Origin: Mustelus asterias
Lineage: Eukaryota
Reading direction: 5' to 3'
Assembly: GCF_964213995.1 (NCBI RefSeq)
Contig: NC_135823.1
Span: 1,488,001-1,552,000, forward strand
DNA: 64,000 bases
The notes below the pieces were generated by a model. It saw only the letters and a program-made list of their open reading frames with translations. It was not told the DNA's origin and did not search any database. A program made the translations under genes and the position numbers. This document shows positions 1 to 64,000 of the stretch, one piece after another (the first letter of the stretch is position 1; every line of letters starts with the position of its first letter).

Positions 1-290
1 TATTATTGTCATAAGCAGGTTTACATTAACACTGAAATGAAGTAACGGCGCCAATCCCCGAGTCGCCATATTGCTTCGCCTGTTCGTTTGCACCAAGGGA
101 GAATGTAACATGACCAATGAACCAAGCCAGCACGTCTTTCAGACGGTGGGAGGCAAACGGAGCACCCGGAGGTAACCCATGCAGACACGGGGAGAATGTG
201 CAGACTCCACACAGTGACCCGAGCGGGGAATTGAAACTATGTCCCTGGCGCTGTGACGAGGCCATGCGAACCACTATGCCACCATGCCGC
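1..290 (-). mobile_element. tRNA-derived V-SINE (HE1-related, alternative tail)
   Basis: Reverse complement of the ggcatggtggcatagtggtt...gggtcactgtgtggag...ctccgggtgctccg core. Confidence 0.8.
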
Positions 291-297
291 TCAATCT

Positions 298-1290
298 CAT
301 AGAATCATAGATGTTTACAGCATGGAAAAACGCCCTTCAGCCCAACTAGTTCATGCCGCTCTTCTATTTTTACACACCGAAGCCATCCCAATTGCCCGCA
401 TTTGGCCCATATTCCTCTACCCAACTTAGCCATGTAACTATCTAAATGCTTTTTAAAAGAGAAAATTGTACCCGCCTCTGCTACTATCTCTGGGAGCTTG
501 TTCCAGACACTCACCACCCTCTGCGTGAAGAAAATGCCCCTCTCGACACTTTTGTATCTCTCCCCTCTCACCTTAAACCTATGCCCTCGAGTTTTAGACT
601 CCCCTACCTTTGGGAAAAGACATTGAATGCCAAGCTAATCTGTGACCCTTATTATTCTATGGACCTCTATAAGATCACCCCTCAGCCTCCTACGCTCCAT
701 TGAAAAAAAGTCCCAATCTACCCAGCCTCTCCTTATAACTCAAACAATCAAGTCCCGGCAGCCTCCGAGTAAATCTTTTCGACGCTCTTTCTGGTTTAAT
801 AATATCCTTTCTATAATAATGTGTCCAGAACTGCACAGAGTATTCCAAGTGTGGCCTTACCACTGTCTTGTACAACTTGAAAAAGACGTCCCAACTCCTG
901 TATTCAATGTTCAGATCGATGAAATCAAGCATGCCGAATGTCTTCTTCATCACTCTGTCCACCTGTGACTCCACTTTCAAGGAGCTAGATCACTTGTTCT
1001 GTAACTCTCCCCAACGCCTTACATTACATGAGTAAGTCCTGCCGTGGTTCAATCTACCAAAATGCATCACCCCGTATTTTTCTAAATTAAACTCCATCTG
1101 CCATTCGTCAGCCCACTAGCCCAATTGATCAAGATCGCGTTGCAATCGGCAATAACTTTCTTCACTGTCCTCTATGCCACCAATCTTGGTGTCATCTGCA
1201 ATCTTGCTAACCATGCCTCCTACATTCTCATCCAAATCATTAATATAAATGACAAATAACAGTGGACCCAGCACTGATCCCTGAGGCAAA
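298..1290 (-). mobile_element. CR1-clade LINE 3' fragment
   Basis: PQGSVLGP / ADDTK / LVRPHLEY / FFTQRVV motifs and catagaa tail. Confidence 0.9.
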
Positions 1291-1346
1291 CTATTGTTAT
1301 TATTCTTTGTGATCATTGTTGGTTAGGTTTATTCTTCAGTTTAAAT

Positions 1347-2766
1347 TAGAAACATAGAAAACTGCAGCACAAAACAGGCCCTTCGGCCCCACAAGTTGTG
1401 CCGAACATATCCCTACCTTTTAGGCCTACCTATAACCCTCCATCCTATTCAGTCCCATGTACTCATCCAGGAGTCTCTTAAAAGACCCTATTGAGTTTGC
1501 CTCCACCACCACTGATGGCAGCCGATTCCACCCACCTACCACCCTCTGTGTGAAACACTTCCCCCTAACATCTCCCCCGTACCTACCCCCCAGCACCTTA
1601 AACCTGTGTCCTCTCGTAGCAGCCATTTCCACCCTGGGAAAAAGCCTCTGAGAGTCCACCCGATCTATGCATCTCAACATCTTATATACCTCTATTAGGT
1701 CTCCTCTCATCCTACGACTCTCCAAGGAGAAAAGACCGAGCTCCCTCAGCCTATCCTCATAAGGCATGCCACTCAATCCAGGCAACGTCCTTGTAAATCG
1801 CCTCTGCACCCTTTCAATCTTTTCCATATCCTTCCAGTAATGAGGCGACCAGAACTGAGCACAGTACTCCAAGTGGGGTCTGACGAGGGTCTTATATAGC
1901 TGCATCATTATCCCTGGACTCCTAAACTCAATCTCTCGATTGATAAAGGCCAGCACACCATACGCCTACGTAACCACCTCCTCCACCTGCGGGCCGATTT
2001 TAGAGTCCTATGGACCCGGACCCCAAGGTCCTTCTGATCCTCTCCCGTACTAAGAGTCTTTCCCTTTATATTGTACTCCCTCATCCCATTTGATCTGCCA
2101 AAATGGACCACGACGCATTAATCTGGGTTGAAGTCCATCTGCCACTTCTCCGCCCAGTCTTGCATCGGGCGGCACGGTAGCACAGTGGTTAGCACTGCTG
2201 TTTCACAGCTCCAGCTCCAGAGACCTGGGTTCGATTCCCGGCTTGGGTCACTGTCTGTGTGGAGTTTGCACATTCTCTTCGTGTCTGCGTGGGTTTCCTC
2301 CGGGTGCTCTGGTTTCCTCCCACAGTCCAAAGATGTGCGGGTTAGGTTGATTGGCCATGCTAAAATTGCCCTTAGTGTCCTGAGATGCATAGGTTAGAGG
2401 GATTCGTGGGTAAAATATGTAGTGGTATGGGAGTAGGGCCTGGGTGGGATTGTGGTTGGTGCAGACTCGATGGGCCGAATGGCCTCTTTCTGTGCTGTAG
2501 GGTTTCTATGAACTATGTCCCTCTGTAACTTCTGACATCCCTCCAGACTATCCACAACCCCACCAACCTTCGTGTCGTCGGCAAACTTACCAACCCATCC
2601 CTCCACTTCCTCATCCAGGTCATTTATGAAAATGACAAACAGCAAGGGTCCCAGAACAGATCCCTGGGGCACACCACATGTGACCGACCTCCATTTAGAA
2701 AAATACCCATCTATACACACTCTCTGCCTCCTTTGGGCAAGCCAGTTCTGAATCCACAGGGCAGCA
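1347..2766 (-). mobile_element. CR1 (HER1-like) LINE fragment split by an HE1 SINE
   Basis: GVPQGSVLGP, FADDTK and LVRPHLEYC in ORFs 2394-2720 and 1426-1956. Confidence 0.92.
2167..2511 (+). mobile_element. HE1-type SINE, near full length
   Basis: A/B-box tRNA head, V-domain core and CR1-type tail. Confidence 0.9.
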
Positions 2767-3189
2767 GCTTTGCTTTGTGGTTGGAACGAGTAAATTAATG
2801 ATTTGATCAGGTCAAATTCATTCGCCTGATCACTGGCTCACGTTTTCAGCTTGGAAAACTCTCCTGCTGGTTTATAAAACTGTTTCCTCTTAAAATTCCC
2901 TCCCGCCTCTTACTCAAAGTGAAACCGCAGTGCTGCAAAATGAGTATCACAGCTAAGGAGTCGTTCGTCATCTTGATAGAGTTTTCCTTGTATTCCGTCT
3001 CACTGGATTTCTTCTGTTTACAGAATGGTTGCAGACTGACCTGGTGTGAGTCGTATTAAGTTGGGCCTTTTCAGATTCGGTGGAAACTATGCCGAGCTCA
3101 GCTGTGGAAATGGTGACACCATTGTGGTGAAGTGTTTGGGTGAATACAACAGTCGTTTGACACACCTCACTGTTTGTGTGACACAACAT

Positions 3190-3505
3190 TTATTGCCCAT
3201 TCTTAGCTGCCGGAGGAAAGTTGAGAGCCAATCACAATTCTCTGGCTCTCAAGTCGCATGTAGGCAATACCAGGTAAGGGCGGCAGATTTCCTTCCCGAA
3301 AGTACATTTGTTCACTACATGGTTTCTTCCCCGACAAACGACAATGGCTTCATGATCGTCACCATGTTCTTAATTCCTGATTTTTTTTTATTGAATTCAA
3401 ATTCCATCATCTGCCGCAGTGGGATTCGAAACCGTGTCCCCAGAACATTTGCTGAGTTTCTGTATTAATAGTCTAGCGATAATACCACTGGGCCATTGCC
3501 TCCCC
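3190..3505 (-). mobile_element. tRNA-derived SINE with L2-type tail (SacSINE1-like)
   Basis: Reverse complement of gggaggcaatggcccagtggtattatcgctagacta...; same family as 7865, 10790 and 21578. Confidence 0.7.
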
Positions 3506-6500
3506 ATAAATGTAAAACCAGCACTGAGATGGTGCTGCTGATCCAATTTTTAACATATCTATTCTGTCACCTCCCAGCCTTGTGTTCTTGACTAAAAAGA
3601 GTCCCAGCCTGCTTTGGCTTTCCTGTGATTTATGACATTTCTGTCCAAACATCCTTCTTAAAAATCAGAGTTGCGCCAATTCTAGTGTTGCAATTTCTCT
3701 TTGTACCATGGAAGGGCGCAGATGTGCACGCTTCGTCCAAATTCGAAACCATATCTTCTGTACAAAAATCAACTGATTGGCGTTCCAATTATTTTACCCT
3801 GCTGTTGGGTTTGCAGTTGCCCAGTGAATTGCACAAGCAACTTCATCAAAAAGAGTCGTGCGTCAAAGTGATTCACAGCAAATACACCAACAGGGCGGCA
3901 CGGTATCACAATGGTTAGCACTGCTGCCTCACAGTGCAAAGGACCTGAGTTTAATTATTGGCTTGGGTCGTTGTTTATGAGGAGTCTGTACGTTCTCCCC
4001 GTGTCTGCGTGGGTTTCCACTGTGTGCACCGATTTCCTCCCACAGACCGAAAGACTTGTTAGTCTGGTTAGGTGCATTGGCTGTGCTAAATTGTCCTTCA
4101 GTGTACCCGAACAGCTACCAGGATGTGGCGATTAGGGGATTTTCACAGTAACTTCATTACAGAGTTAATATCAACCTGCTTGTGATACAAATACGTTAAA
4201 AATATCCAAATGGTTACGTGTTATCACATTGATTTGTAAACTGTGTATGAGTTTAACCTTATAGAGGTTTCTAAAATCACGAGGGGCATTGATAATTTGC
4301 ATAGCCAACGACTTTTTCTCAGGGTAGGAAAGTCCAAAAATAGAGGGCATAGGTTGACGGTGAATGGAGAACGATTCTAAACAGTCCTGATGGGAAATCT
4401 CTTCACACATAGGGGAGTGGTAATGTGGAATAAGTTGCTAGAGGAAGTTGGAGAGGTGGGGATAACTGCACAAATGTGGACAGATACGCGAATGGGAAAG
4501 ATTTAGAGGGATATCGGTCAAACACGGCCAATTGCGACGAGTTCAGCTGAGGAAACCTGGTCGGCATCGATGTGATGGGCCGAAGGTCCTGTTTGCATGC
4601 GGTATATATCGCTCTAGTTGTATAGTAGAATGTTCTCTGCACAACCAATCTACCCTCGGCTGCAAACCTCCTCAGTCTGCAGTTTAAACTGAGTCCCAGT
4701 GTTTGACCACTGCAGGCAACTCTGTCCATGAAGAGCCGAAACTCTTAAAACAGGAAAGCCACTGACTGCTTCTGGCTCAAACATCATTTTCTACTTCAAG
4801 CACGAGGTGGTTAAGTGGTCAGAATCTTGACCAGCCATCTGCACCCCTCAGTGCGCTTTGCACAGACGCGAATGTGCTGTGTGCCCACGCAGCAAGCAGC
4901 CACGGTCACAGGTAATGCGCCTCTTTGCTGTTGAGCACCCTCTCTGCTGCGGCCTCTACTGACTCCCATCTTCAAGATCAAGCATTTCTACAGAATAGAC
5001 GCTCAGTTTGGTTCAACAGGCTCTGCTCATTTCGGAACCCATTTTGTCAGTAATCCCTTCCACCAGACTCTTCACGTTCAGATTAATGTATTCGTTCATG
5101 TTGGGACTAATCCTGGTGCCTGTTCGGCTACAGCGGTTGAGTGGAATCGTACTGTGTAATATCTACGTACGCACATGCTAACAAATCAACGAGATTGCTA
5201 TCTGCTGGAAATCGGTGGCAGGAGCAGAGGGGACATGGGAATACGACAACCTCCAATTGCCCTCCCGACCGCACACCATACTGACTGTATTGCTGTGGTT
5301 AGTACTGCTGCCTCACAGCACCCAGGACCCGGGTTCCATTCCCGGCTGGGGTCACTGTCTGTGCAGACTCTGCACGTTCTCCCCATGTCTGCGTGGGTTT
5401 GTTCTGTGTGCTCTGGATTCTTCACACTGTACGAAAGTCGTGGGAGGAATGGTGACGTGCATTTGCGACGCTAAATTCTCCCTCAGTGTACCTGGACAGG
5501 CGTCGGAGAGTGGCAACAACGAGATTTTCACAGTAACTTCATTGCAGTGTTAATGTAAGCCTACTTGCGACATTAATGCATAAAAATAAATCACTCGCTT
5601 CTGTCTCGAAAATTGCATTCTTGACCATTCTCCTGAAGATATCGTGATATGGGTTTTGATTTTCTCTTCTGATCGTGCATGTTGATCCTTTTCCACATCT
5701 GTCACAGTGACCCAAGTTCTACTTTTTACCGTCATGAGGTATTAGTTTCTCACAGAGGCTGGTCGGGAGAGGTTATTCAAGTTGTTTTTTAATAGTGTCA
5801 CAAGTAATCTTAAATAAACACTGTCATTAAGTTACTTTATAAATCCCCTAGTAGCCACACTCTGGCGCCTGTTTGGCTGCACTGGGGAATAATTTAGCAT
5901 GAACAATGCACCTAACCAGAAAGACGTTTGGTTTTTGGGGGGCAACTGTGGAACTTGGCGGAAATCCGCATAGACATGGGGAGAACATGCAAAGTCTACA
6001 CAGACACTCAACCTGGTCAAGATGCTTTATGAGAGAGCCGCTGCAGATTCGATGGGCCCAATTGCCTCATTATGCAGTGCAGGAGTGTATGTATGCATGT
6101 AGCACCTTGCCGCATCCTGAGCAGGTGTAATATTCTGAGGAAATCACATGGAGATTTACTGATAAAGTTCAGAATGAAACCAATCGCTCCCCTAATGGCT
6201 GGGTGAAAGAGTTTCCTTTTTGTATATATGTTCAGGGAGACAGAAGAACTTCAGACAATCGCTGCAGGTGATAAATTATTCGGACAAAAATCCGTGTGCT
6301 GTGCTATGCAAAATTCAAAACGAGTACCAACCCTATTTTGGAAATCAGCCAATCATTTTTACAGTTGGGAGGAGCAATGGTGGCATTTCTTCGCATAATG
6401 TCCATCGTCTGGCAAAGGCCTCCATGAGGAACAGAGTCGCGCAGAATTCTCGCCGATAAGAATTTCCCTTCCCTCTCCTTTCCGAAGATACCTTACTTTG

Positions 6501-7864
6501 TCTATTTGATTTAAATAAATGACTTGTCGTCATGAATCAAAGACGGACACCCCTCCCAGCATGGGGACGAGGCCAGAGTTTGGCATCGAAAGGGAAAAGG
6601 GGAAGGGAAAAGGGAGAACGCAATATTTGATTGCAGCGGCCTGGATGATAGATAAATGCATGGGTAGAGTTGGATCGGCACCGTGTGGTCTGGACGAGAA
6701 TCTGAAACTACAACATTGAGTTTAACATTTCAAACAATGTTAAATAAATACTTCATTCCTTCTCCATCAGGCGATACGACCCTGGCTTTATATTAGCTCC
6801 ATACTGTCTTAATTCCTCAAAAACATGGATCTTTGTCTTCAATGCTCTCAATGACTGAACACCTAGAACTCTCTGCGGAAGGGCATCCCAAAAACCCAAA
6901 GATCTGTGAATGAAGTACTTTCCCCATTCTCAGTCCTTATGCTGAGACAACGACCGCCGTGTTCCTGACCCACCACCAAGCGGCAAGCAAGTTCTCAATA
7001 TTAAGCCTGAAATCCCAGCGTGAATCTTCTCACTTAACAGATATTACACCTCTGGACTGCAGCTAACGTCGACCCAATCTAATGAATCTCCCCAGATAGG
7101 ACAAACATTCCCTGCCAGAAATCCATGCACAGATATCTCATCTGGAAGGCAAATGCCGTTTTCCTCGGGAAGAGAGAACTTAACGGCACTCAGTATTCCT
7201 GGCATCATTTCAATGATACCCGGTGTGTTTGCAGTACGCATTCCTTACTCTAACCATCTTAATAAACCCAACCATCGCAGTAAATCCCAACATTGAAAAT
7301 GCTTTCCAAATTGCTTGGGTTATCTTGGGATGTTCATGGCTGAGCATCAAATTCAATATCCTGTTCCCCCTTCCCACACGACCCCCCCCCCAACCCACCC
7401 CCCCAACCCCCATATCTCTTGTTCGTTTTAGCTCCACGAGCTATACGCAATTTATTCTTGAAATCAGACAACGCTTTAGCCTCAACTAGATTCTGTAGTC
7501 ATGAATCCCACACAATCTGGGTGAAGAAATTTCTCATCTCCTCAGTTCTGAAAGGTGTGCCCATTATCCTCAAACTGTGAGCCCTAGTTTTGCACTCTAC
7601 TATATTCTGTATGAATCTCCCCTGGCTAACGCTGTTAGGATTTTGCAAGTTTCTCTGAGATCCCCACTCACTCTTCTCAACTCCAGTCAAAATAAACCTA
7701 ACCGATTTAATCTCTCCTCATATGACCGACCTGACACCGCAGAAATCAGCCTAGTAACCCATCGCTGCAATCCCTCCATGGCAAGGTCAACATACAATAG
7801 ACAAATAGTGCCCTCACTGAGGTTATGCGGGCGTGCAGTTCTTGCGTGGTAGATGAGTAAGTAG

Positions 7865-8225
7865 GGGAGGCCATGGCCGAGTGGTATTATCGTTAGACTT
7901 GTAATCCAGAAATTCAGCTAATGTTCTGGGGACGCGAGTTCGAATTCCCCCACAGCAGATGGTGGAATTTGAATTCAATAAAAAAAACATCTGGAATTAA
8001 GAATCGACTGATGACCATGAAACCATTGACGAATACTGAAAAGAAAAACATGTGGTTCACGAATGCCCTTTCGGGAAGGAAATCCGCCATCTTTAACTGG
8101 TCAGGTTTGCATGTAACTCCAGAGCCACAACAATGTGGCTGAGACTTAACTGCTCTCGGGCAACTAATGATGGGCAATAAACTCTGCCCAGCCAGTAACG
8201 TCAATGTCCCACGAATGAAGAAAAA
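7865..8225 (+). mobile_element. tRNA-derived SINE with L2-type tail (SacSINE1-like)
   Basis: tRNA head, ccagagccacaacaatgtgg core, cccacgaatgaa tail. Confidence 0.75.
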
Positions 8226-8251
8226 AATAGGAATTTATCTAGAGATTAATG

Positions 8252-8588
8252 ATCATAGAAACCCTACAGCACAGCACAGAAAGAGGCCATTCGTCCCATT
8301 GAGTCTGCAACGACCACAATCCCAAACCAGGCCCTATCCCTACAAGCCCATACATTTATCCTGCTAATCCCTCTAATCTACGCATCTCAGGGGCAAATTA
8401 GAATGGTCAATCAACCTAACCCGCACATCTTTGGACTGTGGGAGGAAACCGGAGCACCCGGAGGAAACCCACGCAGACACGAGGAGAATGTGCAAACTCC
8501 ACACAGACAGTGACCCAAGCCGGGAATCGAACGCAGGTCCCTGAAGCTGTGAAGCAGCAGTGCTAACCATTGTGCTACCGTGCCGCCC
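8252..8588 (-). mobile_element. HE1-type SINE
   Basis: Near-consensus copy. Confidence 0.9.
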
Positions 8589-8869
8589 GTGATGCGTCGT
8601 AATTATGTGAACGGCAATCATGTGGGCAAATCAGTATAATCCAGAAACTGCTACTTAAATAGGATTGTCTGTGAAATAAATTGATGTGTTTTCATTCCAG
8701 AAAAGTATAGAATAATCTATTTTGACTGCTAACCGATATCAAAGATGAGGGTGTGGATTATTTTTCAACTTCGAATTGAGAAACTTTCTGGATCTGTGTT
8801 TGATCAGCATGTGTCACTTATGGTACACTACAAGAAGAACAACATGAAGACCACGGCCCGAGAGGCAGC

Positions 8870-9310
8870 TCGGCCGCCTCCCTCCCATCCTCCCCCACCA
8901 CTACCCAGACCGATCGCGGACCCATCACCCTTCCCCCCCATCGATCGCGGACCCATCGCCCTCCCCCCACTGATCCCGTCAGAGTGGCAGCGAGCCCCCT
9001 CTCCCTCCCCCCTGCGCACAGATAGCTGCAAAGTGGCAGCCACTCCTCTCCACCCTCCCCTACCCCCCCCCCCACCCCACCGCCCCTCATTGATTCCTGC
9101 GGATTGGCAACGGGCCCGTTCCCCAATTAGCCCCTCCCCAATTATCCCCTCCCAATTATCCCCTCCCCATTACTCCCTCATTAGCCCCATCCCATTAGCC
9201 CCTCACCATTAATCCCTCTCCACTGGTGACTCGCCCCTAATGGCCCCGTCCCCACTGGCACCGCCCGCATAAGCCTCGCCCCCTATCACTGCCCGCTGGG
9301 CATTGCCCAG
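8870..9310. repeat. C-rich low-complexity segment with short internal repeats
   Basis: Repeated gatcgcggacccatc and ccc(c/a)att(a/t) units. Confidence 0.7.
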
Positions 9311-9489
9311 TGCACTTACTTCCCGCTATAAAGTCGCAATTGTCAATTTCTCTTTTAAGAAACAAGCTGACTTTCTGTCATTAGTTGTTAAAGTGAAATT
9401 TGGCATTCAGACCAATGGCTCACAGGGCATTCTGCTATGTTGTATGCATTGCATGATTCTAAAGAGGATTGTTAACATGGTTACAGTGA

Positions 9490-10285
9490 AACATAGAAAA
9501 GAGAAGCAGGAGCAGGCCATGTGACCCTCCGAGTCTGCTCCACCATTCATTTTGATCATCATTGATAATTAAATTCAATATCCTGATCCCACTTTTCTCC
9601 AATATCCCTTCATCGGTTTAGCCCCAAGAACTATATTTAATTTCTTCTTGAAGTCACACAACGTTTTGGCCTCAACTACAATTCCACACATTCATCACTC
9701 GCTGAGTGATGAAATTTCACCTCACCTCTTATCCTCAAACCATGAATCCTGGCTATGGCCTCCCCCCATTATCGGGAACATTCTTTCTGAATCTACCCTG
9801 TCTAATCCTGTTATACTTTTATAATTTTTCATGAGATCCCCTCTCACTCTTATACACTCCAGTCAATGTAAAACGAACCTAAATAGTCTCTCCTCAGCAG
9901 ACAGACATGCCACCCCAGGAAACAGCCTGGTAAACTTTTTTTGCTGCACTCCCTCCATAGCAAGGATATCCTTCCTCAAATAAGCACACAGTACTCCAGA
10001 TGTAGCCTCACCAACGGCCTTCCAATTGCAGCACAACATACCTATTCCTATGCCCAAATCCTTACAATATGAAGCCAAACATGCCATTTACCTTATTTAC
10101 TGCCTGCTGTGCCTACGCACTTATTTTCAGCGACTGATGCACGAGGACAACAATGTATCGGTGTGTATCCACAGCTATCAATTTACGCCCATTCAAATAA
10201 TAAACTGCCTTCCTATTTTTGCTACCGAAGAGGATAACCTCACACTTGTCCAAATTATGCTGCATCTGTCATGCGTATGCCCACC
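9490..10285 (-). mobile_element. Degraded CR1 3' fragment
   Basis: YLRKDILAMEGVQ..FTRLFPG motif. Confidence 0.8.
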
Positions 10286-10789
10286 TTGCCAGATGCTTCG
10301 TTGTAGAGTGGATCAGCACAACTTAACTGCAAAGTGCTTAAGGGATATGAGATGCATGTGGTCATAAGCTTCGTCAAACAGTTCGGTTTAATGATCATCT
10401 TAAGGAAAGAGAGAGGAGAAACAATTCAGGGAGAGAATTCCAGAGCTGAGGTCCGTGTCAGCTGACTACATAGCAGGCAAGTTTGTTTGTGATGGAAATT
10501 GAGGGATGTGAAGGAGATCAGAATCGATTACAGTCTTATTTCCGGTGTAGTTAGAGGGCCATGGATTTCTAAATTTCAATTCCGTTCTTGAGACTTCGGC
10601 AGATGATCCTTATCGTTACACTGTGCAATGCTGAAGCAGCACGGCACTGTTGGTGAGATGATGTTTTTAGAAGGCATTAAGGTGATGCCCCTCCTGCTAC
10701 TCTCGTGCATATGTAAAAGTATAAAATGCCCCTGGATCAAAAGAGAGCAAGGGTAGGATTGTGGAGTAATATTTACCTCTTATCAAGTA

Positions 10790-11665
10790 GGAGGCGATGG
10801 CCTCGTGGTATTATCGTTAGACTATTAATCCAGAAATTCAGTTTATGGTCTGGATACCCAGGTTCTATTCCTTCCTGGGCAGATGCTGGAACTTGCAATT
10901 GTATTGCAGTTTGTATAGGCCACACTTGGAGTATAGCTTTCATTTCTGGTCACCACATTAGAGGATGGATGTGGAAGATTTGGAACGAGTGCAGAAGATA
11001 TTTACCAGGATGCTGCCTAGATTAGAGCGTTTAAGCGATAAGGAGTGACTGTACAAACTAGGGTTGTTTACACTGGGTGGTGGGCTGAGGGGATACCGAA
11101 TAGAAGTCGGTAAAATTATGAGAGGCAGAGATGGAATGAACAGTCAGAGTCTTATCCCCAGAGGTTAAATGTATAGTACCAATGCACGTCTGATGTGAGG
11201 GGGAACTTCAAAAGAGATGTGAGGGCAGGTTTTTTTACATAGTGAGTTGTAAGTTCTCGGAACGTGCTGCCAGGGTGGTTGTGAAGGCAGATACGATCGG
11301 GGCGTTTACTGTGCTTTTAGATAAGTCCATGGATATGAAAGGGACAGAATAATTTTGTGTAATGTTATGCACAAAATCGTGGGCCGAAGGGCCTGTTCGT
11401 GTGTTGTACTGCTCTAGGTTCCAATAAAAAACAATCTGAAAATAAGCATCTACAGATCATTGTTGATTGTCAAAAAAACTCACCTGCTTCACTCATGCCC
11501 TTTAGGGGGAGAAAGTCTGCCGTCCTTACTTGGTCTGACCAACATGTGACTCCAGAGCCACAGCAATGTGATTGACTTTCAACTGCCCTCCAAGGGCAAC
11601 TAGTGATGGACAATAAATGCCGGCCAGCAAGCGAAACCCGTGTTCCAGGAATGAATTAAAAAAGA
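10790..11665 (+). mobile_element. SacSINE1-like SINE interrupted by a CR1 3' fragment (about 10880-11420)
   Basis: SINE head at 10790-10875, SINE body resumes at about 11421. Confidence 0.7.
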
Positions 11666-12624
11666 ATAGCTGAATGCTAGCCTATCATGTCATTATCAAA
11701 TGTCTGCTCTCAGGAACTTGTTCTGGGCAAATCTAATGCTGTGCACAAAAGGAGAAACGAAACTACAGTTCCAAATACGCTTCAGTTACTGGAAAGAACC
11801 ATGAAACATCCTGCGCTCGTGGCTATTTCTGTATTAGTCAGGACGAAAATCATCTCACTGAAACAATGACAATCATGTCCTGTTGCAGACCACACAAAGG
11901 AAAGGGGCAGCACTAACTGCTTGGATATCAGCCCTTCAATGTCTCTGATCTGCACAGTTTTCAAATCGTATCTTTATAACAAAATTGCATAAAACAAACA
12001 GCACAGATGGAGAACATTTGGGCAATCTGCTCGGTGCTGTTGTTAATGCTCCTTGCGTGCCTCATCCTATTCTCTCTTCACATCACCCCATCAACATTTC
12101 CTTCTATTTATTTCTCACTGCAGCCTTTCTCCAACATTCCCATTTCTGCCATTCATCTCAGCCATTCCCTGTGATAGTGTGTTCCAGATTCTTCCACCTT
12201 TTCCACCTTCTTCCGTCGGGAAAACAGATAGAACAGTCTGACAACACGTACCAACAGACTCAGAGCCACCATCAGAGTTTTGAATGGACCGACATTTTAA
12301 TAAGCTGATCTTTCTCAGCTGTGACTGTAATATTACATTCTGCACTCTTTCCTTCCCTTCTCGCCTGTGTGCTCTATGAACGGTATGGTTTGTCAGTACA
12401 GCAGGCAGGAAACAATACTTTTCTCCGCATGCCAATACATGTCACAATATTAAATGAAATCTATACACTCTGAACAGTATCTTTTGTCTTTCTTGCTCAA
12501 GAAACAATACTATTCACTATATATCAATACTGTTGACTGTAATAAATGAAATCAATTCAAATCGTACTGAGTCACATTCTCCCCAATCTCCTGAATTCCC
12601 TATTGCATTTTTTGGTGACTACAA

Positions 12625-13470
12625 GGCACAAGTTAGGAGTGCAATGAAATATTCTCCTGTTGCCTGAATGGGCGCAGCTCCAACAACTCTCAAGAAGCTT
12701 GCCACCACCCAGGACAAAGCAGCTCGCTTGATTAGCATCACAACGCCAAACATTCAATCCCTCCACGACCGGCGCTCAGTAACAACAGTGTGTACTATCT
12801 ACAAGATGCATTACAGCAATTCACAAAAGATCCAAAGGCAGTACCTTCCAAACGCATGACCACTTCCATCTAGAAGGACAAGGGGCAGAAGACACATGGG
12901 GAACACAAGCACCTGCAAGATCTCCTCCAAGCCACTCAACATCCTGGTGTAGAAATATATTCATAGAAACCCTACAGTGCAGAAGGAGGCCATTCGGCCC
13001 ATCGAGTCTGCACCGACCACAATCCCACCCAGGCCCTCCTCCCACATATTTTACCCGCTAATCCCTCTAACCTACACATCCCAGGACTCTAAGGGGCAAT
13101 TTTTTTTTTTCAACCTGGCCAATCAACCTAACCCGCACATCTTTGGACTGTGGGAGGAAACCGGAGCACCCGGAGGAAACCCACGCAGACACGAGGAGAA
13201 TGTGCAAACTCCACACAGACAGTGACCCGAGCCAGGAATCGAACCCGGGACCCTGGAGCTGTGAAGCAGCAGTGCTAACCACTGTGCTACCGTGCCGTCA
13301 TTAGCAGTCGCTGGATGAAAGTCCTGAAATTCCCTCCCTGACGGCATTGTGGGCCAACCCACAGCACATGGGACGGCATCAATTCAAGAAGGTGGTTCAC
13401 CACCACCTTCTCAAGGGTAACTAAGAATGGGCAACAAATGCTGGCCAGCCGCCCATGTACCACGAATGAA
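12625..13470 (+). mobile_element. L2-type LINE 3' end with nested HE1 SINE (12962-13297, -)
   Basis: APTTLKKL..QDKAARLI motif and L2-type 3' UTR. Confidence 0.75.
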
Positions 13471-14002
13471 CATTTTTAAAAAACCTTGAACTGGTGATCA
13501 ATCCATTTGAAATTCTACGTCTGTCATTTCAGCAACTTCATAATTGTAAACGCCTCCTTACTATCAACTCTCAATCTTCACTTGTTTTAGAGAGAAGAGC
13601 TCCAGCCTATTCAATGTTCATTGATGGTTAGAAGACATCAGTTCTGACATAAAATTTGGGAAGTATTTAGAACAACATTTCCATCAGCTCTGTATCCTTA
13701 CCAGATTTGGATATATCGTACTCTGTACTCCAAGTCTGGTCTCACCGATATGGGTGGGTATGGTGGGTATTTTGCAAAACATGCTGAGTGCGTGCCAGAA
13801 CTTGGACCTGTAGTATACAGGAAAACCAGAGAGAGCTTTCTACCTAGGTTCTATTTTCTAACGCCAATCGTGTATTTATTAATAAACACAGAACAGTATT
13901 CACTCTGCATATTTCACAACTCCTTCACAAAGACAGGACAATAAGAATTTGTCAGTACAATCCGTTTGGGGATTCAGAGTCCCACCGGCTGGATCAACTA
14001 AA

Positions 14003-14045
14003 ATGAGCGTCCTCGGCTTCTGAGCGTTGTTCCATCTCTTCCAGG
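14003..14045 (+). pseudogene. Leader (signal peptide) exon MSVLGF*ALFHLFQ of the VJ-C1 gene
   Basis: aaaATGa start, hydrophobic core with in-frame TGA at 14021-14023, phase-1 donor CAGG|GTGAGA. The split codon G|TT joins the V exon in frame (...FQVSVS/QSIMPQSP). Confidence 0.7.
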
Positions 14046-14659
14046 GTGAGATATCCTTGATAAATTCAGATCGAGTGGATAAGGATTTCGATATTGTACA
14101 TAAAGAGATACTATTTCCACCGAGAGTCAGTAACCAGAGAGACACAGATTGAAGGAAATCGGCACAAATAACATATTAGGAGATGGAAAGAATGATCTTA
14201 AACACATGATTGCGAAATGGGAGGCGCTGCTTAAAAGGGCGGGGGAAGGAGATTCAGTAAGAACATTCAGAACGGAGATTTGGATAAATACTTGAAGGGG
14301 AAAAAATTTGCAGAGAGAGAGGGGAAACAAGAAGACAGGGAGGGGTCTAATTAGAGAAATCTGTCAAAGGTGCAGCAGAGGCACGAGGAGTGGAATGGTC
14401 TCCAATTGTGCTGTGCAGTGAAATAATGTGTAAATCGGCTCACACGTTCAACTTGAAGCAAAACAAATACAGATAACCAAGGGGCAAATGTTGTGTGTCA
14501 ATCCATATGAATTAATGAAACGAAAACTAAGCCGATTGAGAATCATAGAATGCCTACAGCTTATAAAGAGACTGTTCGGCCCGACGAGCCTGCACTGACA
14601 ACCAGTTAATCTCAAAACCCAATGTATTTACCCTGATAATCTCGCAAACACTCAGGGAT

Positions 14660-15120
14660 TTAAGTAATTTAGCATGGTCAATCTCCCTAACCTACACGTC
14701 TTTGGATACTAAAGGGCAATTTAGCATGGCCAATCTATCTAACCTGCACTTCGTTGGACACTAAGGGCAATGCAGAATGACCAATCCACTTAACGTGCTC
14801 ATCTTTGGACACTAAGGACCAATTTAGCATGGCTAATCCACCTAACGTGCACATCGGCGGATACTGAGGGGCAATTTCGCATGGTCATTCCACTTACTCT
14901 ACACATTTTGGGTCACTGAGGGGCAATTTAGCATGGTCAATCCACCAAATCTTCACAACTTTGGACACTACGAGGCAATTTAGCACGGGCAATCTACCTA
15001 TCCATGCATCTTTGGACTTTAAGGAGCACTTTAGCAAGGCCAATCCACCGAGCCTACACATTTTGAGACACGAAGTGGCAATTTAACATGGCTAATCAAT
15101 CTAACCCGTACATCTTTGGA
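14660..15120 (-). repeat. About 52-bp tandem array expanded inside an HE1-type SINE
   Basis: About 9 degenerate units of ggacactaaggggcaatttagcatggccaatccacctaacctgcacatcttt. Confidence 0.88.
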
Positions 15121-15918
15121 GTGTGGGGGAAAACCGGAACACACCAGAGGAAACCCACACAGACACGGGGAAAACGTGCACACTCCACGCAGACACTCGC
15201 CCAAAGCCAGCATTGAACCCAGAGCCCGGGTTCAATGTCATCTGTCCGGGGATAAATAATGTGAGTAGCCTCCATTGGCAATACGGGTATTTGGACACCG
15301 AAGGGCTTTTTCAATTAGAATGTTAGACCAAATCACCAACTCTGCATAAAAGATAAGCGCCCAAAGTTAACAGAGAAGAAGAAATGAAGGATAGATGAGA
15401 GAAAATAATCGCTGAAAAATTTTGCTTTTTAGAAGTTCATTAATTTATTATATTCACAAATATCTGGAAATAAGTATCTACTGATGATAATTAATCCATT
15501 CTCCATTGTCGGAAAAACTATCTGGTTCAGTAATGAATTTTAGGCAATGAAATCTGCCCTACATGTGACTCCACAACTATAGCAATGTGCTTGAATCTCA
15601 ATTGCCCTCCAAGGGTAACTAGGGATGGGTAATAAATGCTGACCAGCCAGCGACGCCCATGTCCCACGAATGAATAATAAGAAAAAAAGAGTTCCCATTC
15701 GTTCACCCGAGTGCTTAAACCAGATTTACGGGAGTATGGAGTCGGATTCCACCTTCAGAATGTGAGCATGAAAACGGCGCACTCAACGCCACAATCAACG
15801 CGATTTTAATTGTGCAGCCCTCGTCTTTGAGAAAGAAAAATCCCTATCGGCCTATCTTCTTTGGTTGGGGGAATGTTCTATACCCTGACATGACACTCGT
15901 TTTCTCTCTATTTCCCAG

Positions 15919-16256
15919 TTTCAGTGTCTCAGTCCATCATGCCCCAGTCTCCGCCGGTTCAGACACTTGCGGTGGGGAGTCATGTTAAACTCAGCTGTCA
16001 CGTCCGGGTCTTAGGTACTGGTTTCGTATTCTGGTACAGACAGACGGACTCAGTGACATGAGTCTGGTTTACACCACGAGCAAGCACCTCCGAGCGGCGG
16101 GGAGGTTTTCCAATGAGATTTCTGATAAAGAGGAAAATTATTCACTGATCATTGCGGATACCCGGAGAAACGATTCTGGAATGTATTACTGTGCAATGCC
16201 CAGTTGCACGATCAGAGCATTAATATTCGGAAACGGCTCCAAGTGAGTGATTACAG
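15919..16256 (+). pseudogene. Germline-joined VJ Ig domain exon
   Basis: Acceptor tttctctctatttcccag. Reads SVSQSIMPQSPPVQTLAVGSHVKLSCHVRVLGTGFVFWYRQ [frameshift] SLVYTT...GRFSNEISDKEENYSLIIADTRRNDSGMYYCAMPSCTIRALIFGNGSK*VIT, then donor ACAG|GTAC. V-set Cys-Trp-Cys (about 65 codons between Cys) and a J-type FGxG motif in one exon. Confidence 0.93.
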
Positions 16257-16450
16257 GTACATTTGTTTTTCATTAAAATGACATAGTAAAACCATTTAAT
16301 ACGTTTCCTGTTCCAATTGTTAAAGTTTAAAGTTTTTTTTCATGAGTGTCACAAGTTGCCTACATAAATAATGCAATAAATATACGATGAAAATCCCCTA
16401 GTTAATGGGTTCACCGTTTTATTGACCGGATTTAGAAATCAAAGCAGAAA

Positions 16451-16789
16451 TCATAGAAACCCTACAGTACAGAAAGAGGCCATTCGGCCCATCGAGTCTG
16501 CACCGACCAGAAACCCACCCACGCCCTATCCCCATATCCCGACATATTTTACCCGCTAATCCCTCTAATCTACGCATCCCAGAATACTAAGGGGCAATTT
16601 TAGCACGGCCAATCAACCTAACCCGCACATCTTTGGACTGTGGGAGGAAATCGGAGCACCCGGATGAAACCCATGCAGACACGAGGAGAATGTGCAACCT
16701 CCACACAGGCAGTGACCCAAGCCGGGAATCGAACCCAGGTCCCTGGAGCTGTGAACCAGCATTGCTAACCACTGTGCGACCGTGCCACC
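16451..16789 (-). mobile_element. HE1-type SINE inserted at the 5' end of the C1 exon
   Basis: Near-consensus copy abutting the C1 reading frame. Confidence 0.9.
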
Positions 16790-16796
16790 ACGGTAG

Positions 16797-17076
16797 CGGA
16801 TTCGACCACCATATTCCTCCTCACTCCACCGCTGGATGAGACCCCCGCCGTGAAAAGGGTTCCGTTGTTGTGTTCGGTCAGAGGTATGTCTCCCGGTTCT
16901 TTTTCTGTCAGCTGGAATGTTGCCGGGCGGGATACCGATGGTCAGTCCGATTCCGGGACAATGGAACCGGATGTGACCTATACCATCAGGAGTTACATCA
17001 GCCTTTTGGCGGAAACCTGGATCAGCGGCGCTCGCTGTACGTGCACCGTTCATATCAACTCTGGTGATCATCTGAG
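16797..17076 (+). pseudogene. C1-set Ig constant domain exon (main part)
   Basis: Open frame DSTTIFLLTPPLDETPAVKRVPLLCSVRGMSPGSFSVSWNVAG...TYTIRSYISLLAETWISGARCTCTVHINSGDHL has C1 hallmarks (IFLLxPP, LLCxVxG, VSW, SYxxL...W, xTCxVH). The 5' boundary is obscured by a SINE and the 3' end is cut by a CR1. Confidence 0.9.
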
Positions 17077-19188
17077 AACACAAGAACATAAGCAATAGGA
17101 GCAGAAGTAGGCCATCTTGCCCCTCAAGCCTGCTCCGCCATTCAATAAGATCATGGCTGATCTGATGGTGGTTCAGTTCCACTTACCCGCCCACTCACCA
17201 TCACCCTTCGTTCCCTTCATGGTTTAAAATCTATCTATCTGTGACTTAAACACATTTAACGAGGTAGCCTCTACTGCTTCATTGGGAGAGAATTCCAAAG
17301 AATCACTATCCTAAGGGAGAAGAAGTTCCTCCTCAACTCTGTTCTACGTTGACCCCCCGTACTTTGAGGCTATGCCCCGTAGTTCTTGTTTCCATTGTAA
17401 GTGGAAATAACCTCGCTGCTTTTACCCTCTCTCGCCCCTTCATAATCTTACATGTCTCTATGAGATCTCCCCTCAACCTTCTAAACTCCAATGAGTACAG
17501 GCCCAGTCTACTCAATCGCTCCTCATAAGCTAACCCCCTCATCTCTGGAATCAACCTGGTGAACCTTCTCTGTACCCCCTCCAAAGCTAATATATCCTTT
17601 CTTAAATAAGGTGACCAAAATTGTACACAGTACTCTAGGTGTGACCTCACCAGTACCCTGTGCATTTGCAGCATGACCTCCCTGCTTTTATACTCCATCC
17701 TACTCACGATAATGGCCAACATTCCATTTGCCTTCTGTATTACCTGCTGCACCTGCAAACTGAGTTTTTGTGCTTCATGCACAAGGACCTCCAGGTCCCT
17801 CTGCGCAGTAGCATGTTGTAATTTTTCACCGTTTAAATAATAGTCCATTTTACTATTATTTCTCCCAAAGTAGGTAACCTCACACTTACCAACGTTATAT
17901 TCCATCTGCCAGATCCTTGCCCACTCACTTAGCCTACCGAAATCTCTCTGCAGACTCTCTGTGTCCTCCACGCAATTTGCTTTGCCACTCATTTTTGTGC
18001 CATCCACAAACTTTGTTACCTAAACTCGGTCCCCGCTTCCAGATCGTCGATGTATATGGTAAATAGTTGAGGCCCCAGCACCAATCCCTGCGGCACACCA
18101 CGAGTCACTGATTGCCAACTGGAAAAGCACCCATTTGTTCTGACTCTCTGCTTTCTGTCAGATAGCCAATCCTCAATCCACGCTAACACTTTACCCCCAA
18201 CTCTGTGTACCATTATCTTGCAGCAACTTTTGTGAGGCACCTTATCGAATGACTTCTGGAAATCTGAATATACCACATCCACCGGTTCCCCTCTGTCAAC
18301 CGCACTCGTTATATCCTCAAGAAATACCAGTAAAATAGTCAAGCATGACTTTCACTTCATGAATCCATGCTGCATCTGCTTCATTGACCCATTTTTTTCC
18401 AGGTGTCCTGGTATTTCTTCCTTAATGATAGATTCCAGCATTTTCCCAACGACGGATGTTAAGCTAACCGGCCTGTAGTTACCTTCCCTTTGTCTACCTC
18501 CTTTTTTAAACAGTGGCGTTACATTAGCTGTTTTGCAATCAGCTGGCACCTCCCAGAGTCCAGTGAATTTTGCTACATTACAACGAATGCATTTGCTATT
18601 ACGTATGCCGTTTCTTTTAGTTCCCTGGGATGCATTCCATCTGGACCAGGGGACTTGTCTACTTTTAGTCGCATTAGCCTACCCAGCACTACCTCTTGCG
18701 TAATAGTGATCGTTTTAAGGTCCTTACCCCCTACAGTCCCATGACCGTCAATTATTGGTACGCTATTTCTGTCCTCCACTGTGTACACATGCAGGAACAA
18801 CACATCACTTTACCCTCCATCCTTATTTTATTTGCTTTTTTAAAAAATATTTAAAAACTAAAAATGAAACCTATCCTTCCATGCCCGTTTCCGCCGAAGC
18901 CCGATGAGCCAAAGCCCTTCAGCCCTCACTCTGCTACCTCCTCTCCCCACCGCCCGGTAATGACGCTGCCCGCTGGATAGTGTGGCCTACCTTTTAAACC
19001 TCCCGCGCGCTTCAAAAAAAAATAAAGATTTCCTTCCCAGGTGACCCCGCGGCCGGCCTACTTCTGTTTTTCCCTTAAACTAGGAAAAAAGAAACCCCGC
19101 GAAAAAGTAAGGAAAATAAAGTCAATCCCTTACCTTTTTACTCCAGCCACAAAACGCTCCATTCTGCCTTGCTCCGGTCGAACAATCT
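17077..19188 (-). mobile_element. CR1 LINE inserted in the C1 exon (RT region plus probable 5' non-coding segment)
   Basis: [30 protein letters not shown] and HLEYCVQFW motifs; agaacacaagaacataag tail; TSD tctgag at 17071-17076 and 19189-19194. Confidence 0.88.
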
Positions 19189-19216
19189 TCTGAGTGAAAG
19201 TGTCTCATCTCAGGAG
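19189..19216 (+). pseudogene. Displaced 3' remainder of the C1 exon (LSESVSSQE + donor)
   Basis: Begins with the duplicated target site tctgag and continues the C1 frame with a G-strand-like SESVS, followed by GAG|GTAGAC. Phase is 0, one base off the expected phase 1. Confidence 0.55.
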
Positions 19217-19337
19217 GTAGACATCCACAACGATCGCTCAGGAATCTAATTAGTGCTCGCGTGAGGCTTTACTGAGAGCGGTCCTTTAAAATTGCAAGTG
19301 TCTTTATTTCCGATTTTGCCTGGGTGCGTGGCAATTG

Positions 19338-19700
19338 ACGGCATGGTGGCACAATGGTTAGCACTGCCGCCTCACAGGGCCAGAGACCCAGGTTCAATTC
19401 CAGCCTCGGGTCACTGTCTGTGTGGAGTCTGCACGTTCACCCCGTGTCTGCGTGGGTTTCCTCCGGGTCCTCCGGTTTCCTCCAACAGTCTGAAGATTAG
19501 TTGGATTGGCCATGCTACATTAGTCCCAAAGATATGTGGGTTAGGTGGATTGGCCATGCCAAATCGCCCCTTAGTGTCAGAGGGGTTAACAGTGTAAATA
19601 GATGGGGTTATCGTATCATCAGGCATGGGTGGCATTGTTGTCAGTGCATGGTCACTGGGCCGAATGGTTTTCTTCTGCGCTGTAGGGTTTCTATGATTCT
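19338..19700 (+). mobile_element. HE1-type SINE
   Basis: tRNA head and V core. Confidence 0.8.
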
Positions 19701-20259
19701 ATAAATCCAATTCATCATTCATCTGTCACAGGCCACTCCAAGAATCAGTGCTTCCCTTTTTGAAACTGTATCTCCTCTTTTCTGTACCTCAGAGAGTTGT
19801 GGAGGTTCCGTCAGTGAGATAGCGTTGTGGGTAGCGGTGGATTAATGGGTTTTGGTTACAGGCGGGAAGCTGGAGCTCCTGTAAAATATGAACCATGATG
19901 TTATTGCATAGCGAAGAGACCTGCAGGGGCGCAGTGGCCTGCTACTGCATCTATTCACTGTGTTCTTCTGTCTGAATAGGCAATACTGACACAGTTGGAA
20001 GTCAATGATTTGGAAACGTGTGAAGTTGAAACGTGTCATTACGTTACTGAGCCATTTTATATCAACATGCTTGTAGTCATTCATTTATCCCTTCATATAC
20101 CTACTTCTCCTCGTCTCAGTTCATACTTTGATCCGAAATATGTTCTCTAACTCCCTACCTGTTTATCTTTGTGCTATTGATGACACACCCATCCCTGTCT
20201 CCTCTCTCAATCCATGGAATTATGTCCCAGAAAAAGCTATTTTTCTCTGTCAGTATGTC

Positions 20260-21200
20260 AGACAGACATAGAGAGACGGAGACACAATGAGACAGAGAGA
20301 GGTGGAGAGAGGGAGGTGGAGATACAGAGAGAGTGACACAGAGAGAGAGAGAGTTTCTCGCGTTGTCTCTCTCTCTGCCTCTCTCTCTATCTCTCTGTCT
20401 CTCTTTGTATTTCTCTCTCTCCATCTATCTCTCTATCTCTCGCCCTCTCACTCTCTCTCTCTCTCTCTCTCTCTGCCACTCTCTGTCTCTCTCTATCTCC
20501 ACCTCCCCCCTCCCCCCCCCCATCCCCTCAGTCTCTCTCGCTCCCTCTCTCTCACTCTCAGTCTCTCTCGGTCTCTCTCTTGATTCTTTTAGTAATGGCT
20601 GTATCACTGCCTCGCCCTTCTCTCTCCTAGTTGCATTGTTCTCCATCTAAATATCGACCTCTGTCCCTTCATGTGAATCTATTGCTCTGTGTTTCTTTTT
20701 TCTCTCTTTTACCATGTCTGTTTCACGCGATCACAGTCTACCACTCTTTCTCTATTTCTAGCGGAGTTGAACAATTTTGTTCACGTCCTCCTCTGTCCAT
20801 ATTCCAATTCGTGTCCCTTTTAGACAGAGTAATATCAAATTTCCGTTCTATTTATGAATATCACCTTCTGTCAATCTGTCTCTCTATTTCTCGTCTTATT
20901 TCAAGGTTGTCTGTCGGAACTGCTTCTCTCCCTCGGTCTCTGTCTCGTTCTCGTTACCTCTGTTCCTCTTTCTCTCTCTCGCTATCCATGCAAATCTCTC
21001 CTAATGCAGGAGAAGCTACCTTTTCTCTCTGTCAGTCAGTGTTTTCGTCGCACCCTCTGCATTTCCCTCTCTTGCCCTCTCCCTCTCTCGCTTTCTCTCT
21101 CGCTGTCTTTCTCTCTGCCTCTTTCTATTGATTATTCCAGTGAACTTTCTCTCTCGTTTTCCTCTCTCAGTTGCATGGTGCTCCACTGAAACATCGATTT
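20260..21200. repeat. Degenerate (GA)n/(CT)n microsatellite block
   Basis: GA-rich 20260-20353 followed by a long CT-rich tract. Confidence 0.9.
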
Positions 21201-21577
21201 CTGTCTTTCCATTTTCCTGTGGCTCTACCTCACTTCTATCTTTCTCCATATCAATTTCTCGCGATTATGCCCCCCCCCCTATTTGTTTCTGTTTTTCTAT
21301 CCGATTCTGAACGATTCTATATACCTTTTCAGTCTATCTCTCCATTTGTGTGGTGTTTCACCGGAGTTCCACAAGAATTCTGTTACATCTCTGGAGCTCT
21401 CCCTTTGCAATCTATCTTTTTATATCACTCGTATTCTATAGGCTCCCTATGAGATATCTGTCAATTATCTTTCCATCTCTCTTTCTCGCTCTCTTTCACC
21501 TATTTCCACCCACACTGTGTCCTGTTGAAAACGTGCCATACAAGATCCCTGCTCTATTAAGTGATAGTAACATCGTG

Positions 21578-21950
21578 GAGAGGCCATGGCCTAGTTGTAT
21601 TCATCCAGTTATTAATCCAGGCTAGTCCGTTAATCCAGAAATTCAACTAATATCCTGGGGACCCGGTGCGAATACCGCCACGGCAGCTGGTGGACTTTGA
21701 AATCAACAGGAAACACGTGGAAAGAAGAATCGACTGATGACCATGAAAACATGGCGGATTGTTGAACAAACTCATCTGGTTCACTAATGTCCTTCAGGAA
21801 AGGAAATCAGCCGTTCTTACCTGGTCTGGCCTACATGTGACTCCAGAGCCTCAGCAATGTGGTTGACGCTGGGCTGCCCTTCAAGGACAACTAGGGGTGC
21901 GCAATAAATTCTGGCCAGTCAGCATGTCCCATGATTGATATTTAAAAAAG
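21578..21950 (+). mobile_element. SacSINE1-like SINE
   Basis: Same family as 7865-8225. Confidence 0.75.
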
Positions 21951-22073
21951 TATTGACAAAACCTCTTTCCATTCTCGGATGAAATTAGACAGGCATAGTT
22001 GAAAAAATCCTTCACTTGTCTAATCATTTCGACAATTCATTATTTGAAGTGAAATTTATTTTTCCATTTGCAG

Positions 22074-22193
22074 ATTCTCTGCACCTGATCAAAAGCATTT
22101 TCCTGCTTTCCGGGGCTTCGTCGGATGTGACACTTCTCCTTCTGGGATCGGCTCTTGTGGCCGGGAGATGGGGCTTCAGGAACCGGCAGAGAG
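22074..22193 (+). pseudogene. Transmembrane exon of the VJ-C1 gene
   Basis: Acceptor tttttccatttgcag and donor AGAG|GTAGCG, 120 nt, phase 1/1. DSLHLIKSIFLLSGASSDVTLLLLGSALVAG is followed by the basic stop-transfer segment RWGFRNRQR. Confidence 0.75.
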
Positions 22194-22327
22194 GTAGCGA
22201 TAGTTGGGAGATGCTTTGATTTTTCGCGCTCTCAATTCGTCCATTGTGAACGTTATTATTGACACCTTGAGCGGGTTCAGAGTGAAATATGGCCATTTAG
22301 ACTCAAGTTAAATCCTCTTTCTAACAG

Positions 22328-22384
22328 GCACGGCGAACAGTGCCGAGGAACTGCCAGGTTACGGAGCAGACAAACAGCATCGAG
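22328..22384 (+). pseudogene. First cytoplasmic exon (57 nt)
   Basis: Acceptor tcctctttctaacag and donor CGAG|GTGAAT, 134 bp after the TM exon. Open as GTANSAEELPGYGADKQHR (phase 1) or ARRTVPRNCQVTEQTNSIE (phase 0). Confidence 0.6.
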
Positions 22385-22539
22385 GTGAATGAATGGAATT
22401 ATTATTGCCATTACAAACGGATGTTTTTCTGAAAACATTAAACCAAGGGTTAGAATTTATGATATAAAGAAGAAATGATGGAAAACGTCAGCAAGTCCAG
22501 CAACATCTGTGGAGGGGCCAAAAGTAAGTCGAGTCTCAT

Positions 22540-23450
22540 AGAATAATAGAATCCTCCCTATGTCCCCTGGTGACTGACCATTCAACTAAGGGGAAAGCTG
22601 CTCATTAACCATTCTGTCCATGTCCCTCATAATCCCGTACACCTCAATCAGGTCATCCCTCAGAATCCTCTGCTCCAAGGAAAACAACACAAGCCGACCC
22701 AACCTCTCTTCATAACTTAATTTTTCCATCCCAGGCAACATCCTGCTGAATCTCCTCTGCACCCCCTCCACTGCAATCGCATTATTCCTATAACGTGGCA
22801 ATCAAAACTGCACACAGTAATCTAACTATGGCCTCACCAAAGTTCTATGCAACTCCAACGTGACCTTGCAGCTTTTGTAATCTGAGCCTCGGCTGAAAAA
22901 GGCAAGTGGCCCATATGCCGTTTTCACCAACCTACTAAGATGTCCGTCTGATTCAGAGATCATAGAAACCCTACAGTGCAGACGGAGGCCATTCGGCCCA
23001 TCGAGTCTGCACCGACCACAATCCCACCTGGGCCCGTAACCCCAAATATTTACCCGCTAATCCTCTAACGTGCGCATTCCAGGACATTAAGACGTAATTT
23101 AGCATTGTCAATACACCTAATCCGCACATGTTTGGACTGTAGGAGCAAACTGGAGCACCCGGAGGAAACTACGCAGACACTGGGAGAACGTGCAAACTCC
23201 ACACAGACAGTGACCCAAGCCGGGAATCGAACCCGGGTCCCTGGTGCTGTGAGGCAGCAGTGCTTATCACTGGGCCACCGTGCCAATCGGTGGACTAACG
23301 AGTCTTTTGTTCCACAGAACTTCCTAGTGTCACGCCGTTCACTGACAATTTTCTTGCCAAATTACTCCTTCCAAAGTGTACCACCACACAATTTTCAGAG
23401 TTATATTCCATCTGGCACTTGTGTTCCCTTTTGATCATTCCACCTGTATA
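22540..23450 (-). mobile_element. CR1 3' fragment with nested HE1 SINE (about 22960-23285)
   Basis: VQRRFSRMLPG.. motif; LINE resumes after the SINE. Confidence 0.8.
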
Positions 23451-23894
23451 AGTCCTCTTCAATGATTTTTGAAAATCACATTTTTTATGTTTGTCGAGAA
23501 AGCTTTGCATCGTGCTCACTACAACATAGTACAAAGTAGGTTTGCGCAGCCTATCGTATAGAAGATTTTAAAATCAACACATTGAGATGATTTTTATGGT
23601 TACACGATTCGTTAGGGCAGGGAGAGAAAAAACTGTGTGCTCTCTTCGGGAAGGGAAAGCCCAGACAAGGAGGCAGAGCATGAAAATGAAAACCAAAGCG
23701 TTCAGCGGTGAGCTGGGGAAGCACTTCCTTATACAGAGGAGTGGAATTCTGGAAAAAAACTCCACCGAAAAGGCGTTGCGAGCAGTGGGCAATTGGAACT
23801 GATGTGGATAGTTTATTGTCAGGGAGTGAATTAAGGGTTCAAGGAACAAAGTGAGTATGTGAGTATTCTGCCGATCAGCCATGATCTGTATTAG

Positions 23895-26810
23895 GGCACG
23901 GTGGCACAGCGGTTAGCACTGCCGCCTCACTGCTCCAGGGACCCGGGTTCAATTCTGGCCTGAGGTGACTGGCAGTGTGGAGTTTGCTCGTTCTCCCTGT
24001 GCCTGCGTGGGTTTCATCTGGGTGTTCTGGTTTCCCGTCACAGTAAAAAGATGTGTATGTTAGGTGGATCGGCCATGCTCAATTGCCCGTTAGTGTGTCA
24101 AAATGTGCGGATTAGGGGGATTAGAGAGTTTTACATGTGGGATTACGAGGATAGGGTCTCAGTACAATACTCGTTTGGAGAGGTAGTGCAGACTCGGTGG
24201 CCCGAATGTTGAAATTGGATGTGTCATATGTCATAGTCCAAAGATGTATAGATTAGATGGATTTGTCATGCCAAAATGTCCCTTAGTGTCCGTGGTTGGG
24301 GGATTCGTGTGCTAAATTAACCCTTAGTGTCCAATGATGTGCAGGTGAGGTGGGCTGGCCATGCTAAATTACCCATTAAAGTCCAATTTATGTGTAGGTT
24401 AGATGGCGTAGCCATCCTAAATTGTCCCTATTGTCCAAAGTTTGTAAATTAGGTGGATTAGACATTGTAAATTATCTCGTGGAGTCCAAAGACGTGTAGG
24501 TTATATGGTTTAGCCGTCCTAAATTGCCCTGTGGTGTCCAATGATGTGTGGATTAGCTGGATTGTCCATAACAAATTGTCCCATAGTAGAACATAGAACA
24601 TAGAACATAGAACATTACAGCGCAGAACAGGCCCTTCGGCCCACGATGTTGCACCGACCAGTTCAAAAAAAACTGTGACCCTCCAACCTAAACCAATTTC
24701 TTTTCGTCCATGAACCTATCTACGGATCTCTTAAACGCCGCCAAACTAGGCGCATTTACTACTGATGCTGGCAGGGCATTCCAATCCCTCACCACCCTCT
24801 GGGTAAAGAACCTACCCCTGACATCGGTTCTATAACTACCCCCCCTCAATTTAAAGCCATGCCCCCTCGTGCTGGATTTCTCCATCAGAGGAAAAAGGCT
24901 ATCACTATCCACCCTATCTAAACCTCTAATCATCTTATATGTTTCAATAAGATCCCCTCTTAGCCGCCGCCTTTCCAGCGAAAACAATCCCAAATCCCTC
25001 AGCCTCTCCTCATAGGATCTCCCCTCCATACCAGGCAACATCCTGGTAAACCTCCTCTGCACCCTCTCGAAAGCCTCCACATCCTTCCTGTAATGTGGGG
25101 ACCAGAACTGCACACAGTACTCCAAGTGCGGCCGCACCAGAGTTGTGTACAGTTGCAACATAACGCTACGACTCCTAAATTCAATCCCCCTACCAATAAA
25201 CGCCAAGACACCATATGCCTTCTTAACAACCTTATCTACTTGATTCCCAACTTTCAGGGATCTATGCACACATACACCTAGATCCCTCTGCTCCTCCACA
25301 CTATTCAAAGTCCTCCCGTTAGCCCTATACTCAACACATCTGTTATTCCTACCAAAGTGAATTACCTCACACTTCTCCGCATTAAACTCCATCCGCCACC
25401 TCTCGGCCCAACTTTGCAACCTGTCTAAGTCTTCCTGCAAACTACGACACCCTTCCTCACTGTCTACCACACCACCGACTTTGATGTCATCAGCAAATTT
25501 GCTAATCCACCCAACTATACCCTCATCCAGATCATTAATAAATATTACAAACAGCAGTGGCCCCAAAACAGATCCCTGAGGTACACCACTTGTAACCGCA
25601 CTCCATGATGAATATTTACTATCAACCACCACCCTCTGTTTCCTATCCGCTAGCCAATTCCTGATCCAATTTCCTAGATCACCCCCAATCCCATACATCT
25701 GCATTTTCTGCAGAAGCCTACCATGGTGAACCTTATCAAACGCCTTACTAAAATCCATATATACCACGTCCACTGCCTTGCCCCCATCCACCTCCTTGGT
25801 CACTTTCTCAAAAAACTCAATAAGGTTAGTAAGGCACGACCTACCTGCCACAAAACCATGCTGACTATCACCTATCAATTCATTACTCTCCAAATAACTA
25901 TAAATCCTATCCCTTATAATTTTTTCCAACATCTTGCCGACAACAGAAGTGAGACTCACCGGTCTATAATTCCCGGGGAAGTCTCTGTTCCCCTTCTTAA
26001 ACAATGGGACAACATTCGCTAACCTCCAATCTTCTGGTACTATACCAGAGGCCAACGACGACCTGAAGATCAGAGCCAGAGGCTCTGCAATCACTTCTCT
26101 TGCCTCCCAGAGAATCCTTGGATAAATCCCATCCGGACCAGGGGATTTATCTATTTTCAGACCCTCCAGAATATCCTGCACATCCTCCTTATCAACTGTA
26201 ATACTGTCTATTCTACTCCCTTGCAACCCAGTGTCCTCCTCAGCTATATTCATGTCCCCTTGCGTGAACACCGAAGAGAAATATTGGTTCAATGCTTCAC
26301 CAATCTCCTCCGGTTCCACACATAACTTCCCTCTGCCATCTATAACTGGCCCTAAACTTGCCCTAACCAATAGTGTCCAAAGATGGGAGGATTGGCCATG
26401 TTAAGTTAGTGCTGGGTGTCCAAAGCTTTGTAAATGTTGTCGATTAGCCATGCTAAATTACCCTTTGGACTCCAAATATCTGTACATTAGATGGATTAGC
26501 CATGCTAAATTGCCCCTTAGTGTCGAAATATGTGTACGTTAGATGGATGAGCCATGTCAAATTACCCTTTCGTGTGCAAAAATGTGTAGGTTCGATGGGT
26601 TAGCTATATTAAACATGTGGAGCAACGAGCATAGGGAGTGCAGAGGGCCTAGAGATCTTTGGACACGAAGGTGCAATTTAACATGGCCCATCCACCTAAC
26701 CTACACATTTCTGGACACTAAGGGGTAATTTAGCATGGCCAATCTTTGGACTCTACGGGACATTGTGTCATGCTTAATCCATCTAACCTACATAACCTAG
26801 GACCGTGATA
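23895..26810. repeat. HE1-derived 52-bp tandem array split by a young CR1, with an inverted distal part
   Basis: Units at about 24040-24587 and 26370-26610 (+), then 26655-26810 (-). Confidence 0.85.
24588..26369 (-). mobile_element. Young 5'-truncated CR1 LINE with uninterrupted 560-aa RT ORF (24688-26370)
   Basis: KSPGPDG, YRPVSLTS, DFSKAFD, GVPQGSVLGP, FADD; (agaacat)n tail; TSD atagt at 24583-24587 and 26370-26374. Confidence 0.96.
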
Positions 26811-27088
26811 CATGGCACATGATGATCTCTGCATTCAGCTCATCGAGTCTGCACCGATTTTCCAGAGCATTGTGCCGAGACTATAGCCTCGTAACCCCCC
26901 CGTGTTAACACGCCGACCTGCACATCTTGAGACACTAAAGGGCAACTCAGCATGGCTGATCGTCTGGTAGGGAGTCGGTGCAGACTTGAATAGCTTTTCC
27001 TGCTCTTCATGGGTTTTTTGGTATCAATGGCCTGACCTATCGTTCATACTGGTGTGGATTACATTAATAACTTACTTTTCCTCCACAG

Positions 27089-27133
27089 ATACTTTACACT
27101 CGCCTGGCCTTTAATGCGGATCCAACACCCTAA
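27089..27133 (+). pseudogene. Terminal cytoplasmic exon carrying an ITIM (ILYTRLAFNADPTP*)
   Basis: Strong acceptor cttacttttcctccacag immediately followed by ATA CTT TAC ACT CGC CTG = I/LxYxxL, then a stop. Confidence 0.7.
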
Positions 27134-28394
27134 CTGTAGAGTAAAGAGAGAGTGTTCGCCATATGATTCCTGCATATCTAGTGTAGAAACTTTAGCTCGT
27201 GTTGCACACGAAGGTTTGAACGTCCAACGTCCAACTTCAGGCGGATTTCTGGCTCAATTTTAACGATGGTACCCAAAATTCACTCCTAATGCCAACTGTT
27301 CTACAATGAAATAACGCTTGTGGTTCAACGTGAGCCTTTTGAGGTTTCTAATTTCCTATATCGGCGTCTGTAATTCCAGTCAGCATTTTATACAGTATGT
27401 GAGCAAAGCATAATGCAATATATTCAAACAGGGATTGAAAATCAACGGAAGCTGTGTAATTCAAGTTTCTTTAAGGGTTCAAACCAAATGTGTTCAGATT
27501 GGTCCGTTCAGCTGATTAACAAGGACATTTGTGGATTGAATGTATATGCGTTAGAAGTGAGGTTAAGAAGTGACAAGGCAGCTTAGGAACGAGCTGGGAA
27601 TTATGGGTACATGAATATGAAATCTGCAGAGGTAATCGTATCCCGAGCCTTTATTCGTTGTATCCTGGTATTGGTCAATATTTCATATAGCCATAGAATC
27701 CCTACAATAGGGGGAGGAGGGCATTCGGCCGATCGAACCTGAACCAACAGCAATTCTGCCCAGGTCCTATCCCCGTTACCACACGCATTTAAACTCGTAA
27801 TCCCCCGATACAATATAACATTGCCAATTAAGCAAGCGTGCATAGTTTTGGATTGTGGGAGGTGTTGCTGAATGGATTTTTAACTTTGAAATGCTGAAAG
27901 ATCTTCAATCGAACAAACCTGATTTTTCGGTTAAAATTGTTTTTTTTTCACAATGCTAGGATTTCCTTGTGGCCGGTGGACTGGAATTTGTCAAAGGATA
28001 GAAAGTGTCAGATGCAACCGTTTGTCCTTGGCAGGGATGAATTCTGAACAGACCTTTGGGAGCCAGTGTCCCTGAGCTGGAGATTGGAATGTAAACAATG
28101 TGCACTAAAGGTATCTAGAGATGAAGAAGCCTGAAGTGACCAATCATAATATGGTTGGATTTGAGGCCTAATCAAATGATGCAATTTGTGTTCTGAACAA
28201 TTCATTGGCAGGTTATCAATGATCTTTTGTATTTTTATGCTAAGACATAGAGCATGTTCAGAAAGGCAGTGTGAAGAACCCGGGAACCAAGCTCACAAGG
28301 AAAGCCAACATCTGGAAAGAGAAGAGGATTCTCAGTGACAAAAAAATCCTGGCCAACTTTTAATTGCATGTGGAAATCAACCTCAAGTTAAGTC

Positions 28395-29105
28395 CTTAAG
28401 TCCACAGATCCTTTAAGGTGACGACTCAGGTGGAGAAGGTAGTGAAGAAGGCATATGGCATGCTTGCCTTTAAAGGACGGGGCATAGAGTATAAAAGTTG
28501 GGGTCTGATGTTGCAGTTGTATAGAACGTTGGTTGGGCTGCATTTGGAATACTGCGCCCAGTTCTGGTCGCCACACTACCAGAAGGACGTGGAGGCTTTG
28601 GAGAGAGTGCAGAGGAGGTTTACCAGGATGTTGCCTGGTATGGAAGGGCTTAGTTATGAGGAGAGATTGGGTAAACTGGGGTTGTTCTCACTGGAAAGAC
28701 GGTGGATGAGGGGTGACCTAATAGAGGTGTATAAAATTATGAAAGGCATAGATAGGGTGAACGGTGGGAAGCTTTTTCCTAGGTCGGTGGTGACTTTCAC
28801 GAGGGGTCATAGGTTCAAGGTGAGGTGGGGGGGTGGGGGGGGTGGGGGCGGTTTAACACGGATATCAGCAGGACGTATTTTACCCAGAGGGTGGTGGGGG
28901 GCTGGAATGCACTGCCGGGCAAGGGGGTGGAGGCGGACACACTGCGAATGTTTAAGAATTATCTAGATAGCCACATGAATGGAGTGCGAATGGAGGGATG
29001 CAAAATAATGGTGTAGTTTGGACCAGGGAGCGGCACGGGCTTGGAGGGCCGAAGGGCCTGTTCCTGTGCTGTATGGTTCTTTGTTCTTTGTTCTTTGTTG
29101 TTCTT
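28395..29105 (+). mobile_element. CR1 3' fragment
   Basis: ORF 28418-28966 and (gttcttt)n tail. Confidence 0.92.
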
Positions 29106-29719
29106 AAGTAAAGAAACAGATACTGAGAATTTGGTTTATGCATTGCAAATATTGACTGTTGTTTAAGTGGCTAAAGAATAAAGGAAATTATGTTTAATAA
29201 TTTAAAATTGATTTTGAGCCTTTATTCACAACAGAGGTACGAACGCACAGGTTTGGACAGCAGAGGAAACTGGGGCACCTGGAAGAAACCCAGGCAAAGA
29301 CGGGGAGAATGTGCAGACTCCTTACAGTCAGTGACCCAAGCCGGGAATCGAACCCGGTTTCCTGGCACTGTGAGGCCTCATTATTATCCACTGTGTCACT
29401 GTGCCACCCTTATATGTTTATCCCTGAAACAGCATGACCAGCATTGTATTTTCCTGTCTGATAACAGAGTTAAGTGGATTTTATATACTCGAATCTTGGA
29501 ACTGTGACCATTTACAACACAGGAAGAGACCATTCTGCCCGTCACACCTGAGCCGGCTGTATGAATCTGCTTCTCAGTCGTGCATCCTAGCTATCGCCCA
29601 ATGACCCTGACAATTACACAACCATTAACACGCCAACCTATTACTATTTTTTATTCCCATTAATTATTAGTATCTATACTACTGGCAAAATAAGCCAGTG
29701 TTTATGCCTTGGAGCGGTG

Positions 29720-30030
29720 AGGTGGCGCAGGAATTAGCACTGCTACCTCACAGCGCTGGGGTCCCGGGTTCGATTCCGGTCTCAGGTCACTGTCTTTGTG
29801 AAGTTTGCACATTCTCCCCACGTCTGTGTGGGTTTCCTCCGGGTGGTCCGGTTTCCCCCCACAGTCCAAAGATGTGAGGGTTAGGTTGATTGGCCAAGCT
29901 AAATTGACCCTCGAGTAAGGAGGATTAGCAGGGTAAATGAGGGTTACGGGAGTAGGGGCTGGGTGGGATCGTGGTCGGCAAGAACGCGATGGGGTGAATG
30001 GCCTCCTTCTGTACTGTGAAATTCTATGAA
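29720..30030 (+). mobile_element. HE1-type SINE
   Basis: tRNA head and V core. Confidence 0.85.
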
Positions 30031-31839
30031 ATAAGTTTGCTGGCGAAGTTAATGTTTCAAAATCGTTCACATAGTTCTTTAATCACATTGAAATTTCAGT
30101 CAACGAACGAGCAAAATAAAGATTCTGTTTCAGTAACATGATGTGACTGATTTCTGTAAATCGTTTATTCCAGGGAGAAATTAGATGACGCTCGAGGGGC
30201 TAAAGGTACCAAAGGATATTGGGGGAACGGGGGATTAGGATGTTGAATCCGATTATCAGCCATGTTCAAGCTGAGTGGTGGAACAGTCTCGAAGGGCCGA
30301 ATGGCCTACTCCTGCTGCTAATTTCTATGGGTGAGATTCTCCAGCCATGCTCGATTCAAAACCGGAGATCCCACCTGAGATGAATGGACATTTGCATGTT
30401 TCCACGCCAATCACGCCCCCCCTCCCCCCCCCTCCCCCCCCCCCCCCCCCCCCCCACTGCAATTACCAGATGGGCGGGACGGCTTATGTTCCAATTTCCA
30501 TGACAACTTTAATGTCAGTAATATAAGCAGATAGGTCTGGAAACCGTTGTGGTGACGATTACAGGATAATGGGGTCGGTTGTGAAAATCGGGTCTAATCA
30601 ATGTTCTCGGTTGATTTCCATTACTCATGCATGGAAATATTTTTAATTGAATATCGGCGTGTTTGGCTCAAACAGAAACATTCCACACTGAAATTGCGAA
30701 GGGTATGTGGACGCACGCGTTACTATAGGCAGAATGAAAACCCCATTCTGCTCAACACCGTTCATCCATTCCACACGGTTTAACCCTGATCATCCACCAG
30801 TCCAACCATTGTCCCTTCCGTTATTTCTAAGATTTTGCCTCAGAAACCTCCAAATTCGCTGTATCTGGAGAACCATTCCCAATGCCAATCACAGTGTGTG
30901 TGATGGTCGTGTTGATATCAGTCCTTAACTCGCCTTTCAATATGTCGAGCCACTGAGTTTGCAAGAACATAGGAGGAGGCCACTCAGCCCCTCAACGAGT
31001 TTGTTGTGCCATGGCTGATCTGTGCGTAAATTCCATTCATTTGGCATGAATTTGTAACCCTCTATCCACTTACCGAAGAACAATCATGTATCTCAATTTT
31101 GCTAGTTTGAATTGACCCGCAGCATCACCAGATATTTGTGGATGAGAGTTCCGGATTTTAATTTTAAATTCAAGTTTATTTATTGTTGTCACAAGTAGGC
31201 TTACATTCACACTGTAATGAAGTTACGGTGAAAATCCGCCAGTCGCCACACTCTGGCGCCTGTTCGGCCCCACCGCGGGAGAATTTAGGACAGTCAACGC
31301 ACCTAGCAAGCACGTCTTTCAGACTGTGAGAAGAAACCGGAAAACCCAGAGGAAACTCATGCAGTCACGGGGAGAACGTACAAAGTCTGCACAGATAGTG
31401 ACTGGGAATCTAACCTGACCCCAGATCCAACGGCCAAGGATTTTTCAGTCGCCTCGCTACCAGAAGTCACCCAGGCATACTTTGATCTAACTGTTCACAA
31501 GTGAGGACTTGGCAGCGAGGCATCCGAGGGGGAGCTCGGAGATAAGGGGGCGTGTCTGACTCAAAGGGGCCAACTCTGGTTGTACCCGGAGGGAAGAGAG
31601 ACCTTGTGATTGAGAAGCCCTATTTTATCGTTTCCTTTGCCTCTGTCCACTGATGCTGTCAGACCTGATGAGATTTTCTGGCATTTTCTGTTTTGTTTCA
31701 CCCTCCCCCCACCCCTGCCTTGCTCTCTACTCACCCCTTCCGCACAGAGAGGATATATGTTTGCTCTGTCGAACCCCTCGCACTATTCAGTCTTTTTAAA
31801 CAATTTGATCCATTTTACTCCTTAATATTCTAAAGTCAG

Positions 31840-32420
31840 CCACAACTTGCAGTTCCATAAGTCGTTGGTGAGGCCGCAGTTAGAGTATTTAGTACAGTTT
31901 TGTCACCCTGTGATAGGAAAGACATTGGTAAACTGCGAATAGTTCACAGAAGATTTACAAGGATATTTCGTGGACTAGTGGGGATTAGTTATGAGGAGGG
32001 GTTGGCCAGGTTCGGACTTTATTCTTTGGAAAGTGTGGGCTGACCTTATTCAGATGTATAAAATCATGAGTGGCATAGAGAGGAAGAACGTGTGCAGTCT
32101 TTTTCCCAGGGTAGGGGAATTGAAAACTAGGGGCCACAAGCTGGAGGCGAGAGGGGAAAGGCTTTAGAGGGACTTGAGGGGAAACTTCTTCACACAGGAT
32201 ATGGGATGAGCTGCCAGAGAAAGTGGTTGAGGCAGGATCAATAGCAACTTTTTAAAAATAAGCATTTGGATAAGTACATGGATGGGGAAGTGTTAGAGGG
32301 ATATGGGCCAAATGTGGGCAATTGGGACTAAATGGGAGGACACCACGGTCGGCATGGACCGGCTGGGCAAAAGGGTGGGTTTCCACGCTGTATTGCTCTA
32401 TGACCCTATGACTCTATGAT
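31840..32420 (+). mobile_element. Degraded CR1 3' fragment
   Basis: ttggtgaggccgcagttagagta and aacttcttcacacag motifs, ctatgac tail. Confidence 0.8.
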
Positions 32421-33084
32421 CAATATTTCGTGATCTTGCTCGACATTTTCCAAGTCTCTCTATTCCTCAGTTGTTTCTGCATCATTTTACGGGTTCTGGT
32501 TGTACCTTGCAGCACGCCCAGGGCTGAAATATCATCACAGTGCCATGGGGTGCCTCTGGGCTTAATTTAAAATTAATCATCAATCAGCTTGAGACTGTTT
32601 GACAGTTAATGAGCCCTCAAATCATGCAACTAACTTTGATTCCAATTGATAACGACACATTCATTGGTCTTAATGACGGGAATGGTGCTGATCTCAATTA
32701 TTTCTCAGAAAAAGAAGGTAAAATTATAAGTTGAAGTGATATCCTCAAAGTTCATTCCTGGATTGGCCTGTGATTTTAACTGATTTTCCGACATTTCATG
32801 TATCGCTAGGTACCTGAGTGATACCGGATGTCCAATGAAGTAACTTGAAGAACGCAAGGTGCAACTGTTTGCTGGCGTGTGTTTGTTTCTGTGAGTGTGT
32901 GTTTGCGTGTGTGTATGGCGGGGGGGGGGGGGGACGGGGACGTGGGGGGAGGGGAGGGGGCGGGGGGTGGAGGGGTGGTGCGTGGGCGATAAACACATAA
33001 AACTCGTTCAGATGTACACATTCCTGGACAAGAATTCACTAGGCCGTGTTCCAGTCCTCCAGCGAAAAATAATGTCTAAAGGTG

Positions 33085-33825
33085 ATGGCACAGTGGTTAA
33101 CACTGCTGCCTAAGATCGCCAGAGACCTGGGTTCCATTCCAGTCTTATTGACTGTGTGCAGTTTGCGTGTTCTACCCGTGACTGCGTTTGTTTCCTCCGG
33201 GTGTTCCGATTTCCTCCCACAATGTCCAAAGATATGCATGTTAGGCGTATTGGCCATGTGAATTCCCCTTAGTGCCCACAGATGTGCAGGTTAGGTGGAC
33301 CGCCAATACTAAATTGCCCCTTCGTGTCCCAAGATGTGCACGTTGGGTGGATTGGCCATACTGAATTGCCCATTAGTGTCCCAAGATGTGTAGGTTAGAT
33401 GAAATTGGCCATGGGAAATTTCCCCTTACTGTCCAAGGATGCGCAGGTTCGGGGCATTGGTCATCCGAAATTGTCCCTTTGTGTCCAGGATGTGCAGGTT
33501 AGGTTGATTGACCATGTTAAATTGCACTTTAGAGTCCAAGGATGTGTAGGTTAAGTGGATTGGCCATGCTAAATTGTCCCTCAGTGTCCACAAATGTGCA
33601 GGTTAGGTGAATTGGCTATGCTAAGTAGTCAGCTAGTGTCCAATGATGTGTTTGTTAGGGGGATTGGCCATGTCTAATTGCCCCGTAGTGGCCGATGATG
33701 TGTAAGTTAGGGTCTTTAGCGGGGTTAGCATGTGGATGTCTCAGGGCCTGCTTCGCATGTTATCTTCGGCAGTCGGCACTGTCTCGATGGGCTGTATGGC
33801 CTCCTTCTGCAGTGTAGGGAGTCTA
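33085..33825 (+). repeat. HE1-type SINE with internal 52-bp tandem expansion (about 9 units)
   Basis: Intact head, repeated gtccaagatgtgcaggttaggtggattggccatgctaaattgcccc, then tail. Confidence 0.88.
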
Positions 33826-36800
33826 CGAGCTCATAAACAGATTGCAATCTCTGAAAGGATCAGTCGGGACTTGTTGGGAGAGAAAGAGGGACGGATAATA
33901 GCTCCTAATGATATCAGCCGGGATTACAAGAGGAATTTGTTCACCCAGCGAGTGGGGAGAATGTGAGAGTAACTCCAACAGTGAGTGCTTTAGCCGATCA
34001 GGAGATAGGCATGTACGCAAGTAGCTGGATAAACCAATGAAGGCAGAAGGAATAAAATGATATGATGGTGGGGTGGAATGAAGTGGGGATGTGAGGAGAT
34101 TCCTGGGAAGAATAACCAGTAGCCAAACGCTAATGCGTCGCTGATCGAGAGGAATAGTTACAAGAAGAAGGGGTGGACAGGGAGACAGATATCAGGTGAA
34201 ACAAATACTTACACATCAATTTCTTGTGCTACCTTTGTTCATTGTGCTACGCTATTTTTGAGAACGGAACATTTTCGGAATGATATAAATATAGCCCAAA
34301 TTAGGGTGATATCCCCAGTGCCCAGGGGAATGCAATAAGCATTAAGGTTGTTGAGTTCAACTACATTGCCTTTGCACTTCAATTTGAAACAGTATTGACG
34401 TGCACTGTCTTTCACCAGTGTTTAACACAGAACTGCGACGTGCTTCTCTTTGCGGCCTGAGATGTGGGTCGGCTTCTGAACGATAAACAGGAAACGCTGA
34501 GACAAAATCTCCAGTGCGCTAGTTCCAAACACTGTACGTCGTCTCTGCAAAACGTATGTGTAAAGTTTATTTATTCGTGTCATATAAGTCGGCTTGCAAT
34601 TAAGCTGATATGAAAAAAATGCAATTAACACTGCAACTAAGTTACTGTGAAACTCTGCTAATCGCCACACTCCGTTTCCTGTTCTGGTATACTGAGCGAT
34701 AATTTAGCATGCCAATGCACCTAACCAGCCTTTCTTTCGGTATGTGGGAGGAAACCGGAGCACCCGGAGGAAACGCACACAGGCGAGGTGAGAACGTGCA
34801 ATCTACACACAGACAGTATCTCAAGCCAGGACTCGAACCCAGTGCCTGGCGCTGTGAGGCAGCAATGCTAACAACTGTGCCATCGTTACTCATCCCTTCA
34901 CCAGCGACTCACTGTCATCGTACTGTGTAGGATCTACAAACGTGCATGGTAACAATTAGGCAAGATTGGTTTCTGCTGGAAATTGGTGACAGAATCGGAA
35001 GGGACATGCAAACACAACAACCTCCATTTACCCTCCCGACCACATCCCACACTGCCTCTGGACTGTATTGCTGTTGTCAGCACTGCTGCTTCAAAGCGCC
35101 AGGAACGCAGGATAGATTGCTAGCCTTGGGCCACTGTCGCTGCGGAGTCTGCACGTTCTCCCCCGTGTCTGCATGGGTTTCCTCCGTGTTCTCTGATAAT
35201 AAGTAAACTTTAAACAGCTGAAGGTCGAGCACAAATCCCCTCCCCTTGGAACACCGGAAGTTACATGCTGAAAATGATGAATTTGTGTCTCATCCCTGTT
35301 TCAGTCTCATTCAATCTTCTTTTCATAGAACCATAGAATCCCTGCAGTGCAGAAGGAGGCCATTCAGCCCATACATCTGCAACTGAACCAGGCTCATCCA
35401 CAACCCTATGTCAAACATAAATCAAAATAAATTGTCCAAACATCTGACCTCCGAATTGACGTGCGAGGAAAAGCTCCTGACTGGAGTAAATATATTGACT
35501 TTGACCACCTGTGGGGAGGGTCCATCACAAGCTTCTATCAACAGGAACCACCCCTGACATTATTGTTCAATTAGGGCTGGAAAATCATAAAAGGAATGTA
35601 AGGAAACTGGACTGTTTGGTTAATGGGAAATTAAATGGGCTGATTCCTCGCAAGTCATTTTTGAGATCCTCTGCTCCTCTAACTTCAATGCAATGCCCCC
35701 AGCACGTTACAGTAAATTTCAGTGAAACGAGATCCAAAATGTTGTCGAACTTGTTGTCAGGCAAGAATCAGTATCGTTCAAAATTAGAAAGCTCCTGAGT
35801 TCGACTTCATAGAAACATAGAAGATAGGAGAAGGAGGTGGCCATTCATTACGATCATGGCTGATCATCCAGCTCAATAGTCGAATCCAGCTTTTTCCCCA
35901 GGACCTTTGATCCCATTCGCCCAAGTGCTATAACCAGCCGCCTCTTGAATACCTTCAATATTTTGGCATCAACTACTTCCAATGGTAATGAACTCCACAG
36001 GCTCACCACTCTTTGGGTGAAGAAATATCTCCTCACTTCCGTTCTAACTGGTCAACCGTGAATCCTCCGATTGTGACCCCTGGGTCTGGACTCCCCCACC
36101 ATCGGGAATATCCTCCCTGCATCCACCCTGTCTAGATCTCAGTACGTTAAATATCCTTTAAGAATCATAGATATGTTAAACAGAAGGCGGCCATTCATCC
36201 CATCCTTTCCATACTAGCCCGAGGAAACACAGGTGCCCATTCTAATCCCATTTTCGGACACGCAGCCCACAGACCTGTAGCTTACAGCACTTAAGGTGCT
36301 GATCCAGTTACGTTTCAAAAGCGTTTAGGGTCACTGCCTCCACCACCAACTGGGGCAGTGAATTCCAGACACCCACCACCCTCTGCATGAAACAATTCTG
36401 CATTTTGTCCCCTCTATAGTTACTACCACTTATGCTGAATCTGGGTCCCCGGTTCTCGAATTGTCCACCAAGGGAAATAACTTTAGCTTGTCCACGCTAT
36501 CTCTTTCCCTCATAATATTGTACACGTCAATGTACACATCAAAAGTGGTACCCCGCACCACCTTTGGAGATCATCATACAATAGGATCACTGCTCCAATG
36601 TAGAAAGACCTGAAACAAATCTACACGCAACAAGCGAGACATCCATCACCAGACTGCCTTTTATTCCTCTCCCGGATGGAATTTGAGGCAATCTGCATCA
36701 TTTCACACTCTATCTCAGACAGTTCCAAGACCCAATCCCTCCCCCAGAATGAGGCCATAGTCGAAGCTTATTGTCGGGTCAGGGGGAGTGCAGCATGGTC

Positions 36801-36939
36801 AGAGGTGCCATCCATTGAATACAATTTTAAATCTGCCCTCTGGTGAGTGCACGCGATGCCCAAATGAAACCAGAAACCTTATGAAGAGCTGTTCCTGGTG
36901 CTTAATGTTCCGAAAATAAATGCCCTGGTTCCTAATTCT

Positions 36940-37066
36940 GTTGTGGAGATGCCGGCGTTGGACTGGGGTAAACACAGTAAGAAGTCTTACAACACCAGGT
37001 CAAAGTCCAATAAACCTGCTGGACTTACTTGGACTTTAATCTGGTGTTGTAGACTTCTTACTGTCC
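36940..37066. repeat. Penelope-terminus-like fragment forming an inverted repeat
   Basis: Arms 36974-37010 and 37029-37064; related copy at 52333-52480. Confidence 0.6.
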
Positions 37067-37344
37067 TAATTATGACGCAGATTATGTGATCTTGACGGGC
37101 GGACTGTCTCCCGACTTTTCCCGAGCAACTTCGGTTCTATAAGCCGCGCTTTTTCACTTGGACTGTAGACGAGTACCATACCCACGCATATCCTCTTCTC
37201 TCGCCGCTGAAGTTCTGGGATGAGTATAACCACAGTTTGAGAGGCGTCCACCATTAAGATTCATAACGTGCTATTTCCACACTTGGGCTGCAGGTTGAAT
37301 TTTAGATTAATAGAATCCCTTTCATGCAGAAGAAGCCATTTAGA

Positions 37345-39445
37345 CCATAAGACCATAAAACATAGGAGCAGAAATAGGCCACTGGGCCCATCCAGTCTGC
37401 TCCACCATTCAATCATGGCTGATATTTTTCTCATCTCCATTCTCCTGCCTTTTCCTCTGATCCCCTTATTGATCAAGAACCTATCTTTCTTTGTCTTAAA
37501 GGCACTCAATAACCTGGCCTCCACAGCCTTCTGCAGCATTAGAGGTTCACCACTTTCTGGCTGAAGAAATTCCTCCTCATCTCTGTTTTAAAGGATCATC
37601 ACTTTAGCCTGAGTTTGTGCACTCTGGTTCTTGTTTTTCCTACTAGTGGAAACATCCTCTCCACGTCCACTCTATCCAGGACTCGTAATATCTTGTAAGT
37701 TTCAATAAGATCCCCCTCATCCTTCTGAACCCAAACAAGCATGGAGGGCGGTCACAAGTGGAGTGCCCCAGGGATCTGTTCTGGGATCCTTGCTCTTTGT
37801 GATTTTTATAAATGACCTGGATGAGGAAGTGGAAGGATGGGTTGGCAAGTTTGCTGATGGCACAAAGGTTGGTGGTGTTGTGGATAGTGTAGAGGGATGT
37901 CAGCAGTTGCACCGAGACATAGATAAGATGCAAGACTGGGCAGAGTAGTGGCAGATGGACTCCAACCCAGATAAGAGTGTGGTGGTTCATTTTGGCAGGT
38001 CGAATAGGATGATATAATATAATATTAAGGGTAAGACGCTTGGCAGTGTGGAAGATCAGAAGGATCTTGGAGTCCGGGTTCATAGAATGCTCAAAGCAGC
38101 GTCGCAGGTAGAGGCTGTGGTTAAGAAGGCGTATGGAATGCTGGCCTTCATCAATAGGGGAATTGAGTTTAGAAATCGGGAGAGAATAGTGCAGCTGTAT
38201 GGGACCCTGTTCAGACCCCACCTAGCGTACTATGCCTAGTTCTGGTCGTCTCATTACACAAAGGATGTGGAAGCCATAGAAAGGGTGCAGAGGAGATTTA
38301 CAAGGATTTTGCCTGGATTAGTTGGCATGCCTTATGAGGATAGATTGATAAAGAACAAAGAACAGTACAGCACAGGAAACAGGCCCTTCGGCCCTCCAAG
38401 CCTGTGCCGCTCCTTGGTCCAACTAGACCAATCGTTTGTATCCCTCCATTCCCAGGCTGCTCATGTGACTATCCAGGTAAGTCTTAAACGATGTCAGCGT
38501 GCCTGCCTCCACCACCCTACTTGGCAGCGCATTCCAGGCCCCCACCACCCTCTGTGTAAAAAACGTCCCTCTGATGTCTGAGTTATACTTCGCCCCTCTC
38601 AGCTTGAGCCCGTGACCCCTCGTGATCGTCACTTCCGACCTGGGAAAAAGCTTCCCACTGTTCACCCTATCTATACCCTTCATAATCTTGTACACCTCTA
38701 TTAGTTCTCCCCTAATTCTCCGTCTTTCCAAGGAGAAGAGAAGAGATAGAGCTAGGTACTTTCTCCTTCGAGAGGCGAAGGATGAGAGGTGACCTGATAG
38801 AGGTGTATAAGATGTTGTGAGGTATTGATAGAGTGGATCCTCACAGGCTTTTACCCAGGGCGGAAATTGTTGCCACAAGAGGTCACAGGTTTAGCGTGCT
38901 GGGGAGTAGGTACAGAGGAGATGTTAGGGGTACGTTTTCGACTCAGAGGGTGGTGGGTGCGTGGAATCGGCTGCCGGTAGTGGTGGTGGAGGCGGATTCG
39001 ATCGGGTCATTCAAGAGGCTTTTGGATAAGTTCATGGAGGTTAGTAAGATAGAGGGTTATATGTAAGCCTCGTCGGTAGGGACACGTTCGGCGCAACTTG
39101 TGGGCCGAAGGGCCTGTTTCTGCTGTCGCTGTTCTATGTTCTTTGTTCTAAGTGCAGACCCAGAGTCCTCAACTGTTCCTTCATTCGAGGGATCATTCTT
39201 GTGAACCTCCTCTGTACCCCTCCCAAGGCCACCACATCCTTCCTTAGATATGGTGCCCAAAACTGCTCACAATACTCCAAATAGATTCTGACCAGAGCTT
39301 TATACAGCTTCAGAAGTACATCACTGCTCTTGTCCTCTAGCCCTCGTGAAGTAAATGCTAACATTGCATTTGCCTTCCTAACTGCCGACTGAACCTGCAC
39401 GTTAACGTTAAGAGAATCTTGAACAATGTCTCCCAAGTCCCTTTC
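37345..39445. mobile_element. Three-level nested CR1 cluster (-, +, -)
   Basis: Outer - element 37345-37738 plus 39150-39445; middle + element 37740-39150; inner - element 38349-38737. Confidence 0.85.
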
Positions 39446-39509
39446 GTCCATCGAGTCTGCACAGACCCTCTGAGTATCTTACCCAGGTCCTCTCCCTGTA
39501 ATTCTAAAC

Positions 39510-39950
39510 ATTTACTATGGCTCATCCCTGCAACCTACAAATTTTGGGACAGTTAGGGAAATTCAGCATGGCCAAGCCACCTAACCGACACATCATTGGA
39601 CACTAAAGGTCAATTTATCATGGCCTGCCCACATGACCTGCACATCTTTCGACACTAAGGCACAATTTAGCATGGTCAATCCACCTAACCGACACATCTC
39701 GGGGCACTAAGGGGCAATTTAGCATGGCGAATCCATCTAAACTAACTATTCTGGGACACTAAGGGGCAAATTAGCATGGACAACCCACCTAGCCTACACA
39801 TCTTGGAACACTAAGGGAGAATTTAGCACGGACAATCCAGCTAAACTACACATTCTGGGACATTACGGGGCAATATAGCATTACCAACCCACATAACCGA
39901 TACATCTTTGCAAAATAAGGGACAATTTTGCATGGCCAATCCAGCTCATG
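39510..39950 (-). repeat. HE1-derived 52-bp tandem array
   Basis: About 8 units of ggacactaagg...catggccaatccacctaa. Confidence 0.88.
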
Positions 39951-40339
39951 ACATGAATGCAAGTTCCTCCTACTTAATGTCATCCAAGCCTATCCAGCTT
40001 TTCCTCGTAACTTTGCCTCCCGTTGCCATGACGATGCCTTCCGAAGTATCCATAAAAAGGATAAAGTGATCCCGTGACTTCTTATGTCCTCTTACAGGCA
40101 GTGCTGGTGGCGGCAGTGTTGCTGTCCGATATTCTCTACTATCTTGCCCCTCTTTCAAATTCACACTTATCAATGAAGACAGAGTTCTCAAAAATAAGTG
40201 TGATGTTACCATTGACATGGAGAATCTTTTCTCGATTCACCTCCGTCAGCTCTTGGACCAGCCTCTTGCGTGTTTTTGAATCTATCACTCGGTTTAATCT
40301 AACGATACTATGCCTTTAAGAAATGCATTTTATTTCCTG

Positions 40340-40960
40340 AATGAATGATTATTGTTACGTGTATTGGTACACAGTGAAAAGTATTGTTTCTTATGCGCTG
40401 TACAGACAAAGCATAAATTTCATAGAGAAGGAAAGGAGACAGGGCAGAATGTGATGTTATCGTCATAAATTGCATGTGGAGAAAGATCAGTTTGATATTT
40501 TGTAGGTCCATTCAAAAGTCTGATGGCAGCCGGGAAGAAGCTGTTCTTGAGTCGGTTGGTACGTGACCTCAGACCCTTGTATCTTATTTCCCAACAAAGA
40601 AAAAGGAGAAGAGAGTACTTAAGGCTGTGTGGGGTCCTTGATAATGTGGGGTGCTTTTCCCGAGCCAACGGAAAGTATAGAAGGTGTCAATGGATGTGAA
40701 GCTGGTTTGTGTGATGGACTGGGCAACTTTCACAACCCTTTGTAGTTTATTGCGGTCTTGCATAGAACATGAGCCAAACCAAGCTGTACTACATCCGGAA
40801 AGGATGTTTTCTTCAGTGCGTCCGTAAAAATTGATGAGAGACCAAGAAGACATGCCGTATTTGCTTATCCTCCTGAGAAAGTAGAGATGCTGGTGGACTT
40901 CCTTAAACAGAGCATCGGAGTGGAGTGATCAGGACATGTTATTGGTGATCTCAACAGCGA
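40340..40960 (-). mobile_element. Rex/Babar-like LINE 3' fragment
   Basis: NFY..EENILSGCSTAWFGSC...KLQRVVK.AQ and RTNRLKNSFFPAAIRLLN motifs; related copies at 55525-56065 and 58020-58790. Confidence 0.75.
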
Positions 40961-41019
40961 GAAATATGAAGCACTTTCGTTTTCTGTTTGTGTGTCTGCC
41001 TCTGTATTTGTGTGTGCCG

Positions 41020-41046
41020 ATGTATATTTGTGTTTGTGTTTGTGTG

Positions 41047-41110
<64 letters not shown>
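41020..41110. repeat. (TG)n microsatellite
   Basis: Direct observation. Confidence 0.97.
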
Positions 41111-41844
41111 ACTCTATGTCTGGCTCTGTGTCAGATTATCAGTACCTTTGTGGATGTGTAGAATCGCATTGCAACTTTTAGGGAGAAGTAACCTAGTGGT
41201 ATTATAACTCGACTAATCATCCATAAACTCAGCTACTGTTCCTGGGTTCAAATCCCGGACGAGTCCGGAAATGTTTTTGGGCGGCACGGTTGCACAATGG
41301 TTCGCACTGCTGCCTCACAGCGCCAGAGGCCCGGTTTCGATTCCTGGACTGGGTCACTGTCTGTGTGGAATTTGTACATTCTCTCCATGTCTCTGTGGGT
41401 TTCCTCCGGGAGCTCCAGTTTCCTCCCACAGTTCTAAGATGTGCAGGTTAAGTGCAGTGGCCATGCAAAGCTTTCCCTCGGCGTACCCGAACAGGCGCTG
41501 GAGTGTGACGACCAAGGGATTTCACAATATCTTAATTGCAGTGTTAATGTAAAACTACTTGTGACGAATAAATAAATAACTTTACATTTGATATTTGTTA
41601 TTGAATAAAAACTCCACCATATGTTGTGGCGGGAATCGAACCTATCACTGTGAAGACTGGGGAAATCAAAGTGCATTGGAATCTCATTTTGAGTGAACCA
41701 CAAGCCAGTTGTTCATCAATCCAATGCCCACTCTGGCTCTCTCAGCGACTCTATCTTAACGTATCCACCCCCTACCCGAGTCAGTTGGTACCTTGTAGAG
41801 GAGCTACACGATAAATGGCAGAACCATAAAGGGTGTAGAGACGC

Positions 41845-42915
41845 AGAGGGACCTGGGTGTGCAAGTCCACAGATCTTTGAGGTCTGATGTTGTAGATGTA
41901 TAGAATGTTGGTTCGGCCGCATTTGGAATACTGCGTCCAGTTCTGGTCGCCACACTACCAGAAGGACGTGGAGGCTTTAGAGAGAGTACAGAGGAGATTT
42001 ACCAGGATGGAGGGGCTTGGTTATGAGGAGAGATTGGGGAAACTGGGGTTGTTCTCCTTGGAAAGACGGAGGATGAGGGGAGACTTAATAGAGGTGTATA
42101 AAATTATGAAAGGCATAGATAGGGTGAACGGTGGGAAGCTTTTCCCCGGGTCGGTGGTGACGTTCACGAGGGGTCATAGGTTCAAGGTGAAGGGGGGGAG
42201 GTTTAACACAGATATCAGAAGGACATATTTTACACAGAGGGTCGTGGGGGCCTGGAATGTGTTGCCGGGCAAGGTGGTGGAGGCGGACACACTGGGAACG
42301 TTTAAGACTTATCTAGACAGCTATATGAACGGAGTGGGAATGGAGGGATACAAAAGAGTGGTCTAGTTTGGACCAGGGAGCGGCGCGGGCTAATTGTTCT
42401 TTGTTTCTCGTTTCAAGGCTTCATTCTATGATCATCTTGCTGGTGCCAGTACAGAGTGAGACTGCGGATAGTTGGGAAACTGTCTCGGGGGCAGGGAATT
42501 CAGATGGTGTTCGTAAAGCAGAAGTGGAAATGAATAGGGTTGGGAAGCATTTTCTGATCAGGGCCAGTGTGATCTCCTGGACTCGTTTCGATCGCCTCAG
42601 GTGGTCGGAGAGGAATTTCCCAGATTTTATTTCCCCATATTGGCCCTGGGGTTTTCACTCTGGGTTTTCGCCTCTCCCTGGAGATCACATGGTCTGGAAT
42701 GGGGGGTGGTGGGGGTGAGTTAATAGGTTGTGATGAACAAAGCATCGTAGCTGTAAGGGACAGCTCGGTGGATAGGATATTAGGATGTAGATAGGCTGGA
42801 AAATTGGGCGGGGATCCTGGATTCAGGATTCAATCCTGGGCCGGGGAGCGGCGCGGGCTTGGAGGGCCGAAGGGCCTGTTCCTGTGCTGTATTGTTCTTT
42901 GTTCTTTGTTCTTTG
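41845..42915 (+). mobile_element. CR1 3' fragment with a ~450-bp extra cassette in its 3' UTR
   Basis: ORF 41896-42366; cassette flanked by gggagcggcgcgggct direct repeats. Confidence 0.88.
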
Positions 42916-43299
42916 TACCTTCTTGGATATTAATCGATGCCATTCATATACATGAATTTATGTTTGAATATTGTTGGGGGGAGAAACATGATACACATTA
43001 AAAGGAACATTTTCTGTCTATTGACTTATTTCTTACTTTCAAAAATATTGTCTAAATTCAAGAGTGCTTTTGATGGCCTGAGATTCCATATTTACTTCAA
43101 GGTGAACACTAGATTCGCATCTTGTTGCAGTTAGATATAATGTTCAGATTTAGAAGTTGAGTGATTGAACTGGGGGTTGTTGCAACTTCATGCGGTTTTG
43201 TCAATACCAAGCAAGGAGAAGCAAAAGGGGCAGATTTGATTGACCTAAATTTGACATCACCTTTCTTCTGCCTATTCTTTAATGGCATGAGAGTATCAC

Positions 43300-44705
43300 T
43301 GGCAATGCCGGCATTTGTTGCCGCATTGCCCGTGAACCAAATGAATTGTAGGTCAATGGTGAGGACAGTTAATTTCAACCTCGTTGCTCGAGCAATGAGT
43401 GCTTGTTCGGCCATCGAGGCGGGCAGTTTGCTGGCACCCTAATTTCCCTTGCGTTGAGTGTTTGTTTGACCGTTGGATAGGCACAGTCACTCATATGTCC
43501 CTGGAACTGATTACTTTCTGAGTCATAGAAACATAGAATCTCGACAGAACAGAAGGAGGCCATTCGACCCATCGAGTCTGCACTGACCACAATCCCACCT
43601 AGCCTCCATCCTCGTAGCCCCGTGTATTCACCCTGCTAGTCCCCTGACACTAAGTGGCAATTTAACATAGCCGAACAACCTAACCTGCACATGTTTGGGC
43701 TGTGCGTGGAACCCTGGGCTCCGGACACAATGTGAACATGTAGACTCGATATAGACGGTGACTCAAGCCAGGATTCGAACCCAGAACCCTGGGGCTGTGA
43801 GGAAGAAATGTGCACCATTTTGCAACCATGATGGTCATTTGCGAGGTCACTTTACTGGCACCTTCTTACTCCAGAGCTGAGTTCCTGTTGGCTCACTGGG
43901 GAGAGCAGTTTACTGGCATCCGAATTTCATAGAATCTTAGAAACTCTACAGTACAGAAAGAGGCCATTCGGCCTATCGAGTCTGCACCGACCACAATCCC
44001 ACCCAGGCCCTACCCCCATATCCCTACATATTTTACCCACTAATCCCTCTAATCTACGCATCCCAGGACACTAAGGGACAATTTTAGCATGGCCAATCAA
44101 CCTAACCCGCACATCTTTGGACTGTGGGAGGAAACCGGAGCACCCAGAGGAAACCCACGCAGACACGAGGAGAATGTGCAAACTCCACACAGACAGTGAC
44201 CCAAGCAAGGAATCGAACCCAGGTCCCTGGAGCTGGGAACCAGCAGTGCTAACCACTGTGCTACCATGCCGCCTTTGAGATATGTGCTTGTTGGGCCGTT
44301 GTTTAGGCAGTTAAATTCAGTCTTCTTGCGCTTGGTCTGAGTGCATGGTGGGCCATTGGAGAGGGCAGTTTTCTGGCACCCTCATTGCTTTAGAACTCTG
44401 TACTTTGCTGGACCACGGAAGAGGCAGTAAAAAGTCACCCTCATTTCCCTTGAACTGAGAGCCTGCGGGACCATTGGGAGCGCAGTTAATAGTCACACTC
44501 ATTTCCCACGAACTGAGTGCTTGTTTGGTCATTGGAGAGAGCAGCCTGCTGTCACCCTCATTGCTCCTGGAATTGGTGCCTTGTTAGGCCAATGGGGAGG
44601 GTAATTTGCTGGCACCTTCACTGCCCTCGAGCTGAGCGCTTGTTGGACCATTGGAGAGGGCAGTTTACTAGCACCCTCATTACTCTGGAACTGAGCTATT
44701 GGAGA
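43300..44705. repeat. About 59-bp degenerate minisatellite interrupted by two SINEs (about 43523-43830 and 43928-44272)
   Basis: ccattggagagggcagtttgctggcaccctcattgccctggaactgagtgcttgttgg-like units at 59-bp spacing (44353, 44412, 44471...). Confidence 0.8.
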
Positions 44706-45444
44706 AGGAAGCTTAGAGTCAGCCGGATTGGATGGCTGGAATCACATGCAGTCCGGCCAAGCAAGGATTGCAATTTTCCTTCCCTGAAGGTCATTATCGG
44801 ACAAGCTGAGTTTTACGTGGCAACCAATGGTAGTTATATTCTTTCAATGCCAGTGTTAATATTTGAAGTTAAATTTCCACCAGCTGCCCTCGTGGATGTG
44901 TACTCCTGCCTTCAGTTATTAAGCTCGACTTCTAAATTGCTAAACCAATGACATAACCAACGCAGCAACACGTCTGCCCCCGACCTTTATTTTCCTTAAG
45001 CAACAACCATCATATTCTTTGTTGTCTTTCCCCCTCCTTCCCTTGAGAGAAAATACTCTGCTGCTATATGCTTCATGTATGAAAGAGCGTTAAAATACTG
45101 CACTTGGAGTCTTCGTACCGGTATAGCCATTAGTCACATTGTTGACGTTTATTGATGTGAAAACAAAACACATTAATAGCATGACAGAGACAGAAATGTA
45201 GATTAGTGGCTGAATTTATTCCAGAATGAATTATTGGAGCCAGCAAGCTTCAAACGGGCAGGGATAACTTTTCTCATTCTATTCCCAGAATAAGGACAAT
45301 CCAGAGGAGGGCAATTGCAGCGAGAAACACACGATTTGGCAATGAATTTGATGTTCCATTAAATTCTGGAAAACGATAAATAAATTAGAATATCATTGAG
45401 AATTCTCTTACAAGCTGTGCAAAAACGAGTACCGGCCCACTCAC

Positions 45445-45609
45445 GTCTGTCCCCCCTCCAAATATCAGACAGACGCAGCTACAGGAACCTTTAGCGCGGG
45501 AATTCCAGAGCGCAGGGATGTTAATGACAGCCACCAGTAGTGGACAGAGGAAACCGGGTGATACTCAAGAGGCTAAGTTTCGCATTTTTGTGATTGTGGC
45601 GTTGCTGGT
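45445..45609 (-). pseudogene. Decayed exon downstream of the LRC-like Ig exons (TM exon with Arg, or relic Ig domain)
   Basis: Unique CpG-rich island with acceptor ttgcctctcag and donor GAC|GTGAGT. The phase-1 frame reads ...KLSLLSITRF.. then TAA (45521-45523). The +1 frame reads LCPLLVAVINIPALWNSRAKGSCSCVCLIFGGGTD. Confidence 0.35.
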
Positions 45610-45649
45610 CTGAGAGGCAATTTAACCAGCAAGTTCCGAGGGGTGATTA

Positions 45650-47265
45650 AGAACATAAGAACATATGAACTACGAGCAGGAGTAGACCATCTGGCCCCAC
45701 GAGCCTGCTCCATCATTCAATAAGATCATGGCTGATCTTTACATAGACTCAGCTCCACTAACCTGCATGGGCACCATAATCCTTAATTCTTTAAATGTTC
45801 AAAAATCTATCTATATTTTCCTTCAAAACATTCAACGAGGCAGCCTCAACTGTTTCACTCGGCAGGGAATTCCACAGATTCGCCACCCATTGGGTGAAAA
45901 AGTTCCTCCTCAACTCAGTCATATATTTGCTCTCCCTTATTTCGAGGTTATGCCCGCTTGGGGATACAACCTCTGTGCGTCCATTGCATCTGTGCCCTTC
46001 ATAATTTCATATGTCCATTTAAGATCCCTCCATGATTCTTCTCAATTCCAATGAGCATAGCCCCAGTCTACTCAGGCTCTCCTCATATTTCAATCCTCTC
46101 AACTCCGGAATCAACCTAGTGAATTTCTTCTGCACCCTTCCAGTGCCAGCATATTCATTCTCAGGTAAGGAGACCAAAACTGTACACAGTCTCCAGGTGT
46201 GACCTCACCAGCACCCTATACAGCTCCACCATAACCTCCCTGTTTTCAAATACTGTCCCTCTCGCAATGAAGAAGAAAATTACATTTGCGTTCTTAATTA
46301 CCTGTTGCACCAGCAAACCAACTTTTTGGGATTCATGCATTCGGACGCCCAGGTTTCTCTGCACAGCAGCATGCTGGCTTTTTTCTGTACCATTTAAACA
46401 ATTGTACATTTAGCTGTTACTCCTAACAAAACGAGTGACCTCACATTTACCAACAGTGCAGTCCGTCAGCCAGACCCTTGTCCACTCACTTAAGCTATCT
46501 AAATCACTCTGCAGCCTTTCAGTGTCCTCTGCAAACTTTGTTCTCCAACTCATCTTAGCTTTTTTCTGCAATTTTTGACACACTACACTTGGACCCCAAC
46601 TCCAAATCATCTATGTAAATTGCAGTCATAATAATGATCCCAGAGGCACACTTTAATCACCGATCGCCAACCAGAAAAAAAAACACCCCTTATCCCCCAC
46701 TCTTTGCTTTCTGTTAGTTAACCAATCTGCTCTCCATGATAATACATTACCCGTAACACCTTGCACCTTTAATTTTTGTAGCAGTCTTTGGTGCGGCACA
46801 TTGTCGAATGCCTTCTGGAAATCTGGATACACCACATCCACCGGTTTCCCATTGTGCACCGCGCTTGTAATGTACTCAAGGAATTCCAATAAATTAGTTA
46901 GACATGGCCTGCCTCCCATGAACCCATGATACGTCTTCCCAATGTGACAATTTATATCCAGATGTCTCGCAATTTCTGCCTTGATGATAGATTCAAGCAT
47001 TTTCCCAACTATAGACATTAAGCTAACCGGTTTATAGTTACCCACCTTTTGGCTACCTCCTTTTTAAACGGTAGTTTGACACTTGCTGTTTTCCAGTCTG
47101 GCCCAACCGCCCGAGAGTCCAGCAAATTTTGGAAAATTATCACTCGTGCATTTGGTATTTCTCCCTCCTCCTTTAGTACCCTGGGATGCATTCCATCAGG
47201 GCAAGGAGACTTGCCCACCTTTAGCCGCATTAGCTGGCCCAACATTACCTCTTTAATGATAATGA
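45650..47265 (-). mobile_element. Degraded CR1 (same family as 17077-19188)
   Basis: KSPCPDGMHPR and DFQKAFDNVPH motifs; agaacataagaac tail. Confidence 0.9.
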
Positions 47266-47459
47266 ATCACATGCATGTTCGAACCTGGGACCGCAGGAAT
47301 ATTGGTTCAGTTGAACTTTACAGGGGTAGTATATTTAAGATGAATGAAAATGTCAAGTCTGGGGGTAACAACAGCACATGAATGAGGGTTGTGAATCAGA
47401 TGAGCTAAGAGGCGGGTGAGTTGCGTGCAACACGAGAAGTGCAAATGGTAGATTTTTTA

Positions 47460-48030
47460 CTCATTCCTGGGAATGGGCTTCGCTGGATGGGGAAGTATTT
47501 TTTGCCCGTCCTCAATTGACTCTGTGAAATTGGTGGTGAGCTGCATTCTGAAATGTTGCAGTCCATCTGCTATGGGATGACCCTCAATGCCATTCGGGAG
47601 GGAATTCCAGGACTTTGACACAACAGCTGCGAAGGAACGGCCGATATATTTCCAAATCGGGATGGTGTGTGGCTCATCGGAGACCTTGCAGCTGGTGACG
47701 TTCCATTTGTCTGCTGCCCTTTGTCCTTCTAGATGGAAGAGGTCGTGTGTTTGGAATGTGCTCTCTCAGGATCGTTGGTGAATTGCTTCAGTGCATCTTA
47801 CAGATAGTAGAGACTGCTGGTAATGAAAGTCAGTGGTGGAAGGATTGAATGTTTGTAGTTGTCGTACCAATCAAGCGGTCTGATTTGTCCTGGGTGATGT
47901 CAAGCTTCTTGAATGTTGTTGAAGCTGCACTCATTCAGTTAAGTGGGGAATATTTCATCACAGTCCTGACATGTGCCTTGTCAGTGGTGGACAGGCTTTG
48001 TGGAGTCAGGAGGTGAATTTACTCACCACA
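47460..48030 (-). mobile_element. L2-type LINE 3' fragment
   Basis: Reverse complement of the family at 12625; another copy at 62610-63470. Confidence 0.7.
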
Positions 48031-48384
48031 GTATTATTATGCATGGGCATATTGAGTGCAGGTGCATGGTACCATCTCCAAGTCACACACCATTCTGTTT
48101 TGGAACTAACGAACATTACATTTGCTGCCATTTAGTGAACTGCCTCCCTCACAGCACTGTGGGTGTAACCGAACAAGATGCACTGCAGCGGTTCAAGGAA
48201 CCAGCTCACCACCATCTTCTTAAGTAGGAATTAAGGATGGACAATACATGCTGGACTGGCAAGATACCAGGAGCAAAGATTTAAAAATGTGTTTGGAACC
48301 ATAACCCTGAATCAAGGCACACACCGAAAATCTTCACATATTTAAGTCTCTAATCAATTGGAACGGGGTGGGATTTGGCCAAAG

Positions 48385-51300
48385 AATAAGAACAAAGAAC
48401 AGTACAGCACAGGAGCTGACCCTTCCGCCCACCAAGTCTGTGCCAACACAGATGCCTCCCCAATCGATTATGTTCTTGCCTCTACGTGGTCCTTGTCCCG
48501 CCATTCCGTGCCAATTCATGTATCTATCGAGATGCCCCTTCAATCTGCTTCCACCACCTCCTGCGGAAACTGGTTCCAGACATTCACCACCTTCTGTGAA
48601 AAACTTTCCCCTTCAATCTCTTTTAAAACTTTCCCCTCTCACTTTCAACCTTTGCTCACGAGTAATTGATCCTTCGAATCTTGGAAAAATACTCTGATTA
48701 CCCATTCTGTCCAAGCCTATCCTAATCTTGTAAACTTCTAACTGGTCCCCCCTCATCCTCCAATGAAAACAATCCAACTTTGTTCAAACATTCTTCATAG
48801 TCCCTACTCTCCAAACCAGGCAGCATCCTCTTCTCCACCCCTTCCAATGCACGACCATGCCTCCGGTAATGTGGCGATCAGAATTGTACACAATACTCCA
48901 AATGCGGCGTAACTATAGTCTTATACAGCTGCAATTTCATTTTCCAATTCCTATACTCAACAGCCCAACTGACGAAGGCCAGCATGCCATGTGTCATCTT
49001 GACCACCCTAACTACCTGAGCAGCCACCTTCGCAGAACTGTGGATCTGCATGCGTGAATCCCTCTGCATGCTCATATTTCTAAGGCTCTATCATTTACTG
49101 CATACTTTTCTTCTGCAATGGACCTTCCAAATTGCATCACCTCACATTTGTCCTGGTTAGATTCCATCTGTCATCTTTCGGCGCAGATCTCCAACCAATT
49201 TATGTCCTGCTGTTTCCTCCAGCAATCCTCCTCACTATCCGCTTATCCCCCAATTTTTGTATCATCTGCAAATTTACAAATCAGATCACCTACATTTTCC
49301 TCCAAGTCATTTACATATATTATAAACAACAGAAGCCCCAGCACTGATCCTTGTGGAAAACCGCTTGTCACAGACTTCCAGTTAGAAAAGTGCCCTTCCA
49401 CTGCTAGTCTGCTTTCTATGTCCCAGCAGGTTTGTATCAATTTTACAGGAACACCTCGGATCCCGGCTTCACCTTCTGCATCGCCTGCCACGAAGAACCT
49501 TGTCTAAGGCTTTACTAAATTCCATATATGCAACATCCACTGCCTCACCCTCTTCATTTTTTCTTCTCACTTTCTCAAAGAGCTCAATCAAGTTCATGAG
49601 ACACGACCAGCCCTTCACAAATCTATGCTGCCTATTTTCTTGCAGCTGAGTGTACATCCTGTCCCTAAGAATCTTCTCCAATAATTTCCTCACCACTGAT
49701 GCAAGGATCACAGGCCTGTAATTCCCCGAATTGTCTCTTCTGCCCTTCTTAATCAAAGGGAAAATGTTAGTTACTCTCCAGTCCTCTGGTACCTCGCCCG
49801 TGGCTAAACACGATACAGAGATTTTGGCCAAGGCCTCAGCAATTTCTTCCCTCACCTCTCTCAGTATACTGGCGCATACCTATCTTACCCTGAGGACTTG
49901 TCCACCTTAATGTTTTTTTCAAAATCTCTATTACGCCCTCTCGTTTTACATCAACATGTCGTAGGTTGTCAACATTTTCATTTCTGCACTCACCATCCAC
50001 AACATCCTTCTCCTTTGTGAATACTAATACAAAGCATTCGTTAAGAAGCTCGCCCACCTCATCTTGCTCCACGCACAAAACCCCTCCACTGTACTTGAGT
50101 GCACATTCCCTTTCCTGAGTTACCGTCTTCCGCTTTATATAAGCATTAAAAGCCTTGGGATTGTCGTTAATCCTACCTGCCAAGGACACTTCGTGGCCTG
50201 TTTGTGACCTCTTAAGTTCCTGCTTAATCTCTTTCCTGCTATCTTGGTATTCCTCAAGAACATTACGCTGAAATTTATGTATGCCTCCTTCTTGGTTTTC
50301 ACTAAGCTCATAATCTTTCTTGTCAACTAGGGTTCTGGAATGTTGCCAATTTATCCTTCACTTTCAGATGGACATACATGCCCTGAATTATTAACAACTG
50401 ACTTTTAAAAGACTCTCACATATCAGATGTGGATTTACCCTCAAACAGCCGTCCCCAGTCAACGTTCCCGAGCTCCTGCCAAATATTGCCACAGGTAATC
50501 CTCCCCCAGTTTAGCACTTGCAAAGTGGGACTACTTCTATCCTTTTGTACAAGTAGCTTAAAACTTATAAAATTGTGATCACTGTTCCCAAAATGGTCCC
50601 CCAGTGAGACATCGGTCAACTCTCCGGGCTCGTTTCCCCGAACCAGGTCTAAGATAGTTCCTTCTCAGTTGGATTATCTACATAATGCCCCAGGACATAC
50701 TCTTGGACATACACTGGACAAACACTGCCCCATCCAAGCCCCTGGCACTAAATGAATACAAGTCTATGTTGGGGAAGTTAAAATCGCTCATGAAAACCAC
50801 CGGTTGTTTTTACTTCTTCCCATACCCTGCTGACATTTCGGTTCCTCCACTTCATGCTGGCTTTTGGGAGGTCTGTAGTACAATGCCAACAGTATGATTG
50901 CACCACTCCTCCTGAATTCTACCAATATATCCTCACTGCATGATCCTACCAAGGTGTCTTCCCTCTGCAAAGCTGTGACACTCTCCCTAAGTAGTACAGC
51001 AACACCCCCAGCGCTTTTTTCACCCTCTCTATCTCACCTGAAGCATGTACACCTTGGAATGCTTCCTTTGAACTCCAGTGAATGACGGCCAGAAAGATAT
51101 GGATGCTCGTGCTTCCGGTAATGTGGCGATCAGAATTGTACACAATACTCCAAATGCGGCCTAACCATAGTCTTGTACAGCTGCAAGATGATTTTCCAAT
51201 TACTATACTCAACAGCCCAACTAACGAAGTCTAGTGCTTCCCTTCTTTCTTCCAAGTCTCGGTAATTGCCACTTCATAGTTCAATAGCAATCCAAGGTTT

Positions 51301-51520
51301 AAGTTCATCAATCTTGCTTGTCATACTCTTGGCGTTAAAGCAAACACACCTTAGACCATCTGTCCTGTCATGTTTTTGTACACTCTCTATGTGTTTAATT
51401 TCTCTTCGCCTTACTCTACTCATTCACTGCGTTCTCCACAGTCTGTGTACCCTGTACTGTGGCCCTTTTTGATTTTTGTCTTTGGTTCCTCTGTCTTCCA
51501 CTTTTCCCCTTACTGCCTTT
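48385..51520 (-). mobile_element. Long degraded CR1 ORF2 (APE endonuclease + RT)
   Basis: YYRPP, SDHN, YRPV.L, FSKALDKV, PQGSVLG and FADDTK motifs across frames. Confidence 0.9.
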
Positions 51521-52179
51521 TGTTTCTGTCCCCACGGTCCGTGGCATGTGTGGGCAGCAATCAAGACAATAGCTTCCAGCTTTGCAACATTAAATTGGAA
51601 AAGATTTATACTTATACTAAATGACAGGCAAGATTTTTTTTTAGTTGCCTATTCCTGGGGGCAATTGAGAGTCTTCTGTACTTCAATGTGCATCCTGCAC
51701 CCAGAGCAATATCCCGCATCGCTGGATTACTAGACCAGTAACAATCATATTCCGCCATTGCCTACCCACAGTGCGACACTTTAAGCATGGTGGACAGCCG
51801 TCTCCACACATACGAAAGGGTGCACTTAAATCGAATGAGCGCAGCAAATTCCATTAGCATTCGTTCCGGAGACGACAGGGTTGCTGTATAAGGAGAGGTT
51901 GGCTCGAATGGCCGTCATTCACTGGAGTTTAAAGGATTGCGTGCGGATTACATTGACATGTGTCAAATCCTGCAGGAGAGGACAGACTGGATGCAGTGAT
52001 GATGTGGCCCTTGCCTGGGGTGCCCTGGAAACAGGGTGACAATCTTAGGATGCGGGTAAGCCATTTTGCACAGAGAGGAGTGGACATTTCTTCACTCAGA
52101 GGGTGGTGAACGAGTGGAATTCATTGACATCGAAAGCTATGGAGGCCAGATCACTGAATATATTAAGTCATACTCCATA

Positions 52180-53750
52180 AGACCACAAGACCACGAGATA
52201 TAGGAGCAGAATTAGGTCATTCGGCCCGTCGACGGTGCTCTGCCATTCGATCGTGTCTGATAAGTTTCGCAACCCCATTCTCCCGGTATCCCCCGTAACC
52301 TTTGATATCCTTACCATTGCAGAACCTATCTATCTCTGTCTGAACTATACTCATGATGTGGAGGTGCCGGCGTTGGACTGGCGTGGGCACTGTAAGAAGT
52401 CTCACAACACCAGGTTAAAGTCCAACAGGTTTATTTGGAATCACGATTTTTCAGATCACCGCTCCTCCTTCAGGTGAGTGATTCGGTGACCTAACATCCA
52501 TAGCTTTCTGGCAATGAACTGCACAGATTTACCACAGTCTGTCTGAAGAAATTCCTTCTCATCTCAGTTCTAATGTGAGGACCCTTTACTTTGAGTTTGT
52601 GCCCTCCTGCTTTGTGTCTCTTCTACAAATGGAAACATCTTCCCCACGTCCACTCTATGCAGGCCTTTCAGTGTTCTGTAAGTTTCAATGAGATTTCTCC
52701 TTCGTCGTTCTAAACTCCATCGAGTACAGGCACTGTATCCTAAGACACTCCTCGTCTAAAAAGCTTTTGATTCCCGGGATCATTCTCGAGAACCACCTCT
52801 GGACACTCTCCAAGGACAAGCATAACATATCTTAGACATGGGGCCCAAAATTGCTCGCAGTTTTCCAAATCTGGCCTGACCACAGCCTTATAAAGCCTCA
52901 GCAGTACATCCCTTCTGTTCATAGAAACCCTAGAGTGCAGAAAGAGGCCATTTGGCCCATCGAGTCTGCACCAACCACAATCCCATCCAGGCCCTACCCT
53001 CTTATCCCGAACATATTTTACCCGCTAATCCCTCTAACCTCCGCATCTCAGGACACCAAGGGGCAATTTTAGCATGGCCAATCAACCTAACCCGCAGATC
53101 TTTGGACTGTGGGAGGAAACCGGAGCACCCGGAGGAAACCCACGCAGACATGACGAGAATGTGCAAACTCCACACAGACAGTGACCCAAGCCGGGAATCG
53201 AACCCAGGTCCCTTGAGCTGTGAAGCAGCAGTGCTAACCACTATGCTACCATGCTGCCCATACTCTGCTTCTCAAAATTATTGCCAACATTTCATTTGCA
53301 ATCCTAGCAACCAACTCAGTCTTGGGGTTGGGTGTGGGGGTGGGGGGGGGGGGGGTAGGATAGTACAGCGGTTAGCACTGCTGCATCACAGCGCCAGGGA
53401 CCCAGGTTGAATTATAGGTTTGGGTCACTGTCTGTGTGGAGTTTCCACATTCTCCCTGTATCTGCATGGATGTCCTCTGGGAGCTCCGGTTTCCTCCCAC
53501 AGTCCAAAGATGTATGGGTTAGATGGATTGGCTATGCTAAATAGCCCCTTAGTATCAGTGGGATGAACAGGATAAATGCATGGAGTTATGGGGATAGAGC
53601 CTGGGTGGGATTGGGATTGATGCAGACTCAATTGGCCGAATGGCCTCCTTCTGCACTTTAGGATTCTATGATTAAAAACCTGCAAGTCAACCTTATGAGA
53701 ATCCTGAACTCGGAGTCCCAGGATTCTTTGCGTTCCCAATTTACAATGCA
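52180..53750 (-). mobile_element. CR1 3' fragment fragmented by HE1 SINEs (52920-53258 -, 53355-53672 +) and a Penelope-like piece
   Basis: VVRPDLENCEQFWAP motif and SINE cores. Confidence 0.75.
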
Positions 53751-53968
53751 CAAACCCTGATAATCTTGTACACCCCAGACTTGAGGGAAGTTAACTTTGT
53801 GGAGACTAAAGGTTTCAAAAGTGTTGGAAGTTGGCGGGAGTGTGGTGTTGGCATAATGGATCATCCCTGACAAATGGGGCTGAATGGTCCACTTTTCAAT
53901 GTCGTTAATGTGTTAACTGACACTGCGCTTTTGGGTGATGCCTCAGATCTTGATTAAATGTCACTCAC

Positions 53969-54268
53969 CTGTCACTGTCACATGCACAACAGTGCTGCGT
54001 GGTGAGTGATAGGCGATCTGCTTTACAATTCGCGCATAGCCGCAGGAGTAACTCCATGACCCAGCAGTTATCATGTCATTGACGATGAAGGACGCCGCAT
54101 GGACAGCTCCGGATACATCCAGTGTCCCTTTCTTTTCACCATCACGGTAGAAGTAAAAGCGACCACCCGAGGGCAGAATAGCACCTGTGCAGGTAAGTCG
54201 TATGGGCTTCCCTTTCGTCACCACACCAGAATGTGGTTCCACGGAAATCGCAGCCCACGGGAGCTCCT
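53969..54268 (-). CDS. Second C2-type Ig domain exon of the same LRC-like gene
   Basis: Acceptor gtttaatttcag and donor ACAG|GTGAGT, 300 nt, phase 1/1, no stops. EELPWAAISVEPHSGVVTKGKPIRLTC...FYFYRDG...ASFIV...YSCGY...SPRSTVVHVTVT, with 48 residues between Cys. Confidence 0.9.
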
Positions 54269-55204
54269 CTGAAATTAAACAGTCAGAGACATTAGCACTC
54301 TACAGAACGTTGGAGCAGCAATTGATTCAGATATTGATGAACGAGAAGGACTAGAAGGTGGATATATGTGAGATATATTTTGTTTTCAGTAGCTTCTGCT
54401 GGAGTCATAGCATCGTGGACGTATACAGCATGGAATCAGGCCCTTCGGTAAACTCGTTCATGCCAACCAGGCTTCCTAAAACGGATTAGTCCCATTAGCC
54501 TCGGTTAGGTTCATATATCTCCAAACCTTTCCGATGCATGGTGGCACATTGACTAACACTGCTGCCTCACAGCACCAGGGACCCGGGATCAATTTCTGGC
54601 TTGCCTCACTGTCTGTGTTGAGTATGCACGTTCTCCCCCTGTCTGCTTGGGTTTCCTCTGGGTGCTCCAATTTCCTCCCACTGAAAGACGTGTTGGTTGT
54701 GTTGATTGGCCATGCTAAATTATCCCTCAGTGTACCCGAACAGGCGCATGAGTGTGGCGACTAGGGGATTTTCACAGTAACTTCATTGCAGTGTTAATGT
54801 TAGTTTACTTGTGAAACTAATAATTAATCTATCCATGTCTATGTCCAAATGTCTTTAAATGTTGCAATAATAGCCACTTCTACCACCTCCTCTGGTTGGT
54901 CATTCCATATACGTACCACCCTCTTTGAGAAGAAGTTAGATCTCTGGCCCCTTGAAATATTTCTCTCTCACTTTGAACCTGTGCCCCTCTAGTTTTGTAC
55001 TCCCCCTACCCTTGGGGAAAATGCCTTGTCTATTCACCTGATCTATGCCACTCACGATTTTATAAATCTCGATAAAGTTACCCCTCATCCTCCTATCCTC
55101 CAGGGAAAGCGGTCCCAACCTATCCAGCTTCTTCTTATAATTCAAAACTTCCAGCCCAGCTAAGATCCTTATGAATCTTTTTGCAGCCTTTCCAGTTCAA
55201 TAAC

Positions 55205-56330
55205 ATTGTCCACACAGTTCACCCCACCAGTTTTGGCTTTGAAAGTAGCATCCTCCACCATTTCTGCCATGATGCTACCACCAAAAACATCTCCCTCTCA
55301 GTCCCCCTGTCAGCAATCTGCAGGGAAGGTTGTCTCCATGATGATCTGGTCCACTCCTCCATCATCCCCAACTCCTCCTCCCCTGCACTCTATGCCTTTC
55401 CATACAATCACAGATGATGCAACACCCACGCATTTCGCTGCCCCTTCCACTCCATTCAAGTTCCCAAAAACGTATTTCAGGTGAAGCAGGATTTGACCTG
55501 TACTTCCATCAATTTTGTCTACTCTGAGTCTCTACTTTCTCAGAAGACGAAGGAAATTTGGCATGGCTACTCCGACTCTCACCAACTGATATTGATGCAC
55601 CATCGAAAGTATTATTTCTGGTTGGTATGGCTCCTCCTCTGCCCAGAACTGCAAGAAACTACAAAGGATGGTGAACGAAGCCCAGTCCCAACACGCAAAC
55701 CAGTCTCCCATCCATTGACTCTGTCTCCACTTCGCGCTGCCTCAGAAAAGCAGCCAGCATAATCACGGATCCAACGCACCCTGGACATATTCTCTTCCAC
55801 CTTCTTCCATTGGGTCTGAAGTCCTGTACCAAGCGATTCAAGAACAGTTTCTTCACTGCTGCCATCAGACCTTTCAATGGTCCTATCTTATATTGAACCG
55901 ATCTTTCTTTACACCCTAGCAATGACTGTAAATTTACATTCCACAATATCTCCTTTCCTTCTCCATGGACGGTATGCCTTGTGTGCGTCGCATGCAGGAC
56001 ACAATATTTTTCACTGCATCGCAGTAAATGTTGCAATAATAAATCAAATCAAATCAAATCAAATCCTCTACATGGAGGAGACTAAGCACTGACTGGGTGA
56101 TCGCTCCAAGGAACACCTTTGCTCAGTCCGCCCGCCAAAAGGACACAAATTTCCTGTTGCTTGCTGTTTCAATTCACCATCTTGCTCTCCTTCCCACATG
56201 CCCGACCGCGGTCTGCTGCCACCGCCCAGTATAGCCCAACGCAAACTGCAGGAGCAACACCACATCTTCTGATTAGACACGTTAAATCCTTCAAAGCTCA
56301 ACACTGAGTTCAACGCTGCACTCCATCTTG
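55205..56330 (+). mobile_element. Penelope-like element fragment (GIY-YIG) split by a Rex/Babar-like insertion
   Basis: VKQDLTCTSINFVY ... LYMEETKH*LGDRSKEHL resembles the PLE motif FTC.S.NLVY...YIGET.R.L..R..EH. Confidence 0.7.
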
Positions 56331-59129
56331 ACCCTCCTTTTCTGAGCCAATTTCCGAAAGTCATTTGTGCCCCAACACTCTGTCTCCCCACAGCATCATC
56401 TGTCACTTAGAAAGATAGAAACTAAAAGCAGGAGTAGGCCATTCGGCTCTTCGAGCCTGCTGAGCTATTCAGCTTTTCATTGTGATTATGGCTGATTATC
56501 AAATTCAATATCTTAATCCCCCTTGTCTCATATATTTCCTGATACCTTCAGCCCCAATAGCTATATCTAATTTCTTCTTGTAATCATGACGTGTTGTCCT
56601 GAACTACTTTCTGTGGCCATGAATTCCACACATTCACCACTCTCTGAGTGAAGAAATTTCTCCTCTTTGCCCTAAAGTTTTTTGCCCCTTGTGGGTGGTA
56701 CAGTGGCAAACAGCGCCAGAGAACTGTGTTCAATTCTGGTACCAGGTCAATGTGTGGGGTCTGCATATCTCCCCGTGGTTGTGTGGATTTCCTCTGCTTG
56801 TTCCTGTTTCCTCCCACAATCCAGGAATGTGCAGGTCAGGTGGATTGGCCATGGGAAATTGCCCCTTAGGGTCAGGGAGATTGGCAAAGTAAATACTTGG
56901 GGTTACGGGGATAGGGCCTGGGTGGGATTGTAGTTGGTTTTAGGCTCGATGGGCCCAATGGCCTCCTGCTGCACTGGAAGGATTATTTGTTTCTATGATT
57001 ATCCTCAAGCTGTGCCCCCGAGTTCTGTACTCACCCAACATCGGAAACATTGTTTCTGCCAAACAAATTTAGATTTTAAAAAATATCTATGAGGTACTTA
57101 AACTCCAATGAAGACAATCCCAACAGACTTAGTCATATGCCAAACTTGCCATCCCAGGAATCAGCCTGGTAAACCTTCGCTGTACTCCCTCTATGGCAAA
57201 AACATCCTTCCCCACACAATGACACTAAAACTGCACACAAACTCCAGGTGTCGCCTCACCAACTTATTTTGCTATTAACACGCTGTGCGATGTTACCTTT
57301 ACACCACTGTTACCACCTTCTTCAGTCTTTAAAATATTGTACTCACTTTGCCTGTGCCCATTATGTATTTTTGTCATATCACTCCTCTTTCCCACCTATC
57401 AGCTAACGTCTACGTCCCTCCACATGCTCCACTCCCATGTAACACAGTGTACTATCCATTATATTTATCTCTCTGTTCAATGTTAAGGAAGAGTCATACA
57501 TGCATTAAGCATTGACACTTTTTGTCTCTCCTTTGACTTATTTTAGCATTTTAATTTCTAATTTCCAACATCGACAGTGCTCTTCTTTTACGTGTGCAAG
57601 GACTTACAATCGATAATTAGATCACGTTGGGGCGACGTGGTGGCAGAATGGTTAGCACTGCAGCCTCACGGCACCAGGGACCTGGGTTCACTTCCTGCCT
57701 TGGGTGACGTTGTGGAATTTGTACATTCTCCCCATGTCTGCGTCGTGCAGGTTAGGTGGGTTAGCCACGCTACATTCGTCCTTTGTGTCCAAAGATCTGT
57801 ACGTTAGTGGCATTCGACGCATGAACATTAGGAATGGCTTTTTCCGGCCGTGCTCGGTGCGAAACCGGAAAATCTCGCCCAAGGTCACCGGACCTTTCCA
57901 TAGTCCACCTCTCGCCGCTACAATTCCCGTGGCCGACGGTATGGTAGACTGTGGCCCAATTACTCCAAATCTTGGACTCCAAAAATAGAACAAATGCGAT
58001 TGTTCAGAGTGAACTGCACTCAACGCCTCTACTTGCTCAGTCGGCTAGAAAAATTCAGCATGTCGTCGACGACTCCAATCAATTTTGGCAGATGCACCAT
58101 ATAAAGTATCCTTTCTAGATGTATCACAGCTTGGAATGACATCTGCTCTGTCCATGGCCCTAAAAAATCCCAAAGGGTTGTGAACGTAGCCCAGTCCATC
58201 TACACTTCCTGCTGCCCCAGAAAAACATCCAGCATAATCAATGGCCCCACGCACGCCAGACATCCTCACTTCCAAGTTTAAAGTTTGTTTATTAGTCGCA
58301 AGTCTGCTCACATGAGCACTACAATGAAGTTACTGTCGAAATCTCTGAGTCGACACAGTCCAACCGACGCCTGTTCGGGTATACTGAGGGAGAATTTAGC
58401 ATGGCCTGTACACCTAACCAGGGCACCTGGAGGAAACTCACGAAATCATGGGGAAAACGTGACAACTCCACACAGTGACCCGAGCTGGGAATTGAACCCG
58501 GGTCCCTGGCGCTGTGAGGCAGCAGTGCTAGCCACTGTGCCACGGTGCCGCCCCTGCTTTCACCCCATCCAACTCCTTCCTTCAGGAGATAGATACAAAC
58601 GTCTGAGAACCGACTCAAGAACAACTTCTTCCCTGCTGCCATCAGACTTTTGAATGGACCCACCTTATATTAAGCTGATCTTTCTCTACACCCGAACTGT
58701 ATATGTAGCATTCTGCATCCTCTCGTTTATTTCCCTATGTGCGATATTCTTTGTCTGTATAGCACGCAAGAAGCGATACTTTTCACTGTATCGACTCCCC
58801 TCCTCCCCTCCCCTCCTCCATTACCGTGTCAGCACTGAAGCAACGCTGTCCAGTTCTGCTGCGGAACAAAAACACAAACTTCCATCTGTCCGCAGAGGTA
58901 GATGCAGCCGTTCCTTCAGCCACTATTAGAACAAGAGCATTTGAGCATTCTCTAACTTCTATATACCTCATATACTGTGAATATAATGCTTTCTGGATTG
59001 TAAAAAACAGCTGAATGCGGACATGTTGAAGGAAAAGATCCGTTACAATCTGATTGAACAATCGTTCAAACTAGCATGACAGAATGGTCTGAGCCTGCTG
59101 CTGCTTCATGTAATCAGTGATCCCTGCAG

Positions 59130-60090
59130 GGAAGAAAAAGGCCATTCGGTCCATCGAGCCTGCACCAACTACTATACCACGCACGCCCAATTCCTGTAAC
59201 ACTCCATATTTGCCCTGCTAATCTTACTGACACAAAGGGCAAATTAACATGACCAATCTACCCACACTGCACATCTTTGGACACTAAAGGGCAATCTACC
59301 GTGGCCAATCAACCTAACCTAAACATCTCTGGACACTAAGGTGGAATCTGCATTTGCCAATCCAACGAAATTACACATCCTTAGACTCTATGGGGCAAGG
59401 GGCAATCTTCCATGGCCAATCAACATAACCTAAACATCTTTGGAAACTAAGGTGTAATTTAGCATGGCCAATCCACCTGACGTGCACATCTTTGAACATT
59501 GAGGGGCAATTCAAAATGGCCAAATAAGCTGACCTACACATCTTTGGACACTAAGGGACAATATAGCATTACCAATCCACCTAACCTCAACATCTTTTGA
59601 CTCGAAGGGGAAATTTAGCATGGCCAATCCACCAAACCTACACATCCTTCGAAAATAAGGGATAATTTAGCATGCCAATTCACCTAACGTACACATCTTT
59701 GGACACTAACGGCAATTTAGCATGACCAATCCACCTAACCTACACATCTTTGGACACCAAGGGGCCATTTAGCATGGCCAATCCACCTAACCTGCACACC
59801 ATTGGACTCTGGGAGGAAACCGGTGGATACAGAGGAAACTGTGTCGGTTAATTGCTAAATTACACATTAGAGTTCAAAGATGTGTAGGTTAGGTTGATTG
59901 GCTATGGCAGATTGACCCTCCAAAATGTGTCCAAAAATGTGCAGGTTAGGTTGAGTGGCCATGCTAAATTGCCCCACAGTGTCCAAAGATGTGCAGTGTA
60001 GGTAGATTTCTCGTGCTAATTTGCCCCTTAGTGTCAGTGAGATAAGTAGGGCAAAAAGGGGTGTTACAGGGATTGGGCCTGCGACACGGG
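59130..60090. repeat. HE1-derived 52-bp arrays in opposite orientations
   Basis: About 11 units (-) at 59230-59810, then units (+) at about 59850-60035. Confidence 0.85.
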
Positions 60091-61805
60091 CAGACGGTGT
60101 AAACTGCACAGAGACATTTATATTGTTTTTATGTGGCCTCTGGATGATGGTTCCCTTCAGTCAAGAGTGATGTGGATTATGCCTAATTTATAATTGCGGG
60201 AGCTGGTTGTGCACAGATTGAGCAGCATTTTACCAACATTACAAGTGCCATGTGATTTTCCAGTGGTGCAATGCTTTTGTAAAATTGGACACGTGGCTAT
60301 AGAATTGCAAATCTGACTATGAGTAGCAAAGAGGCGTTAAGTGCAAGATAGTCACAGTTTTACCGTGGCAGAATTCAATTAATGTCATTTCAGATATTGT
60401 GAGAATATGCAGGGGCTATTACTAAAAGTGGAAATTGGTGGCATTGTTTTAAATCTCTCCATTGTCTGTCCATTTGTTTTATGGAGGTTTATTATCGGGA
60501 CTTTAAAATTCTCCCAGCCTCTTGGTTATCTCGTTGGGTTCACTATGCTGCAATAATATATTACAACGTCACATAAGATTTTGATGCGATTTATTATTGT
60601 CATATGTACTGGCAAACAGTGAAAAGTACGGTTTTGCCTGCAATTCACATAAAGTGCAGCAGAGTGGCACAATGTCTCACAGCTCCAAGGACCCGGGTAT
60701 GATTCCTGGCCTGGGTGACTGTGCGGAGCCTGCACGTTCTCCATATGTCTGCGTGAGTTTCCTCCCTCCTCCCACAGTCCAAAAATGTGCTGGTTAGGTG
60801 CATTGGCCATGCTACATTGACTCTTCGTCTCCAAAGCTGTGCGGGTTAGGTGGATTGGCCATGCTAAATTACCTCTTACTATCCAACGATGTGTATTTCC
60901 TGCTGATTAGCCATGCTAAATTGCCCCTTATTATCCAAAGATGAGTCGGTTAGGTGTGTTGGCCACGTTGGTTTTGAGGATTCAAACCCTCCATGCCAGC
61001 TAACGCCTGTAACCAACCACACCCTGCTAGATACTCTGGAACGAGAGGTGAAGTGGCTATACATTTGTCATTCGTTCATGGGACATGGATGCCGCTGGCT
61101 GACCAGTATTTATTGCCCAACCTTAGTTGCCCTTCAACTGAGTGGTATGCTCAGAGGGAAAGGAGAGGGCAATTGAGAGTCAACCACATTGCTATGGATC
61201 TTAAGTCACATGTATGCCAGTCAAGGTAAGGACGGATGTTATAATCCATTCCAATGATATCTACTTCTGAATTCGAAATACTATATAACCCAACTTCTGA
61301 ACTCCTGGTGGGACGAAAAAACATCAGGTTCACTAATATTAGTGCATAATATTAGAGAGAGATTGTATCTAATCCCAGTCTTAAGTCAAATTGGAATAGT
61401 CAGGTATCCCAGCTCGCCTTGTCCCCGGCTCTATTACTTGGAAGGGCCATGTGAGAGTGATCAGAAAACTTTACAAAATGGGCCTTTTGAGATTCAGCAT
61501 TAATGGCCAAAAGCAGGATTTGACCTAAAGGAGGCAATTAACCCGGATAATCCTTTCTTCCGGGTCAGAACATGGGAAACTTGGGATCATTTAAATTCTT
61601 AAGAGAAGTAACGCAGAAATGGGAACATAAAAACCAAAAAACAAACGATGTTACAAAAACACAGCAGGCTTCGCAGCACACGAAGTGCTGTCCGTTGCAA
61701 TCCTAGGCGAGAATCACTGTTTTTGAAACTGAGATGACAGCCTGGGGACTTCGCCATGTGGGTAACACTTAGGCTAACACAATGAATTGAATTGGTTTAT
61801 TTATT

Positions 61806-62610
61806 CATAGAGTAAAAGAGTCATAGAAGGTTATAGCATGGAAACATGCCCTTTGGCCCAACTTGTCCATGACGACCTTTCGTTTTCAACCCGAAGCTAG
61901 TCCCAATTGCCTGCATTTGGTCCCTATCCCTCCATGACCATCTTACCGATGTAACTGTCTAAATGTTTTTTAAAGGACAATATTGTACACCTCTGCTACT
62001 ACCTCTGGCAGCTTGTTCCAGACACTCACCACCCCCTGTGCGAAACAAAATGCCCGTCTGGATACTTTTGTATCACTCCCCTCTCACCTTAAATCTATGC
62101 CCTCTAGGTTTAGACTCCCCAACCTTTGGCAAAATATGTTGGCTTTCTCGCTGATCTATGCCCCTCATTATTTTATAGACCTCCATAAAGTCACCCCTTA
62201 GCCTTCTACGATCGAGAGAAAAAAGTCCCAGTCTATCCAGCCTCTCTTTATAACTTAAACTATCAAGTACCAGTAGCATCCTAATAAATCTTTTCTGTAC
62301 TTTGTCTCGTTTAATAATATGCTTTCAATATTGGGTGACCAGAACTGTACACAGTATTCCAAGTGTGGCCTTAACAATGCCTTGTACAACTTCAACAAGA
62401 CGTCCCAACTCCTGTATTCAGTGTTCTGACGAATGAAACCAAGCATGCTGAATGCCTTCTTCACCACTCTGTCCACTCGTGACTCCACTTTCAAGGAGCC
62501 ATGGACATGTACCGCTCGATTCTTTTTGTTCTGTAACTCTCCCCAAAACCTACCATTAACTGAGTAAGTCCCGCCCTGGTTCAATGTACCAAAATGCATC
62601 ACCTCACATT
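61806..62610 (-). mobile_element. CR1 3' fragment (same family as 298-1290)
   Basis: LLRPHLEYCVQFWSP and SYKERLDRLGLFSL motifs. Confidence 0.9.
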
Positions 62611-63470
62611 TATCATTCGTGGACCATGGGCATCGCTGGCTGGCCAGAACTTATTGTCCTTCTCAAGCTGCTCTTGAGAAGGTGGTGGTGAGCTGTCTTC
62701 TTGGAACGCTTGCAATCCACGTGCTGCGGATTGATCCACAATGCCAGTGGGGATCGAAATTCCAGAATTTTGACCCAGCTGCTGCGAAGGAACAGCAACA
62801 TATTGCCGAGCCAGGATGCTGAGTAGCTCGGAGGGGAACTTGCAGGTGGTGTTGTTCCCATATATGTTTGGGTGTCTCGATGGCACAGTGGTTAGCACTG
62901 CTGCCTCGCAGCGCCAGGGACCCACGTTCGATTCCCGGCTTGGGTCACTGTCTGTGTGGAGTTTGCACCTTCTCCCTTTGTCTGCGTGGGTTTCCTCCGG
63001 GTGCTCCGGTTTCCTCCCACAGTCCAAAGATGTCTGGGTCTGGTGCATTTGCGATGCTAAATTGCGCCCGAATGTCTCGGGATGCGTCGATTAGAGGAAT
63101 TAGCACATGTGGGATTACGGCCTGGGCATAGCCTGGGTGGGATTGTTGTCGGAGTAGACTCGATGGGCTGAATGGCCCCCTTCTGCACTGTTGGATTAGT
63201 ATGATTATTCTATGTATCTGCTGTCCCTGTCTTTCTAGATGGAAGTTGTCATGGGTTTCAAAGGTGTTGTCGAAGGATCTTTGGTGAATTGCTGCAGTCC
63301 ATTCTGTAGCTGGTACACACTGCTGCTACTGCGCCTCAGTGGTGGAGGCAGTGGATGTTTGTGGATGTGGTGCCATTCAAACAGAACCCTTTGTCCTGGA
63401 TGGTGTCAAGGTTCTTGAGTGTTGTTGGAGCTGTACCCAGCCAGGCAAGTAGGGAGTATTCGGCTGCACT
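62610..63470 (-). mobile_element. L2-type fragment with nested HE1 SINE (about 62878-63213, +)
   Basis: L2 sequence is continuous either side of the SINE. Confidence 0.75.
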
Positions 63471-63658
63471 CATAACTCAACTCGGGGGTTTGAGTTACTC
63501 TCCTTAGCACTCCTAAACTCTGAGCTGCTCCATCACATTCCTGACTTGAGGGTTGAATAAAGAATATCTGGATGGAATTACCGTGCAGCCAACAGTATTC
63601 AAGTGGAGCTTACTATCTCCAAAGGCTTGATTTTGACATTCAAAGATATCTCACTCAC

Positions 63659-63955
63659 CGGTGACATTGAAGGCCACGACGTTACTACGGGGTGACACAT
63701 ATTCCGTCCCTTTTACCGTTTTCACAAAGCTGCAACTGAAGGCTCCTCCATCATTTGGTGCCAGCTCTTTGATAGTAAATATGACGGTCCTCTCAGAGTC
63801 TGACATGTTATGGGTGTAGATGGCAGGCCCTTGTTCCCGATATAAGTGGGCGACGTCGCTTGGGTGGTTGCTGGTACAGTTAATGTTGACTCTCTCCCCC
63901 ACTGTGAACACACCAAACGTTGGCGCTATCGAGATGGCGGGTTTCGGCAGCTCAT
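63659..63955 (-). CDS. C2-type Ig domain exon of an LRC-like (LILR/KIR/CHIR-type) receptor
   Basis: Acceptor ttctacatattccag and donor ACCG|GTGAGT, 297 nt, phase 1/1, no stops. DELPKPAISIAPTFGVFTVGERVNINC...HLYREQG...FTIKELAPNDGGAFSCSF...SPRSNVVAFNVT, with 47 residues between Cys. Confidence 0.9.
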
Positions 63956-64000
63956 CTGGAATATGTAGAACACATCAATAGATTATTTATTAGTGGCACA

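What the first reader, a model, noticed from the sequence alone, without database searches (positions are those of the whole stretch)
53969..63955. Shark LRC-type (LILR/KIR/CHIR-like) receptor gene with intact Ig exons
Seen: two stop-free phase-1/1 exons 9.4 kb apart. They share ELP..AIS..P..GV...G....C, Y(R) in place of the C-strand Trp, SC.[YF], Y.SPRS.VV...VT and an identical donor G|GTGAGTGA. Established: LPKP...P...G..V...C / F.LYK.G / Y.C.Y / S..S....L.VT typifies leukocyte-receptor-complex domains. Inference: a cartilaginous-fish LRC-family gene built by domain duplication and probably under constraint. Its leader and other domains lie beyond position 64000.
Basis: partly seen in the sequence, partly recalled or inferred. 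Interest (0 to 1): 0.7.

Follow-up and report, generated by a model that had tools for sequence, protein, structure and literature searches.

The report
Tail-less shark LILR-like receptor gene
These exons belong to a shark gene for a four-domain immune surface protein related to human LILR/KIR receptors; it has lost its signalling tail and is likely held on the cell by a lipid (GPI) anchor, where it would act as a non-signalling partner or decoy of its signalling relatives.

Summary
Observation confirmed. Sequence and fold searches rank LILR/PIR/KIR/OSCAR first. The family's main cluster lies 0.9 Mb from TTYH1 and the family has ITIM and TM-Arg members, against a 2014 report that sharks lack LRC genes. 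This copy differs: against a tailed paralog, a 17-nt gap and a stop follow the hydrophobic run, so there is no tail. Twelve tail-less proteins (three shark orders) all keep N-G-[T/A], a 7-residue spacer and a 16-18-residue hydrophobic end; only 4 keep the Arg. GPI anchoring is likely, untested. The copy lies on another chromosome inside a cluster of VJ-C1 genes. Two upstream acceptors are mutated (in-frame alternatives exist), so decay is possible; splicing was not seen in RNA. This scan noted tail-less shark LRC genes before on other DNA (e1-9598840, e1-8630960).

The parts
63659..63955 (-). Ig domain 3 exon (phase 1/1). The gene continues beyond the window's right end: D2 exon G000:C23:1555187-1555486 (acceptor reads AA; in-frame AGs 27 and 30 nt upstream), D1 exon C23:1557231-1557530, 24-nt mini-exon C23:1561814-1561837 (acceptor reads GG; in-frame AG 21 nt upstream), leader exon C23:1579654-1579717
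   Evidence: 64 of 98 residues identical to catshark P0006; upstream exons
53969..54268 (-). Ig domain 4 (membrane-proximal) exon (phase 1/1)
   Evidence: 76 of 98 identical to P0006; groups with catshark and lamniform tail-less genes, support 97/93
45274..45365 (-). Last coding exon: N-G-T small-residue site, 7-residue polar spacer ending in Arg, 18-residue hydrophobic end, TGA at 45276-45274; predicted GPI signal, no cytoplasmic tail
   Evidence: DNA alignment to the tailed paralog shows a 17-nt gap at the stop
45215..45220 (-). AATAAA 54 nt after the stop, in DNA homologous to the paralog's former intron; candidate poly(A) signal
   Evidence: use not shown

Best explanation
This is a shark gene for a four-Ig protein of the LILR/OSCAR (LRC) type that has no cytoplasmic tail and is likely GPI-anchored, so it would bind ligand without signalling by itself. 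Shown: exon anatomy, open frame of 450 codons, LRC-first matches, the stop directly after the hydrophobic run, a 17-nt gap against the tailed paralog, conservation of the tail-less end in three shark orders. Inferred: an activating-type ancestor (TM Arg plus short tail) lost its tail by that deletion; the N-G-T site, polar spacer and hydrophobic end now serve as a GPI signal (omega-site rule recalled, no predictor run); the product would compete with or modulate its ITIM and TM-Arg paralogs as a decoy or co-receptor. Ligand not determined.
For: PDB sequence search with ortholog P0005: 52 of 56 hits are named LRC receptors, best LILRB2 E 9e-20; family profile best LILRB2 5e-34 against FCRL5 7e-20; Foldseek ranks 1-11 are PirB/LILR/KIR entries; single-domain profile: PirB and LILRB2 D1, no FcR/FCRL in the 60 rows shown. 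TTYH1 lies 0.9 Mb from the C5 family matches. N-G-[T/A] in 12 of 12 tail-less ends and 0 of 9 tailed shark ends; Arg in 4 of 12 against 7 of 9; the residue before the Arg position is polar in 12 of 12 tail-less ends; two lamniform ends have only 16 residues after the spacer; four orectolobiform ends have N-G-A, which is no glycosylation sequon. The old donor is degenerate and AATAAA follows. Precedent: GPI CEACAMs arose repeatedly by stops and deletions in TM exons (PMC2832619, passages).
Against: No GPI predictor or experiment was run. The 12 ends are related and may stand for only one or two origins (orectolobiform ones form a separate, unresolved clade). This copy and both catshark orthologs still have the Arg and an 18-residue hydrophobic run that could span a membrane, and an FcR-gamma-like exon is in the genome. 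Two of six acceptors are mutated and no database protein holding the exact D4 exon was returned. The NxxR motif is absent. CNOT3 and PRPF31 are not on C5. No tree against curated FCRL/LITR domains could be built.
Confidence: 0.55

Rival explanations
1. Tail-less but true transmembrane activating receptor that couples to FcR-gamma through the Arg at the start of the hydrophobic run.
For: Arg kept here and in both catsharks and one white-shark protein; acidic residue closes the run, as described for LRC TMs (PMC6557307 Discussion); FcR-gamma-like TM exon on C275 (best match FcR-gamma E 1e-11 against CD3-zeta 5e-9); a lizard LRC-like protein P0039 has only 3 residues after its acidic residue.
Against: Arg lost in 8 of 12 tail-less ends; it now follows Pro-Asn rather than an aliphatic residue; no residue at all follows the closing Glu; two orthologs have shortened ends.
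Confidence: 0.2
2. In this species the gene is a recently disabled, displaced copy (early pseudogene) of a gene that works in other sharks.
For: Acceptors of the mini-exon (GG) and D2 (AA) are mutated; no database protein with this exon; neighbours include broken VJ-C1 genes; D2 against the paralog gives dN/dS 0.82.
Against: No stop or frameshift in 1353 nt; no rate acceleration against the catshark ortholog (25 vs 41, 26 vs 35, 29 vs 33 unique changes with three outgroups); both affected exons are frame-neutral, have in-frame upstream AGs, and are skipped in some catshark isoform models (P0002, P0005); simulated neutral decay gives two splice hits with no stop in at most 4.5% of cases (substitutions only).
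Confidence: 0.17
3. The family is an independently expanded fish paired-receptor family (FCRL/LITR-like C2 domains) that only resembles the LRC.
For: FCRL5 is third and fifth; identities to mammals are about 24%; NxxR missing; TM-Arg types also occur in Xenopus FCRL and SLAM (PMC6557307); mini-exon is 24 nt, close to the 21 nt of FcR-like genes (PMC2413239); automatic LRC names are called misleading; PMC4016189 found no shark LRC homolog.
Against: LRC receptors lead every sequence and fold search; FCRL5 has no stretch passing on its own; TTYH1 linkage of the C5 cluster.
Confidence: 0.08

Closest known systems
Activating LRC receptors (LILRA, OSCAR, GPVI, NKp46, FcalphaR; chicken CHIR/ggFcR; Xenopus ILR)
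   Same: C2-type domains that match LILR/PIR/KIR/OSCAR first; one phase-1 exon per domain; split leader; membrane segment with N-terminal Arg and closing acidic residue; family has ITIM and TM-Arg members.
   Different: No cytoplasmic residue; no NxxR; N-G-T site and polar spacer before the hydrophobic run; copy lies off the TTYH1-linked cluster. PMC6557307 (Introduction) lists human LRC products as type I membrane or secreted, none GPI-anchored.
GPI-anchored CEACAMs (CEACAM5-8) and, from recall, CD16b
   Same: A GPI signal made from a transmembrane exon by a small deletion and a stop, beside signalling paralogs (PMC2832619 passages); decoy role proposed there.
   Different: Unrelated receptor family; here anchoring is predicted only, and the tail-less form is shared by three shark orders.
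RefSeq shark proteins named IGSF1-like, OSCAR-like, A1BG-like or LILRA-like (e.g. XP_038642983.1, XP_072346635.1, XP_041035996.1)
   Same: Direct orthologs or close paralogs with the same tail-less end.
   Different: Names are automatic; no paper describing them was found in the searches listed; this copy has two mutated acceptors and no matching database protein.

Membership tests
Leukocyte receptor complex (LRC) family | C2-type Ig domains closest to LILR/KIR/OSCAR/NCR1/GPVI/LAIR domains | tested here: met
   52 of 56 PDB hits; D2/D3-type single-domain profile. No single-domain profile for D4.
Leukocyte receptor complex (LRC) family | Domains group with tetrapod LRC domains to the exclusion of FCRL/LITR in a tree | not testable with these tools
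   No named FCRL/LITR sequences were in hand as protein ids; the tree holds cartilaginous-fish rows only.
Leukocyte receptor complex (LRC) family | Paired receptors: ITIM-bearing and TM-charged members with like ectodomains | tested here: met
   Family level: P0020 (two tyrosine motifs, one ITIM by pattern) and P0014 (TM Arg) have near-identical D4 (100/95).
Leukocyte receptor complex (LRC) family | Linkage to LRC framing genes (TTYH1, CNOT3, PRPF31, LENG8, RPS9; gene list recalled) | tested here: inconclusive
   Family cluster on C5 is 0.9 Mb from TTYH1, but CNOT3 is on C21 (30), PRPF31 on unplaced C3006 (27), RPS9 not found (60), LENG8 not assigned (41). The window copy is on C23, which carries TTYH3 18 Mb away: not met for this copy.
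FcR-gamma-coupled activating LRC receptors | NxxR motif at the start of the TM | tested here: not met
   Arg present, Leu at -3; also absent in the 9 tailed shark ends examined. Motif from PMC6557307.
FcR-gamma-coupled activating LRC receptors | Acidic residue at the end of the TM | tested here: met
   Closing Glu; feature from PMC6557307 Discussion.
FcR-gamma-coupled activating LRC receptors | Short cytoplasmic tail; association with FcR-gamma | tested here: not met
   Stop follows the Glu; no paralog-like tail exon downstream on C23. Association itself untested.
GPI-anchored proteins | N-terminal leader; small omega/omega+1/omega+2 residues, polar spacer, C-terminal hydrophobic run, no tail (rule recalled) | tested here: met
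   N-G-T, spacer mean hydropathy -1.56, 18-residue end +2.71; leader exon present, no signal-peptide predictor run.
GPI-anchored proteins | Cleavage at omega and attachment of GPI (PI-PLC release) | not testable with these tools
   Needs expression experiment.
FcR-like (FCRL/XFL) family | Domains closest to FCRL/FcR; 21-nt second leader exon | tested here: not met
   FCRL5 below LILR/PIR, no FcR/FCRL in top 60; mini-exon 24 nt here, 21-nt rule from PMC2413239.

The most novel reading that the evidence does not exclude
Sharks have a full LRC paired-receptor system with a third arm unknown in tetrapods: GPI-anchored decoys made from an activating receptor by a tail-deleting mutation before the split of ground and mackerel sharks, and in this lineage that decoy gene sits physically inside a large cluster of non-rearranging, TCR-like VJ-C1 genes, a remnant or re-creation of LRC-antigen-receptor linkage.
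Probability: 0.3. Interest if true: 0.72.

Novelty: new variant of a known kind. Interest (0 to 1): 0.48.

Why it matters
If right, the LRC receptor system, with inhibitory and activating forms and an FcR-gamma-like adaptor, was present in the ancestor of living jawed vertebrates, contrary to a 2014 survey (PMC4016189), and it produced a lipid-anchored form by the same route as GPI CEACAMs. The 17-nt gap, dead donor and new poly(A) signal make the origin of that form readable in DNA, and a simple PI-PLC test decides it.

Tried and rejected
RNA evidence: no RNA holder listed; the four runs laid on the D4 region are contigs with no joints; neither bears on expression. MHC linkage rejected: all 140 MHC class I matches are on C8. 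A further Ig exon between D3 and D4, or a paralog-like ITIM or tail exon downstream: none found. Peptide-level search for the mini-exon failed; DNA homology found it. Synteny of catshark orthologs with VJ-C1 genes: the VJ-C1 protein search returned three proteins of one species only, so untested. RPS9 search found nothing; SAC3_GANP and troponin hits were not assigned to paralogs. Single-sequence AlphaFold model of D3 was poor (pLDDT 62) and was not used. A single-domain profile for D4 was not made, so D4's separate affinity rests on the whole-protein searches. PMC6761025 not held; PMC3964593 main text has no LRC/KIR passage (its supplements were not looked at and may bear on shark LRC genes); PMC1458963 passages uninformative. 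No complex prediction was run.

Full report
Observation. Both exons are real: minus strand 63659-63955 and 53969-54268, AG acceptors, phase 1/1, stop-free, donor G|GTGAGTGA. They share 32 of 99 residues (E 4e-15) and score weakly as Pfam Ig_3. The window is G000:C23:1488001-1552000.

The whole gene. In 224 kb of gap-free flanking DNA (0 N) two more Ig exons lie upstream (C23:1557231-1557530 and 1555187-1555486), so the finding's exons are D3 and D4. Catshark proteins P0001, P0004-P0006 located the leader exon (C23:1579654-1579717) and a last coding exon inside the window at 45274-45365. Leader + D1-D4 + last exon give 1353 nt and 450 residues with one terminal stop, with 64-76 identical residues per domain to the catshark ortholog. 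In the catshark database models D3 runs directly into D4; I did not see RNA for this junction. A 24-nt second leader exon (C23:1561814-1561837) was found by DNA homology to a paralog. All named close relatives are from sharks; paralogs on C5 and C2189 match proteins that the database labels Mustelus asterias.

Family. The catshark ortholog P0005 against the PDB: 52 of 56 hits are named LILR, PIR, KIR, OSCAR, NKp46, CHIR or LAIR; the other four are FCRL5 (third), titin and two antibody chains. A 17-protein profile gives LILRB2 5e-34, PirB 2e-30, FCRL5 7e-20 with no stretch passing alone. The AlphaFold model of P0006 (pLDDT 85.7) retrieves PirB/LILR/KIR at ranks 1-11, FcgammaRI at 42 (TM-scores are low, about 0.2, presumably because domain angles differ). 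A D2/D3-type single-domain profile matches PirB and LILRB2 D1 best, with titin second by summed weak domains and no FcR/FCRL in the 60 rows shown of 2962. The only non-shark hit of 18 is a rodent LILRA6 (E 3e-8, 24%). The family has ITIM forms (P0019, P0020, P0025, P0028) and TM-Arg forms with short tails (P0014-P0016, P0018), and the genome has an FcR-gamma-like TM exon besides CD3-zeta. I could not build a tree against curated FCRL or LITR domains.

Position. The closest paralogs (50-55%) are at C5:148.04 Mb and on unplaced C152, C254, C2189; weaker matches span C5:147.0-148.6 Mb (lower bounds). The three tweety genes were assigned by PDB match: TTYH1 at C5:146.13 Mb, TTYH2 on C12, TTYH3 on C23 at 19.8 Mb. 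TTYH1 is an LRC framing gene in humans (recalled), so C5 likely holds the shark LRC; against this, CNOT3 is on C21 and PRPF31 on an unplaced contig. MHC class I is on C8. The window gene is the only family member found on C23 and lies among VJ-C1 genes: 48 of 150 matches to a neighbouring C1 exon fall at C23:0.08-3.27 Mb (domains confirmed). In white shark and basking shark the tail-less genes share a contig with tailed paralogs (same longest-contig length and near-consecutive accessions), so displacement is inferred to be later, or a microchromosome was split; PMC8302630 (passages) places the ancestral LRC on a microchromosome.

The C-terminus. The last exon encodes N-G-T, seven polar residues ending in Arg, and 18 mostly hydrophobic residues ending in Glu, then TGA. 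It aligns at DNA level to the TM exon of the tailed paralog P0014 through both flanks; a 17-nt gap follows the Glu codon, the old donor is degenerate, and AATAAA stands in former intron 54 nt on. Deletion in this lineage is inferred from tailed forms being the rule in tetrapods and more distant sharks. I compared 12 tail-less ends (this gene and 11 proteins of 8 species in three orders; isoforms P0002, P0004, P0005 dropped as duplicates) with 9 tailed shark ends picked by eye as the same TM type: N-G-[T/A] 12 of 12 against 0 of 9; Arg 4 of 12 against 7 of 9; polar residue before the Arg position 12 of 12 (the pattern that located the tailed TMs required Ile/Val there, so that side is not independent); hydrophobic end 16 or 18 residues. 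These rows are kin: the D4 tree joins this gene with catshark (93/86) and lamniform tail-less genes (97/93), while the four orectolobiform ones form their own clade of unresolved position, so one or two origins. The layout fits the usual GPI-signal spacing (recalled rule; no predictor run). GPI CEACAMs arose in this way from TM exons (PMC2832619, passages). The NxxR motif that marks FcR-gamma-coupled LRC TMs (PMC6557307, Introduction and Discussion read; PMC2413239 and PMC4536121 passages) is missing here and in the tailed shark ends.

Is this copy alive? For: no stop or frameshift; dN/dS 0.53 (0.40-0.70) against the C5 paralog, 0.43 and 0.37 for D3 and D4, 0.26 for D2 against D3 (these measure old constraint); no faster protein change than in catshark. 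Against: the mini-exon acceptor reads GG and the D2 acceptor AA; D2 against the paralog gives 0.82; no database protein holds this D4. Both exons are frame-neutral, have in-frame AGs 21 and 27/30 nt upstream, and are skipped in some catshark isoform models. Simulated neutral decay gives two splice hits with no stop in at most 4.5% of cases over five divergence levels, so local acceptor shift is more likely than whole-gene decay, but expression is unshown.

Mechanism. Most likely (0.55): a GPI-anchored, non-signalling LRC-type protein that would bind the ligands of its paralogs and act as decoy or co-receptor. Rivals: tail-less FcR-gamma-coupled receptor (0.2), early pseudogene (0.17), non-LRC look-alike family (0.08). 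The ligand is not determined; collagen, MHC class I and Ig are among the known LRC ligand classes.

What is known. PMC4016189 (passages) reports no LRC homologs and no FcR-gamma in sharks; PMC6557307 leaves the family's origin open and warns that automatic names mislead. Nine literature searches (listings only unless named above) showed no paper on shark LRC receptors or a GPI-anchored LRC member; the library lacks most subscription journals, and one likely relevant paper was not held. RefSeq already names orthologs IGSF1-, OSCAR- or LILR-like. This scan's own unreviewed notes describe tail-less, probably GPI-anchored shark LRC genes in other genomes; I had stated the same reading before seeing them, and they are not evidence. 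New here are the deletion record, the position inside the VJ-C1 cluster and the two acceptor changes. Verdict: real gene, new variant of a known kind, interest 0.48.

Noticed in passing
window 15919-17095 (+), TM remnant near 22064-22198: Broken VJ-C1 gene: V exon with a germline-joined J-like FGxG motif carrying a frameshift and a stop, then a C1-set exon.
   Followed up: partly
G000:C23:80709-3268261: Large cluster of non-rearranging VJ-C1 genes (48 of 150 C1 matches); database members P0022-P0024 have V, C1, a Cys before the TM, and two of three end in a tyrosine motif. Resembles PRARP/UrIg-type genes (PMC10751288 passages) but is not on the MHC class I contig; may deserve its own study.
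   Followed up: partly
G000:C23:1595921-1598331 (-) (L005): Light-chain-like V and C exons within the VJ-C1 cluster; likeness to IgL judged by eye.
   Followed up: no
G000:C5:146092000-146121000 (L035-L038): Histone gene cluster (H2A, H2B, H3, H4, H1-like frames, recognised by eye) directly beside TTYH1.
   Followed up: no
G000:C275:471050-471133 (L053): FcR-gamma-like TM exon, although PMC4016189 reported none in sharks.
   Followed up: partly
G000:C5:148.02-148.05 Mb, C152, C2189: Near-identical ectodomains joined to either a TM-Arg or an ITIM end (P0014, P0020): a recent paired-receptor set.
   Followed up: partly
window 24691-26400 (-): 570-codon open frame with a reverse transcriptase domain (Pfam RVT_1), LINE-like; many shorter copies and SINE-like repeats fill the introns.
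   Followed up: no
G000:C561, C3162: Second copies of TTYH1-like exons on unplaced contigs, likely haplotigs; some unplaced family copies may be too.
   Followed up: no
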